From IMG/VR virus record IMGVR_UViG_2660238657_000001, positions 96,001-160,000 of that record: 64,000 nucleotides of DNA. The stretch is one strand, 5' to 3'. Positions within the stretch are counted from its first letter, which is position 1, and each line of letters starts with the position of its first letter. The notes below the pieces were generated by a model that did no database searches, was not told where the DNA came from, and saw only the letters and a list, made by a program, of their open reading frames with translations. Below, piece by piece: positions 1 through 64,000 of this stretch. A program made the position numbers and the translations under genes. The DNA comes from a virus. Taxonomy: Duplodnaviria; Caudoviricetes.

Positions 1-319
1 GAGGTCTTTTTAAATTACTATTTTCAACATGGACAAATTGTTCCATCTTAGCAAAATCAATGTTTTCTTCATAATATCTTACAACTTTTTTATCAATCCA
101 TTTATTGAATTGCGTATAAGGCTTATCTAATTGCTCCCATAATGCCCTACCATTAATAACAAAGCCTTCTATATCGTCTTGCAGTAATTCTGGAAAAGTT
201 TTTTGATATTTCATTATTAATTTAACTTCATCATCTGTAAATTTTATTTTTTCTTTTAAATCTTCCTTAGTAAATACTTTCACCTTTAATTCATTAATTT
301 TTACCGTTTTCAAAAGCAT
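1..319 (-). CDS. AntA/AntB-family antirepressor (runs off left edge)
   Basis: Manual translation MLLKTVKINE...INGRALWEQLDKPYTQFNKWIDKKVVRYYEENIDF resembles the AntA motif; AGGAGA RBS. Confidence 0.7.
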   Translation of the reverse strand, partial: MLLKTVKINELKVKVFTKEDLKEKIKFTDDEVKLIMKYQKTFPELLQDDIEGFVINGRALWEQLDKPYTQFNKWIDKKVVRYYEENIDFAKMEQFVHVENSNLKRP

Positions 320-422
320 CTCTCCTTTATTTTAATTTATTTTTATTTATATATTAATGTGTTTGGTAGCTACCCAACAAACATTATTAACTATTTAGTG
401 CCAATTACTTCCTACATCTACT

Positions 423-450
423 ATTATACGCTTATAGAATTATTTGTCAA
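423..450 (-). promoter_or_regulatory. sigma-A promoter
   Basis: TTGACA-N16-TATAAT on minus strand. Confidence 0.65.
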
Positions 451-525
451 TAGAAAAGTTAGAATATTTTAATTTATTTTTATATAAAACTAATATTTTA
501 AAGTAACAAAATTAAGCATAGATTA

Positions 526-1727
526 TTATTTTCTATGCTTATCTATTCTTTTAAGCAAATCTTTTTTATCGAATTTATTAGGATATAAAGTTTGTAAAAC
601 TGCAAACGGACTATTTTTAAAAAATGCACTTAGCGGATATTTAAACCCATTTTCTATAAGAAACTTACAACTTACATTATTCTTTATTTCATCTTCCGTA
701 AAATTGTCTAAAAAGTTCTTAATAGATTTTATAGCTCTTTCTTTTGTCCAATATTTTAAAGGTACATTATTAAAATCTTCCTCGCAAAATTTATTTGGAT
801 ATGCAGAATTTATAGCTTTAAATGGACTACAATTAAATACATAGTTCAACATTCCGTTCAAATTAAATTTTCTAAAAATATTATAACCATAATTCTTTTT
901 TATTCCTTCATCCGTCCATTGCAATTTTTCTTCTAACATCCATTTTACAGCCTGTTTTCCTGTATCTATTTTCCAAACCCTTGTGGCACATGACCAGCTA
1001 ATTCCCAAGGATAATATTTATTCGGATAAATGCTATTTATTAAATTATAAGTAGAACCGTTAAACATACTTTGGAGAATAGTGGTTTTTTTATATTTCTT
1101 TAATATAAAATGTAATTGTGGTTGTTTTATAGTTAAAATATCTACCTTTTCTTTTTCTAAAATAACTTTTATAACATCTATAGCCTTTTCTTTATTCCAG
1201 TAGCTAATAGGGGTACAACTTAACTCCCATTCTTGTACCATATTTGGATAAACAAAATTAACAACTGCAAATGGACTTCCTTTAAATTTTACACTAAATA
1301 AAGATTGTAGTTTATATTTTGGCAAAATATAACTACTCATTTTTTCTTTTATGTCTTTTATATTCCATTGTAAAATATTTTCAAATAAGTATTTTAAAAT
1401 TGTTACTATTTCTTGATTGGTTATATCTTGCCAAAAAAATCTAGGAAAATATTTTAAAGTTCCATCTAAAACCATATTGTAGATTTCTATGCATGTAGAG
1501 TTTTGTAATTTTTCTTCAAATTCTCTTTTAATTTGTGCTTTGCTTTTTGTATTTTTGTAATATCCAAAATATCTTAAAGCTTCTGCATAGCTACCATTTC
1601 CGAATCTAGTGGCAATAATACTTCCATGCTTAACTTCTCGTCTTTTAGGAGGTCGTCCCAATTCGTGTACCTTATTTAAAAATATATTTTTTAAATATTC
1701 GTCTGTATACTTTTGTTCGCTCGGCAA
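526..1727 (-). pseudogene. DUF4046-like repeat protein with N-terminal HNH-associated repeat, split by a frameshift near 975
   Basis: ORFs 966-1727 and 526-1008 share SPF..IN..YP / WEL..P..YW repeats; adding one T gives VPQGFWKIDTGK. Confidence 0.7.
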
Positions 1728-1797
1728 TAATAAACACCTCTTTATATATAATAATATAGTATAAATATTAATAAATATCTATGCACACTATATTTTA

Positions 1798-2958
1798 CTA
1801 TATAGTGTGCATGTCTACAACTTTTTCCCATAATCCAGAAATATTACGAACGTTAAGTCTATTGTAGAAAGTATTTAAGCTTGGTAGGTTATTATTTTTT
1901 AAAATTTTTTGAAGTTTCTTTGAAGATAAAATGTTTCGGTTATTATCTAAATATATTTTTACTAAAGTTTCTTTTAAAAATTCGTCTGAATATTTCACTT
2001 TCTTTTCTTTAATGTTTTTATTTGTTATTTTTAATCTAGGATCATCAACAATTAATTTTCTTAAATTAGTTATTGTCCCGAATCTATTTAAAATAATATG
2101 ATCACTTTTGTTGTCTATGCGTATATCTGTTATACTAGCCCATTTGTCTAATTTGTTACATAAATTAATATAATAATTTACTATTTCTTCCTTGCTTGTT
2201 GCATTAAATTTATTATATGTGCTATTTATATCTAATCCTGCTACCTCTAAAGCATTATTCCAACTGCCGAATCTATGTTGATATACAGCGGGTGCATATC
2301 CAAAATAGCTTGTAAAATCTTCTATACTTATATTTTCTTTTTTTAATTTTTGACTGAGTAATTTAAGCATATCCAACAATTCTTCTTTTGTCCTATAAGA
2401 ATTTGGAGATAAATTGGATTGACGTAACGCTTCTGTAAAATTACCAAAATTTTTTTTAAAAACAGCTGTGCTTGGAAAGTCTTTAACGGTAGGTACTCTA
2501 TTAAGTTCGTTAGCCTTATCTTGTATAATTTTTACTAACTGTTCTTTTATATCTTTGTTTTTGTCTAAATTATACGAAAATCTCGGACTAGGTTCTTTTT
2601 TATATGCATATTCTGTATTTGGGAATCCTGCCTTAATTAGAGCATTATTATAGTTTCCAAAAAGTTTTTTTATAATTTTTCCTTTCCCCAGTTCCGTAAT
2701 GGTGGGAATTCTATCTAATTCTTTAATTTTTAATTGTATAAATTCGATAATTTCTTGTTGCGTATAATTTTTTTGTTCTTTAGGTTTTAATCCTGCCTTT
2801 ATTAAGGCGTTATTCCAATTACCAAATCTGTAACAAGCTACTGCTCCAATATTACCAAGATTTCTTTTAGAAGGCGTTTTATTTAGTTCTCTAGCTTTTC
2901 CTATAATAATTTGTAGAATTTGTTCATTTGTTAAAGAACTTTTCATAAAATAATTCAC
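1798..2958 (-). CDS. Homing-endonuclease-associated repeat protein
   Basis: Repeated RFG(N/S)WNNALxxAG units. Confidence 0.7.
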   Translation of the reverse strand: MNYFMKSSLTNEQILQIIIGKARELNKTPSKRNLGNIGAVACYRFGNWNNALIKAGLKPKEQKNYTQQEIIEFIQLKIKELDRIPTITELGKGKIIKKLFGNYNNALIKAGFPNTEYAYKKEPSPRFSYNLDKNKDIKEQLVKIIQDKANELNRVPTVKDFPSTAVFKKNFGNFTEALRQSNLSPNSYRTKEELLDMLKLLSQKLKKENISIEDFTSYFGYAPAVYQHRFGSWNNALEVAGLDINSTYNKFNATSKEEIVNYYINLCNKLDKWASITDIRIDNKSDHIILNRFGTITNLRKLIVDDPRLKITNKNIKEKKVKYSDEFLKETLVKIYLDNNRNILSSKKLQKILKNNNLPSLNTFYNRLNVRNISGLWEKVVDMHTI

Positions 2959-3021
2959 TTCCTTATATGTTTATATATAAATACATATTATATTAATTAT
3001 ATCCCAATTTTTATAAAAAAA

Positions 3022-3051
3022 TAAGGTAGATAATAATTATTATCTACCTTA
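3022..3051. terminator. Intrinsic terminator-like hairpin
   Basis: TAAGGTAGATAAT...ATTATCTACCTTA inverted repeat with flanking A/T run. Confidence 0.6.
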
Positions 3052-3070
3052 AGAAAATTTTACTATTTTC

Positions 3071-3349
3071 TTATACAATATCTATGCTTACAACTTTAAC
3101 TACAGTGTCTAAGATATCCTCTGTTTGCTCTATAACATCGAATTCAAAATTGAATCCTTCCATTTCTGCTGTTTCCCAACAGAATCCATCTTCTAAAAAT
3201 TCTTTTGTGTTTCCATCGAAAATACTATCTGCATAGTCAAATCGACTACACATGTCGTTATCTAATTCTAATAACTTAACTTCTTTTCCTACGTATTCTT
3301 CTTTTAATTCTTTTAACATATTTTCCATTTTAACTATCCCCTTTACCAA
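3071..3349 (-). CDS. Hypothetical acidic protein
   Basis: ORF with GGGG RBS. Confidence 0.65.
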   Translation of the reverse strand: MVKGIVKMENMLKELKEEYVGKEVKLLELDNDMCSRFDYADSIFDGNTKEFLEDGFCWETAEMEGFNFEFDVIEQTEDILDTVVKVVSIDIV

Positions 3350-3818
3350 TTTTTACACTTTATTTTTTATCTTTATATTCTTATAGCTTTTGTATATTTT
3401 AATTATTAACTTTTGCTAAGAAAATATTTCTACTTTTGTTAAATTAAATATTAAATTTAAAGTGGAAAGAGACTTTAAGATGAACCTCTTAGAACTATTA
3501 TATTGATTTATAAATCCCAACATAACCTACCTAGGATATATATTTGATATGCATTTAAAGACTTTAATTCTTCTTCTGTTGGATTTCTTTTTTCTTTCTG
3601 ATACTTTTTACATTGTTGACAACAACCTTTCTGACACTCCCAAGACTTTAGTCTTGGGGTTCTTAGATACATTAACTTCTTTTATACTCTCATTTATTTA
3701 AACTTCAAATAAATTACAACATATAAATACTAGTTAGTTTCTCTAAGACTTTCACTAACTATCACTCTAATGAATGATTAACATTAGTATAAGGCTCATG
3801 TCTAAACCTATATAGATT

Positions 3819-5308
3819 TTATATCCCCATACTAGATATTATCTTATATCCATTTTTCTTTAATTCCTTTAATCTTTCTATCTCTTTGTCGTGTAATCTC
3901 CTAAAATTATCATAAGTTTCAATACATAAATCTCTATCTATTTTATCTAATTTTTTACCTATAACATTCATTATCAAAAATGCAGAATACATATCTCTTT
4001 GAATTTGAATATCTTCATTCCATCTATCTTTTAAGTCTTTTTTATTATATTCATCTGTAAAATGATTATATTGACTTGCTTTGCATTTCTTAGTATCTAT
4101 TTTAAATAATTGAGTATCGTTCCATTTTAGCTTATTGTCTAACATAGTTAAAAACATACTAGGTGCTTTATTAGCTAAAGATTTCCCGAATCTTTTCTTT
4201 TTATTAAATCTACCCGTTTTCTCATTAATAGTAGTTTCTTTTGTTCTAGCTTGTAATCCTTTATAATTCATAGTTTCTACTAAAAATCTATCGCCTAATG
4301 GTAATAATCTATTTATTAGTCTGTAATGACTTTGTTTTCTGATTTCAGTTTGTTTTCTTTGAATTTCTTTAATTTTATTTTGAGTTTTAATATATCTATT
4401 AGATTTGATCCATTTATCTCTATCACTCTTATTAATAGTACCATCTTCATTATATTTGTTAGGATTATTAGCACGCCTTTGTCTATCTAATTTCTTATTT
4501 AATATTCTTTTATGATTTTCTATGTTATCAATCTCAGGTGCTAATTCTAACAACTTAACATCATAATTACTTGATATTGCAATAGTTCTTGTACCTATAT
4601 CCAAGCCCACATTGCCTTTACCTATTTTATTCTTTATCTCACCTGTTTTATTATTGATCTTCATAGGTGGTATTCCTTCAAGAATTAATTGAACATAAAA
4701 TTTTGTTTTACCTCTTATAATCCTTCTAATAATTCTACAATACTTAACTCTATTTTGTAATGACATTTGAGCATATATATCATTAGCTTTTATTATTACA
4801 GGTACTTTCAATCCACTCCATATTAACAAATTATCTTGAAACCTAATACCCGTTTTATTAGATTTACCTTCAACGCTATTTAATTCACCGTATCTTTTAA
4901 AATATACTCTTTTAGCTTGGTGAAACATTAGTTTCTGAAATGAATTAAAAACTCTTGTTGCTATCTTTTGAGCTGTAAAACTATCTATATTATCTTTAAA
5001 ATGCTTTTGAATTGGTTTAACATATGTATGGAGTGAATACTCAGTTAAATCATATTTTTTATTTAATTCATTAAATTTTTTACTACGTTCTTTATCTTTA
5101 TCCATTTTAATTATATTCTTATATTCTTATATTCTTGCCTATAATCTTTTAATTCTCTTGTATGTTTATATCTTTTTAATATTTCACCTAAACAAGAGTT
5201 ATATATATTTCTGCTTATTTCTAGTCTTTTATTTAATATATCTTCTTGATACTTTTCTGTTTTTAATTTTAAAGTTAATATATAACTTGATGTTTTTGAT
5301 TTAGCCAT
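3819..5308 (-). pseudogene. tnpB: TnpB RNA-guided nuclease, frameshifted by an 8-bp duplication
   Basis: RuvC motifs GLDIG, LVE, QRD; N-terminus in 5111-5317; AAGAATAT x3 at 5113-5136 breaks the frame. Confidence 0.85.
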
Positions 5309-5325
5309 AGTATTCACCTCCTTTA

Positions 5326-5727
5326 TTAATACCTCTTTTTTTGATTTTCTACATATTGTTTTACTGTTTCACTTGATATATTACCTGCTGTTGAAACAAA
5401 GTAACTTCTAGTCCATAGACTAGGCATTTTTGATAGTTCTACAAATTCCTTTCTTAATTCTCTACTTGTTACACCTTTTATTTTTTGCATGATATCTCTA
5501 GGCGATAAAGTAGGCAAACAATTTAAAAACATATGTGTATGATCTCTGTCACATTCTATAGCTATTATTTTAATATCTAGTTCTTCACATATATTTTTAA
5601 CTAATTCTTTAAATCTATTTTCTACATTAGATATATCAAATATTTTTCTTCTATATCTAGGACAGAAAATAAAATGATAATTTATTAAACTTACGGTTGT
5701 TGATGTTTTTCTATATTTATTTTCCAT
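5326..5727 (-). CDS. tnpA: IS200-family Y1 HUH transposase
   Basis: YHFIFCPRYRRK, DHTH (HUH), LWTRSYFVST, catalytic YVENQ. Confidence 0.95.
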   Translation of the reverse strand: MENKYRKTSTTVSLINYHFIFCPRYRRKIFDISNVENRFKELVKNICEELDIKIIAIECDRDHTHMFLNCLPTLSPRDIMQKIKGVTSRELRKEFVELSKMPSLWTRSYFVSTAGNISSETVKQYVENQKKRY

Positions 5728-5861
5728 GTGTATATATTACCATATTATTGTGTATGTTGTCAACTATTTTATACACATTTTTTTTAAAACAATCTCTCGC
5801 ACAAAATTCATCCAACACCTAAAGGAGTTGGCTTTCTTTTGCGCATCTTACATTGTTATAT

Positions 5862-6167
5862 TTATTTTTGTATTAATAGAAACTCGAACTTGTCAGTGTA
5901 GTCATTGTATACAATCTTGTAAAAGGGATTGTTGTACCCTTTAACACTATTAACAAATTTTTTAGCTTCTTTTGCAAAGATAAGTGCCGACCTGTTATCA
6001 CCACACCACAAATGACCGTTTTGTTGATAATTTTCATCTACTGTAGGGATTACTTTCCCTTTGTATAATACATCAATTGCTTTTTGCTGACATGGTCTCC
6101 ACTCCCCCTTAATTTTTTCAGTACCCATAATAATAGATTTTTTTGTTGTAATATAATTTTTCTTCAT
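5862..6167 (-). CDS. Hypothetical protein (possibly truncated by the IS)
   Basis: ORF with GGAG RBS and upstream promoter. Confidence 0.6.
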   Translation of the reverse strand: MKKNYITTKKSIIMGTEKIKGEWRPCQQKAIDVLYKGKVIPTVDENYQQNGHLWCGDNRSALIFAKEAKKFVNSVKGYNNPFYKIVYNDYTDKFEFLLIQK

Positions 6168-6226
6168 TTAAATACACTCCTTTAATTTTATCTTTTTGAT
6201 CTTGTATTTCTTAACCTTATGTACTT

Positions 6227-6255
6227 ATTATACCCTATAAAGTATAATAAGTCAA
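6227..6255 (-). promoter_or_regulatory. sigma-A promoter with overlapping inverted repeat
   Basis: TTGACT-N17-TATAAT; ATTATAC...GTATAAT. Confidence 0.7.
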
Positions 6256-6338
6256 GAGTTTTTTGAAAAACTTTTAATTTATTTTTATTTAAAATTCTTA
6301 TTTTATATTACTTTTTCTTTTAAGCTCTCTGCGTCTTA

Positions 6339-6611
6339 TTATTCTAAATTCTTTTTATATACTGCTATAGGTACGTATATATTATCGTTTAAATTGTGTA
6401 AATTACCGTATAATCTTTCATGTTTTTGATATTCTAAGCTATAACCTTTATTGGTCATTAGAATAACGTGCTTATCCCTCTCTGTATTATTACCATAATA
6501 CCATGTAACAAGTGTGCATTTGAATATATAATCCTTATGTTCACTTACCATTAACAATCCTTCCTTATTAACTTTTTCTTGAATTTTTAATGCAATTTTT
6601 CTATTTAACAT
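6339..6611 (-). CDS. Hypothetical protein
   Basis: ORF with GGAGG RBS. Confidence 0.7.
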   Translation of the reverse strand: MLNRKIALKIQEKVNKEGLLMVSEHKDYIFKCTLVTWYYGNNTERDKHVILMTNKGYSLEYQKHERLYGNLHNLNDNIYVPIAVYKKNLE

Positions 6612-6701
6612 TTATATATCCTCCTTTATTTTTAAATTTTCTATAAAGTACACTAATATTAGAAACTTACATTAATGCACTTTAACAAAATTTAAAAATC
6701 G

Positions 6702-6932
6702 TTAACTATTTAATTCTTCAAACTCTATAATTCTTTCTATAGCTTCAATTGCACCGTTGAGTTTTGCCATTTTTACAGAATATTTATTGTAAGACTGACC
6801 TATATTTGCAACTACTTCAGGGCTGTCAATTCCGTTTGATAATTCTTTTGCAAGATTGCAATATTCTTTATTGAGATTATCCAATTTAACAACATAACTA
6901 TTTTGAATTTTTCTCAGATTTTTTATATCCAT
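6702..6932 (-). CDS. Hypothetical protein
   Basis: ORF with GGGGG RBS. Confidence 0.65.
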   Translation of the reverse strand: MDIKNLRKIQNSYVVKLDNLNKEYCNLAKELSNGIDSPEVVANIGQSYNKYSVKMAKLNGAIEAIERIIEFEELNS

Positions 6933-6962
6933 AAATTCTACCCCCTAAAACCATTGAGTGGT

Positions 6963-7202
6963 TTATATCTCCAAATATTGACTCATGAAACATACACCAA
7001 ATTTATCTTCAAAATTGTGTAAAATACTTTTAATTTCAAATATGATATTGTTTCCCGAACTTATATCCTCCAAAGATATTATACATTTCTTTATTTCCTT
7101 AGTATCTTTGTTAAATCCTCTTAATTGTATCATATTTATATCAACTACTTCATTTTCTTCAAACATAGCTATTAATTCTTTTTTTAATTTTTGAATAGTC
7201 AT
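6963..7202 (-). CDS. Hypothetical protein
   Basis: ORF with GGAGG RBS. Confidence 0.7.
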   Translation of the reverse strand: MTIQKLKKELIAMFEENEVVDINMIQLRGFNKDTKEIKKCIISLEDISSGNNIIFEIKSILHNFEDKFGVCFMSQYLEI

Positions 7203-7223
7203 ATATAGCCTCCATAAATGAAA

Positions 7224-7778
7224 TTACTTCTCTTTAATAATTTCCTTTAGTGTATTTTTAAAACGTTGTATAGTATTAGCTATACTAGTATTATTCCATT
7301 CGTACCATTGTTTTACTTTTGTAAAATCTTTTTCTAATACTCTTACCTTCCTATTGTAGCCTACATTTACATCCCTGTATAGTTTTAAAAGTTCCTCGGT
7401 TTCTTTGAAAGAATTCACATCTTCCATTTTCGATTTAAAGGAGTCAAAGGCTTTATCTACCTTATCCACCTTATAATTATCAAGTTCTTGCTTTTCTTTT
7501 TCTAATTTTTGAATAGACTCTTGGTATCTACTTTCAATTTCCTTTTGTCTTTTGTCTTGTCTCTCTAATATTTCTTTTATTTCATTTATTAATTGTTCTT
7601 TCTCATAAACCTCGTGTTTATTTTTAACTATTACATCATTGTAATAGTTTTTTGTATCGTTGCAATAGGTTATCGCTTCTTCTATTACAACTTTGTCTTG
7701 CTGTCCTTTTAAATCTCCTATTCTATAACCACTATGGATGTAATTCTCCTGATCTATATAGTATACTTTATTACACAT
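7224..7778 (-). CDS. Hypothetical coiled-coil protein
   Basis: ORF with GGAGG RBS, heptad-rich. Confidence 0.7.
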   Translation of the reverse strand: MCNKVYYIDQENYIHSGYRIGDLKGQQDKVVIEEAITYCNDTKNYYNDVIVKNKHEVYEKEQLINEIKEILERQDKRQKEIESRYQESIQKLEKEKQELDNYKVDKVDKAFDSFKSKMEDVNSFKETEELLKLYRDVNVGYNRKVRVLEKDFTKVKQWYEWNNTSIANTIQRFKNTLKEIIKEK

Positions 7779-7885
7779 TGACTTTTATCCCTCCAGATAT
7801 TCATTTCTTAATAATATTATATCATATTAATTAAATTAAATCAAGTTATATTTTAATTTAATTTCATTAATATAAAAGTTGAATT

Positions 7886-8182
7886 TTATATACATTCTTG
7901 CATTTGAACACCGTTTGGAATATCTGAATTTATAATAAAATTATTAAAACAACCACTTACGATACCCTTAATATTATTTGGTAAATCAGATTTATTAACC
8001 TTTACACTGTTGTTATAAATCAACAGTATATATCCACCTTGTTTACGTTCTTCTATAGATATTTTTAGATTATAAAATTTATCTCTATTAAAAATCTTTT
8101 GAACAAGGTTCTCATCATTATTTAATATTTTTGTAAAAAACTCCTTTTCGTTGTATCTATATATAGCTTTTTTCATTTTCAA
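7886..8182 (-). CDS. Hypothetical protein
   Basis: ORF with GAGGAG RBS. Confidence 0.65.
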   Translation of the reverse strand: MKMKKAIYRYNEKEFFTKILNNDENLVQKIFNRDKFYNLKISIEERKQGGYILLIYNNSVKVNKSDLPNNIKGIVSGCFNNFIINSDIPNGVQMQECI

Positions 8183-8221
8183 ACACTCCTCTAATTTATT
8201 ATATTTAATTTATTTTTTAAT

Positions 8222-8776
8222 CTAAATGTAACAAAACTTATTTATTATATCTGCTGCATTATCTCCATATATTTCTTTTATTAATTCTTTACAACTTAGA
8301 TTATCATACTGCATACTATAACCATTCATAGAATTACGTATATGACTATCTAACTTTACTAGATCCAATCTTATAGTATTACATATTCCTAATACGAACT
8401 CATCCACAAAGCTCCAGAAGTTTATATTAAATATTTTATCAAACTTTTCTATATTGTTATAGAATTCTTTTTTAGTTAATTTATTTTTAAACTTTTGTTC
8501 TAACTCTTGTATATATTCCTTATCGTTATTAAAATTTTCTTGTATTAATTGTAGATTTTCTTTTAACAACTTATTTAATTCATTTTCATTTTTACTAGAT
8601 ATTAAACTCATACCAGTTTTAACATCTGTTACGCTGTAAATTTTAACTTTGTTATTACTTTGTTTATCCTTATATATGTAACTACATTTTATTAAATCTC
8701 TATCAATATCTTTAAATTTAAATGGCTCTCCTTCAACTTCTTGTTTCCAGTTTGAAAAATTAATATAATATTTCAT
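8222..8776 (-). CDS. Hypothetical protein
   Basis: ORF with AGGAG RBS; promoter TTTACA-N17-TATAAT at 8811-8839. Confidence 0.7.
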   Translation of the reverse strand: MKYYINFSNWKQEVEGEPFKFKDIDRDLIKCSYIYKDKQSNNKVKIYSVTDVKTGMSLISSKNENELNKLLKENLQLIQENFNNDKEYIQELEQKFKNKLTKKEFYNNIEKFDKIFNINFWSFVDEFVLGICNTIRLDLVKLDSHIRNSMNGYSMQYDNLSCKELIKEIYGDNAADIINKFCYI

Positions 8777-8930
8777 GTTTTTATATCTCCTTTTATTAAT
8801 TTGTAATATAATTATACCTCTTAAGCAATAAAATGTAAAGTGTTTTGTATATATAATTTAATTTATTTATATATACGAGTGTTCTTCATAGTTTAAATAA
8901 AAAATAAAAATATATATCGCCCTTCTTTTG

Positions 8931-9025
8931 GTTCTTTTCTTGGGCGTGGTCGGAACATAGTTTAGAGATACTAGCACTTTAGTGCGTGTATCTCTTTTGT
9001 TCCGAGATGGTATCAAGAAAAGAAC
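8931..9025. repeat. 95-nt imperfect inverted repeat
   Basis: GTTCTTTTCTTG/CAAGAAAAGAAC, TCGGAACA/TGTTCCGA, AGAGATAC/GTATCTCT, GCACT/AGTGC. Confidence 0.85.
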
Positions 9026-9166
9026 GGTTTTTGTGTTTAGTATATATAAATAATATAAATTAATTGTAATTATTGTTTTAAGCTAATTTTAATCTAAACC
9101 CTTGATTTATAAAGGTTTAAGAGGTTATTTACTACTTTCAACTTCACACCACATTTTAATTATATT

Positions 9167-10426
9167 TTATATATTATAATCCAACCAATCTAATAATAAT
9201 TTTCTCATTCTTGCAGATGGTATATATAAATTAATAGGCTGTTTAACTCTTATTGCACTTCTAAATAACCACTGCAAAAGCTCAGATAATGCCCAAATAT
9301 CTTCATTAACATTTATTCCTTTATCCTCAAAAAATCCTCTATCAATTGGATTTAAAAATCTATTAACTAGATAAGAACAACAATTTTTATGTACATATTC
9401 ATTCGTTGATCTTGAATTGACTGGAATAAACCCTCTTGTATATCCTTTACCTGTTAAAGCCAATCTAATAGTATCTTTTTTACCTTCATTCCCTTTTAAG
9501 GTAGTCCACATATTAAACTTACTTTTAGAATTAATTATATTATTAAAATAATTATATGTATGATTTTTTAAAATAGTTATATTTTTATTCCTTAATGCTT
9601 TAGTCAACCAACTTTTAGATAATGAATAAGTATCATCACCTATGGAATTTAAATTACCTTCATATATATTTATAAGATTTTTATAAATTTCTCTATTATC
9701 TAATTTTATATTATAATCACATAGTTCATATGTATTTGTACCATCTTTTAATTTAACAGAAAAATATTTATATTTAATATTATACATATCAAAATAATAT
9801 TTCTGGAGCTGTCCATCAAACATATATGTAAGATTAAATACCTCCTTGAATGATTTAAAAACTTCGATTGGGAAAGTCCAAACCAACAATATTTTATTTT
9901 TGGTGTCGCTACTTCTGGTATGTAAATATAAATTATTGCTATCTGCAAGAGTTTTAAGTTTATGAAATTTTCCTGTATACTCAGGATCAGTCCACATAAT
10001 TTTATTTGTACCTATTTCAACTTTAATTTTATTTTGACTAACTAACATATTCCAATCATCGTTAGATATAATTAAATTTTCAGTGACGTTTATTACCTCA
10101 TCTAAAATTAGAGTATAATTGTTATATTTAATTTTATCTAATATATCCGTATTGATTCGAGTAAATAAATTATGTGTACTTACAATATTTTTTCCTTGTG
10201 TAAGTAGATTTTCAAAATCTTTATACTTAGAACCCTCCCCTCCTGCAAGAGTTGGTTCGTAAAATTTTCTAGTGGTCACACTCTTTTTAACCCTATCAAC
10301 TTCTTTCAAAAATGGTGTAATATAGATAAATTTATTTTCAATAACATTACTATTATTCATCATTTGTATTGCATATTGAGTTTTACCCGCTCCGCATATA
10401 GCATCTATTATGTTTATTTTACTCAT
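9167..10426 (-). CDS. SF2 (DEAD/DEAH-like) helicase-family protein
   Basis: Walker A GAGKT, Walker B LILDE, C-terminal QWLFRSAIR motif. Confidence 0.75.
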   Translation of the reverse strand: MSKINIIDAICGAGKTQYAIQMMNNSNVIENKFIYITPFLKEVDRVKKSVTTRKFYEPTLAGGEGSKYKDFENLLTQGKNIVSTHNLFTRINTDILDKIKYNNYTLILDEVINVTENLIISNDDWNMLVSQNKIKVEIGTNKIMWTDPEYTGKFHKLKTLADSNNLYLHTRSSDTKNKILLVWTFPIEVFKSFKEVFNLTYMFDGQLQKYYFDMYNIKYKYFSVKLKDGTNTYELCDYNIKLDNREIYKNLINIYEGNLNSIGDDTYSLSKSWLTKALRNKNITILKNHTYNYFNNIINSKSKFNMWTTLKGNEGKKDTIRLALTGKGYTRGFIPVNSRSTNEYVHKNCCSYLVNRFLNPIDRGFFEDKGINVNEDIWALSELLQWLFRSAIRVKQPINLYIPSARMRKLLLDWLDYNI

Positions 10427-10562
10427 AAATAACCTCCTAAATGTTTATTTTAATTTAATTTTACAGTTTAAAACCTTAACACACCAATTCTATCACCTCC
10501 TTAAACTGTCGTTAAAAGGTAGCTTTTATGGCTTATAAGCTACCTTTTGGATTATTTATATT

Positions 10563-10844
10563 TTATTCCACTCCTGATTCAAGCATACTTAATTCTTGTA
10601 AGATGTCCGTTTTTCTCGAATCTGCATAAGTAGTATTTTTATTTTCTAATTTTAAAAGTTCTTTTTTTAGTTGTATCCAATTTTCTAAACTAGTCAAACT
10701 TGAAAAATGAATTATTTTATGTTCATATGGATTTTTAGCATCTGGCTAAATATTATAAGTACCATTATTTTTCCCTTCTACAGTATCCCAACAAGCCCCG
10801 ATAATCTCTAAATTATTTGTAATTTTTTCTATTTTATTATTCAT
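10563..10844 (-). pseudogene. 93-codon gene with one internal TAG (10746-10748)
   Basis: RBS AAGGGG, promoter upstream, frame stays open after the single amber. Confidence 0.6.
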
Positions 10845-10895
10845 TTTTATTTCCCCTTTACCAATTTATTTTTTTATCTTTATCTTACAATATTT

Positions 10896-10924
10896 ATTAT
10901 ACTCTTTGGAGTATAAACTGTCAA
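10896..10924 (-). promoter_or_regulatory. Consensus sigma-A promoter with palindromic operator
   Basis: TTGACA-N17-TATAAT; TATACTC-caaa-GAGTATA. Confidence 0.8.
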
Positions 10925-19145: not shown

Positions 19146-19460
19146 TAATAACTATTTATAATTTTTAACTTTTGTTATATGTAAAATTGCTCCTAATACA
19201 TTGTATGAATTAATGTAAAGCGATGTTACTGTTATTTTAAGTGAATTTATGAAGTTATTTCTTGGACAAGCATGGGTTTTTACGGAGGGAGTTTCAAAAA
19301 TTGTCCCTCCCCTATCAACCCCTCGGGACTCATATTCATTCGTCCTTTTCAATCGAAAAACAAGAATGGCTTGAATAGTGGCTTTAGAGTGTGTTAATTC
19401 ATATTACTGTAGTTCTATGCTATAGCATATGTTATGGTATATGATATTGTTACAGTTTAA

Positions 19461-20108
19461 TTATAAAAATATCTTAGGGAAATCGTTTAAATCAAGGTCT
19501 ATTTTTTTATAATTAATATCATTATTAAATTCAAAATCTTTTTTATGAACTACACTATCTATAATTATCAACTCAGGAAATTCACCTTCACATATATTTT
19601 GTATTTCATTAGTTGGATACAACATATCATATTTTTTGAAATTATCATCATTATGATTAACAACAACTTCAATAAGGTTGTAATATATTTTTTCATTAAA
19701 TTTAAATATACAAAATCCATCGGATCTTACTGTACCATTCATCCAATATTGATTAGGTCTAAAATAAATAATATCTGCACCACTATAGATTAATTCAGCT
19801 TGATAATCCAATATCGTTACATCATGTAAGCTAGGTCTAAGATTCTTATTTTTTTTAGTATCAAATATATAAATGTTTCGATTATTAAATTTTTTAGTTT
19901 TATAAACTCTTAGATACTCAGCTTCAACCATTCTATTTAAACGTCTTCTAGCAATAGCCTCACCTTGACTAGAAGATTTATAAAATATCTTTGATATTTG
20001 TTTTGCTGTACAAAATCTACTTTGTTCTATATATCTTAAAATCGCTTTATCGTATTTCCCTGTCAATCTAACTAACATTTTAATTATCTCCCTTCTTATC
20101 GTTTTCAT
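19461..20108 (-). CDS. Replication-relaxation family protein
   Basis: N-terminal wHTH (TAKQISKIFY..ARRRLNRM), H, then RSDG and LIEV nuclease-like motifs; coupled to FtsK gene. Confidence 0.7.
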   Translation of the reverse strand: MKTIRREIIKMLVRLTGKYDKAILRYIEQSRFCTAKQISKIFYKSSSQGEAIARRRLNRMVEAEYLRVYKTKKFNNRNIYIFDTKKNKNLRPSLHDVTILDYQAELIYSGADIIYFRPNQYWMNGTVRSDGFCIFKFNEKIYYNLIEVVVNHNDDNFKKYDMLYPTNEIQNICEGEFPELIIIDSVVHKKDFEFNNDINYKKIDLDLNDFPKIFL

Positions 20109-21990
20109 TTTTATGATTTTTCTTATACTTTTCAGATTGCTTAAATACTATATCTGTTTCATCTATTATATTTACATCTGGCTTAGGTGGCTCATACGGA
20201 ACAAAATTGGGTATTCTCTTTATATTTTCTTTTATAATGTCCTCTTTATTTTTAGACTTAACTGTATTAACTTTATTGAAATTGGAATCTATATTAGGAT
20301 TCTGAGTAGGTTTGTTGCCTGTAGATTTAATATTAGGCTGAGTAATATTTGTATCATCTTTCTTGTCTTTAGAAATTGGTTTAGGCGTAGGTGTTATAGG
20401 AGTAATATCTATATTATTTTGACTATCGCCTTGATTATATTGATTAGGGAATTCAATGATTTTGCCTTTAGATTTTGATATATCTTCTGATTTTTTACTA
20501 TGTTTATTAATTTTATCCATTTGAATTTTAATTTGATTTATCTTTTCTTTGAATTGGACTTCTCTATCTTTAGATTTAGAATGCCTATCATTTTTAGCTA
20601 CTTTACAATCACTAACATGATGAACATTAGAACTCTCTTTTTTATTAGTCATACTCGGCTTTATATAGTTTAATATTCTACTTGATCCATTCTTATTTCT
20701 TAGATTAGTTGTATATAGATATCCTTCACCACTATTGGATATATAATAAGCTTTTCTAGGTTGTAAGGTGGTTACTAGTTTGCCTCTGTCTTCACCTAAA
20801 ACAATTCTCCCACATACTTCATCTTTAAATCCAAAACATATTCTAGTATTAGATTGATTTTTTAAGAAAGTAGGCATCAAGGATTTTTCAGGTTTTTGAT
20901 GAAGTATTATATAATTAACACCTAATGCACCTCCGTATTCAGCTATACTTTGTAAGATAGATATGATATGTGCTTTTACCTTAGAAGATTCTTTATCTCC
21001 TTCAGAATTGGCTATATCCATAAATTCATCTATTATTATATAAATATACGGTAATTTTTTATCAGGATTAAGTTTATTATAATCATATAGGTTGTCACCC
21101 TTGAAGTTATTTAACATAGATGACATTAGATCCATTCTTGCGCTCATTTCGGTCTTTAGTTCATTTAAAACTTCTAATAATTTATCTAAATCACTCATAG
21201 AAAAGCATTTTACTTGTTTACACTTTTGGTACTTACCTAAATCTCCTTTTGCAAATTGAAATAAATACAAATGTATATCATCTTCGCTACAATAGTAAAT
21301 CCAAGAAGGTATAGCATGATCGATACATCCGTTTTTACCCATTCTGGTAGCCCCTGCAATAAGCACCATAGGCTCTATATTCATATCAAATATTACAGGA
21401 TGTCCTCCCTCATCAACTCCTGCACAAACTTGATAAGGTTCAACCTCTACAGGTTCAAAAGGTATCTTATTGCAATTTTCTATTAGTATAAACTTAGCGT
21501 TAGCATATCTTTTATTACTAAATTTTTCTAATACAAAAGTACAGCCAACATTGTTTTGTATCACGGTCGTCTTATTATCTAAATCGTCTATGCAATATCC
21601 ATCTGGAATAAGTATTCTACAACTAAATCCATAATTCTCGTGTTTTAAATTAACTAGTGTAAATGTCTTTTTAAATGCATTGATAAACTTGCAATTAAAC
21701 ATTACATCTAGCCATCTTTCATTGAGATATTGTATTTCTTTATTTTTTCTATATTCTTCTTTTAACTTTGATTTGATATCTGATAATTTATCCTTAATAG
21801 ATAATTTATTGATAGTATTATTTTCAACTATTTCATATTTGGGTTGCTTTAGTAGAGATTTGCCTATTTCCTTTCTATCTCTTACAACTATCTGAGACTT
21901 GCCTATATCAATCATTTTATTTTTATCCTGTTGAGTAAGTTTTTTATTTTTTATATGCATGAATACGAATTTCATATCATCACCTATCAA
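20080..21990 (-). CDS. FtsK/SpoIIIE-family ATPase
   Basis: Walker A-like AGATRMGKN, Walker B IIIDEF, ILHQKP, NTRICF; low-complexity C-terminal tail. Confidence 0.85.
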   Translation of the reverse strand: MIGDDMKFVFMHIKNKKLTQQDKNKMIDIGKSQIVVRDRKEIGKSLLKQPKYEIVENNTINKLSIKDKLSDIKSKLKEEYRKNKEIQYLNERWLDVMFNCKFINAFKKTFTLVNLKHENYGFSCRILIPDGYCIDDLDNKTTVIQNNVGCTFVLEKFSNKRYANAKFILIENCNKIPFEPVEVEPYQVCAGVDEGGHPVIFDMNIEPMVLIAGATRMGKNGCIDHAIPSWIYYCSEDDIHLYLFQFAKGDLGKYQKCKQVKCFSMSDLDKLLEVLNELKTEMSARMDLMSSMLNNFKGDNLYDYNKLNPDKKLPYIYIIIDEFMDIANSEGDKESSKVKAHIISILQSIAEYGGALGVNYIILHQKPEKSLMPTFLKNQSNTRICFGFKDEVCGRIVLGEDRGKLVTTLQPRKAYYISNSGEGYLYTTNLRNKNGSSRILNYIKPSMTNKKESSNVHHVSDCKVAKNDRHSKSKDREVQFKEKINQIKIQMDKINKHSKKSEDISKSKGKIIEFPNQYNQGDSQNNIDITPITPTPKPISKDKKDDTNITQPNIKSTGNKPTQNPNIDSNFNKVNTVKSKNKEDIIKENIKRIPNFVPYEPPKPDVNIIDETDIVFKQSEKYKKNHKNENDKKGDN

Positions 21991-22172
21991 AATAAATTTT
22001 TATCTTCAAGACTTTTGCTTATATTTTTGTCTAATCTCTTAGCCTTTTTGATCCTAGATGTTAAATCGGCATATTTAAAGTTGTTTTTGTTACCAATTTT
22101 AGTTAATGATATATAACATATCATTCCGATTGACCAACCACCTATTAATAACCCGTAAGGCACGAAAATCAA
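21987..22172 (-). CDS. Small membrane protein heading the FtsK operon
   Basis: One TM segment + basic tail; overlaps FtsK start; AAGGAG RBS. Confidence 0.6.
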   Translation of the reverse strand: MIFVPYGLLIGGWSIGMICYISLTKIGNKNNFKYADLTSRIKKAKRLDKNISKSLEDKNLF

Positions 22173-22322
22173 CTCCTTAATGTTTATTTTCTATATCTTA
22201 TACTATATGCTATGACATATGCTTTAAAAGTGTGACACGGTTATTATGAATAATAAAATTTCTTTTGCAAAAGATATATCTAAAAATATATTAGGCTAAA
22301 TCATATTAAAGGACGTGATGAT

Positions 22323-22955
22323 TTGAGATCTATTAAAAGATTTATTAATAACTTGAGATTACTATGTTGTGGGATACTTTTAATAATGTTGTATAATCAT
22401 ATAGAAAAAATACAACAATTAATAATTAATCTATTTAAGCTAGGCATAAATTTGGTCATAATAGTGGGAGGCTTTTATATTTTATTGAAATTTACTAAGT
22501 GGATTTATTATGCTTACAGGTGGAGATATACAGACTATACATGTTTTGATATCTCAAGGAAGATAAAGGGTATGTCACCTAGAGAATTTGAAGTATTTGT
22601 AGCAAACCTCTTTACACAATTAGGATATAATGCTAAAGCAACTGTAGAAACATGCGATGGTGGTAAAGATGTTATAGCTACAAATAATAAAGAAAAAATA
22701 TATATAGAATGTAAGCATTGGAATATGAATAATTTGATAGGAAGAGAAATATTACAAAAGTTAGTTGGAAGTGCAATTGGAGACGATGCTACAAGAGCAA
22801 TAGTTATAACCACTAGTAAATATAATAAAAACGCTTTAGAATATGCTGAAAAAGTACCTTGGTTAGAGCTATGGACTATGAAAGATATTATAAAAGCACT
22901 AAATAAAATAGAAGATAATAAAAAGGGATACGTAGTGAACTGCTTAGAAGGGTAA
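22323..22955 (+). CDS. Membrane-anchored Mrr_cat-type restriction endonuclease-like protein
   Basis: Two N-terminal hydrophobic helices; EFEVFVANLF..GY, DGGKD, IECK motifs. Confidence 0.8.
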   Translation: MRSIKRFINNLRLLCCGILLIMLYNHIEKIQQLIINLFKLGINLVIIVGGFYILLKFTKWIYYAYRWRYTDYTCFDISRKIKGMSPREFEVFVANLFTQLGYNAKATVETCDGGKDVIATNNKEKIYIECKHWNMNNLIGREILQKLVGSAIGDDATRAIVITTSKYNKNALEYAEKVPWLELWTMKDIIKALNKIEDNKKGYVVNCLEG

Positions 22956-23059
22956 GATGCCCTTCTTTATTTTTTACATAAATTAGAGAATAGCTTAATC
23001 TAATACTTTGAATTACAATATATGCTAATTCGTGATATAATATTATTAGATTGATTACA

Positions 23060-23430
23060 AAAATAACTATGACATGAGGTTGAATATAAAAAGAATACAA
23101 TATGACTAACATTTGAACATAATATGACTGTAGTATAAACATAGTTTAAATATAATTTAAATATTATTAGACTAATATAAGACTATAGTCAGACTATCAT
23201 ATAGATATAATTAGAAAATATTTTGAATAATATATGAAAAAAAGTACACATTTTCTAAGTAATATAGTATAATATAGTAAAGAAAGAAATAAACATGATA
23301 TGAATATATTTTAACTATAGTTTGACATAGGTTTGACTATAGTATGAATTAATAAAGAATGTATTATGAATATTTTTTTACATTACTGCGACTACTATTA
23401 GAATAAAAAAAGTCAGACTAAGATTGTAGT
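23060..23430 (+). repeat. tubC: tubC centromere-like iteron region
   Basis: Many ~12-bp phased degenerate repeats (TATGACTA/GACTATAG/TTGACATAG) directly upstream of tubR. Confidence 0.7.
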
Positions 23431-23452
23431 TAGAACAAGAGGTGATTGAAGA

Positions 23453-23698
23453 ATGGCAGTAAATAAAAATGAATATAAAATATTAATAATGCTTAAAGAA
23501 AATCAATGCACTACAGAATTAAAATCATTTACTTATACTAAACTCTGTAAGATTTCTGAATTATCTATGTCAACAGTACGACGAAGTATTAAAAAATTCT
23601 TAGAGTTGCAATACGTAAAAGAAGGCTGTAAACAAGGGATAAGTAAGACTTTTTATATTACACCAAACGGAATAGAAAAGTTAAAATCAATAATGTAA
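23453..23698 (+). CDS. tubR: TubR centromere-binding wHTH protein
   Basis: 81-aa wHTH immediately upstream of tubZ, as in phage c-st. Confidence 0.9.
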   Translation: MAVNKNEYKILIMLKENQCTTELKSFTYTKLCKISELSMSTVRRSIKKFLELQYVKEGCKQGISKTFYITPNGIEKLKSIM

Positions 23699-23715
23699 AA
23701 TAGGGGGAGTTATAA

Positions 23716-24786
23716 ATGAAAAATAGAATAGTTTTTGCACCAATAGGACAAGGTGGAGGAAACATAGTAGATACTTTATTAGGTGTATGTGGAGATTATA
23801 ATGCACTATTTATAAATACTAGTAAGAAAGATTTAGATTCATTGAAAAATGCAAAACATACTTATCATATACCTTTTGCAGAAGGTTGTGGGAAAGAAAG
23901 AAAAAAAGCCATTGGATATGCTCAAACTTATTATAAACAGATAATAGCTCAAATAATGGAGAAATTTTCTTCATGTGATATAGTTATATTTGTAGCAACA
24001 ATGGCAGGAGGAACTGGATCAGGTATAACACCTCCAATTTTAGGACTAGCAAAGCAAATGTATCCAAACAAACATTTCGGATTTGTAGGAGTTTTACCTA
24101 AAGATACGGAAGATATAGATGAACATACAAACGCTATATCTTGTTGGAACGATATCATGAAAAGTACTAATGATGGTAAAGATATATCAATATATTTACT
24201 AGATAATAACAAAAGAGAAAAAGAATCTGATATAAATAAGGAATTTGCTATGTTATTCAATGACTTTATGAATATGAGTGAGTCTCATGCTGAAGGTGTT
24301 GTTGACGAAGATGAAATAGGCAAATTATTAACAATGAAAAAGAGTAATGTAATATTAGAATTTGATGATAAAGAAGATATAAAAGTGGCGTTAGCTAAGA
24401 GTTTAAAAGAAAGTATATTTGCAGAATATACAACAAATACTTGTGAATTCATGGGAATATCTACTACAAGAGTCGTTGATGTTGAAGCAATTAAGAACAT
24501 AGTTGGATTACCAAGAAGAACATTTAAAGGATACAATAGTAAGAAAAATATAGTTGTGGCAACTGGTATAGAACCTCAAAAAACATCAATAGAAACGCTA
24601 AATTTAATTATAGAAGATAAAATGAAACAAAGAGAGGGTCAAACTTCAAATGAGGATATGGTTGTGAAGCCAGTAACTACAGAGCAAGAAGCTAGTCAGC
24701 CAATAGCCTCTCAAAATAAAGAAATAAGTATAGATAATGTTGAAAAAGAAATAGACATAAATGATTTCTTTAGTAAATATATGTAA
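23716..24786 (+). CDS. tubZ: TubZ tubulin/FtsZ-like partition GTPase
   Basis: GQGGGNI and GGTGSG tubulin signature; closely resembles c-st TubZ. Confidence 0.97.
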   Translation: MKNRIVFAPIGQGGGNIVDTLLGVCGDYNALFINTSKKDLDSLKNAKHTYHIPFAEGCGKERKKAIGYAQTYYKQIIAQIMEKFSSCDIVIFVATMAGGTGSGITPPILGLAKQMYPNKHFGFVGVLPKDTEDIDEHTNAISCWNDIMKSTNDGKDISIYLLDNNKREKESDINKEFAMLFNDFMNMSESHAEGVVDEDEIGKLLTMKKSNVILEFDDKEDIKVALAKSLKESIFAEYTTNTCEFMGISTTRVVDVEAIKNIVGLPRRTFKGYNSKKNIVVATGIEPQKTSIETLNLIIEDKMKQREGQTSNEDMVVKPVTTEQEASQPIASQNKEISIDNVEKEIDINDFFSKYM

Positions 24787-24790
24787 TACA

Positions 24791-24824
24791 AAAATAAGAG
24801 AGGACTAATCCTCTTTTATTTTTT
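24791..24824 (+). terminator. Intrinsic terminator after tubZ
   Basis: AAGAGAGG/CCTCTTTT hairpin + T-run. Confidence 0.65.
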
Positions 24825-24869
24825 ACTTTAATAGTACTTTAATCTCAATTTAAGTACTATTAAAGTAAA
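24822..24869. repeat. Perfect 18-bp inverted repeat upstream of tubY
   Basis: TTTACTTTAATAGTACTT-N12-AAGTACTATTAAAGTAAA. Confidence 0.85.
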
Positions 24870-25004
24870 TGTATGCATTGAAAATACTAGTGTGTATGAA
24901 TTTATATATATCTAACGCAGTTGAAAAAGCACGCCCATTAAAGCTTGTATTAAAGTTGTTTTGATTTACAATATAAGGTATAATTTGATTGAGGTGATAC
25001 TATT

Positions 25005-25736
25005 ATGAAGGAAGAAAATCTTAAATATGTAGATGTTGATTATTCTAATATTGATGAAGAACTTACTTATAAAACTCCTGAAGTTGCTGAAATCTTAAAT
25101 GAGAACGAAAGTACAATTAGATATTGGTGTGATTGTTTTAGTGATTATATTCATATAGAACGTGAAGGACGCAATAGAAAATTTACCAAAGAAAATATAG
25201 ATGATTTAGCATATACAAGAGAGCTACTTAAAAAAGAACGTCTTACAATAAAACAAGCACAAAAAAGATGGGAAGATTTAAAAAGAAATCCCTCATCAAG
25301 TACTAAAGTTGCTTCTATAAGAGAAATACCATCTCAAAATGAAGATATTCTAAATGAACAAGCATTATTAAAACTAGAAGAAATAAAAAAACAATTTTTA
25401 AAAGATATATCTATTCAAATTAACAATACTATTTCAGAACAGCTATCTGTAGCTTTGAACTCTCATAATGAAGCCTTAGAGCGAACTCAATCTGAATTAA
25501 AGGATTATATATCAGCCACAATTGAAGACAAGCTGGAGGCAAATATGGACAATCTAAAGGCACATATAGACGCTACTACAGAAAATACTAATAAGGAAAT
25601 CGAGAAAGTTTATAACAAAGATATAGAGTTAGTAAATAATCTGAAGAAACATATGGAAGATCGTAGAAAGCAAAACGAAGAACAAAACAAAGAGCAGGAC
25701 AAAAAGGGATTCTTCAGAAAATTGTTCAAGAGATAA
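25005..25736 (+). CDS. tubY: TubY: MerR-like HTH, coiled coil, amphipathic C-terminal membrane anchor
   Basis: EVAEILNENESTIRYW HTH; C-terminal KKGFFRKLFKR; follows tubZ. Confidence 0.9.
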   Translation: MKEENLKYVDVDYSNIDEELTYKTPEVAEILNENESTIRYWCDCFSDYIHIEREGRNRKFTKENIDDLAYTRELLKKERLTIKQAQKRWEDLKRNPSSSTKVASIREIPSQNEDILNEQALLKLEEIKKQFLKDISIQINNTISEQLSVALNSHNEALERTQSELKDYISATIEDKLEANMDNLKAHIDATTENTNKEIEKVYNKDIELVNNLKKHMEDRRKQNEEQNKEQDKKGFFRKLFKR

Positions 25737-25903
25737 TAAGGGGTAATAGAGTTTATCCCTATGTTTTTAGAACAAATGAAGATTAATTAAAATAAAACAT
25801 AAACATTGTAAATCATAAATTAGTATGATATACTATATGTAAGTTAAGAGAAATTAAGGAATCACAATATATCAAATAATTAAAGGTAAAGGGGAGTTTT
25901 ACA

Positions 25904-26089
25904 ATGAAAACTATAGCAATTAACTCACAACGTATGGCAGGTTGGTTAATGTTCAATAGATTCAATCTAGTAAGAATAGAATCTGATAAAAGAGATAATT
26001 CGAGAAATGTATATTTATTCAAAGATACTCAGGAATTAAGACAATGCATGAATAGATATAATGAGTTTAAAAGTATGATAGATGAGTAA
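25904..26089 (+). CDS. DUF5659-like small protein
   Basis: MAGWLMFNRF..VYLFKDTQEL pattern. Confidence 0.65.
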   Translation: MKTIAINSQRMAGWLMFNRFNLVRIESDKRDNSRNVYLFKDTQELRQCMNRYNEFKSMIDE

Positions 26090-26155
26090 AATTTTAAATT
26101 ATATTAAAAAATAATTAAAACAACATTAAAACAGCAATAGGCTAGGAGTGATATA

Positions 26156-26341
26156 ATGTACTATGTGATTAAAACTAAAAGGTTAAAAAATTATCTGTAT
26201 TCACTAGGATTTAATTTCAAGCAGTCTATAGATAAAACAGGTAGACAAAAATATATTTTCTTATTCAAAAACACAAATGAATTAAATATAGCTATCAATT
26301 TTTATCGCAATTTTAAAAATATATATATGAAGATAATTTAA
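26156..26341 (+). CDS. DUF5659-like small protein (paralog)
   Basis: LKNYLYSLGF..IFLFKNTNEL pattern. Confidence 0.65.
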   Translation: MYYVIKTKRLKNYLYSLGFNFKQSIDKTGRQKYIFLFKNTNELNIAINFYRNFKNIYMKII

Positions 26342-26344
26342 ATA

Positions 26345-26410
26345 TGCTATTGCAAAAACGCTTACGCTGTTCATCATATTTTGACCAGTCCAAGCGTTTT
26401 TGCAATAGCA
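26345..26410. repeat. Perfect 19-bp inverted repeat
   Basis: TGCTATTGCAAAAACGCTT-N28-AAGCGTTTTTGCAATAGCA. Confidence 0.9.
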
Positions 26411-26548
26411 CAAGCGAACAGTCCAAGCAAAAATGCAACAAGATTGAAGTGTATAAAAAGAAAAGTATTATAAAAAGAAAATATAATAAAAACAATTAGA
26501 GTTAGCCGAACAAGTTCGTGCTAACGTCAGCTCAAAATTTCAGGATAG

Positions 26549-27307
26549 GTGGGTAGTAGCATGATAAATAAAGAATATTACATTACATTAAAAAATGAAT
26601 TACATATCTCTAATAATATTACAAATGAAGAATTGGTAATATTGGCTTTAATAAAAAGGAATTATAGTCCAATTAAAGAAGTGTCTATTGCTAGTATTAA
26701 TATATTGATGAATTATATGTATATATTAAATAGGAATAGCAATATGATTAAAATAATTAAATCATCAATAAATGGTCTTATGTTTAAAGGATACATAAAA
26801 CAAATAATGGACTTACACTATAGTCCAATTGAATTTGACACTATTAAAAATTCAGATGTGTTCTACATTGAAATAGAAAATGATTTTGATAATTACTTTT
26901 GCATATATGACTATGATCTTGATAAGATATTCAATTACTTACATAATACAAATATAGATAGGTTTGCTTTTGTTAGGTATTACATAGCTATTCAGAGAGT
27001 AATTAATAATAACGCTAAGTTTGGATGGCTAACTCAAAGTTCTATTAAGAATATTATTAATCATAGCAAAACAATATCTAAATACAATAAGATACTTGCA
27101 GATGAATTAAATCTAATCATATATAACAATAACTATATCACTCAAGATAGACATTATTGTTCCACTTATTTTGGTAAGTATGGAGATGATATTAACTTTA
27201 ATAAACAGTTGCAAATAGAAATAGGTGCTAAAGGGTTAGTATATACTGATAAGATCAATAGCAATATTAAACGAAGCAATAACCAAAAGAAAAATTATTC
27301 AAATTAA
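26549..27307 (+). CDS. Hypothetical protein, possible tandem-wHTH replication initiator
   Basis: 252-aa ORF with two HTH-like segments, downstream of palindrome cluster; function inferred. Confidence 0.55.
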   Translation: MGSSMINKEYYITLKNELHISNNITNEELVILALIKRNYSPIKEVSIASINILMNYMYILNRNSNMIKIIKSSINGLMFKGYIKQIMDLHYSPIEFDTIKNSDVFYIEIENDFDNYFCIYDYDLDKIFNYLHNTNIDRFAFVRYYIAIQRVINNNAKFGWLTQSSIKNIINHSKTISKYNKILADELNLIIYNNNYITQDRHYCSTYFGKYGDDINFNKQLQIEIGAKGLVYTDKINSNIKRSNNQKKNYSN

Positions 27308-27330
27308 ATAAAAATTAGTTAAAATAATAC

Positions 27331-27359
27331 TTGACATAGTTGGAGAGAGGTGATAATAT
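27331..27359 (+). promoter_or_regulatory. sigma-A promoter
   Basis: TTGACA-N17-TAATAT with TG extension. Confidence 0.7.
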
Positions 27360-27570
27360 AATAAATGTAGACAGGAACGAAACGAATGTAACTGAAAAGT
27401 AATAATAAAGACAAATTAAAATAATTTAAAACAAACATAAAGTTTCTTCCAATAGGAACGAGAATAGAAAGGAGGATGATAAAATGACTTAAATCACAAG
27501 AAATTAGAAGTTGTATTGATAATAGTTAATAAAAATTAATTAAAATATATGAGGAAGGGATGATTGACCT

Positions 27571-28671
27571 ATGCAAATGATAGAAATATCAAAATTACAA
27601 CCACATCCAAGAAATCAAGAGTTCTTCGATGATATTCCCAAAGAAAGATGGGACGATTTTATAAAATCCATAGTAAGAAGAGGAGTAGTTGAAGCAATAG
27701 TAGTAACTCAAGACTTATTAATAGTAAGTGGGCACCAAAGAGTTAGAGCTTGTAAGGAGATTGGTATATTAGAAATACCATGTAGGATTACTCATTATCC
27801 AGAGGAAGATGAGAAATTACATATTCCAAAAGAAGATATGATATTAGAAGATTTGATATGTACGAACATCATGCAAAGAGGTGTAGGTAATGTAAATCCT
27901 ATGAAAATGGCTAGATGTATAAGAGAATTAGAAAGGATTTATGGGATTAAAAATGGTGGCAATAATTTTAGAGGAAATCAATATATTAGAGCGGATAGAT
28001 CGAATGCTGACACTTATAAAAAAACACAAGCAGATTTAGCCAAGCAAATAGGGATAGACCAAAGACAATTACAAAATTACAAAAAACTCAATGAACTTAT
28101 CCCTGAATTACAATCATTAGTTGAAACAGGTATGTTGAAATCTACCACGGCATATAAAATATGGGCTAAGTTACCACAGGATGAACAAGAAAAGTTTTTT
28201 AATGATATTGGTCAAGAAAAGATTAAACAGCTCACACAAAAGAAAACAGAACAAATTATAAGTGAGAAAAAGCAAATAGACGAGAAAAAATTAAGTGAAA
28301 GTAAAATTTATAACACTTTAAAGAATCAAAATAAAATTCAACAAAGGAAACCGATTTCTAATCAAGTTTTAAAATCATTAGCTATAAGAAGTAAAGGTTT
28401 TTGTGAAATATGTGGATGGGGTGGACAAGGATTAGAAAACATATTAGTTAATCATCATATACAGAAATATAGTGATACAAAAGATAATTCATTAAACAAC
28501 TTAATTATGATATGTCCTAATTGTCATGGAATGATACATACGTTAGAAAATTGTAATGATAATAATATTAAAAACAATATTCTGTATCACTTGAATGTTG
28601 AGGTGAGTGAAAAAATCCAATTTTATACTAAAGAATTAACAAATAAAAAAATGTGTCAATCAATATATTAA
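27571..28671 (+). CDS. ParB N-terminal domain + HTH + HNH endonuclease fusion
   Basis: IVSGHQRVRA (ParB box II); TQADLAKQIGI HTH; CEICG..HHI..NLIMICPNCH HNH. Confidence 0.8.
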   Translation: MQMIEISKLQPHPRNQEFFDDIPKERWDDFIKSIVRRGVVEAIVVTQDLLIVSGHQRVRACKEIGILEIPCRITHYPEEDEKLHIPKEDMILEDLICTNIMQRGVGNVNPMKMARCIRELERIYGIKNGGNNFRGNQYIRADRSNADTYKKTQADLAKQIGIDQRQLQNYKKLNELIPELQSLVETGMLKSTTAYKIWAKLPQDEQEKFFNDIGQEKIKQLTQKKTEQIISEKKQIDEKKLSESKIYNTLKNQNKIQQRKPISNQVLKSLAIRSKGFCEICGWGGQGLENILVNHHIQKYSDTKDNSLNNLIMICPNCHGMIHTLENCNDNNIKNNILYHLNVEVSEKIQFYTKELTNKKMCQSIY

Positions 28672-28750
28672 AATATAACATTAGAATTTAGCGATATTGT
28701 ATAAAAAATTGATTTAAATAATAAAAAATAGATAAAGAAGGGATGATTCA

Positions 28751-29701
28751 ATGAAAATTAATAAAAACAATACATCATTAGAAATGGAAGAAATGGTAGC
28801 AACTCAATTACATAGTTGGGAGTTAGTATTACGTAGAAAGAACTTGGTGCAATCTACAATAGATAGAAAGATTAAAAATATTACAGATTTTTATATACAT
28901 CTAATGCAATTAAGAAAAAATCATAATAAAATAACAAAAGATACCGTTAGCCAAATTGCATTTGAATATGTCAGAGATGGGTATTTTTCAGAAGATAATA
29001 TAGATAATACAGGATCTTATGGGTATAGGAGAAACATATTTTATAATATAAAAGAGGGATTTAATTACATATATGAAGGTGTGTTTAATAAAAAAGAAGT
29101 TATCAAAGAATTAAATGAAAAGCAAAAAGAACACTTAGATGAAATTAGCCAGAACAAATTTTTTAGAGTAACAGGTATTAAAGATGATAAAGAAACATTA
29201 CAAACTAAACTGATAGAAGAATTAGGAATTAAAGTTTATTTTGATAAAGATAATTTACCATATGTTTATAGTCATGAACTAGCTGAAAATTTAAACATTC
29301 AAAACAAGCACATTAGAGAAAAACTGCATAAATTACTAGACGAAAAGGACGGTCGAAACTTCGACACTCCTTTAAAATATAGCAATTTCAACGCATTGGA
29401 AGATGTATACATAAATTCTCAAAATAAAAAACAACCAACTTTTAGATTATATAAGGATATGTTATATTTATATCTTATGGATACAACAGGACAAGGAACA
29501 AAAAGATTAGATATATTAAAATTTAAAATGAAATATATAGATGCGTTTAATTATATAGAACATGAATACAATAGACTATTAAAAGAATATGCAAATTTAA
29601 AAGATTCATTTTTGACTATGTTTAATGATATAAGAAAAAGAAACAGAGATTTGTTAATTACAGAACATAATAAAAAAGCTATGAAAAGAAAAGCAAGTTA
29701 A
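28751..29701 (+). CDS. Rha-family phage regulatory protein
   Basis: SHELAENL..YINSQNKKQP..KYIDAFN Rha motif in C-terminal half. Confidence 0.75.
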   Translation: MKINKNNTSLEMEEMVATQLHSWELVLRRKNLVQSTIDRKIKNITDFYIHLMQLRKNHNKITKDTVSQIAFEYVRDGYFSEDNIDNTGSYGYRRNIFYNIKEGFNYIYEGVFNKKEVIKELNEKQKEHLDEISQNKFFRVTGIKDDKETLQTKLIEELGIKVYFDKDNLPYVYSHELAENLNIQNKHIREKLHKLLDEKDGRNFDTPLKYSNFNALEDVYINSQNKKQPTFRLYKDMLYLYLMDTTGQGTKRLDILKFKMKYIDAFNYIEHEYNRLLKEYANLKDSFLTMFNDIRKRNRDLLITEHNKKAMKRKAS

Positions 29702-29824
29702 AATAAACAATTATACATATATATTTTCAAACATAAGATAAACATATTAAAACACAAAAGATAAAATTTTAATAATGCAATAATAAAATTAAATTAAAAT
29801 ATAAAATTAAAAGGAGAGATAGTT

Positions 29825-30166
29825 ATGAAATATACAGGAAAATTAGATTTTAATATGAATGGGGAATATGCAATTTACACAGGAGATAAATATATACCAA
29901 TCAGTTCTATGCTGAATAGTATGTTAGGAGATGAAGTAAAAGTAAGAATCTTAAATAAGAATGATAAGGAATTATTCAAGGATCAAGGAATAATATTAAG
30001 AGAGAAGTTAATTACAAATGGTAGCAATCAATCTAATTTATACACATATAGAGTTAATGGACAAGATTTAGATAGTGTGTTATGGGACAATGTAGGTAAG
30101 AAGATAACTTTTATATTACATAACGGTAATAAAAATAAAGCTACAGAAGAGGAGGACATAAGATAA
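29825..30166 (+). CDS. Hypothetical protein
   Basis: ORF with AGGAG RBS. Confidence 0.7.
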   Translation: MKYTGKLDFNMNGEYAIYTGDKYIPISSMLNSMLGDEVKVRILNKNDKELFKDQGIILREKLITNGSNQSNLYTYRVNGQDLDSVLWDNVGKKITFILHNGNKNKATEEEDIR

Positions 30167-30507
30167 TGAATAATACATATAAAATTTTAAAAAATGAAAT
30201 ATTAAAGAATACTAAATACATAGAAATTAAGCATATGAGTTCATATGAGAGGTTTAATGTTGTAGAGGGTACATATAAGAGCAAAGAGTTTAAAGTGTCT
30301 TATAGCAAAGAATACGGACAATATACATATGATATAAAATTTGGTACAGATAATGAGATAGCTGAATTGATGTACGTACTATTAGTAATGGGAATATTGG
30401 ATTCAGAAGCAGTAGATGAGTGGGCTGAAATGACTATTTTAAAAAATGAGTTAAATTTAAGAAAATCAAAGAATTTTAAAACGGCTGTAAGTCGCATTCT
30501 ATCGTGA
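30166..30507 (+). CDS. Hypothetical protein
   Basis: TAATG coupling with upstream ORF. Confidence 0.7.
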   Translation: MNNTYKILKNEILKNTKYIEIKHMSSYERFNVVEGTYKSKEFKVSYSKEYGQYTYDIKFGTDNEIAELMYVLLVMGILDSEAVDEWAEMTILKNELNLRKSKNFKTAVSRILS

Positions 30508-30689
30508 GTAAAATGGTCATAAAATGAAATCTAATAGGTTTTCTTAATATCTTATCATTTGATGAATAGAAATTAATAGAAGATGAAATTTTGACGGTAG
30601 TATTGTTGGAGAGTTAAGACGAGAATAAAAATTAAATATATAAGAAATGAAATTAAATAATAGAATTAAAATAGGTAGGGAGGGATTAA

Positions 30690-31676
30690 ATGCCACAAAA
30701 AAGAATGTCTACAACGGATTTTAAAGTAAAGGTATTTAATAAACATAAAAACAAAGTTGAAATTATAAGTGATTATAAAGGAGGAATAAAACCGATAAAA
30801 TTTATATATCATTGCAGTGTACATGGTGATACATATAAAACAATCAATGCTAAAAATATCTTAGCTAAAAGCTTCCAACCATGTGATGAATGTAGAAAAG
30901 AATTGCAAAGTATTAAAGCGAAACAATCTTTATCTAAGGACGATAGTTATTTTTATGAGAGATTAAAGACGTATGTTGAATCTAAAGGAGGTAAATTAAT
31001 TAGTAAAAAATGGACTTATGCCAAAGATACCTACACCATACAATGTAATGAGGGGCATATATTTAAATCAACAGCAGATAGTTTAGTTAACAAGCCACAA
31101 TGGTGTCCTTATTGTAGTGGTAGAAGGGGCGATTTTGAAAATGAAATTAATAGTATAATCAAGCAGAAGAATGGAACATTATTAAGTCATTATAAGAGTG
31201 CAAATACCTATGTTAAGGTAAAATGTAATATACATAATTATGTATGGAATGTAATGCCTTTAAATATTAAAAAGGGAAAATGGTGTCCTATATGTAATTT
31301 ACCATATTCAGAAAAGGTTGTTTACGATTATTTAATTAAGAATAAATATAATATGGAAGTACAATATACTTTTGATAATTTAATAAGTAAAAAGAAAGAA
31401 AAATTAAAATTTGATTTTGCTATCTTAAATCAGGATAATAAGTTATTAGGGCTAATTGAAGTTGATGATGTGGAACATAGATATAATACCAAAGATCCTA
31501 AAAGGATAAAGGCTAGATTAAGAGATAAAAAGAAAGATGAATATTGTAAAAGCAACAATATACCCTTATTTAGAATGATATATAAAAATAATATAGAAAA
31601 GTTTAGAGAATACGATTGGTATTATATGTACATAGACAAACAGTTGAAAGATTACTTAATACAAATACATATGTAA
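30690..31676 (+). CDS. Free-standing homing-endonuclease-like protein (Zn ribbons + Vsr/DUF2726-like nuclease)
   Basis: CxxH / WCPxC repeats; FDF..IEVDDVEH..RDKKKDEYC. Confidence 0.75.
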   Translation: MPQKRMSTTDFKVKVFNKHKNKVEIISDYKGGIKPIKFIYHCSVHGDTYKTINAKNILAKSFQPCDECRKELQSIKAKQSLSKDDSYFYERLKTYVESKGGKLISKKWTYAKDTYTIQCNEGHIFKSTADSLVNKPQWCPYCSGRRGDFENEINSIIKQKNGTLLSHYKSANTYVKVKCNIHNYVWNVMPLNIKKGKWCPICNLPYSEKVVYDYLIKNKYNMEVQYTFDNLISKKKEKLKFDFAILNQDNKLLGLIEVDDVEHRYNTKDPKRIKARLRDKKKDEYCKSNNIPLFRMIYKNNIEKFREYDWYYMYIDKQLKDYLIQIHM

Positions 31677-31714
31677 TAGGATAAAAGTTTTACAACTATA
31701 GGGAGGGGATTATT

Positions 31715-34378
31715 ATTAGTTTAAATAAGCAAATACATATATATAGTGTAGATACAAGTGCTTTTTATAATGAAAGTGAAATGAAGATACATAATAGGCT
31801 TAATAAATATTACTTATTTAGAAAAATATTAAATGAAAAATTAAATAGAATAAATCAAAAGGTGGATAAGTGCAAAGATGAATCTAATAAAACTCAATAT
31901 ATTACTCTACATAAGATTACAGAACACACATTCAAAAGTATAAATAAAAAAATAAAGATAATAAAAGATACTTTATATGAAGAGTTTAAAGCAACAAAAC
32001 AGTTTAATTATAAAAATAGAGATATTAGAGAACTAAATCAAGAATATCTAAATATAAAAAATGTAATTTCTGTATTTGAATCTACCTTAACTAGAGTTAT
32101 GCAAGTACCAATAGACACTTTAACCGAAGATTTAATAATTGTACAAACTTATTTCTTTGAAATAATCGAAGATTTAATTTTAGATGGATTCATGCTTAAA
32201 GGAGAAAAATATACTTGTTTAACCGCTAGTGCAGGACAAATAAGGACTAAAAAAACAGTATTTATTAAAGAAAGCCAATTAAAAAGATATTACGATACTC
32301 TAAGTTGTGGACTAACCATAGAACGTATTAATGAATGTGGTGGAGTTAATATAAACAAATATTTAGCGTATTTAGCCTTAAACAATAGTGCTACAGATGA
32401 GTGGAAAGATTTTGATATAACTAAAACTATAGTAGTTGATGATTTTGAAACTGATGTTAAAGAAACTGTAGACTTAATAGATGATGAAACATATACAATA
32501 GAAAGAGTTATCAAAGATGTGCCAATTCCTCACATGGATGGTTGTGGAATAATGCTACCTAAATTAGGTAGAAATAGAATGTTTAGATCACCTTGGGTCA
32601 AGGGGTTATTAATATCATCACCATTTAATAAATTTATTAGAGAAAAAAGTAAAGAATTAGGTAAATATTGTGGTATAGTAAAAGATATATATGGGAAGGA
32701 ACATGACATATTAAAAGAAAAAATAGAAATTATATTTACCAAAAGTCAATTTAAAATGTGGAAATATTATAAAAGTTGGGAAGAATATATAGACAACTTC
32801 ATCAAATATAATTGTCAAGCAGGAACATGTAATGAGGAAGAAGACAAATTTCAGAAAGCCAAAATTAATTATCAAATGTTGCAAACATTGACGGATATAA
32901 CTGATACGGAACTACAAGAGATATCTAAAAAGACTATTAATAAAATTAAAAATATAAGTAATGATAAGAATACTATGCTAAAGGTTTTAGGTGTCACTTC
33001 TGCAAATAGAAATAAAAACTATTTACAGCAATCATTAGAAATATATCCAGAGTTGTTAAATGATACATATAATAAAGAAATATTAAAAAATGTTAAAAAG
33101 AGTTTAGTGAAAGAAGGCAGAGCAGGTAAGTTAGATATAGATGCCATATATACATTCTTAGCACCTGATACATATGCATTTTGTGAATGGCTATTTTTAC
33201 ATGAAGAAAATCCTAAAGGATTATTGCAAAATGGTGAAGTATGGTGTAGCTTTTATGATAATAAACCTGAATTAGACTGTTTAAGAAGTCCTCATTTATA
33301 TAGAGAACACGCAGTAAGAAAAAATGTAGCATATAAGAGTGAGGAAAATGAAGATCGAATAAAGGAAATGAAAAGATGGTTTAATACTAAAGCAATATAT
33401 ACTAGCACACATGATATTATAAGTAAAATATTAATGTTTGATGTAGATGGTGATAAATCATTAGTATGTGCTGAACCACTACTTGTTGAAGTAGCAAAAA
33501 GAAATATGAAGGGAATTGTTCCTTTGTATTACAATATGAGAAAAGCTGAACCTACAATAATTAATAGTCAAAGTATATACAATGGATTGAAAAGTGCTTA
33601 CACAGGAGGAAATATAGGTGAAATTAGTAATAATATAAGTAAAATATGGAATAGTGACAATGCTGATATTAATGTAATTAAATTATTATGTATGGAGAAC
33701 AATTTCACGATCGATTTTGCTAAGACATTATATAAACCTCAAAGACCAAAGAAAATGAAAAAAATAATAAATCAATATACTAAATTAAAAGTACCTCATT
33801 TTTTTATATATGCTAAAGACAAAGATAATAGTAAAGTTGAAACAATTAATAATAGTGTGGTTAATAGGCTAGAAAAAACTATCCCAAATCCTAGAATTAG
33901 TTTTAAAAATACACAATTAGGTAAATTTGATTATAATATGTTAATGCATAATAAAAAAGTGAAAATGGATAAGAAAATAATTGATAAATATACCGAATTA
34001 GATTTGAAGAAACCTTTCTTAATCGGTAAGAACAAGGACGGAAAAGTTGATAATGTAGTATTCTTATATCAAGATATTAAAAATCAATTATTAGAAGTTT
34101 ATAATGATGAAGTATATATAACAGATGTTTTAATTAAATACTTATATGGAGATAAAAAAGCCAAATTCAAAACTACATTATGGGAGTGCTTTGGTAATAT
34201 AATAGTAGAAAATTTAAAATTAAATATTAAGAATAAATTAAAAGGCACAATTCAATGTGAAAAATGTGGTAAGAGAATTAAAGTATCGAATAATAGAATT
34301 AAGTATTGTGCAAAATGTGCTAAGGAAATAAATATAAAAAAGACAGCTAATAATAGAAAGAAACGTAAAAGTGTTTGA
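31715..34378 (+). CDS. YonO-like single-subunit DNA-dependent RNA polymerase
   Basis: DGCG, RSPH, FDVDGD catalytic motif, C-terminal Zn finger; N-terminal extension LNKQIHIYSVDTSAFY implies an ATT start (31712/31715) rather than ATG 31781. Confidence 0.9.
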   Translation: MSLNKQIHIYSVDTSAFYNESEMKIHNRLNKYYLFRKILNEKLNRINQKVDKCKDESNKTQYITLHKITEHTFKSINKKIKIIKDTLYEEFKATKQFNYKNRDIRELNQEYLNIKNVISVFESTLTRVMQVPIDTLTEDLIIVQTYFFEIIEDLILDGFMLKGEKYTCLTASAGQIRTKKTVFIKESQLKRYYDTLSCGLTIERINECGGVNINKYLAYLALNNSATDEWKDFDITKTIVVDDFETDVKETVDLIDDETYTIERVIKDVPIPHMDGCGIMLPKLGRNRMFRSPWVKGLLISSPFNKFIREKSKELGKYCGIVKDIYGKEHDILKEKIEIIFTKSQFKMWKYYKSWEEYIDNFIKYNCQAGTCNEEEDKFQKAKINYQMLQTLTDITDTELQEISKKTINKIKNISNDKNTMLKVLGVTSANRNKNYLQQSLEIYPELLNDTYNKEILKNVKKSLVKEGRAGKLDIDAIYTFLAPDTYAFCEWLFLHEENPKGLLQNGEVWCSFYDNKPELDCLRSPHLYREHAVRKNVAYKSEENEDRIKEMKRWFNTKAIYTSTHDIISKILMFDVDGDKSLVCAEPLLVEVAKRNMKGIVPLYYNMRKAEPTIINSQSIYNGLKSAYTGGNIGEISNNISKIWNSDNADINVIKLLCMENNFTIDFAKTLYKPQRPKKMKKIINQYTKLKVPHFFIYAKDKDNSKVETINNSVVNRLEKTIPNPRISFKNTQLGKFDYNMLMHNKKVKMDKKIIDKYTELDLKKPFLIGKNKDGKVDNVVFLYQDIKNQLLEVYNDEVYITDVLIKYLYGDKKAKFKTTLWECFGNIIVENLKLNIKNKLKGTIQCEKCGKRIKVSNNRIKYCAKCAKEINIKKTANNRKKRKSV

Positions 34379-34659
34379 TTTAAACAAGCCTTGTAACCCT
34401 TGATATATCTACGTTTGAAGGGTGTCTACGAAAAATTATGATTGTATGAAAATACAATGAAACCATTGGCGTATAAGGGTTTGAAGCACTTTTATAACCT
34501 AAAAACGTAATCTCCTCTAAGGGGGACAGGTAGTATCTATATTTACAAAAACCCAGAGGTTGTATAAATCTTCCCCATTTTAATAAAATTAAATTAAAAA
34601 TTAAAAATAAAAAATACAAATAGTCCAAGAGACTTAAAACATGAAAGGAGAAATATTTT

Positions 34660-34947
34660 ATGAACAAAACTGAATTAGTAAACTCAATGGCTGAAAAGGC
34701 AGTATTAACAAAAAAGGACGCTGAACTAGCACTAAAAGCATTTATTGAAAGTGTTAAAGAGGCTTTAAAAGAAGGTAAAAAGATACAACTAATAGGATTT
34801 GGAACTTTTGAAACTAGAGAACAAAAAGGCAGAACAGGAACTATTAATTTTGGATCAAAGAAAGGTGAAACTTATACTTCAAAAGATAAGATAGTTCCAG
34901 TATTTAAAGCAGGTAGACAACTTAAAGAAATAGTAGATAATAAATAG
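34660..34947 (+). CDS. hup: HU-family DNA-binding protein
   Basis: MNKTELV..IQLIGFGTFE..VPVFKAG. Confidence 0.95.
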   Translation: MNKTELVNSMAEKAVLTKKDAELALKAFIESVKEALKEGKKIQLIGFGTFETREQKGRTGTINFGSKKGETYTSKDKIVPVFKAGRQLKEIVDNK

Positions 34948-35026
34948 TACATATGGGGAAGTTTATTCTTCCCTATCATTAAAATGAATAATTATACATT
35001 GTTTAATATGGAAAGGATGAAGTTTT

Positions 35027-35248
35027 ATGGCAGAAAAGAAATTAGTTAAGTTTAAAAGAACAGAGAATACAATTGGTCAGGTTGAAGCTGATTTTAAAAT
35101 TGAAGATGGAAAAATCTATTTTCAAACTGAAGAAGATACAGAATTTAGATTGCTAACTGATTTAGATGAAATTAAATATTTCAATGGAAAATATGGAGTT
35201 TTATCATTCAAAGAAAAGGCAGAATCAGAAGAAATTCCAGAAGAATAA
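35027..35248 (+). CDS. Small acidic protein (SPbeta YonK-like position)
   Basis: ORF with AAGGA RBS; synteny. Confidence 0.65.
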   Translation: MAEKKLVKFKRTENTIGQVEADFKIEDGKIYFQTEEDTEFRLLTDLDEIKYFNGKYGVLSFKEKAESEEIPEE

Positions 35249-35383
35249 ATTGTGCCTATGGGGGTAGGTAGCATTATTTTTATCTATTCTGGAAAAGTGC
35301 CAGTTTCTTAAAACTTTTTTGTTTTATCTAATAGCATTAAGGAAATAAATTAAAATTCCTATGATTAATTTCATAGGAATCAT

Positions 35384-35474
35384 GGATTGTTAGTTTAAGT
35401 TGGTAAAATACTGATTTTATATACACCTCCCCTTAAATAAATCAGAGATATGAGTTCGAATCTCATGCAATCCT
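35384..35474 (+). ncRNA. tRNA-like RNA with 25-nt expanded anticodon loop
   Basis: Acceptor GGATTGT/GCAATCC, D-arm with TGG, stem CTGAT/ATCAG, T-arm ATGAG-TTCGAAT-CTCAT. Confidence 0.75.
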
Positions 35475-35517
35475 CCCTCCCTTAAAGGCTTAACGCCGAT
35501 TGAATTCACAATAATAT

Positions 35518-35592
35518 GTAGGTATGGTGTAACGGCTAACATGATAGTCTCCAAAACTATTGATGTAGGTTCGATTCCTACTACCTATGCCA
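35518..35592 (+). tRNA. trnW: tRNA-Trp (CCA)
   Basis: Full cloverleaf, ATAGT-CTCCAAA-ACTAT anticodon arm, GTAGG-TTCGATT-CCTAC T-arm, encoded 3' CCA. Confidence 0.92.
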
Positions 35593-35631
35593 AAATAATA
35601 AAATTAAAATAAGAAAGGTGTTGTTGTATTA

Positions 35632-36270
35632 ATGGTACAAGAAATAACAATAGCAAGAGCATTAACAGAATTAAAAACTTTAGATAAGAAAATTAATAAA
35701 AAAATAAGCGAAAGTAAATTTGCAATAGTATGTAAGCAATCATCAAAAAAAGTTGACGGTATTCAGACTAGAGAGGAATTTAATCAAAGTGCTAAATCTT
35801 CTTATGATAGTATAGTTGATTTAATTGCTAGAAGGAATGAAATAAAAACTAAAATAGTAGCTAGTAATGCAATAACAAAAGTAGCAATAGCAAATAAAGA
35901 ATATACTGTTGCTGAAGCAATAGAAAGAAAAAATAGTATAGAACTAGATAAGATGTTATTGGTATCTATGAGAAATGACTATAATAGAGCGTTGGCTTTA
36001 TATGAATCAAGTAATAATAAAGTAGAACAGCAATTAAATGAACATTTAGAAACTATGTTTGGTACTGAAACTAAGCAAAAGGATAATGATGTAACAATAT
36101 TTACAGAAAATTTCAGGAAACAACATGGATATGAAATAATTGATCCACTCAAACTAAAAGAGAAAGTAGATAAATTGACAGATGAAATAGATAGTTTTGA
36201 AACAGAAGTAGATGCTTGTCTAAGTGAATCAAATGCTATAACTAAGATAACAATTTCAGATGATAAATAA
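35632..36270 (+). CDS. Coiled-coil protein (DUF6847/DIP1984-like pattern)
   Basis: Internal repeat ITIARAL / YTVAEAI, long heptads, C-terminal IDPL..LSESNAIT. Confidence 0.75.
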   Translation: MVQEITIARALTELKTLDKKINKKISESKFAIVCKQSSKKVDGIQTREEFNQSAKSSYDSIVDLIARRNEIKTKIVASNAITKVAIANKEYTVAEAIERKNSIELDKMLLVSMRNDYNRALALYESSNNKVEQQLNEHLETMFGTETKQKDNDVTIFTENFRKQHGYEIIDPLKLKEKVDKLTDEIDSFETEVDACLSESNAITKITISDDK

Positions 36271-36290
36271 GTAATATAAGCTTTACATAG

Positions 36291-36639
36291 TAATATATTG
36301 TGAGTTATATGAAAACTAAGAATCTATATTCGCCTGTGGTTGGCGTTACAACCACAACTAAAAATTTCAAGAATGGGATATTGAAAAATAGAAGAATAAA
36401 CGTAGGAATACGTTATACAACAATGATATACAATAGTGATATATCATTAATATCTGTAAAAGTTCAAAGTTGTAAAGTTTAAATTTCAATGTTCAAAATT
36501 CAAAGTTCTTATGAATTCAAAGTTGTAGAGTTTAAAAATTAAGGTTATAAAGTTTTTTAAAATCTATGATATAGGTTTAGGAGATAATATAGTTATCCGT
36601 TAGAAGTCCACATAGCTATATAATTCACAAATTATATTA
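36291..36639 (+). ncRNA. ~350-nt structured RNA with internal AAAGTTY heptamer array
   Basis: Closing stem TAATATA-TTGTGAGTTATAT / ATATAATTCACAA-TATATTA; internal hairpins; repeats at 36459-36555. Confidence 0.65.
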
Positions 36640-37253
36640 AATTAATGACCGTTAACTTAATGTTAGAAATGCTACCATATTGGTCGGTAAGCTTGGGATG
36701 TAGATGCCCGTAATTGGAGTGGAAGAACACGTGGGTTACTAGTTCGAATCCATTATATAATAACAACTATATTACTCACGAGTGGGGTAATAGTAAAAAT
36801 TCTCTGTGGTGGAGAATCAAAATATGAGCCAAATGTTTAATGGTGGGTGATTCGCTCCCCACTACAACTTTGGTGAGTGAATAATAACCTCACTAATGTT
36901 GTAATATTTTTATGTTTGGGATTGACATGAATTAAAAAAATTAATTACAAAAATTAATCTCTGTTATGAAACAAACACTTACTTTTGATAGGGTTGAGTG
37001 TTTTCATGTCCAGAAACATAATATTTAGAGTTTATCTTATAGAAATAAGGTAGACTCTTTTTATTTAAATTTTAAAAATTAAATTAAAAATATTCCATAA
37101 ATTAAGGTAGCAATATATACATACACATACTATACTCCATGTATAGAATTAGTCCTCCATATATAGGAGTGAAATGTGCGTGTGTGTATATTGGTGCTTT
37201 AATTAGCATACATTGGAGGTTTAACAGTACCCAAAAACTGTGGAGGACAATTT

Positions 37254-38072
37254 ATGAATAATAATTTACAGGTATTTACAAATGAACAATTTGGACAAGT
37301 TAGAATGACAGAAATAAACGGAAAACCTTATGCAGTTGCTAATGACGTTTTAAAATCGCTTGGTTATTCAGAAGGAAGTTGGAGAACTACATTGTCAAGA
37401 AAATGTAAAGGCGTTACAAAATGTAACGGGTTAAAAGTTAATGGAATTGAGGTCAATCTAATTCCTGAAGGTGATATCTATAGATTGATTACTGGATCAC
37501 ATTTACCACAAGCTGAAAAGTTTGAAACATGGGTCTTTGATGAAGTATTACCTGATATTCGTAAAACAGGTGGTTATGTAGCTAATGCAGATTTAATGGT
37601 TAATACATATTTTGGAACGCTAGATGATACACATAAAACTATTGTTAAAGGTTTATTTGAAAATATAGAAAATCAACAAAAACAAATAATACAATTAAAA
37701 GATGATAATGAAACATTAGATAAAGAAAATGATTTGTTAAGTGGTGAAAACTTAAAATGGGCTGATAGAAATTTGATAAATGCTTTAGTTAGAGCTTATG
37801 GAAGTAAATTAGGTAACTTTGGTGAAGCATGGACTAAGTTCAAGAAAGAAATATTATACAAACATAGTATAAATATAAATGCTAGAATTACAAATTTCAT
37901 GAACTCAACAGGTAAAAAGACTAAGCCAAGAACTTTAAAAATGTTGCATGACGAAGAACTATCTAATGCAGTAAGTACAATAGTAGCATTGTGCAGAGAT
38001 AATGATGTAGATATCTCAGACATTATTAAAAAATATGAAAATGAATTAAATAGAAAGGAATTAGCTGGTTAA
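37254..38072 (+). CDS. Bro-N domain antirepressor-like protein
   Basis: FTNEQFGQVR..IPEGDIYRLI..FETWVFDEVLPDIRKTGGY. Confidence 0.9.
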   Translation: MNNNLQVFTNEQFGQVRMTEINGKPYAVANDVLKSLGYSEGSWRTTLSRKCKGVTKCNGLKVNGIEVNLIPEGDIYRLITGSHLPQAEKFETWVFDEVLPDIRKTGGYVANADLMVNTYFGTLDDTHKTIVKGLFENIENQQKQIIQLKDDNETLDKENDLLSGENLKWADRNLINALVRAYGSKLGNFGEAWTKFKKEILYKHSININARITNFMNSTGKKTKPRTLKMLHDEELSNAVSTIVALCRDNDVDISDIIKKYENELNRKELAG

Positions 38073-39100
38073 TGTTAGATAATAAAATTAAAAAACAAGA
38101 TAATGAAACTATCAGACAGTATGAAGCTAGATTATATAGAAACAAAGTTGCATATGGATTAAATAATAAGAAAATATGGAAATTAATGAATGAAATAGAA
38201 GGTAAGAATCTAGGTGAATCTACTAGGAGATGTCGTAGTTTTGATTATAACTTAGGTAGACAAGATACTTTAATAGAAATAAATAAGAAATATGATAAAA
38301 ATGTAATGATAATAAACGATCTTCATGTACCATATGAGAGAAAAGATGCGTTGGAAATAATACAAAAACATTCGCATGAAATTGACACTTTGGTTATTGC
38401 AGGAGATTTAATGGATTGTGAAGCTATATCAAGTTTTCCTAAAGTACAAAGAATGTCATTAGTACAAGAGTTGGTTTATGCATATAACTTCTTAAAGAAA
38501 GTAAGAAAAATATTGAATAATGGACAAAAGATAGTCTTATTCAATGGGAATCATGAAGAAAGATTATACAAGGAAATTTGTAATATGCAAAAGAAGGACT
38601 TACAAAAATTCTTGAATCCTAATATATTATCAATGTTAGTTGATGGATTCACGATTTATGAAGATGATAAAAAAGTAACTTATGAAGGAATTGCAGATAT
38701 AACATATATTCCTCATTGGTATGTTAATTTAGATGAAAAATTAATAGTATGTCATCCAAAGGGGTTCTCACAAATTGATGGTAGGTTATGTGAATCAGTA
38801 GTTGCACATTTCTTAAACAAACAAGAGAAATTCGATGTTGCAGTATTTGGACATACTCATAAACAAAGTCAAATGATAGTATCAAGAAGACAAGGTGTAT
38901 TTTCAGTAGAAAATGGATGTATGTGTAATCCAATGAAATATGCTGATTGTGGTAAATTAAATTATACTAATCAAGATTATTGCTATACTATCATAAGATA
39001 TAATAATGATGAAAAAATTAATTATAATAATATTAAAACATATTATTTAGATGAATTAAAAGAGAATGATAGGAAAGAAGATTATACATTAATATTGTAA
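38072..39100 (+). CDS. Metallophosphoesterase
   Basis: DLH, GDLMD, GNHE, H, GHTH motifs. Confidence 0.9.
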   Translation: MLDNKIKKQDNETIRQYEARLYRNKVAYGLNNKKIWKLMNEIEGKNLGESTRRCRSFDYNLGRQDTLIEINKKYDKNVMIINDLHVPYERKDALEIIQKHSHEIDTLVIAGDLMDCEAISSFPKVQRMSLVQELVYAYNFLKKVRKILNNGQKIVLFNGNHEERLYKEICNMQKKDLQKFLNPNILSMLVDGFTIYEDDKKVTYEGIADITYIPHWYVNLDEKLIVCHPKGFSQIDGRLCESVVAHFLNKQEKFDVAVFGHTHKQSQMIVSRRQGVFSVENGCMCNPMKYADCGKLNYTNQDYCYTIIRYNNDEKINYNNIKTYYLDELKENDRKEDYTLIL

Positions 39101-39114
39101 AAAGGATGATTAAA

Positions 39115-39207
39115 TTGGAAAGAATACTTTTTTCTATAGCTGGAGTGATAATAGCTATACCTTTTATAATATGGCTAGAAAAATTATTATTAAAAAGGTG
39201 GTTATAA
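39115..39207 (+). CDS. 30-aa membrane peptide
   Basis: TTG start, AAGGA RBS, MERILFSIAGVIIAIPFIIWLEKLLLKRWL. Confidence 0.5.
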   Translation: MERILFSIAGVIIAIPFIIWLEKLLLKRWL

Positions 39208-39390
39208 GTCTAATTATTTAGACTACATATACATATAACAAAAATACCGTAGAAAGGACGAAGTTAGGTGAAAAACAAAACAACTTAGACTAAGCAATCA
39301 CATATATTGTGGTTGCTATTTTAATGAAGGAATTAGAATTAGATAAAGTCGATACTAGATTAAAATGATTAATAGAAAGGAATTGATTAA

Positions 39391-39966
39391 ATGAAAAAGT
39401 TAAATGTTAAAGAATATAATTTAGATTATATAATGGAAAATTATTTTAATACTAATAAGGGAGTAATGTTCTTATGTGATTATAAAACTGCATGGGATAT
39501 ATTAAAATACTCAGAGTATAGTAAAGATGATTTTGAGAATTATTTTAGTGTTGAATTAGATTGTGAATATCCTTATTATAGTGTTTTTAAATGTGAAGAC
39601 AGTGATTTTATTATTGAATTTTTAACTAATAAAGATGGAGAGTTGTATGATGAATACATAGCTGATAATATACTTGTTCAAGATAGTGTATTAGATGAAT
39701 ATGGCGATAATATTTTAGAAAAATGTTATGCGAATGATGCATTAAGTTTGATAGGTGATTATGAATTCGTAGATTTAGAGAATCTTAAATCATTAGAAGA
39801 AAACTATGTGGACGATTTATCAAATGAGCAATGTGATTGTTGTAAATGCTGTGATGAATGTTGCGAAGAGGAAAAAGATGAAGTGTTAGATCAGATATAC
39901 CAGCAAGGAGTAAAAGATACTTTCAAAGTAATTGGTAAATTGCTTAAACAGAGTTACATCAAGTAA
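39391..39966 (+). CDS. Acidic hypothetical protein with Cys cluster
   Basis: ORF with AAGGA RBS; CDCCKCCDECC. Confidence 0.75.
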   Translation: MKKLNVKEYNLDYIMENYFNTNKGVMFLCDYKTAWDILKYSEYSKDDFENYFSVELDCEYPYYSVFKCEDSDFIIEFLTNKDGELYDEYIADNILVQDSVLDEYGDNILEKCYANDALSLIGDYEFVDLENLKSLEENYVDDLSNEQCDCCKCCDECCEEEKDEVLDQIYQQGVKDTFKVIGKLLKQSYIK

Positions 39967-40077
39967 CTAGAGTTAAGTAAATATACTTATAATAAACATA
40001 AGTAATTATTAGTGTATATTTACACCTTTTGATATATATTGTATAATTAAGTTAAATCAAAAGGGGGGGGTAAATCA

Positions 40078-40419
40078 ATGAAAAAATTTAAGAGAAAGTA
40101 CGTATTCATTGTAGCTGTTATTTTATTAGTTTTTAATAATATTTCTTTAAGATATAAGATATATTTCATAGGGGATCAAAAAGAAAGGGAACAAATACTG
40201 AATTCAACTGTTTGGAAATTGTATAAAGATGGATATCATGAAAATGAAATAAGAAATGTTAGAGTCTATTATAATCCAATAAAAGGTGGACTTCTACCTT
40301 ATGAGGTACTAGTTGTTTTCAATAAAGATCCTTCTAAAGAATATATCTATTCTTGGACTGATGTAAATAAAAAACAAAAAAGAGTTGAATGTGTAGGAGA
40401 TGGTGCTTCAAGCTTTTAG
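40078..40419 (+). CDS. DUF3139-like membrane-anchored protein
   Basis: N-terminal TM; YEVLVVFNKDPSKEYIY; own promoter. Confidence 0.6.
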   Translation: MKKFKRKYVFIVAVILLVFNNISLRYKIYFIGDQKEREQILNSTVWKLYKDGYHENEIRNVRVYYNPIKGGLLPYEVLVVFNKDPSKEYIYSWTDVNKKQKRVECVGDGASSF

Positions 40420-40811
40420 CAAGTAGTTCTTAATAATAATTAAGACACTAGAACTAACAAGGTATTTTACACAGCATAAATGCTTATACACTGATAATAT
40501 TAGCAACGGTTAGTAGCTAATGGTTATTGTAAGTTGCTAATATTGATGAGTATATAAAATAAAAACTAAATTTTATTTACTTTGAAATTAATTAAAAAAT
40601 TAAAAGTAGGATTGATAGAAATATTGATTCTACTTTATTTATATGTTGCAATGGGTATTCGACCACCCTTTTATGATTTTGGTAATATATTTTCCAAAGG
40701 GGCTAGATTAAATTCTAGTCCTTTTTGTATACCTAATTATATTAAGTCGAATGTCAATTGGAATATATAAGAGATTATATATTACTAAAATAAAAGAAAG
40801 AGGTCGATTAC

Positions 40812-41543
40812 ATGAAAAATGAATTAAAAGTAATAAATCAAAATGGGAAGTTATTAACAGATAGTAGAGATGTGGCAAGGATGGTAGGTAAAGAACATAG
40901 CAAATTGTTAAGAGACATTAATATTTATATAGGATATTTAGCCGAAGCCAATTTTGGACTGGGCGATTTCTTTATAGAATCTAATTATAAAGATAAAAAC
41001 AATCAAGAAAGAAAATGCTATTTAGTAACTAAAGAAGGCTGTGAAATGATAGCTAATAAAATGACTGGTAAAAAAGGGGTATTATTTACTGCAACGTATG
41101 TTGATGCATTTAATAAGATGGAAGAAAGCTTAAGACAAATGACTACATATAAATTACCACGAACTTATGCAGAAGCATTGAGAGAGTTAGCTGATAAGGC
41201 TGAAGAAAATGAAAAATTAAAAGAAGAAAACTATATCATGCTACCTAAAGCTGAATTCTATGATGCTGTAACTAAAAGTGAAGATACAATAGATATGGGT
41301 GAATGTGCAAAAGTTTTAAATATGGGCATAGGTAGAAATAATTTATTCAAATTTCTTAGAGAACATGATGTATTAATGAGTAATAATACACCATATCAAA
41401 AATTTGTAGATAGTAAATATTTTAAAATTATAGAAAAAGAATTTGAGAAACCTAACGGTGAAATTAAAATAAATGTTAAAACTGTAGTATATCAAAAAGG
41501 ACTAGATTATATAAGAAAACTATTAAAGAAATATTACATATAA
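40812..41543 (+). CDS. Rha + ANT/KilAC antirepressor
   Basis: DSRDVARMVGKEH; PKAEFYD..GRNNLFKFLR..YQKGLDYI. Confidence 0.9.
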   Translation: MKNELKVINQNGKLLTDSRDVARMVGKEHSKLLRDINIYIGYLAEANFGLGDFFIESNYKDKNNQERKCYLVTKEGCEMIANKMTGKKGVLFTATYVDAFNKMEESLRQMTTYKLPRTYAEALRELADKAEENEKLKEENYIMLPKAEFYDAVTKSEDTIDMGECAKVLNMGIGRNNLFKFLREHDVLMSNNTPYQKFVDSKYFKIIEKEFEKPNGEIKINVKTVVYQKGLDYIRKLLKKYYI

Positions 41544-41826
41544 ATAAATTAAAATAGAATTTAAATATTATACATATAGTTAGATAAGGCGTATCTTATA
41601 GGTACGTCTAATTGTGATTATATAAATAAATTAAAATATTTGACGTGATAAAATAATTATGGTAATATTTATGTAGAGGATATATATGGATTAGCTACCC
41701 GTATTAATAAGTACAGACTCCGAATGTACTTCCTCTATTTTACTATATACAATCGGAGATAATAAAAATAAATCAAAATAATTAAATGAGAATTTGTTTA
41801 ATTGCATCTATACGGAGGTAGATAAA

Positions 41827-42879
41827 ATGTTAATAAGCAAAGAAGTTGAAATATTGGTAAGTGGTCAAAATAAAAGACACTATGAAAATTTAGGGTATGA
41901 AATCCCTAAATATAAAGATGACCATTATAGATGGGCTGTTAAAAAGGGGACAAGGATTATAGTAAAAGTGGAAGATTTGCCTAAAGGATCACAAACAAAA
42001 ATACAAGTAAAATGTGATTATTGTGGGAAAATATTCGAAAAATCTTACGACAAATACATAAAACAACGTAATAGCATTAAAACAGATGCGTGTTATAATT
42101 GCAGACATGAGAAAAATAAAGATGTATTTAAAGAAAAATATGGATTAAGTTGGAATAGTCAATTACAATCAGTAAGAAACAAAATTTCTGAAGCTAATCA
42201 ACTAGATTCTGAAATAGTAATCAGAGCATTTAAAGATAGAGGATTAACTATTGTAGAAAACCCATTTATATATAAAAATTCACATCAAAGAATTCATTTT
42301 ATATGTAATAAACATCCACAAGAAGGTGTTCAAACTACATACTATGATATATTGCATCAAGGAGGAAGTGGATGCAAGAAATGTAGATATGATAAAATCA
42401 GTGGTGAAAACTGTTATATGTGGAAGGGTGGTATTTCTCCAATACATACATTTTTAAGAGATAAGATAAGAAAGTGGAAACAAGATAGCATGATAAAATC
42501 AAAATATAAATGTTGTATTACTGGTACAGAATTCCATGTAATTCATCATGTTTATGGATTTAATCAAATTATACAAGAAACAATGAAAATATTACAATTA
42601 CCTATAAAACAAAATATTAATGAATATACTGAATATGAATTAAAACAAATGGAAAGTAAGTGTTTAGAATTACATTATAAATATGGTTTAGGGATATGCT
42701 TAAACGAAGATATTCATAGACTATATCATGGACAGTATTATCGACAAAATGCTAGTTATGAAGATTTTGAAGAATTTAAACAAAGATACTATAAAGGTGA
42801 ATTTGATAATAAATTAAAAGAGGAATTAAAATCCTACAATTCAATGGAAAGAGTAAGAAATATGAAGGAAGCTATTTAA
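41827..42879 (+). CDS. Free-standing HNH-type homing endonuclease-like protein
   Basis: CDYCG, GCKKC, WKGG, CCITG..IHH..H..YH motifs; ATG at 41827 after GGAGG. Confidence 0.7.
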   Translation: MLISKEVEILVSGQNKRHYENLGYEIPKYKDDHYRWAVKKGTRIIVKVEDLPKGSQTKIQVKCDYCGKIFEKSYDKYIKQRNSIKTDACYNCRHEKNKDVFKEKYGLSWNSQLQSVRNKISEANQLDSEIVIRAFKDRGLTIVENPFIYKNSHQRIHFICNKHPQEGVQTTYYDILHQGGSGCKKCRYDKISGENCYMWKGGISPIHTFLRDKIRKWKQDSMIKSKYKCCITGTEFHVIHHVYGFNQIIQETMKILQLPIKQNINEYTEYELKQMESKCLELHYKYGLGICLNEDIHRLYHGQYYRQNASYEDFEEFKQRYYKGEFDNKLKEELKSYNSMERVRNMKEAI

Positions 42880-42937
42880 ATGTAGCTTCCTTTTATTATG
42901 CAAAATTTAAGGAAGGAGTAAAAAGGAAGTGATGTAA

Positions 42938-43864
42938 ATGGTAGCCAAAAAATCAGATAAGAATAAACCAAGTGATACAAAGATATGTTTTTGTTGTGGG
43001 AAAGAAAAGAAAAATATAGCGAATAATTTTTATCAAAATGACATTGAGTACATACATAATCATTTTAGTATATGTAAAAATTGTGTGAAAAAGATTATCG
43101 ACTATAAAGAAATGACATCTGTATTTTTTATACTTCATATCTTAGATAAGCCTTTTATACAAAGCGTATGGAATGATATTGCAAAAACAGATGAATCACC
43201 TTGGGGTGCGTATATTACACAAATAAGTTCATTACCTCAATATAAAGAATTTAAATATAGAAACAGCCAATTTGATGAGTGTAATATAAGTAAAATTAAA
43301 AGTAATAATAACGAAGAACATCATGAAGTAACTAAGCTGAATGACAATGACAAAAGACAGTATGAGAGATTTTGGGGTCGTGGACTAGAAAATCAAGATT
43401 ATATATGGCTTCAAGAAGAATTTGAAGATTTTATAACTAGATATGAATGTGATTCTAAAGGAATGGAACTGTTAATAAAACAAATATGCCTACAAGAATT
43501 GGATATAGAAAAAAGAAGAGCAAATGAAGAAAAGGTAGATCAGCAATTAAAAACATTACAAGATTTATTAGGTTCTAGCAATCTTAAACCTGTTCAAGAA
43601 ACAGGTGCTAACGCAGTTGACCAAAATACCTTCGGTACGCTAGTGAAAAAATGGGAAAATGAAAAACCGATACCTGAAGCTATGGAAGAATGGAAAAAAG
43701 CCGATTGGATAAAAAAATATGTATTGGTATGGTTTTTAGGTCATTTATGTAAAATGATGGGTGTAGATAATGATTATTCAAGATTATACGAAGAGGAAGT
43801 TAATAACTACACAGTTGATAATCCTATCAATGACTATCCTGAAGAGGAAAACATAGATGATTAA
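42938..43864 (+). CDS. Probable terminase small subunit (SPbeta YonG-like)
   Basis: CxCC/CKNC Zn motif; overlaps large terminase start. Confidence 0.6.
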
Positions 43865-45942
43865 CTTTAAAGTAGATAGAAATAATAGAAAAAATAACGC
43901 TGATATATTTACTAAGAACCGAAATTTCAATAAAGAAAGTGATAATGTAGCTAAATCTAAAAAACTAATGAATGGAATTGCACTATGGTGTAGTTATTAT
44001 AGGTTATTTCCTCATATTTTTGTTGAAGATTATTTAGGAATAGGGTTAAAAACATTTCAAAAGATTTTAATATATTTTATGATGCATTTCAATTACTTTA
44101 TGTATTTAGCCTCGAGGGGACAGGGAAAGACATTTTTAACAGCTATATTTTGTTGTGTAAGATGTATTCTTTTCCCAGAAAGTAAGGTAATAGTCTCAAG
44201 TGGTCAAAAGTCCCAAGCTAGAGAGGTTATAGAGAAAATAGATGATTTACGAAAAACATCTCCTAATTTAGAAAGAGAAATAAGTTATTTAACTACAAAT
44301 AGTAACGATGCCAGAGTTGAGTTTCACAATGGTAGTTGGATTAAAATAGTGGCAAGTAATGATGGAGCTAGAAGTAAAAGGAGTAATGTTCTTATAGTGG
44401 ATGAATTTCGTATGGTCGATTTAGATATTTTAAACAAAGTATTGCGTAAACGAAGAAAATTTGCGTAATTAAAACTCTGTGAACTGTGAAGACAAAACAG
44501 GTGTGGTATTTTAAATACTGCTAACGGTGAAGGCTAAGTCGCAAGATATGTTAATACCGTGCCAAGATTTATATATAAGTATATTAAATAAGGTGTAGAG
44601 ACTATCGAAACGATAACTTGAAATAAAATTCAAGTGAATAACGGAGTAGAGTACAATGGAGTTAATCACCATTGGAAGTGCAGAGAGAATTATATAATAA
44701 ATTATTTAGTATATAATTTTATGATATAGTCCATACCACATGAAAATGTGGAATAATATGAAATTTCAAACAGCCCCTCGTCAACCAAAATATTTAAGCA
44801 AACCTGAATATGCTCATTTAAAAGAAAGAAATAAAGAATTGTATTTGTCATCTTGTTGGTACAAATCTCATTGGTCATGGCTAAAAGTTAAAGCTTTTTT
44901 TAAGGCTATGACACAAGGTAAAAAATATTTTCTTTGTGGATTGCCTTATCAATTAGCCATAAGTGAAAATTTATTAGATGTAGAACAAGTGCAAGACGAA
45001 ATGTCAGAAGATGACTTTGATCCATTAGGCTTTTCAATGGAAATGGAATGTTTATTCTTTGGAGAATCTCAGAAAGCATATTTCAAATTAGATGATTTAA
45101 ATGATAACAGAGTAATTCCAGAGCCGTTATACCCTAAACCTTTTTATAATATGATAAAAGATAATAGAATAAAATATAAATCTAAAAAGAAGAATGAAAT
45201 TAGAGTGCTATCTTGTGATATCGCAACTATGTCAGGAAAAGAAAATGATGCTTCTGCTTATACTGTATTGCGACTCATAAAAGAAAAAGATCATTATGTA
45301 AGACATGTAGTTTATTTAGAAAGCTTAGTAGGTGGACATACTGTTAGTCAAGCTATTAGAATAAGACAATTATTCGATGATTTTGATTGTGATTATATAG
45401 TTTTAGACACAATGGGAGTTGGATTAGGCGTATATGACCAACTGTGTGTTTCGTTATATGATAAAGAAAGAAAAAAAGAATATGAACCTTTTTCATGTAT
45501 GAATGATGAAAAAATGGCTGAAAGATGTATGACAGATGATGCGCCTAAAAAGATATTTAGTGTTAAAGGTAATCAGAATTTTAATAGTGAATGTGCTATT
45601 TTACTGAAAGATATATTAAAACGAAGAAAAATGAAATTGCTAATACATGAAAATGATGGAAGGCAATTATTAAAGGGTTTAAAAGGATTTAATAATTTAT
45701 CAATTGAAGAACAGGTAAAGTTAGAACTTCCGTATAAACAAATAACATTATTAGTTAATGAAGTAATTAACTTATCCAATGAAGGTAAAAATGGATTAAT
45801 AAAATTAGTAGAACCTAGAGGACAAAGAAAGGATAGGTATAGTTCATTAACTTATGCTAACTATTTTGCTAACGTATTAGAAAAGGATTTGCAAAAACAA
45901 CAAAAAGATAATGATGTTATAAAATATTGTTTCTTTTCATAA
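43857..45942 (+). CDS. terL: Terminase large subunit, join(43857..44447,44761..45942), ~590 aa
   Basis: SRGQGKT Walker A, IVDE Walker B, nuclease SCDIA..D..KDRYS; spliced junction [12 protein letters not shown]. Confidence 0.9.
44448..44760 (+). ncRNA. Group I self-splicing intron (313 nt, no ORF)
   Basis: Exon ends in U, intron ends in G; IGS AAATTTGCGTAA pairs with both exons; P7 GACTA/TAGTC; removal restores frame. Confidence 0.92.
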
Positions 45943-45969
45943 CTAAAAATAAATTTAAAAAGAAAGTAG

Positions 45970-48900
45970 GTGATTACTATTACATATCAAAAATCACTTG
46001 AAGAACTAGAACAAGAAAAAAAACAAGCAGAAAAACAGCAACTTATAAATTTTGCTAGTAATAGTGTGTCAAATAATCCCACTTCAAATTCTAGCAAATA
46101 TAAAAGTTCAAAAATGAATATAACAAAAGTTTATAAATTGTTAGAAGATCCTATCAAAAATTATAAATTACTTCAATCTTGTTCTTTAAGTCTAATGGCT
46201 AAACAGGGTATATATTTTAGATTAATAAAATATTGGTCAAGTTGTTTAACATACGACCATTTAATATATCCTGCTATGTCATTATCAAAGGTAGATAAAA
46301 AAGAAATAGTACAAGAATCATATGAAAAATGTGCTTTATATTTAGATAAAATGAATTTAAAATTCTATTTACCATATTTTGCAGAAGAAATGTTCAAATG
46401 TGGCGAAGGCTTCTTTTATAAGTTAGAAGATGATAGCTCCATAGTATTTAAACAAATACCAAATTCGTACTGTAGAATTTCTACTAATGAAGATAATGTT
46501 TTTAGATATGAAGTAAATTTAGATGAATTCGATGATAATACGATATTAGATTATCCAATTGAATTCCAAACTAAGTACAATAAGTATAAAAGTTCTACCA
46601 ATAAAAAAAGTAAAGTCAAAAAGAAGACTAGAAATAAAAGCAACAATTCTGTTGAAATGAATAATTGGGTTCAAATAAGTGATAAAGGAGTAGCTTTCCC
46701 TACACTATTAAATTCAAGTCATAGTTATCCTCCATTTTGTTTCTTATTCCCAGATGTAATAGAAATAGATAATGTAAAAGGATTAAAAAAAGACGTAGAT
46801 AGATTAGATAATTCTAAAATTATACATAATGAAATAGCAATCAATAAAGATACTGGTAAACCGATTATGGATTTAGATTTAGCTGAAGCTTATAACAAAG
46901 CTATTCAAAAGAATTTGCCCGAAGGTATTAAAAGTATCACTAATCCATTTAAAACAGAAACTATAAACTTAAACAATGCAGGGAACGCTCAAAAGAATAA
47001 TATAATAAATGATTCAACTGATGAAGTTTATAAAAATTCAGGAGTTTCAGATTTATTGTTCGCTAATAAGAAAGCATCAAGTGAGGCTTTAAAATTATCG
47101 GTGTTAGCAGATACTCAAATATTATTTAGCATCATACTACCGTTATTTGTAAATTACATAAACTATGAACTAAAAGAAGTAAATCCACAGTTTGTATGGA
47201 AAGTAAAAATGTTAAATACAAGTTATTTTAATGCCGATGATAAATTTAAAATCGCAAAAGATTCGTTAGCTTATGGAGGTTCTCGTATGGAATTCTTTGC
47301 GTTAAAGGGATTTAGTCCATTAGAAACGGTAAATATATTAAAAGCCGAACAGACAATAGGATTAGATGACTTATTAATACCTGCAAAAACGTCCCACACG
47401 TTATCTGATAAGGATAGAGGTAACTAACAGTTACAAATAAGTTATAATAAGTTATAATTTAGAAAATTGTTGACAGCCTCCCATATTCATAAAGAGTATG
47501 GAGTGATGTATGTATACATCCAAAATCCCTTTAACTGCTGGAAACTCCTAAAGCTATACTAACTACAACATAAGAATGAAATAAGTCTAAGTGTGAAAGT
47601 TACGAAAGTAGAAAAAATAGTATAGATGGCATAAGGTTAAATCCTAAGTGTTATAATAATGGACAATCAGCAACCAAGTTCCGAATAGGAAAAGGCTCAA
47701 CGACTAGAGAATATTCTCGTACACTCAAGTGAGTGGAAATGGGGGACACCGATTAAGGTGGTGATATAGTCTGCGCTTATATGAAAGTATAAGAAGTTCA
47801 TAAGAGAACTGCATAAATGGTAACGTATTTATGTGAATATGCATAAAACTTATAAGAAGTTATAAATATATAAAGTTAAAAAACACTCAATTAAGAGTGT
47901 TTAGACATAAAATCTTTTAAAATTGTAATTACTAAGTTATTGAAAGAACGGTTTTGTTCTTTTGCAACTTGTTCTAGTTGTTTTTTTAAATCTTTTTCAA
48001 TAGTTATTTGAGTTCTAGTCTTATCGTTACTAATAGTCAATATAAATCACCTCAATATTATTATGTTTCATAATAGCATATAAGATTGCAGTTGACAAGG
48101 TGTTAACACCATGTTATCATAAGAATATAGCGAGTGAGGTGATAAAAATGATAAAGGCAGTGAAAATTAGATTATTTCCAACCAAAGAACAAGAAGTATT
48201 GATGTTTAAATCCTGTGGTGTTGCTAGATTTACTTATAATTGGGGACTTAATAGATGGAATGAAATTTATAAAAGTGGTGAAAAGCCTAATAAAATTAAA
48301 GTCAGAACCGAGTTTAATAATACTTTAAAAAAAGATGACAATTATAAATGGTTAAAAGAAGTAAGTGGTCAAGTAACAGCAAAATCCTTTGACGATTTAA
48401 AAGATGGATTTGATAGATTTTTTAAAGGATTATCAGGATATCCTAAATTTAAGACTAAAAAGAAATCTAAAAAATCTTTTTATGTTAGATATGATTCTAT
48501 CAAATTTAAAGATCATAAAGTTAATTTTGAGAAAATAGGTAAGGTCAAATATAATACCAATTACAAAATACCTAATTTATCAAAATACAACAATCCAAGA
48601 TGTCATTTTGACGGGAAGTATTGGTATTTAACATTAGGATTTGAACATTACGAAAATCAAGTTAAATTAAATAAGGATTTAAGTATTGGTATAGATTTAG
48701 GAGTTAAAGATTTGGCTGTTGTTAACTGCTTAGATAAACCTATAAAAAACATTAATAAATCTGTTAAAGTTAGAAAATTAAAAAAGAGATTAAAAAGACT
48801 ACAAAGACAAGTTTCAAGAAAGTATTTAATGAATAAGCAAAATAACAAATTTATTAAAACTAATAATATTATTAAATTAGAACATGAAATAAGACTTATT

Positions 48901-49539
48901 TATAGAAAACTTAATAATATTAGAAATAACCACATACATCAAACTACAAATAAAATAATAAAATTAAAGCCATACAGAGTGGTAATGGAAGACTTAAATG
49001 TTCAAGGTATGCTTAAAAATAAACATCTATCAAAAGCAATACAAGAACAATGTTTTTATGAATTTATAAGACAAATGAAATATAAATGTGAATGGAATAG
49101 CATTAAATTCATACAAGTTGATAGATTTTATCCTAGCAGTAAAACTTGTTCATGTTGTGGGAATATCAAAAAAGATTTAAAACTATCAGATAGAGTTTAC
49201 AAGTGTTATAAATGTGGTTTAGCTATTGATAGAGATAAAAATGCAAGTATTAATCTTAGTAATTATAAAATAGCATAATTGGTATAGAGAAATTATGCTA
49301 TGTGTACCGTGCGTTGTACGGGAATTTAAGTCCTTGGAGAGTTATACCAAACTAGAGTAGAATAAGGAATTATTCAAAATAGAACTTTAAGAAGAGGAAA
49401 GTTGTTTAGTAATGAACAACACATATAGAATTTATATATTTATAATTTTTTATAAGTTTTATGCAACGGTAGACCAAAAGCAGAAGATAGTGATAATGGC
49501 ATAAATGATAATACCGAGCAATGGAGAGATAATCAATAA
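45970..49539 (+). CDS. Portal protein, join(45970..47420,49470..49539), interrupted by IStron
   Basis: Follows terminase; scarless join gives ...DRGRPKAEDSDNGINDNTEQWRDNQ*. Confidence 0.8.
47421..47880 (+). ncRNA. Group I ribozyme core of the IStron
   Basis: P1 GAGGT/GCCTC; conserved P, Q, R, S elements. Confidence 0.85.
47891..48040 (-). CDS. 49-aa Arc/ribbon-helix-helix protein inside IStron
   Basis: TRTQITIEKDLKKQLEQVAKEQNRSFNNLV; GAGGTG RBS, TTG start. Confidence 0.8.
   Translation of the reverse strand: MTISNDKTRTQITIEKDLKKQLEQVAKEQNRSFNNLVITILKDFMSKHS
48092..48120 (+). promoter_or_regulatory. tnpB promoter with palindromic operator
   Basis: TTGACA-N17-TATCAT containing GGTGTTAACACC. 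Confidence 0.7.
48148..49278 (+). CDS. tnpB: TnpB RNA-guided endonuclease (intact motifs)
   Basis: GIDLG, MEDL, CSCCG/CYKCG Zn finger, DRDKNASIN. Confidence 0.95.
   Translation: MIKAVKIRLFPTKEQEVLMFKSCGVARFTYNWGLNRWNEIYKSGEKPNKIKVRTEFNNTLKKDDNYKWLKEVSGQVTAKSFDDLKDGFDRFFKGLSGYPKFKTKKKSKKSFYVRYDSIKFKDHKVNFEKIGKVKYNTNYKIPNLSKYNNPRCHFDGKYWYLTLGFEHYENQVKLNKDLSIGIDLGVKDLAVVNCLDKPIKNINKSVKVRKLKKRLKRLQRQVSRKYLMNKQNNKFIKTNNIIKLEHEIRLIYRKLNNIRNNHIHQTTNKIIKLKPYRVVMEDLNVQGMLKNKHLSKAIQEQCFYEFIRQMKYKCEWNSIKFIQVDRFYPSSKTCSCCGNIKKDLKLSDRVYKCYKCGLAIDRDKNASINLSNYKIA
49279..49486 (+). ncRNA. Putative omega-RNA scaffold plus guide (guide starts 49470)
   Basis: Structured right end between tnpB stop and element end; expected from TnpB biology. 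Confidence 0.6.
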
Positions 49540-49589
49540 TATAATTTAAAATATATTATTTCAGATTTGAAAGGAGGTGAGGATATAGA

Positions 49590-51191
49590 GTGGATAATAA
49601 AAAAAATCAAGTTAATAAGAAAATACCTGTAATATTTCAGAAATTAGATCAATATGAAAGCGAATATAGTGACATCAGATTTTTAAAAGTTAAAATATGG
49701 CTTATGCATTTAGGTGAAAATTTTAACGGCAGTTATTTTTCAAAGGAAGTAGTGGAAAATGCTATTCCTAGTTTAAGTAATACTCCTATATTAACTTATA
49801 TAGAAACTAATTCAAGTGGTGAAGAGGATTTTTCAGACCATAGAACTATCATTGTTGTTAAGAATGGAGAACAGAAGTTTAAATATTTAGGACAAGCAAT
49901 AGGAGTGATTCCTGAATCCAATAATGCTCAATTTGAAATGAGATTATGCGATGATGGAATAGAAAGAGAATTTTTGACAGTTGAAGGTTTGATATGGGCT
50001 AAATGGGACAATCCTATTGAGATTTTTGAAAATCAAAATATCAAACCACAATCAATGGAGTTGGCAAGTGATTATACAGGAGAATTTAAAGAAGATAAGC
50101 TATTTCATTTTACTGACTTTAAATTCTTTGGTGCATGTGCATTAGGATCAGATATAGAACCTGCTATGATTAACTCTACAATTGAAGCGCAATTTAGTAA
50201 ACAAAGTATATTTGAAGATATTCAAGTGTATATGGAACAATTTAAGAAATTTAATAAAAATAAAGAAAATGGAAGTGAGGTAAAAGACATGGGTAAAAAT
50301 AAAACTAATTTTAGCCTTAGCACAGAAAATTTAATAGATGAGATCAGAAAAGTTCTTAGAGAAAGAAAAATTATAGTAAAAGATTATTGGGGAGATTCAT
50401 ATGAAGAGAATGAGTTTTATTATAGAGATATAAAAGACGATGTTGTAGTTGTCATATCCAACGATTGGACTCAACTATATGGTATTCCTTGTACGGTATC
50501 AGGTGATACAGTTACTTTAGATTTTGATAATAAAGTACCTTATGTTAGTGATTTCAGACCTAAAGAAGATGGAGATACCGAAGTTGAAATTAATTTCTCA
50601 TCAATATTAAATAATAGAATTAAATATTCAGTAGAAAAGGCACAACAAAAGGCACAAGACGAAATTAACATTGTAGAAACAGAAGAGTATAAAACTTTAA
50701 ATACTGAATATACAAAATTAAAAAGTCAATTAGATGAATTCTCTAAAAAGAAAGATATTAAAGAAAATAATAATTCAGTAAATGAGCAATTTTCAAATTT
50801 ACAATCAAACTACGATGATTTAAAGAGTAAGTTTGATACTATAAATAAGGAATTTGAATGTTTAAAAAAAACAAATTCTGAATTAGAAGAAGTTAAAAAT
50901 GAATTTGAAAAAGAAAAGTTAACTCAGTCAGTTGATAAATCATTAAAAGAATTTTCATTTACAGATGAAGAAGTTAAAGATATTAGAAAACAAGCAATAA
51001 ACCAAGAAATATCTTTAGATGAACTAAAAGAAAAATGTTATGTATTAGTAGGTAAAAAGGCTTTACAAGGTAATCAACAATTCACTAGCGCAGAATACAA
51101 TGAAAAGGCTTCTGTAAGAATAAACAACACAGAAAACACTAAAAGTATCTATGGTGAATTAACAAATTATTTTGAAAATCTTAACAAATAA
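49590..51191 (+). CDS. Prohead protease/scaffold (YonD-like)
   Basis: H..N.NGSYF, QSMEL, GACALG..EPAM; coiled-coil C-terminus; position after portal. Confidence 0.75.
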   Translation: MDNKKNQVNKKIPVIFQKLDQYESEYSDIRFLKVKIWLMHLGENFNGSYFSKEVVENAIPSLSNTPILTYIETNSSGEEDFSDHRTIIVVKNGEQKFKYLGQAIGVIPESNNAQFEMRLCDDGIEREFLTVEGLIWAKWDNPIEIFENQNIKPQSMELASDYTGEFKEDKLFHFTDFKFFGACALGSDIEPAMINSTIEAQFSKQSIFEDIQVYMEQFKKFNKNKENGSEVKDMGKNKTNFSLSTENLIDEIRKVLRERKIIVKDYWGDSYEENEFYYRDIKDDVVVVISNDWTQLYGIPCTVSGDTVTLDFDNKVPYVSDFRPKEDGDTEVEINFSSILNNRIKYSVEKAQQKAQDEINIVETEEYKTLNTEYTKLKSQLDEFSKKKDIKENNNSVNEQFSNLQSNYDDLKSKFDTINKEFECLKKTNSELEEVKNEFEKEKLTQSVDKSLKEFSFTDEEVKDIRKQAINQEISLDELKEKCYVLVGKKALQGNQQFTSAEYNEKASVRINNTENTKSIYGELTNYFENLNK

Positions 51192-51230
51192 ATTAAAAAA
51201 TAATTAAAATATGAAGGAGGTCATTATATA

Positions 51231-51707
51231 ATGGCAAAGACAAATAAAACAATAATAAGATTAGACAAGGTTAAAGCAACAGCACATATTGAGTCAATTA
51301 AATTTGACGGAGATTTAGAAAATGGTATGTTCGTATCATTAGGTAAATTAGCATCAGATGGTGAAGTAAGAGTAGCTACAGCACCAAAGGATGTTGAAAA
51401 AGATAGTATAGTAATACATGCATCTTCACCTTTAATGTATAACGAAACTTTACAAGAAGAAGATTTTATATTAGTAAAAGGAAATACAGGCAGAGGTTAT
51501 GTACTAGAAGTAGGAGATATTTATACTATTACAGATAATGGTATTGACGGAGCAACAGAAGTGGGGAAATTTGTAGTTCCACAAGCTAGTAATGTTAAAG
51601 GGAAAGCTACGCAGGATCTAACAAATGAAAAAATAGCATTAGAAGTAATTGCAAAGGAAACTTTAGCAGGATACAAAGCATCAGTTCTTAGAGTTATAAG
51701 AGCGTAA
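51231..51707 (+). CDS. Capsid decoration/stabilising protein
   Basis: LENGMFV motif; between scaffold and capsid genes. Confidence 0.65.
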   Translation: MAKTNKTIIRLDKVKATAHIESIKFDGDLENGMFVSLGKLASDGEVRVATAPKDVEKDSIVIHASSPLMYNETLQEEDFILVKGNTGRGYVLEVGDIYTITDNGIDGATEVGKFVVPQASNVKGKATQDLTNEKIALEVIAKETLAGYKASVLRVIRA

Positions 51708-51787
51708 TTAAATTTTAAAATAATATATAAACACATAAATAAAAATAAATTAAAAATATTTACATAAAACGGGAGTGAGATAACAAT

Positions 51788-52771
51788 ATGAAAACAAAAC
51801 TAACAGATATACAACAATTAGTAGTAGATATATGTAAAGGAGATGTAAGACAAAACTTTTCTAAAGCTGATGGTGAAGAGGTATTAAGACAAAAAATACT
51901 TGACACAGTGGGTGGAGAATGGAATTTTTATTCTTATAAAAAGAATCAATGGGAAATATTTGAGTTAATCAAAGAAGTAATATCACCTGCTACTGGAGTT
52001 TTAGTAGAAGAAAGTCTATCAGCGTTTGTAGACGTACATGATGTAGCGCTAGGAGACAAACCTGTATTTGATATAGAAGACAATTCATTATTTAGAGTTG
52101 CCACTATATCAACAGGGACTAACGATATTAGAAGACAAAAAATTTATGGTAAGACTTTACAAGTGGAAGTTGAAAACATTGGATTAAAAATTTATGAAGA
52201 TTTTGACAGGTTTGTAAGTGGAAGATGTGACTTTGCTAGTATGATAGAGAAAGTTAAAAAATCTTTTTCTAATGAATTAGCAACTAGAGTATACAATGCA
52301 ATTAAAGGAGCATTTGATGATTTAACAGCTCCATATGGAGTAAAAGGTACATTTAAATCCGACGACTTAGCTGATTTAATAGCACATGTACAATCTGCAA
52401 CAGGACAAGGAGTAAGAGTATATGGAACTAAAAAAGCTCTTGGTAAAATAACGTCTGCTGTACCTTCAGATAAAATGAAAGACGAGCTAAATCTTTTAGG
52501 ACATTATGGGGTGTTCCAAGGAACAGACTTAGTTGAATTGCCACAAGGACATGTTGCAGGAACAAATACTTTTGCAATGGATGATAACATGTTATTTGTT
52601 ATTCCAGATGACACAAAGATAGTCAAACTTGTATTAGAAGGAGAACCTATTGTATACGAAAATACTTCTGCTACCGCAAGAAACGATCAACAAATCGAGT
52701 TCCTATTTGAAAGAAAAGCAGGGGTTGGCGTATTAAAGGCTTCTGTATATGGAATTTATAAATTGGCATAA
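51788..52771 (+). CDS. Major capsid protein
   Basis: 327 aa, SPbeta-like synteny, followed by terminator. Confidence 0.8.
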   Translation: MKTKLTDIQQLVVDICKGDVRQNFSKADGEEVLRQKILDTVGGEWNFYSYKKNQWEIFELIKEVISPATGVLVEESLSAFVDVHDVALGDKPVFDIEDNSLFRVATISTGTNDIRRQKIYGKTLQVEVENIGLKIYEDFDRFVSGRCDFASMIEKVKKSFSNELATRVYNAIKGAFDDLTAPYGVKGTFKSDDLADLIAHVQSATGQGVRVYGTKKALGKITSAVPSDKMKDELNLLGHYGVFQGTDLVELPQGHVAGTNTFAMDDNMLFVIPDDTKIVKLVLEGEPIVYENTSATARNDQQIEFLFERKAGVGVLKASVYGIYKLA

Positions 52772-52778
52772 TTAAATT

Positions 52779-52810
52779 AAAAAGAGGTTGGTATTATTCA
52801 ATCTCTTTTT
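52779..52810 (+). terminator. Intrinsic terminator after capsid gene
   Basis: AAAAGAGGTTG/CAATCTCTTTT. Confidence 0.65.
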
Positions 52811-52839
52811 AAACCATAAAAATAATATAATTAGAAAGG

Positions 52840-53484
52840 ATGATAAAAAACATGGCTACAGCTAAAAAGAAAGAAGAATTGAAAGAAACTGAAGTACCGC
52901 AAGAGAACGAGACTATAATAACAAAAAAAAGTGAATCTAAAAACAAAGAAGATAATAAACCGTTGGCAAGAAAAGATTTAAGAAAGTTAATAACTAACGA
53001 TTTGGAAATAGTAATAATGAATAATACAAATAATAAATTCACATATGAATGTCCTAGAACTCATAGGAGTTATGACATGACTTCTTATGGTGATTTAGAT
53101 TACATAACTTATGAAGAACTTAATGCTATGAAAAATAAATACAGAATAATTCTTCAAGATTATTGGATATTACCAATTGATGTAATAAGTGATGATGTTA
53201 CATTGGAGGATGTTTTACAATTTGCAGGACTTAAGGATATATATAAAGCTGAGATGCTACAATCTGATTTTATTGATGAATTGCTAATAAACAAAGATAT
53301 AAATGAATTTATGGATATAATGCAAAAAGTAACAAATAAGTACATTTTATCAATAGTAGATAGGGCAGTAGCTTTATTTAAAGAAAATAAATTTAATGAT
53401 TATAGCAAAATGTCAGTATTAGAGAACAAAGTTCAAAAGCCTGATTTATTCAAAGAAATATCAGAGCAAATACAAGAACAATAA
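52840..53484 (+). CDS. Hypothetical virion-module protein
   Basis: Synteny (YonA-like position). Confidence 0.7.
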   Translation: MIKNMATAKKKEELKETEVPQENETIITKKSESKNKEDNKPLARKDLRKLITNDLEIVIMNNTNNKFTYECPRTHRSYDMTSYGDLDYITYEELNAMKNKYRIILQDYWILPIDVISDDVTLEDVLQFAGLKDIYKAEMLQSDFIDELLINKDINEFMDIMQKVTNKYILSIVDRAVALFKENKFNDYSKMSVLENKVQKPDLFKEISEQIQEQ

Positions 53485-53501
53485 AGAGGAGGTGCTTATT
53501 T

Positions 53502-53930
53502 ATGAGTACCCCATTTTCTAAAATATATGATAAATTTTTATCACAAATAGAAGATGGTGATATAGCTAATTTATCAGAAGGTGATTTAAAAGCAATTTTA
53601 TTTAGTTATATGGATACTTCTATATCATTGGAATTTAAACAATGTAAAAAAGATTTATTAAATCATGTAGATATGGATAAAGAAGAATTTACAGTTGATA
53701 TTACAAGTGAAGAAATAAATATAATTGCATTAGGAATGGTAGTTGCTTATCTTCAACCTAAAATAAGACACGAACAATTACTTATTCAACAAATAGGCGA
53801 TAGAGATTATAAAACTTTTTCAGGTGCAAATTTATTAAAAGAATTAATGGAATTAGAACAATTAACGAAACGCAGACTTAGAGAATATGTAAATTCATAT
53901 ACATATAACAAAATACTACAAGGTGATTAA
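53502..53930 (+). CDS. Probable head-tail adaptor
   Basis: MSTPFSKIYDKFL..EEINIIALGM; position. Confidence 0.65.
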   Translation: MSTPFSKIYDKFLSQIEDGDIANLSEGDLKAILFSYMDTSISLEFKQCKKDLLNHVDMDKEEFTVDITSEEINIIALGMVVAYLQPKIRHEQLLIQQIGDRDYKTFSGANLLKELMELEQLTKRRLREYVNSYTYNKILQGD

Positions 53931-55173
53931 TATGGATTATTTTGAGAGATACAAACGCAGAGTAAATATAAATGGTGCAAATAATAAAGAAAAAATTATA
54001 AATCGAAAAATTAAACAATTTGAGAGATATATTAATAATGCACCAGATACATATAAAGTAAGTATAAACAACTCTAAAGAATTATATAAAGGAACGTTTC
54101 AAGATGTAAGTCCTAATAATCCTAAAAACAATGGGGATGAAAAATACTTTGTTACATATAATAAAACACCTGCATATGTAGGTTGTGTAATTAAATGGTT
54201 TCATAAGGATTGGATAATAGTAGATAAAGAACATAATTCAATTCAGGATCATCAAACATTTAAAATAAGACCATGTAATCACTTATTAAAATGGATATCT
54301 AAAGATGGTCAAATTCAAACACATGTAGCATTGATAAACAATGAACAGTTATATACTACAGGTGTTACAGAGGATAAATACAAGCAATGGGGTAATTCTA
54401 AAGAAAGTATTATATTACCTCTTAATGAAGTGACTCAAACTATATATGAAGATATGAGATTAATAATTAATAGACATTGTTGGAAAGTTACTTTTATAAA
54501 TGAAGATTATAAAGGTTTATTAACCATAATGTGCGAACAAGATAAGATTAATAATAATACTGATAATCGTGAATTAGGCATAGCAGATTATTATAAATAT
54601 CAAAATCATTATGATTTAAAAATACTAAATAAAAACCCAATTTTATCAACTTTGGGGACAACTACGACCCTTGATATTCAATGCTTTAAGAATGATAAGA
54701 AAGTTGAAAACCCTATATTAAAATATGCTATTTCAAATGAAGAAATAGCTAAAATTGAAGGCCATAAAATAGTAGGGTTAAAATATGGAACTTGCAAGCT
54801 TACAATTGAATATGAAGGAATCCAACAGACGGTAGATGTTCATATATTAGAGAATCAAACTAATAACTTTACCACTCAGATTGAGGGTAAATTAACTCTT
54901 CCATGGGGTCGCAAGGCTACATATAAAGTTACATTTGTAGATAATGGAGAACCATATAATGATGTATGTGAATTCACTTTAACTGATGAGAATGGTAAAA
55001 AAACTAAATTAGCTAAGATTATAAAAGTTGATAAAGAAAACTGTACTTGTACTATAGAAGCAAACCGTAATCAAGATGAAGGAATAGTATTGTTACATTG
55101 TAAAAATAGAATAGACAATGAAGAAATTAAAAAGATTGAGATTATGTCTGCTTGGATATCAGATTATAATTAA
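53923..55173 (+). CDS. Probable head-closure protein with Ig-like domains
   Basis: beta-rich; ISNEEIAKIEG..GTCKLT Big_2-like segment. Confidence 0.6.
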   Translation: MINMDYFERYKRRVNINGANNKEKIINRKIKQFERYINNAPDTYKVSINNSKELYKGTFQDVSPNNPKNNGDEKYFVTYNKTPAYVGCVIKWFHKDWIIVDKEHNSIQDHQTFKIRPCNHLLKWISKDGQIQTHVALINNEQLYTTGVTEDKYKQWGNSKESIILPLNEVTQTIYEDMRLIINRHCWKVTFINEDYKGLLTIMCEQDKINNNTDNRELGIADYYKYQNHYDLKILNKNPILSTLGTTTTLDIQCFKNDKKVENPILKYAISNEEIAKIEGHKIVGLKYGTCKLTIEYEGIQQTVDVHILENQTNNFTTQIEGKLTLPWGRKATYKVTFVDNGEPYNDVCEFTLTDENGKKTKLAKIIKVDKENCTCTIEANRNQDEGIVLLHCKNRIDNEEIKKIEIMSAWISDYN

Positions 55174-55214
55174 AATAAATATAGAACAAATTAAAAAAAT
55201 AAAACAAATGGAAG

Positions 55215-56099
55215 GTGTTGTACATGATAGACGGAAAAAAGAAAAGATGGCATATTACTAAGGATGATATTCTAAGTTTAGATACTGTAACTTATACAAA
55301 TGTAGCAGTAGCAAAATTAAAACCATTACCATCAATTTGTGAGCCTAATTCAAGTATTGTTAATCATTTTGTAGAAATATTTGATAACGACGGTAAACAA
55401 CTTGAAGAAATACCTATGGCTGAAATAGATAGTGAGGCCAGCATAGGTAAATTTGCCGTTGATGCTAGTAATACTATTTATTTAGTAATTGCTAAAACTG
55501 AGAAAGTTGAAGTTGAGGAACAAGTGAAAGAAGAAGTTCCTGATAATAGTATTCCAATGACTGAATTGCAACCTGCTGTTAAAAATGACAGTAAGGTAGA
55601 GAGCAAAGAGGCAGGCACTCAGACTGAAGATGAAAAAAATAAGGCAAAAGAAGACTCAGGTAAAGGAGTAACTGCTGAACATGATACTTCAAAAGATAAT
55701 GAGCATACTGAAATAGTAGCAAAATCAAGAAGTGTTGAAGTACCTACTGTAAGTCAATTATCTGCAACTGTTATTAGTCCAGAAGGGGAGGTGAAAACTA
55801 AAACCATAATTAAAACTGTTAAAAAGATAGTTACAAAACCTTTAAGTCTTACATTAGAAGAGATTAAGAAAAGATTTCAATACTTTGATGTAATCTATAG
55901 ATTAAAAGATTCTGTAAAAGTAGTTGAAGGTGAATTTTTACTAACTGTATATGATAATTTAAAAGATTTTTATATATATAAAAGTTTGCCTGTAGATGAA
56001 GCTAAAATGATGACATTAATGAAGACTTTAATATCTAGCTCAGATACAAGTTCAATGGGACTATTAGAATTCTATACCGAACCTTTATTAGCTGAATAG
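55215..56099 (+). CDS. Hypothetical protein with acidic low-complexity insert
   Basis: ORF in structural operon. Confidence 0.7.
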   Translation: MLYMIDGKKKRWHITKDDILSLDTVTYTNVAVAKLKPLPSICEPNSSIVNHFVEIFDNDGKQLEEIPMAEIDSEASIGKFAVDASNTIYLVIAKTEKVEVEEQVKEEVPDNSIPMTELQPAVKNDSKVESKEAGTQTEDEKNKAKEDSGKGVTAEHDTSKDNEHTEIVAKSRSVEVPTVSQLSATVISPEGEVKTKTIIKTVKKIVTKPLSLTLEEIKKRFQYFDVIYRLKDSVKVVEGEFLLTVYDNLKDFYIYKSLPVDEAKMMTLMKTLISSSDTSSMGLLEFYTEPLLAE

Positions 56100-56114
56100 A
56101 ATGGAGTTGATTAA

Positions 56115-56642
56115 ATGCCAATTACAACTTATAAAGATAGTGAATTTAAACATGGATTAGAGTTAAAAGATAGTTGTACTTTAAACAAATATCTTTTTGA
56201 TGTAGTTTATACATTAATGGATAATCAAAATTTATTAAAATTGTTAACTATCCCTAATAATCAACCGTTTAAGGCTGAAGGTATTGAAATAAGTAAGAAA
56301 AATCCTATTATTAATGAATATATATTTCCTTATCCAAAAGATATAAATACAACTACGGTTAAAGGAAGCCGTATTTATGTAAATTGGATTGATGGTAGAG
56401 AACAAGGAGGGGTATTCCAAGACTCTACCTTACAAATAGATATATTAGTTAGTAACGACAAGGATATTCTTCTTATTAATAAAGGCAGAAGGGATTTAGA
56501 AATTAAGTATGAGATACAAAAGACTTTGACAGGAGCGCATGGTTTAGGAGTAGGAGATCTAAATAAGCTAAGTTGGAATATAATTATGACCAATGATATG
56601 GTTGGATATAGTTTAAGATATTTCATAAAGGATTTCAGATAG
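56115..56642 (+). CDS. Probable tail terminator/completion protein
   Basis: Size, position, C-terminal GYSLRY. Confidence 0.55.
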   Translation: MPITTYKDSEFKHGLELKDSCTLNKYLFDVVYTLMDNQNLLKLLTIPNNQPFKAEGIEISKKNPIINEYIFPYPKDINTTTVKGSRIYVNWIDGREQGGVFQDSTLQIDILVSNDKDILLINKGRRDLEIKYEIQKTLTGAHGLGVGDLNKLSWNIIMTNDMVGYSLRYFIKDFR

Positions 56643-56644
56643 CT

Positions 56645-57385
56645 ATGAATAAAAATGCTAATTTAGTTGAAGTAGACGTTGATGACATCAAGCTAAAAAC
56701 ACTGGCTAATATACCTATAAGTATAACTAAATCAATAACTATATACCCTCTAACGCTTAAAGAAATTACTACATTAGGATATGATATTTATAATAAATCT
56801 TTGAACTACATATGCATAGATTTAAAGGATATTGAATATAACTATCAATCTTTAGCTAATATTACTACATTAGATTTTATAATTAATAGTTGTATCCAAG
56901 ATGCAAATTTTAAAATTATGTTTTTAAATGCCTTATCATTATTTTTAAGAAGTAAAATGCACTTTTTTGATAATAAAATATATGTTAATGAAATTCTGAA
57001 AGAAAATATCATTACAAATGACATATTTAAAAGTATACAAACAATAATTAAAGTGCAAAATTCTATAGAACAAAAAAAAGAAGATGGCTACAATGTTAAA
57101 AGTAAAAAAGGCAGAGAAATTTTAGAAAAGCTGAAGAAGGGTAAGGAAAAGTTAAATAAAGCAAAAGAGAACTTAAATTTAACATTATTTGATTTGGTTT
57201 CAATTTATTGTTCTTACAATAATAATACTAACCTATTAGATGTATGGGATTATAACATGTTTCAATTTAACGATCAATTTCAAAGAATTCAAATATTAGA
57301 GCAATACGATGTAAATATACAAGCATTATTACATGGTGCAAAAATGGAAGGAGAAAATCCTACATTTATAAAAAAAATAAATTAA
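56645..57385 (+). CDS. Hypothetical tail-assembly protein
   Basis: Position; C-terminal ALLHGAK. Confidence 0.6.
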   Translation: MNKNANLVEVDVDDIKLKTLANIPISITKSITIYPLTLKEITTLGYDIYNKSLNYICIDLKDIEYNYQSLANITTLDFIINSCIQDANFKIMFLNALSLFLRSKMHFFDNKIYVNEILKENIITNDIFKSIQTIIKVQNSIEQKKEDGYNVKSKKGREILEKLKKGKEKLNKAKENLNLTLFDLVSIYCSYNNNTNLLDVWDYNMFQFNDQFQRIQILEQYDVNIQALLHGAKMEGENPTFIKKIN

Positions 57386-57400
57386 ACAGGAGGAAATTTT

Positions 57401-58192
57401 ATGAGATTTGGTTCAAGAGAAGTATGCAATGTTGTTATAAAAGATATTGCAAATAAAAAACCTAAAATATATTTAGAAACATTAAAAATGAATAATATAG
57501 AAGTAGGGTCTAATACGGTGTATGCGGTCGGTGGACAGGGTATGCCTAAGCTCATAGGATGGAGCGGAAAGAAGGACGTAAAATTCAAGAATGAAGATGC
57601 TTTATTATCTCCAGAATCTTTTGCTGTTCTTTCAGGAAGTAAGATAAGCAGAGAAAAGAAAGTTATACATAAAAAAGAGAAATTTGAGGTGGATGAGAAT
57701 AAAAAAGTAATATTATCTCATGAACCTAGTGTAGATAAGAAGCATATATTTTATGTTGCACTATCTGATATTAGCGGTACTATTCCATCAAAAGAACTAA
57801 CAAAGGCAAAATCAAGTGGAAGTCCCACATCTGAAGAATATGATATAGATAAGAGTGATAATAAAACAGTTATTGTTCATGAAGATTTAGTAGGGAAAAC
57901 CATACTTATAGATTATTATTACATGTCAGAAGCAAATGTCACTACTTTGACTATTACAAGTGATGATTTTCCTAAAACATTTGCATTGGAAGCAGATACG
58001 TTGTTCAGAACAGAGGATGGAATTGATAGACCTTGTCACATCACAATACCAAAGGCTAAATTAGAAGGAAAATTTAGTGTAAATATGAAAGGTGATGGAG
58101 ATCCTTCAACATTTAAATTTGATTTTGAGTGTTTAAAACCTTCAAATGGTAAAGATATGGTTGTGTTTGACATAGAAATGGACGAAGAATAA
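57401..58192 (+). CDS. Major tail tube protein
   Basis: RFGSREVCNV, GG.G.PKL..W, IPKAK..GDP.TF.F. Confidence 0.75.
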   Translation: MRFGSREVCNVVIKDIANKKPKIYLETLKMNNIEVGSNTVYAVGGQGMPKLIGWSGKKDVKFKNEDALLSPESFAVLSGSKISREKKVIHKKEKFEVDENKKVILSHEPSVDKKHIFYVALSDISGTIPSKELTKAKSSGSPTSEEYDIDKSDNKTVIVHEDLVGKTILIDYYYMSEANVTTLTITSDDFPKTFALEADTLFRTEDGIDRPCHITIPKAKLEGKFSVNMKGDGDPSTFKFDFECLKPSNGKDMVVFDIEMDEE

Positions 58193-58209
58193 AAGGTGTT
58201 GATAAGATT

Positions 58210-58449
58210 ATGGATACTGTAGTAGAAAACAAGGATAACACAATAGAAAAAAGTATAGACGGTAAGAAAATAAATAGTAAAAAAAAGAAAAATATAAATA
58301 CAATTATCTTTAATAGTAAGAATATCAAAGGTAATTGTATACAAATAGAAGGTTTTTCTTTTAAGCTGTTAGACAAGGAATTAAAAGATAATGTTACTAT
58401 AAAATACATCAAAAATAATGGAAATATAGAAATAGTTGAAATTAACTAG
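58210..58449 (+). CDS. Hypothetical protein
   Basis: ORF followed by terminator-like hairpin. Confidence 0.6.
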   Translation: MDTVVENKDNTIEKSIDGKKINSKKKKNINTIIFNSKNIKGNCIQIEGFSFKLLDKELKDNVTIKYIKNNGNIEIVEIN

Positions 58450-58512
58450 GAGAGCTAAAAGGTTCTCCCTTATTTTTTAATTTTAGAGTTTGAAGAAAGG
58501 AGATGCGCTGTC

Positions 58513-59427
58513 ATGGATGTTAATATTATTAGAAAAATAACTAGTAATGGTGCTCAAGGTGGTGTTAATTATCCAACATGGATAGTTATACACGAAACCG
58601 ACAATGAAGATAAAGGGGCTAACGCTTTATGCCATGCGAGAGCATTAGCAAATGGAAATTTATCTTGTTCAGCACATTATTATGTAGATGAAAGTAATAT
58701 AGTACAAGTACACGAACATTGGACTGTAGCTAGTCACGTAGGTGTTAAATATGGAACTCCTCCAATTGGTGGAATAGGGAATAAAAATTCTATTGGCATT
58801 GAAATATGTGTCAATGAAGACAGTAATTACTCTAAAGCAAGACAAAATGCAATTGAGTTAACTAAATATTTAATATCTACTACTAAAATACCTGCTAGTA
58901 GAGTAGTTAAACACTACGATGCTTGTAAAAAGTATTGCCCTAGAAAAATGTTGGATTCGCCTAGTTTATGGAATGATTTCAAAAGTCAAATATCTAATGC
59001 ATCGGTTAATAGTTCTTCTGGTTTGCTAAAGATAGGAAGTAAAGAAGATAAAGTAAAACAATTACAAGCTAATTTAAATAAATTAGGATATACTTGTGGA
59101 AATGCAGATGGTATATTTGGTCAAGAGACTAAAAATGCAGTTATTTCATTTCAAAGAAATAACGAATTAAGTGCGGATGGAATAGTTGGCCAGAGTACTT
59201 GGAATAAAATCCTTAGTAATTTAGAGGATAGAAGATTTAAGCCACTATCTTTAAAAATGATTTATGATTCTCCCGCAATACAAATTAGAGATGGGTTTGT
59301 GAATATATCCAAGTATTTTTATAAAGACCAATTTATTACTGCAATAGATGAAAAGTTAGAATTTTATCTATTAGATATTAATGGTGTAAAAGCATGGATA
59401 CCTAAAAAAGCTACATCTCCAAGATAA
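58513..59427 (+). CDS. Endolysin: Amidase_2 + peptidoglycan-binding domain
   Basis: IVIHET, SAHYYVD, SIGIEIC, H..K.CP; DGIFG..T..AV..FQ..DGIVG. Confidence 0.92.
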   Translation: MDVNIIRKITSNGAQGGVNYPTWIVIHETDNEDKGANALCHARALANGNLSCSAHYYVDESNIVQVHEHWTVASHVGVKYGTPPIGGIGNKNSIGIEICVNEDSNYSKARQNAIELTKYLISTTKIPASRVVKHYDACKKYCPRKMLDSPSLWNDFKSQISNASVNSSSGLLKIGSKEDKVKQLQANLNKLGYTCGNADGIFGQETKNAVISFQRNNELSADGIVGQSTWNKILSNLEDRRFKPLSLKMIYDSPAIQIRDGFVNISKYFYKDQFITAIDEKLEFYLLDINGVKAWIPKKATSPR

Positions 59428-59473
59428 TAGGTAAATCAATTAAAATCCATACATATAAAAGGAGGAGGTTTAT

Positions 59474-59860
59474 ATGAAAGAACAATTATTAAATGAGATT
59501 ATAAAATGTATATTTGCTATAGTAATAATGTTAGTAGGTCAATTAACATTACAAATACAATCATTTATAAAGAAAAAGAAGGCTTTAGCAATTCAACAAG
59601 GAAAAGCTGAAGTGTATAATAATGCAAAGTATATGGCTGAAGGAGTATACACTTTATTAGAACATAATTTCAAGGATCTAAAAAAGTCTGGTGAAGCTAA
59701 AAAGAATGAAATGGATAGAATATTAAAATCACATTTTCCAAGTTTAACAGATGAAGAACTTGACGTTATTAATAAACAAGTATGGAATAAGCTTAATGAC
59801 AACGTGATTAAAGAATTAAAAACTCCAATAGTTATAACTAAAGAAGAAGTAACAGAATAA
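59474..59860 (+). CDS. Probable holin (LL-H-like)
   Basis: Single N-terminal TM, GEAKK motif, next to endolysin. Confidence 0.65.
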   Translation: MKEQLLNEIIKCIFAIVIMLVGQLTLQIQSFIKKKKALAIQQGKAEVYNNAKYMAEGVYTLLEHNFKDLKKSGEAKKNEMDRILKSHFPSLTDEELDVINKQVWNKLNDNVIKELKTPIVITKEEVTE

Positions 59861-59866
59861 TTTATT

Positions 59867-59894
59867 TTAGGACAAGCTAATTAGTTTGTCCTAA
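59867..59894 (+). terminator. Terminator ending late operon
   Basis: TTAGGACAAGCT/AGTTTGTCCTAA + T-run. Confidence 0.7.
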
Positions 59895-60309
59895 TTTTAT
59901 ATTAAATATTGTAATGTGTTTTTATTAAAAATATTTGGATAAAGATAATTTAGAATATTTAATAAATGAAAATTAAAGATATATAAATAGACAAAATTAA
60001 AAGAACATTGATAACCAGAGTCGTAGTCTATCAATGTTCTTTTAAAACATACAGTACTAATGTATGATACGATTAATTATATTATACCATTTTAGATAAT
60101 TATTGCAACAAAAATAACATTAATTTTAAATAAAATTTAAAATGTTTATGATAATAAAATAATATGTTATATGAAATTAATTATATTGCAATTATATTTA
60201 TATATATGAATAATAAATTCAATATACGAAATGTATTACATATTTACAAATAGTTAGAAAATAAATTGACATATTTAACTACCGATGGTAAAGTGTTTAC
60301 CATAAAACA

Positions 60310-64000: not shown

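Follow-up and report, generated by a model that had tools for sequence, protein, structure and literature searches.

The locus at positions 35632–36639 of a 64-kb stretch of phage DNA (the whole stretch is hereafter called the window) raises two questions: whether a protein gene and the folded, repeat-bearing RNA that follows it form one module, and what such a module might make. The gene is an ORF of 212 amino acids on the + strand (35632–36270). The RNA element, on the same strand (36291–36639), is approximately 350 nt in length and begins 20 nt after the ORF stop codon, which ends at 36270. An initial annotation, made from the letters of the sequence, had given the same ORF with a stem 20 nt after its stop codon, and this was confirmed. 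Two tRNA or tRNA-like genes lie upstream on the + strand: in the first (35384–35474; Rfam, 47.6 bits) the anticodon loop contains an insert of 19 nt, while the second (35518–35592; 64.2 bits) is a tRNA-Trp and the only tRNA called by ARAGORN. The "tRNA cluster" of the initial annotation therefore exists upstream of the module, but consists of just these two genes. The window as a whole resembles a plasmid-like prophage.

Linkage and distribution of the protein gene and the RNA

The element is found directly 3′ of the gene, and on the same strand, in all 84 sources (83 loci and the window), as determined with nhmmer and with a covariance model (R1); the nhmmer profile was built from 25 of these sources and R1 from 47. 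There is a single match in the window and one per genome in 5/5 genomes. Within one bacterial family of 91 genomes, the protein is encoded in 16 and the RNA lies beside the gene in 16/16, while in one further genome the gene has been deleted and only a 3′ remnant of the RNA stands at the same syntenic site. An apparent RNA match in genome G065 was rejected as an unrelated tandem repeat with a longer, ~22-nt unit. The RNA also follows homologues of 30–40% identity in all four distant phages examined, namely phiCD211, Salmonella phage Shivani (T5-like), Vibrio phage Cody, and Lactococcus phage 949. Phage T5 contains a copy of the examined T5-like module with 98% identity, and the 367 nt after its ORF080 carry no annotation. 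The initial annotation had counted homologues without the closed stem and repeat tract as evidence against its proposal; a search for such cases returned the element at 84/84 loci and in 4/4 distant phages.

The protein was found in 747 of 50,697 phage records. Bacterial chromosomal copies occupy a conserved site in 16 Bacillus-family genomes and another site in Lysinibacillus, and are also present in Brevibacillus. In most loci the RNA starts 4–20 nt past the stop codon. The phage copies sit among early genes, beside tRNA genes, and in the lytic phage T5 the module is an early gene, while the bacterial copies have variable, ordinary chromosomal neighbours without replication or partition genes. 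Close to some of the bacterial copies are conflict genes (AbiEii, a TOTE primase, an RdRP-like gene).

No family in Rfam 15 matches the element in the window, either at the gathering score or at E ≤ 10; none was found at the gathering score in 18 bacterial or viral loci, or at E ≤ 0.1 in four phage loci. There is no Rfam match between the element and ROOL, GOLLD, OLE, raiA, HEARO, STAXI, Y RNA, tmRNA, tRNA, or group I/II introns, in agreement with the initial annotation, which could not place the RNA in a named family. A description of the RNA or of the protein was not found in the literature outside subscription journals. The earlier proposal of a candidate new ribonucleoprotein pair is supported by the linkage (84/84, 4/4, and 16/16) together with the absence of the RNA from Rfam. 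We hold with high confidence that the gene and the downstream RNA are one real, conserved module of a protein and a structured RNA.

A terminator-like hairpin follows the RNA in 55/80 loci, as against 5/81 control stretches, and no terminator lies between the gene and the RNA. At the Bacillus altitudinis locus, RNA-library contigs from two runs of one study cover the 3′-end of the ORF and the whole RNA. These are a weak hint of transcription, as the contigs are assemblies from which ends, strand, and abundance cannot be read and in which DNA may be included. Runs X2 and X3 were set aside because their multi-kb contigs are uninformative on transcripts. In X5 and X7 the upstream permease gene (L067, 1500–2840) is without cover and the contig depths are 5.8 versus 163; neither observation was counted as evidence.

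Architecture of the RNA element

The element is a structured RNA that is read on the + strand. A 361-nt stretch folds better than its shuffles on this strand (z = −4.8; 0/100 shuffles as good), with z = −3.1 on the − strand. Its closing stem, P1, pairs 36291–36311 with 36617–36639 (P1′) in the minimum-energy fold, P1′ being placed by homologue comparison as well. The ~20-bp stem seen initially is accordingly present, as ~21 bp with a 2-nt bulge. Among 25 homologues, both sides have changed in 11/12 P1 pairs, and a U-G pair, compatible with the + strand alone, is kept in 19/25. P1 joins a 5′ domain (GAAAAY, a pseudoknotted hairpin, and variable hairpins) to a 3′ domain of nested helices. The unpaired GAAAAC noted earlier lies after P1 at 36311–36316, and its G-A-A is invariant in 25 aligned homologues.

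The pseudoknotted hairpin of the 5′ domain (36331–36356) has its stem at 36335–36342/36349–36356. This is the TGTGGTTG/CAACCACA hairpin (36335–36356) of the initial annotation, and it is real: a compensatory G-C to A-U change occurs in phage D-1873, and covariation is seen at 6/6 pairs in 25 sequences. The upstream CGC (36331–36333) can pair with the loop GCG (36343–36345), forming a candidate pseudoknot whose partners, as read by eye, swap between lineages (AGGT/ACCT versus ACCT/AGGT; also CACCTT/AAGGTG). Downstream is a variable region (36357–36455) with local hairpins, including those at 36400–36415 and 36423–36449, and the length of the whole RNA ranges from 244 to 403 nt across loci. Of the further local hairpins proposed from the window sequence, that of AACGTA/TACGTT holds, as it is absent as a unit from D-1873 through a clean 18-nt deletion, whereas TTCAA/TTGAA is not kept in that phage.

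The heptamer tract follows, in two blocks. Block 1 (36456–36510) comprises seven Y-U-N-A-A-R-G units with UCUU at its end, and block 2 (36517–36555) comprises five units in the window, of which one is degenerate and some are 8 nt long. Most members of the family have 7 + 4 units rather than the 7 + 5 of the window, and the distance between the blocks is 15–17 nt. Tandem Repeats Finder reports a period of 7, with 7 copies at 36459–36508 and 13 copies at 36459–36555. The original description of about 13 AAAGUUY heptamers was therefore right about the period-7 tract, but the conserved core is U-N-A-A and the units number 7 + 5. Across 77 sequences, an A is invariant (100%) at 11 positions, one every 7 nt, and the U two bases before it is present in 63–100% of sequences depending on the unit (91% pooled). 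The pooled unit consensus is Y 73%, U 91%, N, A 100%, A 86%, R 85%, and the 7-nt spacing is exact in 63/77 sequences. The tract, of ~90 nt, lies between two folded domains and is unpaired in the consensus fold except for one 4-pair AGCU/AAGC helix, which is taken as spurious. Over the window a degenerate form of the heptamer pattern gives 10 matches versus 3.1 expected; these were dismissed as mostly AT-rich noise.

The 3′ domain (36559–36617) consists of AAAAUC, helix Pa (CTATG/CATAG; 36564–36568/36611–36615), an inner hairpin (36582–36596), and a GCU before P1′, all on the + strand. In 86 sequences, pairing in helix Pa reaches 99.8% and three of its pairs covary. Covariation over the whole 3′ domain is 0.414, as against 0.165 in shuffles (0/500 as high) and at most 0.145 with the partners slid. 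Helices Pb and Pc and a 3′ pseudoknot are 58–76% paired in the machine alignment owing to register shifts, which MAFFT and the covariance model leave in Pb, Pc, and the pseudoknots and which cause the pair counts to be underestimated; the 3′ pseudoknot is a candidate with less good support. The long-range helix AATCTATAT/ATATAGGTT of the initial annotation is predicted in the window lineage only, with one G-U-preserving change in its favour, while the family-wide helix at that location is CTATG/CATAG. The window deviates from the family consensus in its 3′ domain and in its repeat spacing. Its R1 match (36454–36617) scores 81.5 bits and its two near-identical relatives score 75–80 bits, compared with 84–147 bits for most loci; seven matches in four other loci (L024, L029, L073, and L083) score below the window group.

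The partner protein

The product of the ORF is predicted to fold into five helices and a small four-stranded sheet (AF2, pLDDT 91), so that the all-helical protein first envisaged is indeed helical, with four short strands besides. It carries two SNA.T motifs. The internal duplication also reported is limited to a 19-residue SNAITK motif that occurs twice (8/19 identical, E 0.005) and extends no further. Proteins of the family are acidic overall (median pI 5.5, net charge −4), with a basic N-terminal half (+7 net) and an acidic C-terminal half (−10). When family conservation is placed on the AF2 model, the conserved polar residues group at helix ends adjoining the strands.

The best family assignment of the window protein is phrog_1491 (E 2.7e-71), and 289 related cluster representatives were found. 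The ORF family is without a name in Pfam, NCBIfam, or PADLOC. The window protein has no match among toxin or defence families in Pfam and PADLOC, and ToxN/AbiQ-type families are absent at E ≤ 1 for the window protein and for other members of the family (35 in Pfam, 4 in PADLOC). A Pfam scan of the 35 members and a sequence search of the PDB returned coiled-coil noise alone, and none of the Pfam, PDB sequence, or fold searches pointed to a known RNA-binding fold or family. Foldseek found nothing in the PDB at E ≤ 1e-3 for the model of the window protein. The sole outstanding VIA-align entry, 3kdq_A, a protein of unknown function (Z 11.1, rmsd 7.8, 151 residues aligned), falls short of the level trusted for helical models. 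BFVD gave eight matches at E ≤ 1e-3, every one an uncharacterised or unnamed phage protein, and the ESM Atlas gave unnamed clusters and a weak DUF6847 match. Longer fused forms of the protein were not found in a search that the tool itself rates as weak evidence.

Both phrog_1491 and many phage records label the protein "tail fiber". This identity was rejected, as the gene sits among early, replication, nucleotide-metabolism, and tRNA genes, and it is also contradicted by copies of the gene at non-prophage chromosomal sites. The lone receptor-binding protein recovered by fold (Z 7.2) aligns over one helical hairpin and lies within the noise of helical models.

A possible particle and the competing explanations

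The pair probably marks a new kind of RNA–protein particle. In the mechanism that we propose, the protein would recognise the U-N-A-A core of the heptamers through a contact surface made up of a conserved "head" (the two SNA.T motifs, R9, R68, K72, R99, and K100) and the basic N-terminal half. It would assemble side by side along the tract, with one protomer or half-site per heptamer, and the product would be a particle of fixed stoichiometry, either a ring or a short filament, clamped by the folded ends of the RNA. Judged from sequence, a ring or filament with one subunit per repeat would agree with the fixed count of units and with their strict 7-nt phase. The whole explanation, in which the protein builds a particle of fixed size on the phased tract, is our tentative preference, and may somewhat more readily prove wrong than right. 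Binding of the repeat tract by an oligomer of the protein is a possibility held a shade more cautiously. The acidity of the family protein counts against coating of the tract, since it is unusual for a protein that covers ~90 nt of RNA.

The closest parallels include TRAP of Bacillus and HutP. In TRAP, a single-stranded RNA tract wraps a ring of 11 identical subunits, with one motif for each. The trp leader RNA is similar in having a single-stranded tract of about 11 phased short motifs, and the element, too, has short conserved motifs in phase (an invariant A at 11 sites, 7 nt apart) along a stretch that the consensus fold leaves single-stranded but for the 4-pair helix taken as spurious. However, the TRAP motifs are triplets set 2–3 nt apart in an mRNA leader for attenuation, whereas here the period is strictly 7 nt and the sites fall into groups of 7 and 4 within a dedicated RNA that is clamped and pseudoknotted. 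Pfam gives no match to the TRAP/HutP family, and the PDB sequence search gives coiled-coil noise only; neither TRAP nor HutP is listed in fold searches of the window protein, whose model is helical, although such a listing is no proof of absence. The sites of HutP have a 7-nt motif period. They comprise 3 + 3 XAG motifs in an mRNA terminator, as against 7 + 4 UNAA motifs in a non-coding RNA after the gene. According to passages of PMC2425495, the two phased motif blocks of the hut terminator RNA are joined by a 12–17-nt linker and bound on two faces of the oligomer, and the linker given there resembles the 15–17-nt distance between the blocks of the element. No sequence or fold relation between HutP and the window protein was detected.

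Instead, the RNA could be the main actor, with its tract serving multivalently as a decoy, a sponge, or a docking site for some host or phage factor other than the neighbouring protein, which would only stabilise, fold, or regulate the RNA. Each heptamer fits the YUNR signature of a U-turn and resembles an anticodon loop in sequence (Y32-U33-N34-A35-A36-R37), and the YUNR motif is described in part of PMC6562991 as forming a U-turn that offers the following bases for pairing. The phage module also adjoins tRNA genes, and the protein is acidic overall. We nevertheless regard this explanation as unlikely: the strict linkage of gene and RNA (84/84 loci and 16/16 genomes) and their joint loss from one genome argue that the two act together, and no candidate third factor was identified. 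Enzymes of the anticodon loop, moreover, normally need closing stems, which the heptamer units do not have. A ring- or filament-shaped particle that holds each of 11–12 heptamers as a U-turn mimicking an anticodon loop (again Y32-U33-N34-A35-A36-R37), as a multivalent decoy, sensor, or docking platform for enzymes reading or cutting such loops, is a long shot, but would explain why the module is retained by phages, T5 included, beside tRNA genes and has been domesticated in some bacteria. If the element were instead a cis-acting 3′ UTR, it would govern how stable the mRNA is or how it is translated, perhaps with the protein autoregulating its own message by binding the 3′-end, and there would be no free particle. 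The short distance of the RNA from the stop codon (4–20 nt in most loci), the terminator after the RNA with none between it and the gene, and the one RNA-library contig that bridges the ORF 3′-end and the RNA all suit this explanation. Yet known 3′ stabilisers are far less elaborate than an RNA of 250–400 nt that has 11 invariant phased sites and two candidate pseudoknots, and across phyla the RNA is conserved at least as well as the protein, so that a 3′ UTR seems quite improbable.

The initial annotation had also suggested a type III-like module, that is, a toxin–antitoxin or abortive-infection pair in which a toxic protein is neutralised by the repeat RNA. ToxIN and its relatives share with this locus a protein gene adjoining a tandem-repeat RNA, and their protein and repeat RNA form a defined complex. 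Here, too, the gene and the repetitive RNA always co-occur and were lost together, and some bacterial copies are near AbiEii, TOTE primase, or RdRP-like genes. Known type III repeats are 34–36 nt long, and the ToxIN-type antitoxin consists of ~34–36-nt direct repeats that precede the toxin gene and are separated from it by a terminator, whereas the present units are 7 nt and the RNA is downstream, followed in turn by the terminator. Outside the repeats, the RNA forms one large fold rather than a string of identical units. ToxN, AbiQ, and other toxin families are without a PADLOC or Pfam match, the predicted fold is helical, and the module has a fixed chromosomal site in 16 Bacillus-family genomes, another in Lysinibacillus, and the position of an early gene in lytic T5. 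The suggestion is disfavoured by the 7-nt units, the downstream RNA with its terminator, and the missing toxin or defence match, and we consider it very unlikely. Finally, the repeats might act as DNA (iterons, a partition site, or an origin), or a small mobile element might have the stem arms as its inverted termini. DNA sites of this kind typically have short AT-rich tandem repeats and a 20-bp inverted repeat, and the window has its plasmid-like character. This is largely refuted, with next to no probability left to it: from species to species the stem arms change in concert instead of being copies of one sequence, and the U-G pairs are compatible with just one strand. Each genome has one copy, in fixed orientation to the gene and with a terminator after the RNA, and the chromosomal locations are ordinary ones without replication or partition genes.

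Two other kinds of phage element invite comparison with the proposed protein–RNA particle. ROOL and GOLLD (see also 10.1101/2024.12.08.627333), with other ornate phage RNAs, are large, structured, and non-coding, lack a known function, and often lie near tRNA genes in phages; they differ in being RNA-only assemblies with no fixed partner gene, while the RNA here is smaller (244–403 nt) and is set apart by its heptamer tract and its strict linkage to one protein. Rad, a retron anti-defence protein, comes from the tRNA-rich early region of T5-like phages, and is, in the portion of 10.1101/2023.03.15.532788 that concerns it, ORF75 of phage SP15 (189 amino acids, TOPRIM/RNase domain). The partner protein corresponds to E0157_083, ~5 kb away, and identity with the Rad/retron Ec83 system was rejected, as the module is neither Rad nor ORF71–73 of phage SP15 as given in that portion.

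For the phages concerned, the module would represent a new class of structured RNA with an obligate protein partner, present in at least 747 sequenced phages, among them the model phage T5, and the "tail fiber protein" label on many of the listed phage records would be corrected. A tract of 11 sites in 7-nt phase, clamped by pseudoknotted domains, has no catalogued counterpart, and its design suggests an RNA ruler that may set the size of a particle. A role for the module in RNA- or tRNA-centred conflict between phage and host is plausible, though guesswork.

A conserved protein gene and its surroundings

The gene at window positions 35632–36270 (+) encodes a 212-aa protein that falls in no named family of Pfam, NCBIfam or PADLOC. 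It corresponds to phrog_1491, which carries the label “tail fiber protein,” and a protein search returned 289 related clusters of 207–213 aa. AlphaFold predicts with confidence (pLDDT 91) a fold of five helices plus a small sheet of four strands. Conserved polar residues (R9, R68, K72, S78-N79, T82, T92, E98-R99-K100, D194, S200-N201) sit at helix ends adjoining the strands. The initial annotation, which described the protein as all-helical with an internal duplication, was right about the helices but missed the sheet, and the duplication amounts to one 19-residue SNAITK motif present twice. With a median pI of 5.5 the family is acidic as a whole; its N-terminal half is basic. Solved structures, searched by fold and by sequence, gave no convincing match, and a viral fold library returned only uncharacterised phage proteins.

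Genes around the ORF are phage-like, encoding an HU protein, a Bro-N anti-repressor, a metallophosphoesterase and a large protein without known function, and the region shares 91% identity across 1.5 kb with Clostridium phage D-1873. A tRNA-Trp gene (35518–35592, +) lies just upstream of the ORF. Also upstream is a tRNA-like gene (35384–35474, +; Rfam tRNA, 47.6 bits), detected by Rfam alone and not called by ARAGORN, whose anticodon loop carries an insertion of 19 nt; the expanded loop holds ACACCUCCCCUU, and the D-1873 match extends across this gene. On the other side of the RNA, a further ~270 nt of non-coding DNA (36640–36912, +) is strongly conserved in D-1873, with similarity fading past ~36912, and a third relative shares only its first ~85 nt. 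This stretch holds tRNA-like pieces, one of them a TTCGAATCC-like stretch, from which no tRNA is called, and its fold z-score is just −1.3. A long imperfect inverted repeat (37100–37204; 39-nt arms, 74% complementary), with weak microRNA-model matches on both strands, directly precedes the Bro-N gene. Elsewhere, the window encodes an 865-aa protein of unknown function (31781–34378, +; phrog_8308, without a Pfam domain), whose C-terminus is rich in cysteine and resembles a zinc ribbon, and a RAGATH-18 RNA (49331–49400, +; 64.6 bits, over the Rfam gathering score).

Architecture of the downstream RNA

The closing stem P1 begins 20 nt past the stop codon, where 36291–36311 pairs with 36617–36639, much as the initial annotation had proposed. 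P1 covaries in homologues, with both sides changed in 11 of its 12 consensus pairs, and a U-G pair found in 19 of 25 sequences is compatible only with the + strand. Relative to shuffled sequence, the 361 nt enclosed fold more stably on the + strand (z −4.8, none of 100 shuffles as good) than on the − strand (z −3.1). Three differences from D-1873 point to structure: within the hairpin at 36335–36356 a G-C pair is replaced by A-U through compensatory change, another change preserves G-U pairing, and a clean 18-nt deletion removes a whole hairpin. A small ORF at 36300–36482 is ruled out by a 1-nt indel relative to D-1873.

Directly after P1 comes an invariant GAA, followed by a hairpin in which all six pairs covary. 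By eye, the loop of this hairpin could pair with a short stretch immediately 5′ of it, and the candidate pseudoknot partners swap among lineages (CGC/GCG, GACCC/GGGTC, AGGT/ACCT versus ACCT/AGGT, CACCTT/AAGGTG); in some lineages a downstream partner is used instead. A variable region and then the repeat tract follow. The 3′ domain spans 63–68 nt. Pairing in its helix Pa reaches 99.8%, and three of the pairs covary. The covariation score of the domain is 0.414, against 0.165 in shuffles (0 of 500 as high) and at most 0.145 with the partners slid. To the eye there is also covariation in helices Pb and Pc and in a loop-to-3′ pseudoknot; register shifts lower their scores in the counts. The RNA matches no family in Rfam 15, in line with the initial annotation, which could not assign it to a named family.

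At 36459–36555 Tandem Repeats Finder detects repeats with a period of 7. Across 77 distinct sequences, 11 positions of the tract always carry A, first seven and then four, each set at 7-nt spacing; in 63 of the sequences every interval within a block is exactly 7 nt. The U two bases upstream of each A is present in 63–100% of sequences by unit (91% pooled), block 1 terminates in UCUU, and the blocks are 15–17 nt apart. The tandem tract described initially is real, but rather than ~13 AAAGUUY heptamers the pooled unit is Y-U-N-A-A-R-G, and the window holds 7 + 5 units, a few of which measure 8 nt. The tract is unpaired in the RNAalifold consensus except for a 4-pair AGCU/AAGC helix, which is taken as spurious.

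Linkage of gene and RNA in bacteria and phages

One genome per species was scanned for relatives; the best 80 of 93 relative-encoding loci were kept and three from viral contigs added. At most loci the gene is followed by a 250–800 nt ORF-free gap with, by eye, the same layout. A profile of the repeat tract and 3′ domain matched all 84 sources (83 loci and the window), always on the + strand and just 3′ of the gene; the whole 64-kb window contains a single match. The covariance model of the same region (R1) reproduced 84/84, so the downstream RNA core anticipated by the initial annotation is indeed present in homologues. Among 91 genomes of one bacterial family, 16 encode the protein and all 16 carry the RNA beside the gene. 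Both extra RNA matches in that family are explained: one (L085, 2568–2718, in genome G025) is a decayed copy that retains the 3′ part of the RNA and the terminator but has lost the gene and 5′ domain, directly 3′ of an amino-acid permease gene at the same syntenic site as intact copies, and the other is an unrelated tandem repeat. No protein gene without the RNA was found among the loci and genomes examined. Neighbours of the bacterial copies are varied, ordinary genes. On one contig (L083, from a metagenome-assembled genome labelled Parabacteroides), two twister-P5 ribozymes (21–82, 587–644) occur, and two consecutive weak RNA-core copies (3761–3907, 4070–4265) follow the protein gene. In a Bacillales MAG contig (L029) the match is in two pieces ~60 nt apart (2928–2990, 3054–3142), perhaps reflecting sequence inserted within the repeats.

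At 55 of 80 loci the 3′ domain is followed, a median of 24 nt on, by a hairpin and T run resembling a terminator; such a hairpin occurs in 5 of 81 control stretches. At a Bacillus altitudinis locus, RNA-library contigs from two runs of one study (record 7, 3501–3894; record 11, 3370–3940) span the ORF 3′ end and the entire RNA, which hints at expression, although such contigs show neither ends nor strand.

By tblastn, the protein occurs in 747 of 50,697 phage records; Salmonella phages account for 285 of these and Escherichia phages for 140, and Vibrio, Pseudomonas, Bacillus and Lactococcus phages are also represented. R1 matches 3′ of the gene in phiCD211 (57 bits), T5-like Salmonella phage Shivani (58 bits), Lactococcus phage 949 (49 bits) and Vibrio phage Cody (48 bits). 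The T5 module is 98% identical to that of Shivani; in T5, 367 nt without annotation separate ORF080 from early promoter T5P23. Phage copies sit among early, nucleotide-metabolism and tRNA genes. In Shivani and Cody an HNH endonuclease gene, not at that place in T5, lies directly 3′ of the RNA and looks like a homing-endonuclease insertion. According to 10.1101/2023.03.15.532788, the tRNA region of T5-like phages harbours an anti-defence island, which includes Rad (ORF75, 189 aa) and the Ec83 blocker (ORF71-73). Identity of the module with either was dropped, the gene being E0157_083, ~5 kb away.

A two-part module and its possible function

The gene and the + strand structured RNA with its phased single-stranded tract form a conserved two-part module. 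We infer that the protein may assemble along the tract with one unit on each heptamer; together with the RNA it would make a particle of fixed size. This assembly is suggested by the strict gene-RNA linkage, by repeat units whose number and phase are fixed, and by the analogy with TRAP and HutP. In HutP, two motif blocks joined by a 12–17-nt linker bind two faces of one oligomer (PMC2425495), a layout similar to the 15–17 nt between blocks here. The overall acidic charge of the protein counts against assembly on the tract.

The repeat tract could alternatively be a decoy or docking site tied to tRNA biology, as the heptamer unit fits the YUNR U-turn signature (PMC6562991) and reads like an anticodon loop. 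Other rival readings are that the element acts in cis as a 3′ UTR, or, less favoured, that it belongs to a type III toxin-antitoxin system or works at the DNA level. Neither the RNA nor the protein has an entry in the family libraries searched, and no description of either was found in the literature outside subscription journals.
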